DNA from: an uncultured virus (IMG/VR IMGVR_UViG_3300025168_000059)
Lineage: Duplodnaviria; Heunggongvirae; Uroviricota; Caudoviricetes
Virus record (IMG/VR): IMGVR_UViG_3300025168_000059
DNA length: 20,000 nt
Direction: 5' to 3' (one strand)
Positions within the stretch are counted from its first letter, which is position 1. Each line of letters opens with the position of its first letter. The notes under the pieces are model-generated. The model had not been told where the DNA came from, made no database searches, and was given only the letters and a program-made list of their open reading frames with translations. Of this stretch, positions 1 through 20,000 are shown piece after piece. The position numbers were made by a program, and so were the translations under genes.

Positions 1-1242
1 TAGATCTCCATCAAGAGTAAACTTTGCGTTACCGTCAACACTTTGACTTAATCGCCCTATTGTACCAGTTGCTTGCAATCCCCTTGCTTTAACTATATTA
101 TATTGTTCTTGCAAAGCTGCTATATCAAATAAATTAGAAGTAACTTGCAATGTAGCTTCTTGAGGTGAAAAAGGATGCTCTGCTATATATTGATCTAATG
201 ATTTTGCATCTGCAGCGCCTTTTTTCTTTTCCCTCATTTCTTCTTCGTACTCTACAGCTACTTGTTCTTGAGAGTTTCCTTCATCATCTATAAAACCATC
301 TAAATTTCTTTGTATTGGGATAAAATACCCGCAAGTAGTTCCAATTGCTCCTTCATCCCATTTATTTTCATATCCCATACAATCATATGCTTCAGGATTA
401 TAAAATATTTCTTCCATTGCTTCAAAGTCTGATCCTTCCGTACCACCTGTACCAAAAGCAATCATCATCCCTAAAGTTTTACTACCTTGTCTCATTGTTG
501 GCATTGTTACCTCCCAAGCTTTTAATAGTCCTGGGAAAGATCCTGCCTCTTCAAAAAATACTAACTCACCTGCTTTACCCCTTACTTTATCTGGGTTATC
601 TTTTAAACTTACCCCTAGTATTTGTGACTTCATCCCCATCTCAATTTCTAGTCCGTTTACTTTCTTTTTATAGCCAGACATTTTATGCATTTCTCGGTCT
701 CTTAATCTTGGTTGAGACCATGCTGTGTGGTCATCTATAAAAGATAAAAACTCCCAAGCTTTAGACAAAAGTCCATCACCAATTAAGTATTCTTTTTGTC
801 CAGCAAATACAAAATTCTTAGAGTTTTTTACAAAAAAGTAGTTACGTGCAAGCATAGACCCCGCCTTATAAGAATACCCCTTACGTCTCGCTTTTAAAAC
901 AATCATGTGCTTATTATCTGACCTAGCTTTATCTATTTCTTGATAATATTCCCAATCACCGTCATAAAATCTAGGGAACGTTCTTTCACGTCTAGCTTGT
1001 ATACTGCCATCAGGCATTTCTTCGTCTACAGCTCTATCAATAGGACAATAATTTAAATAAAAATAATGAAAACCTGTAATATATAATTCGTCTACAGTAT
1101 ACCCATATAAACATCTTTTTTTCTCTTCATCCCAAAAATCATAGTACTCTTTAGTACCCGGTAAAGACGGTGTGTAGTATCCATTAGCTAAAAAAGATAC
1201 AGCTGATGGTCTAATTCTATTTATATCTTTAAACTTTGGCAT
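1..1242 (-). CDS. terL: Terminase large subunit, crAss-like (3' end runs off the window)
   Basis: Not in the ORF track because it has no stop in the window. Manual translation from ATG at 1242 gives MPKFKDINRIRPSA...YYDFWDEEKKRC...ITGFHYFYLNY...LKARRKGYSY (Walker A), VRGKAGELVFFEEAG (Walker B) and FGTGG (coupling motif), typical of crAss-like TerL. Confidence 0.93.
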   Translation of the reverse strand, partial: MPKFKDINRIRPSAVSFLANGYYTPSLPGTKEYYDFWDEEKKRCLYGYTVDELYITGFHYFYLNYCPIDRAVDEEMPDGSIQARRERTFPRFYDGDWEYYQEIDKARSDNKHMIVLKARRKGYSYKAGSMLARNYFFVKNSKNFVFAGQKEYLIGDGLLSKAWEFLSFIDDHTAWSQPRLRDREMHKMSGYKKKVNGLEIEMGMKSQILGVSLKDNPDKVRGKAGELVFFEEAGSFPGLLKAWEVTMPTMRQGSKTLGMMIAFGTGGTEGSDFEAMEEIFYNPEAYDCMGYENKWDEGAIGTTCGYFIPIQRNLDGFIDDEGNSQEQVAVEYEEEMREKKKGAADAKSLDQYIAEHPFSPQEATLQVTSNLFDIAALQEQYNIVKARGLQATGTIGRLSQSVDGNAKFTLDGDL

Positions 1243-1492
1243 TTTCTTTTATCTCAACTAACTCTGCACACTTTTCATATTCTTCTATACTTATAAAATA
1301 CTCAATGACAATATCTATTGTTGAAGAGTTTCTACCATCTTCTGCAATAGGATCAAATGGTAAAGGAAACTCAGATATTGTATCATCTTCTAAAGCATAG
1401 TAAATATCATCTAAAGTTTTCTTTTTAGTTATAAGATCATAAGCATTTACCATTGCTCTATTATAAAGTTCTAAGTCTTCTAAAAAATCCAT
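1229..1492 (-). CDS. Hypothetical protein with C-terminal UVR-like helical motif
   Basis: 87 aa. Overlaps the terL start, and its ATG overlaps the upstream stop (TAATG). IEEYEKCAEL resembles the UvrB/UvrC coiled-coil motif. Confidence 0.65.
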   Translation of the reverse strand: MDFLEDLELYNRAMVNAYDLITKKKTLDDIYYALEDDTISEFPLPFDPIAEDGRNSSTIDIVIEYFISIEEYEKCAELVEIKENAKV

Positions 1493-2007
1493 TACATACT
1501 ATATTTGTTTACTTCAATTCCACCTCTATTTGTATTTGAGGCTTGTTCTTCTTTTTTAACTATTTCTTCTAACCTAGATAACCCATCAACTACTTTCCCC
1601 ATATTAGATAAGTTAGCTATTAAGTCTTTAGCGTGAAATATAGGTTTACCATTATCATCCATTAAATGTAAATCTACTTGTCTAAAATACTTTTCTAATT
1701 TTACTATTGATTCTCTAGCAGCTTTTAATAATCTTACCGCTGACGTTTCTATTAAATTTTCGTATTTTTTACATCCTCCTAATACTTCTGCAGAAGGTTT
1801 CCACTTATTTTTTTCCCCAAATATACTATTTTTTACTTCAATAATACGTTGCGCTCTTTCATAAACTGAAAAAGGACTCTTATGATCTTCTATAAAATAT
1901 ATAAAAGCTAATTCTTCAACTGTTAAATTTTTAAACTCTATTATAGTTTTAGCATATCCACTAGGAACCGCTTTATTATCTTGGATGTGTATTAAATCTT
2001 CTCTCAT
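1492..2007 (-). CDS. Conserved crAss-like packaging-module protein (possible terminase small subunit)
   Basis: 171 aa, helical, with AFIYF..D.KSPF and a C-terminal EE...RGG. Lies upstream of terL. TerS function is inferred from position only. Confidence 0.6.
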   Translation of the reverse strand: MREDLIHIQDNKAVPSGYAKTIIEFKNLTVEELAFIYFIEDHKSPFSVYERAQRIIEVKNSIFGEKNKWKPSAEVLGGCKKYENLIETSAVRLLKAARESIVKLEKYFRQVDLHLMDDNGKPIFHAKDLIANLSNMGKVVDGLSRLEEIVKKEEQASNTNRGGIEVNKYSM

Positions 2008-2362
2008 GTTTTTTTACAAGTATTAGTACATTTTTATATTTTTCTTCGTCTTTTACTAGTTCTACAGTAATCTTTTCTTTATCTAGTTTCTTATCATTTT
2101 CTATTGCAATGTCTTTTAAAATTCTTAACCTGTGATTTCCATTGCAAGCATAATATCTATACTCTAAATTTTCTTCTTTATAATCTAAAACCTCAATATT
2201 ATTTTGTATTCCATTTTCTTCAATATCTTTTTTTAACTGCCTATTCGACCAATAGCAATTATTTTTAATTGTATGTTTAACTCCATATTTTCCATAAAAA
2301 CCACCAGCATTACAAAAACACCCTTTAATTTCACTTAAAAATAAATTTTTAGTTAGGCTCAT
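1976..2362 (-). CDS. ParB/Srx N-terminal-like domain protein
   Basis: LKKDIEENGIQNNIEV...YYACNGNHRLRIL matches the ParB-N pattern (L..SI...G...PI.V...GxxR). Confidence 0.65.
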   Translation of the reverse strand: MSLTKNLFLSEIKGCFCNAGGFYGKYGVKHTIKNNCYWSNRQLKKDIEENGIQNNIEVLDYKEENLEYRYYACNGNHRLRILKDIAIENDKKLDKEKITVELVKDEEKYKNVLILVKKHERRFNTHPR

Positions 2363-2615
2363 CTACTTTTTCTTTGTGTAAAGCTAATAACTGTTTTATA
2401 GTTTCAAGTTGCATACAGTAATCATATAATATTATCTCATCGTCTGTATGAGTTTCTTTAGTATTATGAATTAAAGTATACTTAAATAAAGCCATTTCAT
2501 ACTGTTGTATCTGAGCCTCTCTATCACGTATTATCATATAAGCTTCATAGTCAATCTTTTTTTGCTCTCCATTAATAAATACTTTTTTCTTACTTTTCTT
2601 TTTTTCTTTTTTCAT
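2349..2615 (-). CDS. Hypothetical protein, basic N-terminus
   Basis: 88-aa ORF overlapping both neighbours in the minus-strand operon. Confidence 0.6.
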   Translation of the reverse strand: MKKEKKKSKKKVFINGEQKKIDYEAYMIIRDREAQIQQYEMALFKYTLIHNTKETHTDDEIILYDYCMQLETIKQLLALHKEKVDEPN

Positions 2616-2817
2616 TTAATTTATTAATATGTTTTACTCTATTAGGATTAACAGAAAATTTACCAAAGTATGGGAGTCTTACCCCATCAAAGTTTCCTTT
2701 CTTCATTATTTTATCTACAAATTTAAATTGAGAGTTTATAATATTTTCCACTTCTTTAAGGGGTAAATTATATTTAGTTGCTAGAATCTGTATTATTATT
2801 TTTTTGTCTTTTAACAT
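2590..2817 (-). CDS. HU/IHF-like DNA-binding protein
   Basis: IIQILATKYNLPLKEVENIINSQF...VRLPYFGKFSV matches the HU/IHF helices plus the V.l.gFG.F strand. IHF-like genes are known from crAss-like packaging modules. Confidence 0.78.
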   Translation of the reverse strand: MLKDKKIIIQILATKYNLPLKEVENIINSQFKFVDKIMKKGNFDGVRLPYFGKFSVNPNRVKHINKLNEKRKKEK

Positions 2818-3304
2818 TTTTTACTTTATCTAATGGTACTGTTCTAACATTTACTTGACCTAGTGTAGGTTCAATAGGAGGACTTGTAAATATTTGAACT
2901 CCATCTTCAGTATAATAAAAATTAGATTTATTATCTATTTGGGGTGGAGTTTCAATTTCTTTTTCTTTTTTTTCTTTTTCAGCTCTATCTACCTCTTCTT
3001 GTTCTTTTTTTGATAGTTCTTGCTTTTCCCATTTCTCTTTAGGGCAATCTGCTGTTTTCCATTTTGCTTTATGCTCTAGCAAACACCCGCAAGAACCACA
3101 CCTCATACTTTTTTCAATTAAAAATTCACATGACTTGCAGGTATCTAATCTTTTTTCATACTCTTCAGGAGTTACATTAGGGGCACCTTCTTTTACATAT
3201 TTAGCTAAATCTTTTGTAAAACTTTTAGCCATCTGAAAAAAAGATGGGGGTTTTACATAGTTATCATTTTTAGAATTATCGTTCTTCTGTGTAGGTTTTT
3301 CCAT
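2774..3304 (-). CDS. Cys-rich protein (DUF6171-like)
   Basis: YEKRLDTCKSC...RCGSCGC...KAKWKTADCPKEKW, a six-Cys pattern ending in CP..KW. Confidence 0.65.
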   Translation of the reverse strand: MEKPTQKNDNSKNDNYVKPPSFFQMAKSFTKDLAKYVKEGAPNVTPEEYEKRLDTCKSCEFLIEKSMRCGSCGCLLEHKAKWKTADCPKEKWEKQELSKKEQEEVDRAEKEKKEKEIETPPQIDNKSNFYYTEDGVQIFTSPPIEPTLGQVNVRTVPLDKVKNVKRQKNNNTDSSN

Positions 3305-3416
3305 ATGTACTTATTTTCAATGTTATTAAATCTCCTTGTGGGTTTTGAAGTATAATTATCTCATAATCTCCTACTTCAAAGTATGTTGGTACGAATATAT
3401 CAAGTATTCTTTCCAT
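3276..3416 (-). CDS. Small hypothetical protein (46 aa)
   Basis: Manual translation: MERILDIFVPTYFEVGDYEIIILQNPQGDLITLKISTYGKTYTEER. ATG overlaps the upstream stop (TAATG) and the ORF fills the gap. Confidence 0.6.
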   Translation of the reverse strand: MERILDIFVPTYFEVGDYEIIILQNPQGDLITLKISTYGKTYTEER

Positions 3417-3748
3417 TATTTTCTATTTATAGTTACTTCTACTTTATTTGTATTAGGATTTAAAAAAGGATTAAGTTTATAAGCATTTTCTTTTTTTAAC
3501 ATTGCACCTTTATCTTTAAATCTTTTAATATAATTATTTAACGTATTATGATCTTCAATTTCTACTAATTTAGCAACTTTTTTCTTATTATTTATTGAAC
3601 AAAGATTTACACTCTCTTTATTATTGTATACATCTATAAATGCAGATAAAATTTGCAATTCTTTATTAGTTAAATTAAATATACCGTTCCATATTTGTAA
3701 ATACTTATAAGTACTATTTATGCTAACTGTTATTTTTTTTGTTTTCAT
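3416..3748 (-). CDS. Putative winged-helix DNA-binding protein
   Basis: LTNKELQIL...KKKVAKLVEI..HNTLNNYIKRFKDKGAM...YKLNP fits a wHTH pattern. Confidence 0.6.
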   Translation of the reverse strand: MKTKKITVSINSTYKYLQIWNGIFNLTNKELQILSAFIDVYNNKESVNLCSINNKKKVAKLVEIEDHNTLNNYIKRFKDKGAMLKKENAYKLNPFLNPNTNKVEVTINRK

Positions 3749-4026
3749 TTTTTACCTAATTTTTTATTTATTTCATACTGGTCTTTTTCTCTATACCCTT
3801 CAGAATTGTTTGTCCCGTAATATTCGTCAGACGAAACTTCTCTAACTCGCTTTGCTTCTGGTTTTACCCCAACTGTAGGAAATCCTTTAAATGATTTATC
3901 TGCTTCTTCCATATATTCCCCACATTCACATAAAGCTTCTTTAGTAACTACCTTTCCCTCTACAACTCCAATAGTCATTTTACTAATATCTCTAGTTTCG
4001 TTACATTTATAGCAGATATACTCCAT
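3745..4026 (-). CDS. Small Zn-ribbon protein (paralog A)
   Basis: CxxC ... CxCGxYM ... FxGFP. Similar to 4031-4222. Confidence 0.7.
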   Translation of the reverse strand: MEYICYKCNETRDISKMTIGVVEGKVVTKEALCECGEYMEEADKSFKGFPTVGVKPEAKRVREVSSDEYYGTNNSEGYREKDQYEINKKLGKK

Positions 4027-4030
4027 TAAA

Positions 4031-4222
4031 CTATTTTTTCTTTAAAGTTGGTTCAGTTCTTATAAGACTAGGAAAACCATCAAACTTTTTTTCTACTTCT
4101 TGCATATACTTACCACATCCACAAATTGCTTCTGCAGTTATAACCTTGCCATCTATTACTTTTAGTGTAGCTTTTTGCAATTCTTTAGTTTCTTCCCCAC
4201 ACTTACATATAAACTTAATCAT
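4031..4222 (-). CDS. Small Zn-ribbon protein (paralog B)
   Basis: CxC ... CxCGxYM ... FxGFP. Similar to 3745-4026. Confidence 0.7.
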   Translation of the reverse strand: MIKFICKCGEETKELQKATLKVIDGKVITAEAICGCGKYMQEVEKKFDGFPSLIRTEPTLKKK

Positions 4223-4361
4223 TTTTTACACGTATTTCTAATTCATAGTGTAATCTTGTTAATGCTTCTCTTATTAACATTATATCGTTAGCTGAATCTT
4301 TATTTTTTATTTTATTTAAGCAATTAATTGCTTGTTTTAAATGTTCACTTTGTGTTATCAT
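4215..4361 (-). CDS. Small hypothetical protein (48 aa)
   Basis: Manual translation: MITQSEHLKQAINCLNKIKNKDSANDIMLIREALTRLHYELEIRVKND. Starts 2 nt after the upstream stop and overlaps the next start. Confidence 0.55.
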   Translation of the reverse strand: MITQSEHLKQAINCLNKIKNKDSANDIMLIREALTRLHYELEIRVKND

Positions 4362-4363
4362 GT

Positions 4364-4603
4364 TTATATTTTTAATTCTATTTTAGCTATACCCCCATTA
4401 ATATTAATTTCAGATGTTTTAGATTGCCTGTTAAATTCTGACACATACTTATCAATATCTTCTCTTGTACACAGAAAAGATAAAAATACTTGCAGTTCTT
4501 TAACAGCTAACTCTAAGTCTTTCCTTGTATCTACAGATTTAGAGTTTGCCTCTAAAAATTTATGGTAATCTTCAGTAGATATAGTGACAGTGCCTTTTAC
4601 CAC
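4364..4603 (-). CDS. Hypothetical protein
   Basis: 79 aa, overlapping the GroES stop within the same operon. Confidence 0.65.
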   Translation of the reverse strand: MVKGTVTISTEDYHKFLEANSKSVDTRKDLELAVKELQVFLSFLCTREDIDKYVSEFNRQSKTSEININGGIAKIELKI

Positions 4604-4866
4604 TTACCTAATAACTGATGTTCTCCAACTAACAGTAAATCTTTTTCGTCTATTCTAGCTTTTATAGCTTCTGTTCTGGGATCTATCATAACAGTATTCC
4701 CTTTTTTAGCAAAAGTGCACATAGGTCCTACTGCTAATACCTCTAATATGTTAGATCTCTTAGCATTTGATTCTGCTGTATCATCTCCTACAAAGATACC
4801 TGACTCTGTTTGTGTAATTGTTGGGTCTGGAAGGACGACCCATGATCCATTTGGTGTAAATTTCAT
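4597..4866 (-). CDS. groES: Co-chaperonin GroES/Cpn10-like protein
   Basis: MKFTPNGSWVVL (P..D.V.V-like), mobile loop TQTESGIFV, EVLAVGP, KKGNTV, and C-terminal LLVGEHQLLG (E..ILA-like). Confidence 0.85.
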   Translation of the reverse strand: MKFTPNGSWVVLPDPTITQTESGIFVGDDTAESNAKRSNILEVLAVGPMCTFAKKGNTVMIDPRTEAIKARIDEKDLLLVGEHQLLGKW

Positions 4867-4884
4867 AATCTATATATTTTTAGG

Positions 4885-4917
4885 CAAAGATATAAATTAT
4901 TTTTTTATAAATCCAAA
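4885..4917 (-). promoter_or_regulatory. Bacteroidota sigma-70 promoter for the groES-terL operon
   Basis: Minus strand TTTG (4917-4914), 21-nt spacer, TATCTTTG (4892-4885), matching the -33/-7 consensus TTTG/TAnnTTTG, just upstream of groES. Confidence 0.75.
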
Positions 4918-4944
4918 TGTTTTTTAAGAAAAGTTTTTTTACTA

Positions 4945-5197
4945 GAGGTAACTAGACGCAGTTATCCCCCTTGAGGTTTGATTTCAAACTTGGATTTCAC
5001 TTTAGCAGTGCTTCTCTTTTAAGAGACCAAAGGATAGTAATATTGATGTTAATTCACCGCACTTACCTATGTGCAATCTATCCTAACTAAAGTTTATACA
5101 CTCGTTCTTTTGCAACTACCGGAGAAAACTCTAATCCTATTTGGATCTACAATCCGATGTCTTTTCCCTTGTATGGTTACCGAGGGATGATATTGTT
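4945..5197 (-). ncRNA. Candidate highly structured ncRNA of unknown class
   Basis: No ORF in the track. Has its own upstream promoter, about 10 nested helices and a 5'-loop/3'-end pseudoknot. Several A-C mismatches on the plus strand become G-U pairs on the minus strand. Confidence 0.62.
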
Positions 5198-5203
5198 GCG
5201 GTG

Positions 5204-5234
5204 CAAAAGTAATAAAAATATATTACAATGCAAG
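5204..5234 (-). promoter_or_regulatory. Bacteroidota promoter driving the candidate ncRNA
   Basis: Minus strand CTTG (5234-5231), 19-nt spacer, TACTTTTG (5211-5204). Confidence 0.65.
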
Positions 5235-5497
5235 TAAAAATACAAAAATCATAAGTAATAAATATATTACAGGGGTTAAATCTCTTGTTTTCATACTACA
5301 AATATATTGTTACTTTTTTAGACCTATGTTAAGGTAATGTTAAATTTTAGAATAAAAAAAATTTTTTTTGGAGGGTTAATGAACGTGTGAACCAGCACAA
5401 TCATCGACCCCCACTATATTACGGAGTTCAAAGTACCCGTGCTTTAATCTCCAATTCAGAACTATTTTCTGAATTAATTCAAAAACATAAATGCCTT

Positions 5498-5755
5498 ATG
5501 TCAGCAGAACTAACACAAATCAGCATGCAAGAGTATGCTCAATCTATTAACGCAGTCAGCGGAGAAATCATAGCAGGTCCTAACGGAGACTTCATCTCAT
5601 TTAAACATGCTGATGATACCAAATCTACTTTACCAATAGGTAATAGGAGTCAAGGTATGAACAAGCCATCTCAACTTGATGTATTGATGCTACCTGACGG
5701 TGGTAAAGTAGCTACTGTTAATCAATATGTAGGACAAGGTGTGGAAAGCTTCTAG
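5498..5755 (+). CDS. Hypothetical protein, first gene of the plus-strand arm
   Basis: The track ORF starts at GTG 5387. The in-frame ATG at 5498 (MSAELTQIS...) follows an A-rich leader and is the more likely start. Confidence 0.6.
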   Translation: MSAELTQISMQEYAQSINAVSGEIIAGPNGDFISFKHADDTKSTLPIGNRSQGMNKPSQLDVLMLPDGGKVATVNQYVGQGVESF

Positions 5756-5759
5756 TAGT

Positions 5760-5778
5760 TAAGGGAGTTTCTCCCTTA
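5760..5778 (+). terminator. Hairpin after ORF (terminator-like, weak U tract)
   Basis: TAAGGGAG-ttt-CTCCCTTA, 8-bp stem. Confidence 0.45.
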
Positions 5779-5807
5779 CTCTCCATCTAATTAAATGATT
5801 ACGGTGT

Positions 5808-5842
5808 GTGAGTGTGGCAATCAGGTCACATTCACCACTTTT
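5808..5842 (+). terminator. Hairpin with short U tract
   Basis: GTGAGTGTGGC / GTCACATTCAC, 11 bp with 2 G-U pairs, followed by CACTTTT. Confidence 0.45.
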
Positions 5843-5960
5843 CCCCACAATTTAGCAATCAATCTAATTACTAATATAAGATAATATAACACAAAGGATA
5901 GAATGTTAGGGGTTGTGCTAATCTATTATTGTCGTAATACTTGTTGCTTAACATTCATAA

Positions 5961-5994
5961 AAGGTAAGGGCTTAGCACAGCTCTTACTTTATTT
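5961..5994 (+). terminator. Intrinsic terminator-like hairpin
   Basis: GTAAGGGCT-tagcac-AGCTCTTAC followed by TTTATTT. Confidence 0.55.
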
Positions 5995-6009
5995 AACTTA
6001 AACATAACT

Positions 6010-6146
6010 TAATAACAGGTTTAACAATAAGCCTAGTGGTTAGTGATAACCTTCTAGAACTAGTGTCGAACAGTAGAGATGCCTCTAAGAGGATGTGACA
6101 TCTAGAGCATTAAGCTTGAAACAAAAACCCTGCTGACCTGTTATTA
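6010..6146 (+). ncRNA. Candidate multi-stem structured RNA element
   Basis: Perfect 11-bp closing stem TAATAACAGGT/ACCTGTTATTA. Internal hairpins GGTTA-GTGA-TAACC (GNRA loop) and ATGC(C)TCTA...TAGAGCAT. Confidence 0.45.
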
Positions 6147-6153
6147 TTAACAT

Positions 6154-6239
6154 AAACTATTATAAGGTAGGCTAATGGACCAAAAGCTTTAGTATAAGTG
6201 TACATAATACTACTAACAACTCCTAACTTATAATAGTTT
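6154..6239 (+). other. Long inverted repeat / stem-closed element
   Basis: Perfect 13-bp AAACTATTATAAG/CTTATAATAGTTT, extended by TAGG/CCTA. Confidence 0.6.
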
Positions 6240-6250
6240 TTAACCTAAAC

Positions 6251-6512
6251 ATTAACTAAACACAAATAAAGAGATGACACAAAATGAATTAATAAGATTA
6301 AAAACAATAAGAGACTTTTTAGATACACCTTTTCAAGGAGATATGGCATCACAAATGTTTGATGATGCAATGAACTGGCAAATGACAGGAGAATGTGAAT
6401 GTCAACAAAGATGTGACTGTGAGTATCATTATGGTGAAGTAACAGGTGAAAATCCTAATCAAAAAGAAATAGATATAATAGATAAAATATTAACTAAACA
6501 TAAATAAAGAGA
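6251..6512 (+). repeat. 24-bp direct repeat flanking the 77-aa ORF
   Basis: ATTAACTAAACACAAATAAAGAGA (6251-6274) versus ATTAACTAAACATAAATAAAGAGA (6489-6512), one mismatch. Confidence 0.8.
6274..6507 (+). CDS. Small Cys-containing hypothetical protein
   Basis: 77 aa with CECQQRCDC and an A-rich leader. Confidence 0.7.
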   Translation: MTQNELIRLKTIRDFLDTPFQGDMASQMFDDAMNWQMTGECECQQRCDCEYHYGEVTGENPNQKEIDIIDKILTKHK

Positions 6513-6513
6513 C

Positions 6514-6717
6514 ATGAGATTAAAATTTAGAAAGTTTGTACTTTATCCTATAATGGATAAACTATTTAACTATAAAACAAAACCTAGTAATATAAAGCCA
6601 ATGCAAATAGAATGCGCTGCACATCCAGCAACTAGTAAGAAATTACAAAGCTTAGATGTACGAAATATAACTTATGATGATTGGCTAAAATATATTAAAT
6701 ATGAATTCACAAGATAA
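6514..6717 (+). CDS. Small hypothetical protein
   Basis: 67 aa, with the same leader sequence as the previous gene. Confidence 0.65.
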   Translation: MRLKFRKFVLYPIMDKLFNYKTKPSNIKPMQIECAAHPATSKKLQSLDVRNITYDDWLKYIKYEFTR

Positions 6718-6728
6718 ATATAAACAAT

Positions 6729-6775
6729 CAATGCAACAGTTAACCTATGCTTATGTAGGTATAATTGTTGTGTTG
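6729..6775 (+). other. Long G-U-rich hairpin
   Basis: CAATGCAACAGTTA/TAATTGTTGTGTTG (14 bp, 3 G-U) plus ACCTAT/GTAGGT. Confidence 0.55.
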
Positions 6776-6803
6776 GTCTACACAATGATAACACAGTAAA
6801 CAC

Positions 6804-6835
6804 AAGGTTGATGATATACCTTTTTTAAATCATCA
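6804..6835 (+). promoter_or_regulatory. H-type pseudoknot in the 5' leader of the putative SSB gene
   Basis: Stem 1 AAGGT (6804-6808)/ACCTT (6818-6822). Loop TGATGAT (6809-6815) pairs with ATCATCA (6829-6835). Ends 28 nt before ATG 6864. Confidence 0.55.
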
Positions 6836-6863
6836 CAATAATCCATTAAAAATCAATTAAACA

Positions 6864-7535
6864 ATGGCAAATCAATTAAATGAAGGTGGTAAAGAAAGAG
6901 CACAAGCGCTTATTTCTTCACTAAAAGTAGGTCAAACACTACTAACAAAAGTAATCAGAACCAGTAATCCTAATCTAGTAAGAGCAGAATTAGTGGAGAG
7001 AATTACAAAAAAGAGTAACAACAGTAAATCAACTGATGAAGGAATTATCAGTATGTATGAAATGTCAATGGGTGCTTCAAGCTCATTACAGTATTTCTGG
7101 TCACCTGTTGACTTAGATCACGTAGAAGCGTGGTTAAATATCGATGAATTAGACTTAAGAGGAGTAGAATTTACTACTGAGTATGATTCAAAAGGAGTAG
7201 CAAGAGAAGTTTATTACTTAAATGTACCTCAACCAACAGCTTATGTTAATCCTACAACAGGAGAAGCAGTAGAATACAGAATTAGAGGTAGAATTATAGA
7301 AACTGTTGAAGGTAAAGAGTGGGACATGGATAATGGTAAGTATAAAATCAATCCTTCTACTAAAGAGGCAGTATTACATAATGGACAGTATATTTACTTT
7401 AAAAATACATTTACTTTCACTGAGAACTTAGATGATAACTTTAAAGGTGTACCTCATGTATATCTAGCTTCTGATGCTGTATCTGTGACTTCTAAAGTAG
7501 AAGCTACGCAAGCAGTAGAGTTAGATATGATGTAG
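6864..7535 (+). CDS. Conserved crAss-like protein, putative ssDNA-binding protein
   Basis: 223 aa, beta-rich. RGRIIET...KINPSTKEAVLHNGQYIY...HVYLASD recalls crAss-like SSB annotations (from memory). Stand-alone gene with a terminator. Confidence 0.5.
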   Translation: MANQLNEGGKERAQALISSLKVGQTLLTKVIRTSNPNLVRAELVERITKKSNNSKSTDEGIISMYEMSMGASSSLQYFWSPVDLDHVEAWLNIDELDLRGVEFTTEYDSKGVAREVYYLNVPQPTAYVNPTTGEAVEYRIRGRIIETVEGKEWDMDNGKYKINPSTKEAVLHNGQYIYFKNTFTFTENLDDNFKGVPHVYLASDAVSVTSKVEATQAVELDMM

Positions 7536-7576
7536 GACAACAATTACAGATAAGGCAATCTGTGTTTTGAACAGTT

Positions 7577-7610
7577 AAGGGGACTTTCGAGTCCTCTTTT
7601 CTGTTTTTAT
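7577..7610 (+). terminator. Intrinsic terminator
   Basis: AAGGGGACT-TTCG-AGTCCTCTT followed by TTCTGTTTTT. Confidence 0.85.
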
Positions 7611-7622
7611 ACTAAATTTTGT

Positions 7623-7630
7623 TATATTTG
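7623..7630 (+). promoter_or_regulatory. Bacteroidota -7 promoter element for the polymerase operon
   Basis: TATATTTG, 22 nt upstream of ATG 7653. The -33 element is weak. Confidence 0.55.
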
Positions 7631-7652
7631 TATAACAATTAAATTTATAGAA

Positions 7653-7895
7653 ATGAAGACATACGACAAAGTTCCTATTATTGTAACTGACAAGATAATA
7701 AAAGAAAAGATTAAATTTCAAGGAAAGACAATAATAAGAGAAAGAATAGAAAAAGAGTGGGATATACCAAAGGTAATTACTTCAGACATAGGGTTTCAAC
7801 TTATGTTTGGAATGACGTCAATACCACCAAAGAACAGTCAGCACTGCGGTATAAAGACACTTGAAGTTAATTTACCAAATTTAATAATTAAATAA
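7653..7895 (+). CDS. Hypothetical protein
   Basis: 80-aa ORF directly after the promoter element. Confidence 0.65.
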   Translation: MKTYDKVPIIVTDKIIKEKIKFQGKTIIRERIEKEWDIPKVITSDIGFQLMFGMTSIPPKNSQHCGIKTLEVNLPNLIIK

Positions 7896-7916
7896 TCAAT
7901 TAAAAACACAACTAAC

Positions 7917-8147
7917 ATGGGAAAAATGAAATGGATTTATCAAATGGTGCAAGATGGCACTTCAGAACAATTTATGAAAACATATTTAGAAGCTAAACTA
8001 AACAATAAAGAAGGCTTCATGTTTGATTCACAGTATATTAGTATATTACAAGGCAGATCAATTCTTAGAGAAATGAAAAAAGCTAATAAAGAATATAATA
8101 GATATATAGATGATCAAGCAGAATATCAAAAATACTACGGAGCATGA
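7917..8147 (+). CDS. Hypothetical protein
   Basis: 76 aa (MGKMKWIY...), with ATGA overlap onto polA. Confidence 0.7.
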   Translation: MGKMKWIYQMVQDGTSEQFMKTYLEAKLNNKEGFMFDSQYISILQGRSILREMKKANKEYNRYIDDQAEYQKYYGA

Positions 8148-10045
8148 TATATTTAATAGATGGGACACAAAATACTGCATTGCTTACAGAGCGATATAAT
8201 TTAGGGAATATTAATGATGCTGTAGAATATTGCTCTGATAAAACAGTACTAGGAGTAGACACAGAGACTGAGGGTTTTGATTTCACATCTAAGAAAATGA
8301 TTATGTTTCAAATAGGAGACGAAGACAAACAATTTGTTATAGATACACGAGTTGTTAGTATTGAGCCGCTTAGAGAAATATTAGAGAGTCAGGAAATAGT
8401 TAAAATATTTCATAACGCTAAGTTTGACTACAAGTTTATTAAACGCTGGGCAGATATAGAATGTGAGGGTATTTATGATACATTCCTTACTGAGCGTGTT
8501 TTAAACTGCGGTAGAGATGGAGTTAGATACGGACTTAAAGATGTTTGTAAAAAATACCTAAATGTTGAGTTAAACAAAGAGGTAAGAAATCAATTTATAG
8601 GGTTAACAGGTCAACCGTTTCGTGACGATCAAATAGTTTATGGGGCTAAAGATGTAGAGTATTTAATAGGTGTACGAAACCACCAGCTCCCATTGATAGA
8701 CAGAGCTAAACTAAATAATGTAGTTGATTTAGAAAATGAAGCTGTTAAATCATTTGCAGACATAGAATATAATGGTTTAAATCTAGATACAGAAGCATGG
8801 AAAAAGATTGAAGCTGTTAATCAAGATAAAGCAGAGACTTTAGAGGAAAGTTTAGATGATATGATAAGAGTTGATGCAAGAGTTAAACATTTTGTTTCTA
8901 GATACATACAGACAGACATGTTTACACCAACCGAAGACATTAGAGATATAGATGTTAAATGGAGCTCCCCTAAACAAGCTCTTGACGTCTTTCAATGTTT
9001 AGTCCCTAAACTTGAGAATGTTAACGGTAAACAAATGTATAAATATAGATTTAAATATCCTTTGATAGATAAATATGTAAAGTACAAAGAAGCAATGAAG
9101 TTGTGCACCTCTTATGGGGACGCATTCTTTAAGAATTTAGCTTCAGATAATAAAATTCATACCAATTTTCACCAGATACTAGACACCGGCCGTGTAAGTA
9201 GCAGTAAACCTAATATGCAGCAGATACCTGCTGATAATATATACAGGAACTGTTTCATCGCACCCGATGGTTGGAGTTTTGTCAGTGCTGATTATTCTTC
9301 ACAAGAGTTAAATGTCATAGCTTATGGTAGCAAAGATCCAGTTTGGATAGCAGCGCTAAAGAATAATGAAGACCTGCACTCCACGTGTGCCGAGTTAGTA
9401 TATGGTGATCAATGGTTAACTAGTGGGGAGGATAACTGTGTTTACATGAGTAAAAAACAAAAATGTAATTGTCCTTCACACAAAAAACTTAGAACAAATG
9501 TCAAAACTATTAATTTCGGTCTTGCTTACGGGATGGGCCCTAATAAGCTTTCTGATACTCTTAACATCAGTTTGGAGGCAGCTAAAGAGCTCATCGAAAA
9601 ATACTTCAAAGCATTCCCATCAATCGAAGGATTCTTAGATAAACTAGGTAACTATGGTAAAAAGTATGGTTATATTAAAACATTCCCTCCTTATAATAGA
9701 AAGAGATGGTTTAGTAACTGGTACCCAAAGATTTGGAACAATAAATCATCTATGATGGAGCTTGGTAGTATTGAACGAGCATCTAAGAACACACCTATAC
9801 AAGGAGCTAGTGCAGATATGACTAAGAAAGCATTGATACTAATGCGTGATCATATCAAAGAAGTAAACGCTCCTGTTAAACTAGTAATGACTGTACATGA
9901 TCAGATAGATACTATATGTTCTAATGAATATGTAAATCAATGGACAATCGATATGAAAGGTTTAATGGAGCATGCAGCTAATGAGATAGTAACCAATGGC
10001 TTGCTAAAAGCTGAGGTAACAGTTAGTGATTGTTGGGAGAAATAA
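8144..10045 (+). CDS. polA: DNA polymerase family A with 3'-5' exonuclease domain
   Basis: ExoI VDTETEG, ExoII HNAKFD, ExoIII YGAKD; TGRVSSSKPNMQQIP; motif A ADYSSQEL; motif B RTNVKTINFGLAYG; motif C VHDQ. No 5'-3' exonuclease domain. Confidence 0.96.
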   Translation: MIYLIDGTQNTALLTERYNLGNINDAVEYCSDKTVLGVDTETEGFDFTSKKMIMFQIGDEDKQFVIDTRVVSIEPLREILESQEIVKIFHNAKFDYKFIKRWADIECEGIYDTFLTERVLNCGRDGVRYGLKDVCKKYLNVELNKEVRNQFIGLTGQPFRDDQIVYGAKDVEYLIGVRNHQLPLIDRAKLNNVVDLENEAVKSFADIEYNGLNLDTEAWKKIEAVNQDKAETLEESLDDMIRVDARVKHFVSRYIQTDMFTPTEDIRDIDVKWSSPKQALDVFQCLVPKLENVNGKQMYKYRFKYPLIDKYVKYKEAMKLCTSYGDAFFKNLASDNKIHTNFHQILDTGRVSSSKPNMQQIPADNIYRNCFIAPDGWSFVSADYSSQELNVIAYGSKDPVWIAALKNNEDLHSTCAELVYGDQWLTSGEDNCVYMSKKQKCNCPSHKKLRTNVKTINFGLAYGMGPNKLSDTLNISLEAAKELIEKYFKAFPSIEGFLDKLGNYGKKYGYIKTFPPYNRKRWFSNWYPKIWNNKSSMMELGSIERASKNTPIQGASADMTKKALILMRDHIKEVNAPVKLVMTVHDQIDTICSNEYVNQWTIDMKGLMEHAANEIVTNGLLKAEVTVSDCWEK

Positions 10046-10048
10046 TAT

Positions 10049-10161
10049 AAAAGAGGTGGGTATTAAAGTAGCTAAATCCTATGCCAAGGGTTGTTACAAA
10101 TAGATAGCATGCTAAAGAGGGCTTTCCTCGCTATCGGTCTGATTCAACTCACCTCTTTTTT
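10049..10161 (+). other. Stem-closed structured intergenic element with U tract
   Basis: 13-bp AAAAGAGGTGGGT/ACTCACCTCTTTT enclosing GATAGC/GCTATC and GAGG/CCTC helices. Confidence 0.55.
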
Positions 10162-10178
10162 AACTAAAATATATAACT

Positions 10179-10574
10179 ATGAAAGTAAAACACCACGTAG
10201 CACAACAAATATTAGACGAACAAGACTATGAAAAAAATAATGGTCCTATTGATATGACTGCAGATCAATTGTGGAAATACAGTGGGAAAGTTGAGCCTTA
10301 TACGGCAGAGTATCTTAATATACTTCAAGATGAAAACGAGCGTGTTGAGTTTATAAGATACTATAAAAGAAGAATTAAAGATAAAAATATTTTTCTTCTC
10401 CTTAACTCAACAGAGAGCAGGATAATAGATTATTTCTATACAACAAAATCAAACTTAAGTTTAATACAGATGAGTAAAGATTTAGGACACAGTAAAACAT
10501 ATATAAGTAGCATTATTAGTAAACATTTAAAAATACAAAAAGATGATAAGAACAACACAGGTAAGCTCCCTTAA
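10179..10574 (+). CDS. Hypothetical protein with C-terminal HTH
   Basis: LNSTESRII...LSLIQMSKDLGHSKTYISSII resembles a sigma region 4-type HTH. Confidence 0.65.
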   Translation: MKVKHHVAQQILDEQDYEKNNGPIDMTADQLWKYSGKVEPYTAEYLNILQDENERVEFIRYYKRRIKDKNIFLLLNSTESRIIDYFYTTKSNLSLIQMSKDLGHSKTYISSIISKHLKIQKDDKNNTGKLP

Positions 10575-10794
10575 AAAGCTAAAGAATTTAGATGGTAAGA
10601 GAAAAACTGTCTATGATATAATAAAAGTTAAAGGTAAGGCTACAAACAGGATGATAGCTAAGGCTTTAAGTTGGGATATAAATAGAGTTACAGGCAGAGT
10701 TACAGAACTAGTTGGATTAGGGATGGTTACATCAGATGGCACATACAAAGATAAAGAAACTAACAGAACTGTTACATTATGGAAAGCGCTGTGA
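10543..10794 (+). CDS. Winged-helix DNA-binding protein
   Basis: VYDII...ATNRMIAKALSWDINRVTGRVTELVGLGMV...VTLW. Confidence 0.75.
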   Translation: MIRTTQVSSLKKLKNLDGKRKTVYDIIKVKGKATNRMIAKALSWDINRVTGRVTELVGLGMVTSDGTYKDKETNRTVTLWKAL

Positions 10795-11951
10795 CTCAAA
10801 AGATTAACCAAATAAGAGATAAAGAACAAAGGAAAGCCCTTAATAACTGGGCTGGTCAAGGGTTTATAGGTTCTATTATTGCGGGTACAGGTTTTGGTAA
10901 ATCGAGAGTTGGGGTTTTAGCTGTACATTATGCTGTTAAAGATGGGGGTAAAGCACTTATACTAGTGCCTACAGTTCAGCTTCAAGAGCAGTTTAAACAA
11001 GAGTTTGTAAAATGGGGTCTTGATGACTGCTTAGATAATATAGAAGTACTGTGCTATCAAACTGCTTATAAATTAAAAGGTGAACAGTATAGTATTGTAA
11101 TTTGTGATGAGGTCCATTTAGGATTAAGTCCTGAGTATCGTAAGTTTTTTAAATACAATATGTACGATAAACTACTATGTATGACTGCTACACTGCCTGA
11201 AGAGGAAGAGTACAGAGATATTTTAAAAAAACTAGCACCTACCGCATACTCTATAACTTTAGATAAATGTGTTAAGCTAGGTATAGTTAGTCCTTATAAT
11301 ATTACCTGTGTACCTGTTAAACTTACTAGTAAAGAGAAAGAAAGTTATAAAAAAATTAACAATAAATTTTTATATTACAAATTTAGCCTTGGTCAATTTG
11401 ACGCTTTTAATGAAGCAAAAAGAATATTAGGAGACGTAAATGCGGCACCTTCACAGAAGCAAGCAGCAGTACAATTTTATAGATGCATACGAGAACGAAA
11501 GAAAATTGTAGACTTTGCAGCTAGTAAAATAGTTAAGTTTCAAGAGATTTATAAGCAGAATACAAATAAAAAAATTCTTGTTTTTAGTGGTGCAAATAAC
11601 TTTACAGATGAACTGTGCAATTCTATAGCTCCCAATGCTATGTCTTACCATTCTAAGAAGACTAAAAAGCAAAAAGAGTTAGCTTTAGAATCTTTTAAAA
11701 CTAACAAGATCAGTGTGTTATGCTCTACTAAAGCGTTAAATCAAGGCTTTGATGTACCTGACGCTAACATGGGGGTAATATGTGGTATTACTAGTAAATC
11801 TCTATCTATGATCCAAAGAGTAGGTAGACTTATAAGATTTCAAGAAGGTAAAGTAGGGGAAATTATAATCTTATATGTTAAAGATAGTCAAGAAGAAAAA
11901 TGGCTAAAAAATGCAGTAAGAAATTTAAACAATATAGTATGGACAATATAA
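10779..11951 (+). CDS. Superfamily 2 (DExH) helicase
   Basis: GTGFGKS, LVPT, DEVH, MTAT, QGFDVP and QRVGRLIR motifs. Confidence 0.92.
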   Translation: MESAVTQKINQIRDKEQRKALNNWAGQGFIGSIIAGTGFGKSRVGVLAVHYAVKDGGKALILVPTVQLQEQFKQEFVKWGLDDCLDNIEVLCYQTAYKLKGEQYSIVICDEVHLGLSPEYRKFFKYNMYDKLLCMTATLPEEEEYRDILKKLAPTAYSITLDKCVKLGIVSPYNITCVPVKLTSKEKESYKKINNKFLYYKFSLGQFDAFNEAKRILGDVNAAPSQKQAAVQFYRCIRERKKIVDFAASKIVKFQEIYKQNTNKKILVFSGANNFTDELCNSIAPNAMSYHSKKTKKQKELALESFKTNKISVLCSTKALNQGFDVPDANMGVICGITSKSLSMIQRVGRLIRFQEGKVGEIIILYVKDSQEEKWLKNAVRNLNNIVWTI

Positions 11952-11962
11952 TGTTTAGAAAA

Positions 11963-11994
11963 TTTGTATACTATGAAATAGTTTGTTATATTTG
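11963..11994 (+). promoter_or_regulatory. Bacteroidota promoter for the replication operon
   Basis: TTTG (11963-11966), 20-nt spacer, TATATTTG (11987-11994). Confidence 0.75.
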
Positions 11995-12045
11995 TCACAG
12001 ATTAAAATTAAAGTATAATAAATTCTTTTATAAGTTTTTACTGCC

Positions 12046-12597
12046 ATGAAAATTGATATAGACTTCGAAATATTGTTAGAGACAAATATGTCTGCTGATG
12101 ACTTTACTTACCTATATCTACTATATAAGAAAGAATATAGTTATATACCCAATCTTAATCTTAAACCAAATTTAGACAAGTTACAAGAAGCTGGATATAT
12201 AAAGTTAGGTGAAACATCTGATCATCATATAATTAGACAAGAGTTCATAGATCTTTTTTCTAATGATTTTGATCAGATGTTCGCTGAGCTTATATCTACA
12301 TATCCAATGAAAGTTACAACATCTAATAGAAGCACTAGAGTGTTACATGCTAAGGATCCAGATGCTAAGGCTAATTTGAAATGTAAACTAAGGTATAAAA
12401 GAATAGTTGGAGATAAAATGTATAAACATAGGAACATAATGAAATGTTTAGACAATCAACTAAAAATAGAACGAGATAACCTTGGGTATTTACAAAATTT
12501 AGAAACCTGGATTAATAACCATACTTGGGAAAAGTATGAAAACTTAGACGAACATGACACAAGAGAAACTGCCTCACGGATCACAAGATCCCTTTAA
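12046..12597 (+). CDS. Putative replication initiator / helicase loader
   Basis: Directly upstream of and overlapping the DnaB-like gene. F..L...YP and a C-terminal TWINNHTWEKY are typical of phage replisome-organiser-like proteins. Confidence 0.55.
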   Translation: MKIDIDFEILLETNMSADDFTYLYLLYKKEYSYIPNLNLKPNLDKLQEAGYIKLGETSDHHIIRQEFIDLFSNDFDQMFAELISTYPMKVTTSNRSTRVLHAKDPDAKANLKCKLRYKRIVGDKMYKHRNIMKCLDNQLKIERDNLGYLQNLETWINNHTWEKYENLDEHDTRETASRITRSL

Positions 12598-13501
12598 AAA
12601 ACACGGATTTAAAAGTATAAAACAATCAGTATCAACATCTTTAACAGAGATTAGAACTGGTATGTATGGAAAGAGACGTGTGTACCCCACTAAATGGGAA
12701 AGATTGAATACTAATTTACTAGGAGGATTGCAGCCTGGTAAAATGTATGTTGTTGCTGGACGACCTGGTGTAGGTAAATCAGCGTTTAGTAACCAAATGA
12801 TTTTTGACTTGTTAGACAATAACAAAGACAAAAAATTAATTGTATTGTATTGGAGCTTCGAGATGCCTGGCTATCAACAGATACTGAGAGCTGGTGCAAA
12901 AGGAGCAAATAAGCAAGTTAGTGAATTGCTATCAGTACAAGAAACATTAAAACAGGAGGAGTATGAAAAGTATAGGAATGAAGTTATTAAGTATAATGAA
13001 TATCCTATTTACTTTAATAATATACCTAGAGACATAGAGTTTATTAAAAATACAAATATAGAGGTAACAAATAATTACCCAGACTCTACTATTATAAATG
13101 TATTTGACCATTCTAGACTAATTCTTAGTGGTAAAGACCAAGAACTGCAAAAGCTAAATGAAGTTAGTAAAGGTTGTATGTGGATGCAAGCTAAGATAGG
13201 GTGTATAAATATACTCTTATCACAGCTAAATCGTAACATAGAACAAGAATACCGTGCTAAAGCGCAGTATCAGCCATTGCTAACAGATTTGTTTGGCGGT
13301 GACAGTATAGGTCAAGATGCACATGTTGTTTTAATGCTACAAAGGCCCCATGATTTATATGGTATTACAGACACATATTGTGGAGAAAGTCCTATTAAAC
13401 TGTTAGCTGTACACGTAGAGAAAAATCGTGACGGCTTATTAGGTATGATACCGTATGAGGCAGAAATGTCAACATTTACTATTAACGAAAGAAAGAAATA
13501 A
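12554..13501 (+). CDS. dnaB: DnaB-like (SF4) replicative helicase, ATPase domain only
   Basis: AGRPGVGKS, SFEM, LSQLNR, GDSIGQDAHVV and KNRDG motifs. Confidence 0.92.
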   Translation: MTQEKLPHGSQDPFKKHGFKSIKQSVSTSLTEIRTGMYGKRRVYPTKWERLNTNLLGGLQPGKMYVVAGRPGVGKSAFSNQMIFDLLDNNKDKKLIVLYWSFEMPGYQQILRAGAKGANKQVSELLSVQETLKQEEYEKYRNEVIKYNEYPIYFNNIPRDIEFIKNTNIEVTNNYPDSTIINVFDHSRLILSGKDQELQKLNEVSKGCMWMQAKIGCINILLSQLNRNIEQEYRAKAQYQPLLTDLFGGDSIGQDAHVVLMLQRPHDLYGITDTYCGESPIKLLAVHVEKNRDGLLGMIPYEAEMSTFTINERKK

Positions 13502-13659
13502 TGTTTAAAAAATTAATTAAAGTATTCACAAAAGTGGATCAAAATGAAAAATTACTTAAAAATTTAAAAAATTATGAGCAAAAGGAATGCCAAAAACAAA
13601 GCAAAAGTAGCAATCTTAAACGAGATAAACTACACAGACAAAAGAATGAAAAGGTTTAA
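13501..13659 (+). CDS. Small hypothetical protein (52 aa)
   Basis: TAATG coupling with dnaB; MFKKLIKVFTKVDQNEKLL... Overlaps the next small ORF substantially. Confidence 0.35.
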   Translation: MFKKLIKVFTKVDQNEKLLKNLKNYEQKECQKQSKSSNLKRDKLHRQKNEKV

Positions 13660-13732
13660 AAATAATGAAGATGAGCTTTCAAGATTAAAATCTAAAAGAG
13701 ATACTTTAAGGAATAAATTAAAAACTAAATAA
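13574..13732 (+). CDS. Small basic coiled-coil protein (52 aa)
   Basis: Manual translation: MSKRNAKNKAKVAILNEINYTDKRMKRFKNNEDELSRLKSKRDTLRNKLKTK. A-rich leader; stop lies 1 nt before ATG 13734. Confidence 0.55.
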   Translation: MSKRNAKNKAKVAILNEINYTDKRMKRFKNNEDELSRLKSKRDTLRNKLKTK

Positions 13733-13733
13733 T

Positions 13734-14501
13734 ATGGGACCACAAAGCCGATATAATGTAGAACAAATGCTTGAGAAAGCACATACAAAAAAAGAAAATA
13801 ATATGGAATTACCAAAAACAAAGGTAAAGGCTAGCCGTAAATCGCCTAAGAATATGATAATATATGGTCCACCTAAAATAGGTAAGACTACAATACTATC
13901 AGAGTTAGATAACTGTTTAATTATAGATTTAGAAGACGGTTCTGATATGGTTGATGCTTTAAAAATTAAAGTAACTAACCTTAAAGAGCTGGCTGATGTA
14001 GGTAGAGAAATAATTAAACAAGGGAAACCATATAAGTATATTGCTATTGACACTATATCTAAACTAGAAGAGTGGTGTGAAGCCGAGGGTAAAAAAATTT
14101 ATATGCAAACACCTATGGGTAAAAATTTTGATACAAAAAATCCAGGTATGTCAATATTAGCACTGCCTAACGGCGCAGGTTATTTATATTTGCGGATGGC
14201 ATACAAAAAGTGGATTGATAGATTAAATTTACTTGCTGATAGAATTATACTAGTAGGCCACTTAAAAGATAAGATGCTAGAAAAGAAAGGTAAAGAAGTT
14301 TCTGTTAAAGATCTTGACTTAACTGGTAAAATAAAACAAATTACATGCGCTAATGCAGATGCTGTAGGCTATATATATAGAGAAGGAGATGAGACTATGG
14401 TTTCGTTTAACTCTTTAGATGATGTAACTGCAGGTTCTAGATGCGACCACTTAAAAGGTCAGACTATACCTATGAAATGGTCATCAATATTTATAGATTA
14501 A
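13734..14501 (+). CDS. AAA_24 / Sak4-like P-loop ATPase
   Basis: IIYGPPKIGKTT, IIDLEDG, IAIDTI, ILVGH and ADAVGY motifs. The true start may be ATG 13803. Confidence 0.85.
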   Translation: MGPQSRYNVEQMLEKAHTKKENNMELPKTKVKASRKSPKNMIIYGPPKIGKTTILSELDNCLIIDLEDGSDMVDALKIKVTNLKELADVGREIIKQGKPYKYIAIDTISKLEEWCEAEGKKIYMQTPMGKNFDTKNPGMSILALPNGAGYLYLRMAYKKWIDRLNLLADRIILVGHLKDKMLEKKGKEVSVKDLDLTGKIKQITCANADAVGYIYREGDETMVSFNSLDDVTAGSRCDHLKGQTIPMKWSSIFID

Positions 14502-14520
14502 TTAATTAAACACAAAAAAA

Positions 14521-15090
14521 ATGATTGAAATGAAAAAGCAAGTCACACCAGGTGAAACTCCTGCAAAAATTACTGTTTCTATGATCGACCAAGATCTTAA
14601 AGACGGTGTAAACAAGTCAGAAATGGCTGTTAAGTATGGGATTAAACCATGGGAAGTAGATGAGATGTTTAAACATCCACTCCTTAAAGGTAGAAGACCA
14701 GCTAGAAAGAGAACTTTATCTTTTAGTTTTGTAGATGATATGACTACAAACACAGCAGAAGAAGTTACTGTAGATCCTAATCAAATAACTTTAGAAGACG
14801 CTATAGACGAAGCTATTGAGTCAGTTGAAGAAGTTAAAGATCAAATGCAACAAACTCAAGAAGCTATTATAGACATGTTAAGTCCTACAGAATTAGAAAC
14901 TCCTGCAGAAAGTTTATTAAAAGCTGAAGCAGACGCTACTACAAGTAAAGTTGAAGAACAAGACTGGGTAGATGCAGCTACAAAAGAAGAGGAAATAGAA
15001 CTTCCAACTTTTGAAGATACCTTAGATTTAGTAAAAGAGCAGCAAGCAGAAGAACTAGAAGATGAAGACGATAATACGTTTGAATTATAA
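14521..15090 (+). CDS. Hypothetical protein with N-terminal HTH-like part and very acidic C-terminal half
   Basis: DLKDGVNKSEMAVKYGIKPWEVDEMF followed by an E/D-rich tail. Confidence 0.7.
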   Translation: MIEMKKQVTPGETPAKITVSMIDQDLKDGVNKSEMAVKYGIKPWEVDEMFKHPLLKGRRPARKRTLSFSFVDDMTTNTAEEVTVDPNQITLEDAIDEAIESVEEVKDQMQQTQEAIIDMLSPTELETPAESLLKAEADATTSKVEEQDWVDAATKEEEIELPTFEDTLDLVKEQQAEELEDEDDNTFEL

Positions 15091-15117
15091 TTAATTAACC
15101 AATAAAAATATATAAAA

Positions 15118-15897
15118 ATGGCAATACAAAGTAATGCAAGTACAACAGAAGTAGTAGGAGGAATAAAAACATTCTCCGGTTTAACAAATGTAAAAGTTTT
15201 AGCAGTAAATCCAACAATGGCAGAATTACATGCAATGGACATTAATGTTAAACAAGAACCTAATTATAAAGTATCATTTAGTGACCAAGATTACAATAAA
15301 GTTGTATTTTGGCTTTCTAATAGAGATGGTAACTTCAAATTAGAAATATTAATGACAAATACTCCTAGAGTTTCACAACAAGGAAAACACCAGTGGATTA
15401 ATGCTGTTGGTCAATCTACGTGGTCTACAGATGAACCAAGTTACGAGTGGTGGAAGTCAGAGGGTCAAAGAAAAGCTTATGTAGGAGAAGAAACATTAAT
15501 TAACTTTGTTAAAGCGTGGGCTAATGTAGCATCTGGAGATGATGTATCTTTTGATACTATGGATGCTATAGCTAACGGAGATTTAGCAGAAATTAAAGCT
15601 TTAATAACTGCTCTTCAAGATAATGAAGTTAGAGTTCTTATAGGTGTAAAAGATGATAAGTATCAACAAGTCTACACTAAATATTTTGGTAGAGTAAAAC
15701 CTCAAAGAAATGATTTATTTGTAAAAGCACTTAATGATGATTATGGTTCTTTTAATGCTGACTTTAACGCTGATCTAGTTTGGGGTACACATAGACCAAC
15801 TAGTGAACTAATTTCACCAGATGCTCCAGCAGAAGATGAAGATTGGACTGCAGAGCCTGTAGCGGCTAACGGTCAAACTGACGATTTACCATTCTAA
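15118..15897 (+). CDS. Putative SSB-like / recombination accessory protein
   Basis: Acidic tail ending DDLPF, like a bacterial SSB C-terminus. Lies between the Sak4-like ATPase and primase. Confidence 0.6.
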   Translation: MAIQSNASTTEVVGGIKTFSGLTNVKVLAVNPTMAELHAMDINVKQEPNYKVSFSDQDYNKVVFWLSNRDGNFKLEILMTNTPRVSQQGKHQWINAVGQSTWSTDEPSYEWWKSEGQRKAYVGEETLINFVKAWANVASGDDVSFDTMDAIANGDLAEIKALITALQDNEVRVLIGVKDDKYQQVYTKYFGRVKPQRNDLFVKALNDDYGSFNADFNADLVWGTHRPTSELISPDAPAEDEDWTAEPVAANGQTDDLPF

Positions 15898-15899
15898 TA

Positions 15900-16895
15900 A
15901 TGGCTATTAAAAGCCGGAATAGTAAAGATTACTTACATACAAATGTCATACTTGGTAAAATTACTGAGTATGACATTTTTAAGTATTACTGTCCTAGTTT
16001 TTTAGAACTCCGTAAAAAGTTTAAAAGTGAACTACGTAAAGATAATTCTCCAACTGTTTCAATAATTCCTTATAATGGAAGATTACTGTATAAAGATTTT
16101 GGTAGTTCTGAGCATGCTTTTGATTGTTTTAACTATGTAAAATACAAATATGGGTGTTCTTTTATCGGAGCTCTTAGAATTATTGATTGCGACTTTAATT
16201 TAGGTCTAAGCCCAAAGAACGATGTTATTAATTTTACTATGGGTTATATGGCGTACAGACAAGATAAAACTCCAAAATTTACTGAGTCTCAAGTTATTAT
16301 TAGAAAGAAAAATCGACTTTGGACTAAAGAAGATGCGAAGTTTTGGTCTCAATATTTGGTCAGTAAAGAATTATTAATTAAGTTTGCTGTCGAACCAATT
16401 AGTCATTTCTGGGTTAACAGTAATAGATTTAGCTGTAAATCAATCAGTTATGCTTTTCGATTCAATAATAGGTATAAAATCTATTCTCCTTATGATACTA
16501 AAAATAAATGGCTAAGCAATACAAAAAAGACAGACGTGCAAGGCTATAAACAACTCCCAAATAAAGGTGAGAGGGTAATCATTACATCATCTCTTAAAGA
16601 TGTTATATGTTTACACGCTGCAGGGTATAATGCAATTGCGATGCAAAGCGAAATGCAAGTTCCTGAGCAAAAATTAGTAGATGAGTTAAAATCTAGGTTT
16701 AAACAAATAGATGTTTTATACGATAATGATTTCGATAAAGTGAATAATCCTGGCCAGACAATGGCTAAGAAAATTTGTGATTTATATGGTTTTAATAACA
16801 TATGTATACCGACTAGTTTTGAATCTAAAGATCCATCTGACTTAGTTAGTAATACAAATGCATTTACTAATTTAAATTTTATACTAGATGACTAG
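15900..16895 (+). CDS. DNA primase (crAss-like TOPRIM)
   Basis: SELRKDNSPT...YKDFG in the N-terminal domain; ITSSLKDV, LYDND (DxD) and KDPSD. Confidence 0.85.
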   Translation: MAIKSRNSKDYLHTNVILGKITEYDIFKYYCPSFLELRKKFKSELRKDNSPTVSIIPYNGRLLYKDFGSSEHAFDCFNYVKYKYGCSFIGALRIIDCDFNLGLSPKNDVINFTMGYMAYRQDKTPKFTESQVIIRKKNRLWTKEDAKFWSQYLVSKELLIKFAVEPISHFWVNSNRFSCKSISYAFRFNNRYKIYSPYDTKNKWLSNTKKTDVQGYKQLPNKGERVIITSSLKDVICLHAAGYNAIAMQSEMQVPEQKLVDELKSRFKQIDVLYDNDFDKVNNPGQTMAKKICDLYGFNNICIPTSFESKDPSDLVSNTNAFTNLNFILDD

Positions 16896-18057
16896 AGATG
16901 AGATTGTTGAAAAACTAAGAACAAAAAAAGGATTTTTAAAAAAAGGAGCACAATGGTTAGCTGATAAATGGGAAGTAGATATAGCTATTATTAAAGATTG
17001 TAAAAAACTAGTAACTTCTGAAGAGTGGGTACAAGAAAGAATGAACAATGACAATGGGCATGCCCTAAGTCAAAGTCAGGCATTTTCAAAACATTTACTC
17101 GACAATGGATTAACTATGGCGGATGTTAAGTCAGTTAAATTTTGGCAAAACATGATGGGCGAGCAAAGATATAGTATAGTAACGCATAATCAATGGCATG
17201 AACAGCCACAAGTTAAAGATGAGCTATTAAATTATATTAAATCTCATTCACATAAAGTTAAGAAGATTAAATATTCTAAACCAAAAGATCCTATCCTTTA
17301 TGAAATATCTTTACCTGATATACATTATGGTAAGATAACAGATGATTCTCCAGGAACTATAGAAGATCATTATATGAAAGCTATAGTAGACTTACATAGA
17401 AAAGCTGATGGACTTGAGATAGATAGATTTTTATTGCCTGTAGGTAATGACGGTCTTAACTCTGAAGGTTACTCTAGAGCCACTACTAAAGGAACGCCTC
17501 AACAAGATCATATGATGTGGAGACAATCTTTTAGAGGTTATTGGCATTTAGTTATGAAGGCAATTGATTACTTATCGCAGTTTGCTCCAGTAGATGTTGT
17601 AGTTGTGCAAGGTAACCATGACTTTGAACGCATGTTTTATGTAGGAGAAGTTTTAGATGCAATGTATACTAACAATAAAAATGTAACTATAGATAATAGT
17701 TTAGATACTCGTAAGTATTATGAGTATGGGACTAATATGATTATGTTTACACACGGTGACAAAGAGAAAGCTCAAGAATTACCTTTATTAATTGCTACAG
17801 AACAACCTGAAATGTGGAGTAGATGTAAAGTTAGAGAGGTGCACTGTGGACATAAGCATAAAGAAATGCTGAATGAATACATGGGAACTAAAGTTAGATT
17901 TATACCTTCTATATGTGGGAACGACGCTTGGCATAAAACTCAAGGGTATGTTGGTACATTAAGATGTGGACAAGCATTTATCTGGAATAAGAATAGAGGT
18001 CTGGAAGGGTACCTTCAAACTAATATCATGAATTATGGTGTGGAAAAGAAGAACTAA
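16888..18057 (+). CDS. Calcineurin-like metallophosphoesterase / nuclease
   Basis: All five motifs present: PDIHYG, GND, GNHD, THGD and GHKH. Confidence 0.88.
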   Translation: MTRDEIVEKLRTKKGFLKKGAQWLADKWEVDIAIIKDCKKLVTSEEWVQERMNNDNGHALSQSQAFSKHLLDNGLTMADVKSVKFWQNMMGEQRYSIVTHNQWHEQPQVKDELLNYIKSHSHKVKKIKYSKPKDPILYEISLPDIHYGKITDDSPGTIEDHYMKAIVDLHRKADGLEIDRFLLPVGNDGLNSEGYSRATTKGTPQQDHMMWRQSFRGYWHLVMKAIDYLSQFAPVDVVVVQGNHDFERMFYVGEVLDAMYTNNKNVTIDNSLDTRKYYEYGTNMIMFTHGDKEKAQELPLLIATEQPEMWSRCKVREVHCGHKHKEMLNEYMGTKVRFIPSICGNDAWHKTQGYVGTLRCGQAFIWNKNRGLEGYLQTNIMNYGVEKKN

Positions 18058-18481
18058 AAAGCCTGGAAGATCTAAAGTAAAGAATGCTAAAAAATCTACT
18101 TATGATGGTAAAAACTTTCAATCTAATTTAGAATTATATTGTTATAAGCAATTAGAAGAAGCTGAAATATTAGTAGAGTATGAAGAAACTACATTTACAA
18201 TATTTGAAGGCTTAGTTTACCCTCAAGCATGTTATGAAGGTACAGCTAAAAAGTTGTATAACAAAGGCTCTAAAATCAGACCTATTACATACACACCTGA
18301 TTTTGTAGATCCAAACGGTAAATTTATTATCGAGACAAAAGGCTATGCAAATGAGTCTTTCCCACTAAGATGGAAACTATTCAAAAAACATCTTAAAGAT
18401 AACAATCATCACTATGTGCTTTTTATGCCAAGAAACAAAAAGCAAGTAGATGAGGTTGTAGATCTTATCAAACAATTATAA
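18035..18481 (+). CDS. PD-(D/E)xK endonuclease (DUF1064 / T7 endonuclease I-like)
   Basis: DGKNFQSNLE...YTPDFV...IIETKG. Confidence 0.85.
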   Translation: MVWKRRTKKPGRSKVKNAKKSTYDGKNFQSNLELYCYKQLEEAEILVEYEETTFTIFEGLVYPQACYEGTAKKLYNKGSKIRPITYTPDFVDPNGKFIIETKGYANESFPLRWKLFKKHLKDNNHHYVLFMPRNKKQVDEVVDLIKQL

Positions 18482-18485
18482 GTTA

Positions 18486-18585
18486 GGACTAGTTTTTTGG
18501 CGTTTAAGGTAATTCTTAAATGTACCCGGCTAGACGGGCATTGTAGAGTACCTGATCTACATGTAAGTCCGCTCCTTTCTTTTTT
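18486..18585 (+). other. Four-way-junction structured intergenic element
   Basis: GGACT/AGTCC closes three hairpins (GCGTTTAAG/CTTAAATGT, CCCG/CGGG, TGTAGA/TCTACA) and is followed by a U-rich tract. Confidence 0.55.
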
Positions 18586-18610
18586 ATTAATCAATTAAAC
18601 AATTAAACAA

Positions 18611-18808
18611 ATGGCATATTTAGTAAGCCCCTGCTGTGGGCAAGATTACAGCGACTCTATAGATGAAGAAGGATATGAAGTTTATATCTGTGACAATCCT
18701 AAATGTAAAGAAGAATTTTCAGAGCCTATAGAAGACTACGAGTTTCATGACCGCATGAGAGATGCATATTTAGAAGATCGTATGGAAGAAAGAAGACTAG
18801 GACTATGA
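18611..18808 (+). CDS. Small acidic Zn-ribbon-like protein
   Basis: SPCCG...ICDNPKC, with ATGA overlap onto the next gene. Confidence 0.7.
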   Translation: MAYLVSPCCGQDYSDSIDEEGYEVYICDNPKCKEEFSEPIEDYEFHDRMRDAYLEDRMEERRLGL

Positions 18809-19659
18809 TAAAAAAGATCACTAGAAAGTCTATGCTTATTAGACCTTCAGGTAGATCTACAGATTTTATAAGTCCAAGCTTTGGTTACGGTTGTTTGTAT
18901 AACTGTTCTTATTGCTATATGAAAAGACATAAAGATAAAGGTCTTGACGTAGCAACTAACACAGGAGATATACTAACAGCTATCAATAACCATGCTTTCT
19001 TTACACCTGTAGATAAACCTAATCAAACACATCCTGAACTTACAACATACGACATTAGTTGTAACGAGGATTTTGCACTACATGCTAAGCACCATGAATG
19101 GGAAAAGATATTTGAATTTTTCAGAGATCATCCTATTGCTATGGGCAGTTTTGCAACAAAATATGTTAATGACAGTCTTCTTTCGTTTAACCCTCAAGGT
19201 AAAATACGTATAAGATTTAGTCTTATGCCTCAACACAAATCAGATTTACATGAGCCTAAGACATCTAAAATTATAGATAGACTACACGCAATTGATAGAT
19301 TTGTTGACGCTGGATACGATGTACATGTTAACTATAGCCCTATTATAATATATAATGGATGGCTAAAAGATTATAAAGATTTATTTAATCTAGTAGATAT
19401 GCATGTAAAAAACAAAGACAAAGTATTATCAGAATGTATTTTTCTTACACACAACTTTAAGAAACACACAGTTAACTTAGGGAAACACCCTGAAACAGAA
19501 GTAGACTTGTGGGTTTTAGATAAACAAGAAGTTAAGCGCTCACAGTACGGTGGTGAAAATATACGATATAAACTTGGTATGAAAGCTGAGTATATAAAAG
19601 AATTTAAACAATTACATCAATCAATTATACCTTGGAATACTATAAGGTATATATTTTAA
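18805..19659 (+). CDS. splB: Spore photoproduct lyase-like radical SAM enzyme
   Basis: GCLYNCSYCY (CxxxCxxC), DISCNED, FATK, RIRFS, EPKTS, GYDV...SPII, YGGENIRY and C-terminal IRYIF are colinear with SplB motifs as recalled. Confidence 0.85.
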   Translation: MIKKITRKSMLIRPSGRSTDFISPSFGYGCLYNCSYCYMKRHKDKGLDVATNTGDILTAINNHAFFTPVDKPNQTHPELTTYDISCNEDFALHAKHHEWEKIFEFFRDHPIAMGSFATKYVNDSLLSFNPQGKIRIRFSLMPQHKSDLHEPKTSKIIDRLHAIDRFVDAGYDVHVNYSPIIIYNGWLKDYKDLFNLVDMHVKNKDKVLSECIFLTHNFKKHTVNLGKHPETEVDLWVLDKQEVKRSQYGGENIRYKLGMKAEYIKEFKQLHQSIIPWNTIRYIF

Positions 19660-19669
19660 ACAATTAAAC

Positions 19670-20000
19670 ATGAGAACAATACAAGATCAACTCTCTAGAA
19701 TATCAAAGACATTGATATTTTCAGAGCCTTTCTACGGTATCTTTCTTATTGGACTACAAAAAGAGTTCACTAAGAGTTGCGCTACCGCAGGTGTAGGAAA
19801 ACACGGCATTGGAATGAGACTAGTTATTAATCCAGATTTCTTTGGAGCCCTAAGTGAAGATCATCAACACGGCCTGCTAAAACATGAGCTATTACATATA
19901 GCTTTTGGGCATATTATACTAGCAGATAGATACCCTAACAAAAAGCTTTTTAATATTGCGGCAGATATAGAAATCAACCAATATATTAGCGAGTTGATGT
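19670..20000 (+). CDS. HExxH metallopeptidase-like protein (DUF2201 N-terminal-like), partial
   Basis: Manual translation: MRTIQDQLSRISKTLIFSEPFYG...TAGV...INPDFF...LLKHELLHIAFGH...NIAADIEINQ. Runs off the window end. Confidence 0.82.
   Translation, partial: MRTIQDQLSRISKTLIFSEPFYGIFLIGLQKEFTKSCATAGVGKHGIGMRLVINPDFFGALSEDHQHGLLKHELLHIAFGHIILADRYPNKKLFNIAADIEINQYISELM

Follow-up and report, generated by a model that had tools for sequence, protein, structure and literature searches.

Why does an uncultured crAss-like phage keep a stretch of DNA without a gene at the very point where its two gene arms diverge, and if this stretch encodes an RNA, what might that RNA do? CrAss-like phages rank with the most abundant viruses of both the gut and the ocean. 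To our knowledge, how their middle and late genes are run with the host polymerase is largely unknown. For the crAss-like Cellulophaga phage phi14:2, the accessible text of the published study shows only that the host polymerase is used (10.1101/2020.03.07.982082).

A segment without a gene at the divergence point of two arms

The window, as we call the whole 20-kb stretch of DNA analysed here, is a piece of a crAss-like phage genome. Its terminase large subunit is ~43% identical to the terminases of gut crAss-like phages and has matches in 151 GenBank phage records, including Bacteroides and Flavobacterium crAss-like phages. On the minus strand, a groES-like gene is the first conserved gene of the late arm; its product scores 19.3 bits against Pfam Cpn10, under the 21.1-bit cut-off, and its PHROG match is given in Table 1. 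On the plus strand, helicases lie in a replication module with a family-A DNA polymerase (PolA). The segment under study is the point from which these two arms diverge, and none of the neighbouring proteins has an informative Pfam or PHROG match that would indicate an RNA partner.

A first-pass annotation, made from the sequence of the window, described this segment as ORF-free and relatively GC-rich, and both descriptions are borne out. The longest stop-to-stop frame within 4930-5260 is 52 aa, and the GC content is 0.375 at 5000-5199 versus 0.20-0.35 in most flanking bins. A protein-coding gene, including one read in an alternative genetic code, was rejected on two grounds: frames do not exceed 52 aa, and substitutions among homologues preserve base pairs, not codons. 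The same annotation had proposed two minus-strand promoters of the Bacteroidota type, one for the segment and a separate one for groES, and we recover both. The first has a CTTG 19 nt upstream of its -7 box, and the second is a full TTTG-N-TAnnTTTG match ahead of the groES-like gene.

Table 1. Features of the window and of the structured RNA, with positions in the window
Feature	Position	Strand	Remarks
Terminase large subunit	1-1242	minus	PHROG E 4e-80
groES-like gene	4597-4866	minus	89 aa; first conserved late-arm gene; PHROG co-chaperonin GroES E 2.3e-08
Family-A DNA polymerase (PolA)	8144-10045	plus
Conserved structured RNA	4955-5201	minus	~245 nt; ends inferred from promoter position and conservation drop
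RNA promoter, Bacteroidota type	5204-5234	minus	-7 box TACTTTTG 5211-5204; -33-like CTTG 5234-5231
Second promoter (labelled P2), groES-like operon	4885-4917	minus	exact TTTG-N21-TATCTTTG
5' domain, three-way junction	5112-5199	minus	P1 encloses P2, P3, P3a
P1 (GCAAC/GUUGC)	5199-5195 with 5116-5112	minus	95% paired; 5/5 pairs covary
P2 (UCCC/GGGA)	5188-5184 with 5168-5164	minus	4/5 pairs covary
P3 (AUCGGA/UCCGGU)	5158-5153 with 5123-5118	minus	invariant in 80 A2 rows
P3a hairpin (AUCC/GGAU)	5147-5143 with 5137-5133	minus	4/5 pairs covary
Linker hairpin	5090-5103	minus	GAGU 5103-5100 with ACUU 5093-5090; conserved GUAUAA loop cap; joins the two domains
3' domain	4999-5093	minus	P4 encloses P5, P5a, P5b, P6
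P4, long-range helix	5093-5086 with 5006-4999	minus	inner five pairs 95.8% paired
P5	5084-5078 with 5037-5031	minus	98.3% paired
P5a	5074-5071 with 5062-5059	minus	98.4% paired
P5b	5058-5055 with 5048-5045	minus	95.9% paired
P6, bulged	5028-5022 with 5015-5007	minus	93.0% paired
3' tail as a whole	4947-4995	minus
3' tail hairpin (AUCC..UUUG/CAAG..GGAU)	4995-4985 with 4973-4964	minus	encloses conserved AAGGGGGA
Variable terminal hairpin	4969-4947	minus	sequence differs between phages

Homologues and their conservation

We collected homologues in two ways. Loci retrieved through the groES-like protein showed that the non-coding stretch is 75-85% identical in nucleotide sequence between phages whose GroES-like proteins are only 63-83% identical. 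A search for exact occurrences of a core motif (AGACATCGGATTG and TTCTCCGG separated by a gap of 15-35) then gave 114 copies in viral contigs, from which 113 full-length copies were extracted; 90 of these are distinct, and the 80 that share less than 96% mutual identity form the non-redundant alignment A2 on which the fold model was tested. Over 66 loci the mean nucleotide identity is 79.6% for the RNA versus 67.0% for the adjacent groES-like coding sequence, and the RNA has the higher conservation in 93% of locus pairs. Sequence conservation begins directly 3' of the promoter's -7 box, and of 116 homologous loci, 111 have a TAnnTTTG box of this kind ahead of the RNA. Assembled contigs from RNA libraries of relatives that are 80-95% alike also cover the RNA in some cases, and two of them bridge the RNA and groES; such contigs possibly derive from DNA carry-over and do not show the ends of a transcript.

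Base pairing is conserved on the minus strand

A fold model built with RNAalifold and manual inspection contains 12 helices with 59 pairs, or 4638 cells of A2. Across the 80 sequences, 93.3% of these cells are paired, versus 85.3% with shuffled partners and 36-52% with slid ones. Covariation among homologues was one of the checks proposed in the first-pass annotation, and it is strong: two-sided changes occur in 34 of the 59 pairs (392 cells), and none of 500 shuffles reaches the real alignment on any of five measures. Because A2 includes six variant rows whose 3' half is poorly aligned, these figures are lowered rather than raised by its composition.

The pairs also tell the strands apart. 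Read on the minus strand, G·U occupies 553 cells and A·C 44, an asymmetry that had been noticed in the single sequence; read on the opposite strand, the same pairs are 82.3% paired. Because G·U so exceeds A·C, the minus strand is the folding strand, which agrees with the direction of the promoter. Another proposed check, folding against dinucleotide-shuffled controls, came out no better than chance: the minimum free energy of the single sequence has a z of -1.33 on the minus strand, with 22 of 200 shuffles folding as well, and a z of -1.65 on the plus strand. The evidence for the structure is comparative, not thermodynamic. Taken together, we are in very little doubt that the minus strand of 4955-5201 is a real, conserved and strand-specific structured RNA gene, much as the annotation had it when it proposed a multi-helix RNA of ~250 nt belonging to no recognised class.

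Two domains joined by a linker hairpin

The RNA is predicted to have about 11 stems arranged in two domains. A three-way junction with a near-invariant core, UAGACAUCGGAUUG ... UUUUCUCCGGUAG, makes up the 5' domain. Helix P3 of this domain is constant in A2, having been fixed by the search motif; among variant loci retrieved through groES, it has become GUGGGA/UCCCAU (L203) or GUGGGA/UCCCAC (L216). P1 reads AAGGC/GCCUU in variant loci, and in L203 and L216 both P1 and P3 are fully compensated. The linker hairpin can form a perfect 4-bp stem, in any of three registers, in 59 of 74 sequences versus 48.0 +/- 2.2 after shuffling, and 0 of 1000 shuffles reach 59. In the 3' domain, the inner part of P4 and helices P5, P5a, P5b and P6 each contain two to five pairs with two-sided changes. 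Beyond P4, the pairing of the 3' tail is weakly supported, with 72.6-91.1% of cells paired and changes that are mostly one-sided.

Many of these helices had been drawn in the first-pass annotation from one sequence, and comparison with homologues separates those that hold from those that do not. Seven of its 12 helices stand: UCCCU/AGGGA and AUCC/GGAU (now P2 and P3a), in each of which 4 of 5 pairs show two-sided changes; UCGGA/UCCGG, the P3 just described; and, in the 3' domain, ACUUUAGU/GCUAAAGU (P4), AGGAUAG/CUAUCCU (P5), GCAC/GUGC (P5a) and GGUG/CAUC (P5b), with the paired fractions given in Table 1. In UCUCU/AGAGA the correct strands had been chosen and the register had not: as drawn it is 64.5% paired, and in the bulged register of P6 five of seven pairs have two-sided changes. 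The other four fail. AGAC/GUCU is 64% paired with no two-sided change, GUUUG/CAAAC is 45-51% paired, and a pseudoknot between GGUAAC and GUUACC is 46.9% paired, its loop being conserved and its 3' partner not. UAGUUG/UAACUG reaches 83%, but its 5' strand belongs to P1 (GCAAC/GUUGC); it may represent an alternative pairing outside the fold, and its association of A-U and G-C is weak. As a set these four are 61.0% paired versus 60.6% after shuffling, and 79 of 500 shuffles reach 61.0%.

A scan for covariation suggested extra pairings, one between the tail and the 5' strand of P5 and one between a loop and the ACUUG tail; these looked like G-U-tolerant noise and were rejected.

An intricate fold with invariant junction nucleotides could be read as a ribozyme that cleaves or processes itself, or as a scaffold that assembles from RNA alone into multimers, as is reported for GOLLD and ROOL, and short palindromes seen in the conserved GAAUUAAC loop might form kissing contacts. 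However, the proposed pseudoknot fails the comparative test, no ribozyme family matches the RNA, and ~245 nt is far below the size of the known multimeric RNAs. Among the explanations considered here we give this one the least credence.

The arrangement of a conserved junction core next to a variable 3' tail resembling an expression platform suggests another possibility, in which the 5' junction would bind a small molecule or ion, or sense temperature, and alternative pairings of the 3' tail would set transcription of the late arm. The tail indeed offers a pairing partner for the 3' strand of P1 (UAGUU/AACUA, 83% of cells), A-U and G-C in this pairing are weakly associated (13/22 versus 13/52), and a downstream AUCC..UUG repeat seen in the sequences could compete for CAAGGGGGA. 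Yet the alternative pairings do no better than shuffled controls, most copies have neither a terminator nor a ribosome-binding-site platform, the second promoter bypasses the RNA, and known aptamer models give no match at E up to 10. We regard such a riboswitch-like sensor as unlikely.

Position at the divergence point invites a different thought, that the transcript marks a replication origin, where a persistent RNA-DNA hybrid would prime the family-A DNA polymerase in a manner comparable to ColE1 RNA II or the T7 primary origin. The RNA lies at the strand switch beside the replication module with its helicases and polymerase, it has tandem promoters, the conserved AAGGGGGA places an invariant G-run near the 3' end with AT-rich sequence after it, and the cumulative GC skew has its minimum at ~5500-5700. 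This minimum falls where gene orientation switches, however, and hence carries no independent information, and the conservation of helices throughout the RNA exceeds the needs of a primer. An origin transcript seems to us quite improbable, though less so than a ribozyme or scaffold.

No match in the catalogues, and distribution among phages

A search of the whole window with the 4227 covariance models of Rfam 15, another check named in the first-pass annotation, gave no match at the gathering thresholds. At E up to 10, region 4700-6500 gave only two noise matches, both outside the RNA core, and at E up to 1 six variant loci gave one unrelated 16-bit match. ARAGORN found no tRNA or tmRNA gene in the window, as the annotation had maintained. 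With blastn against 50,697 GenBank phages there was nothing at 1e-5, and at E 10 there were two noise hits of 24-31 nt. Judged by these comparisons, the RNA appears to match no catalogued family, and a full-text search of the literature, covering main-text passages without supplements, returned no published description of it.

To follow the RNA across genomes we used R1, a covariance model of the 5' domain with 105 positions. R1 detects a single strong copy (70-119 bits) in every one of five near-complete genomes of 84-94 kb, and it matches 67 of 80 loci retrieved with the GroES-like profile. Six of the misses or weak matches were examined: three (L153, L171, L224) hold the 3' part of the RNA at a contig edge, and three (L203, L216, L219) have a variant 5' domain. 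In the remaining misses the upstream DNA is too short to tell. There was no credible match in phi14:2, Fpv1, cr114_1, PhiCrAssBcn17 or crAss002; the best two hits in these reference phages score 18.9 bits, within the coding sequence of crAss002 gp22, and 14.1 bits, and both were dismissed as chance. The nearest record among those compared, G001, is a 9.9-kb fragment without the RNA locus. The carriers are a clade of uncultured marine crAss-like phages, with one copy of the RNA in each near-complete genome.

A pattern scan of prokaryotes (one genome per species, 185,579 species) gave nine matches, where by our own estimate about seven are expected by chance. Five were examined, two in MAG contigs and three in Escherichia chromosomes, and none resembles the RNA beyond the pattern; the other four lie in Escherichia or Shigella chromosomes and have the same match length. 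Thus the scan, with five of its nine matches examined, revealed no bacterial or prophage copy. A reading of the E. coli and Shigella matches as lambdoid leaders was likewise set aside, the three of seven that were examined being chance hits in coding DNA.

The presence of a TROVE gene in PhiCrAssBcn17 raised the idea of a bacterial Y RNA that works with Ro60/Rsr. This candidate was rejected: PF05731 (TROVE) occurs in none of the five near-complete genomes that carry the RNA and in 2 of 14 controls.

The RNA heads the late arm

The RNA has the same orientation as the genes downstream of it, and the genes upstream are divergent and variable. In the five near-complete genomes it heads a co-oriented arm of 62-72 kb. 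In 60 of 79 loci the conserved ORF that follows first is the groES-like gene, a median of 94 nt away, and in 63 of 79 the spacer from the RNA to the first conserved ORF contains a -7 box. On this sequence evidence, the RNA is the predicted first transcribed element of the late arm, made from a host-type promoter of the Bacteroidota sigma-A-like kind.

Several loci carry inserted genes directly behind the RNA. In 12 of 79, a small zinc-ribbon-like ORF that has no promoter of its own starts ~22 nt behind it, and in all 12 the second promoter stands directly ahead of groES; L004 and L024 carry 1.1-1.7 kb of genes there. As the inserted ORFs are promoterless, transcripts from the RNA promoter are predicted to continue into coding sequence. 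A terminator-like hairpin with a U-run follows the RNA in only 3 of 114 loci. In the window no terminator-like site follows the RNA, and the initial 5 kb of the operon are likewise free of one on the minus strand. Farther along, a strong intrinsic terminator occurs in four of the five genomes, each time between genes and 12-21 kb into the arm. In four genomes the last TAnnTTTG box found in a gap lies 10-29 kb into the arm; the exception, G003, carries the variant RNA of L053 and has no gap TAnnTTTG box in its arm at all. These scans for promoters and terminators were simple motif scans on five genomes, which other types of promoter could escape.

Variant loci

Variant loci retain the 5' core and a 3' UUGAAA...CAAGGGG and differ in between; they comprise L032 and L120, then L053, L077 and L118, then L101, and finally L203, L216 and L219. 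In these diverged copies several unpaired stretches stay near-invariant, namely UAGAC, UUG...UUUUC, the GGUAACC loop and AAGGGGGA. In L032 and L120 the RNA ends in a canonical terminator, a stem followed by U8-9. In L032 a new -7 box and an ORF come behind this terminator, so that here the RNA looks like a self-contained gene. L053, L077 and L118 are without the TAnnTTTG box and share an alternative motif upstream of the RNA, AACCTTTT...CGTTATA, whose full form occurs once in genome G003.

These variants bear on the possibility that the RNA acts in trans. In that case a discrete molecule of ~245 nt, released or processed, would be made from its own promoter and would either be the RNA component of an RNP or capture a conserved protein of host or phage as a decoy or sponge; host takeover, anti-defence and RNA metabolism are examples of where it could work. 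The RNA and the next gene each have their own promoter; the terminators of L032 and L120, with the fresh promoter behind that of L032, are what a free-standing gene would have; the long near-invariant unpaired stretches are typical of contacts with protein or ligand; and a fold of about 11 stems is closer to RNP RNAs than to known leader elements. Against this, neither Pfam nor PHROG reveals a candidate partner among the neighbouring proteins, and a TROVE/Ro protein occurs in none of the five genomes. Moreover, most copies have no terminator behind them, the position at the head of the arm never varies, and the inserted ORFs use the RNA as a 5' UTR. We consider a trans-acting RNA possible and nearly as likely as the explanation that we prefer.

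A proposed leader RNA for late transcription

Control of late genes had been raised in the first-pass annotation as speculation, and it is a live reading that the position of the RNA suggests. The best explanation, which we hold tentatively, is that the RNA is a leader that acts on the host RNA polymerase transcribing the late arm. Host polymerase would start at the RNA promoter and make the folded leader; the near-invariant core of the 5' three-way junction would bind the polymerase or else an elongation factor that accompanies it; and the polymerase so bound would become processive and pass the intrinsic terminators 12-21 kb downstream. Read-through would then reach a further ~40-50 kb of genes, where few promoters are recognisable. 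The logic can be likened to that of the HK022 put RNAs, EAR and the lambda late leader.

We favour a leader because its place on the map is fixed at the head of the arm, because transcripts appear to run on into inserted ORFs, and because the long arm has terminators and few recognisable promoters. The scarcity of terminators directly behind the RNA, including their absence there from the window, also counts for it. Other observations speak against a leader. A strong second promoter stands right ahead of groES in essentially all loci, and polymerases that start there never transcribe the RNA; L032 and L120 have their terminators, and L032 its new promoter and self-contained appearance; and the window has no minus-strand terminator-like site within the operon's first 5 kb. 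The argument from terminators and promoters comes from simple motif scans on five genomes, the RNA shows no likeness to put, EAR or other antiterminator RNAs, and no partner protein was found.

Significance and comparison with known systems

An ornate RNA that is present once per genome, fixed at the head of the arm and better conserved than the adjoining gene offers a concrete handle on late-gene control in these phages. About 100 distinct natural sequences with clear covariation are enough for structure probing, cryo-EM and the pull-down of partners. Should the RNA act in trans, it would represent a new phage RNP or a decoy RNA. A bolder version of the leader proposal, which we find rather doubtful, is that the RNA founds a new class of phage RNAs, which would reprogram Bacteroidota RNA polymerase, alone or with a NusG-type factor, for terminator-proof transcription of a 60-70 kb late arm.

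How does this RNA compare with what phages are known to make? The accessible text on phi14:2 describes two abundant early long non-coding RNAs at the g004-g006 junctions, with function not known, which run rightward with the early genes and can be seen at the first time point (10.1101/2020.03.07.982082). As far as that text goes, they too are non-coding transcripts of a marine crAss-like phage, whereas the RNA here lies on the late-arm strand behind a host-type promoter and would belong to another temporal class. The arm-head promoter of phi14:2 has g110 directly behind it, and R1 finds nothing in that genome. A role in packaging had also been raised in the first-pass annotation, and none of the results here points to one. 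The pRNA of phi29, which does serve packaging, is likewise a structured RNA encoded by a phage; the RNA here differs in having no match to any Rfam family, pRNA included, and crAss-like phages use an ordinary terminase, the large subunit of which is encoded in the window itself.

GOLLD and ROOL are RNAs of about 600-800 nt that are often found near tRNA genes. The RNA described here is, like them, borne by phages, intricately folded and conserved through covariation, but it falls below their models, both at gathering thresholds and at E up to 10, and it keeps one fixed place on the map.

In the late leader of lambda, the PR' promoter gives a ~194-nt '6S' leader ending at tR', which is read through with Q. 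Lambda's leader is not an ornate conserved fold, Q acts at the promoter, and no second promoter lies behind tR'. In both systems the late genes are headed by a short non-coding RNA that is transcribed before them, and in variant loci L032 and L120 a terminator likewise stands right behind it; what sets the RNA here apart is its ornate, conserved fold and the second promoter behind it.

The put RNAs of HK022 (putL and putR) are ~70 nt long with two stem-loops, and put, EAR and conAn2 of pLS20-type plasmids are all promoter-proximal folded RNAs of long mobile-element operons that have been proposed or shown to act on their own polymerase. Rfam 15, as far as it includes them, gives no match to the RNA at E up to 10. 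The likeness lies in the arrangement: the RNA here is also promoter-proximal, folded and placed at the start of a very long operon, and it differs in its length of ~245 nt, in its predicted fold of about 11 stems and in the second promoter that stands behind it.

Variant forms of the RNA and its promoter

The conserved structured RNA and the promoter ahead of it are not uniform among related phages. At two homologous loci (L032 and L120) the RNA is lengthened to about 375 nt, and its 3′ end is a canonical terminator consisting of a stem plus U8-9. Another variant (L053, L077 and L118) lacks the host-type −7 box, TAnnTTTG, and these loci have in common the upstream motif AACCTTTT..N..CGTTATA. 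The near-complete genome of this variant, G003, contains a TAnnTTTG box in none of its late-arm gaps; therefore, this variant may rely on another class of promoter or perhaps infect another host.

Organization of the late arm

Three near-complete related genomes (G004, G005 and G006; loci L226-L240) have strong intergenic terminators within the late arm, 12-21 kb downstream of the RNA; they combine (A)GGGGG-loop-CCCCC(U) with a U-run. Beyond these terminators lie 40-50 kb of co-oriented genes, in whose gaps few or no TAnnTTTG boxes were found.

Among the proteins encoded in the late arm (see table), the small Cys-rich ORF has a mobile place within the locus (L008, L015, L016 and others), and 12 related phages carry it directly behind the RNA rather than further down the operon. 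The DUF6171-family protein (E 5e-10) is kept in 42 related loci, and the match of the 128-aa ORF to a Hint domain is weak, with an E value of 0.015 that falls below the cut-off.

Features of the window and of PhiCrAssBcn17
Feature	Location	Strand	Remarks
Small Cys-rich ORF	window 4031-4222	minus	63 aa; CxC...CxC pattern
DUF6171-family protein	window 2774-3304	minus	
128-aa ORF	window 1976-2362	minus	
Proximal conserved block	window 5260-5460		covers start of divergent ORF 5387-5755 and that ORF's upstream region
A8T8 palindrome	window 5340-5369		AAAAAAAATTTTTTTT
Distal conserved block	window 5760-5910		early-gene side, inside ORF-free stretch 5756-6273
Full host-type promoter match	PhiCrAssBcn17 75,429-75,460	minus	then roughly 340 nt without sizeable annotated gene
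Full host-type promoter match	PhiCrAssBcn17 74,431-74,462	minus	then roughly 540 nt without sizeable annotated gene
TROVE (Ro60-like) protein gene	PhiCrAssBcn17 81,091		annotated

Conserved blocks upstream of the promoter

Upstream of the RNA's promoter, nucleotide conservation is also seen in two more blocks, the proximal one across about 40 related loci and the distal one across about 20. RNA-library contigs from relatives cover window positions 5174-5462. These blocks may be early promoters or a further non-coding transcript. Many 31-nt RNA-library contigs pile up at the A8T8 palindrome; because this sequence is of low complexity, the pile-up is probably a matching artefact.

Late-arm head of a crAss001-like phage

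We also looked near the late-arm head of the crAss001-like reference phage PhiCrAssBcn17 (L251; record positions 72,500-82,500). Its two promoter matches, the gene-poor stretches that follow them and its TROVE gene raise the possibility that cultured crAss001-like phages have phage Y-RNA-like or other non-coding RNAs.
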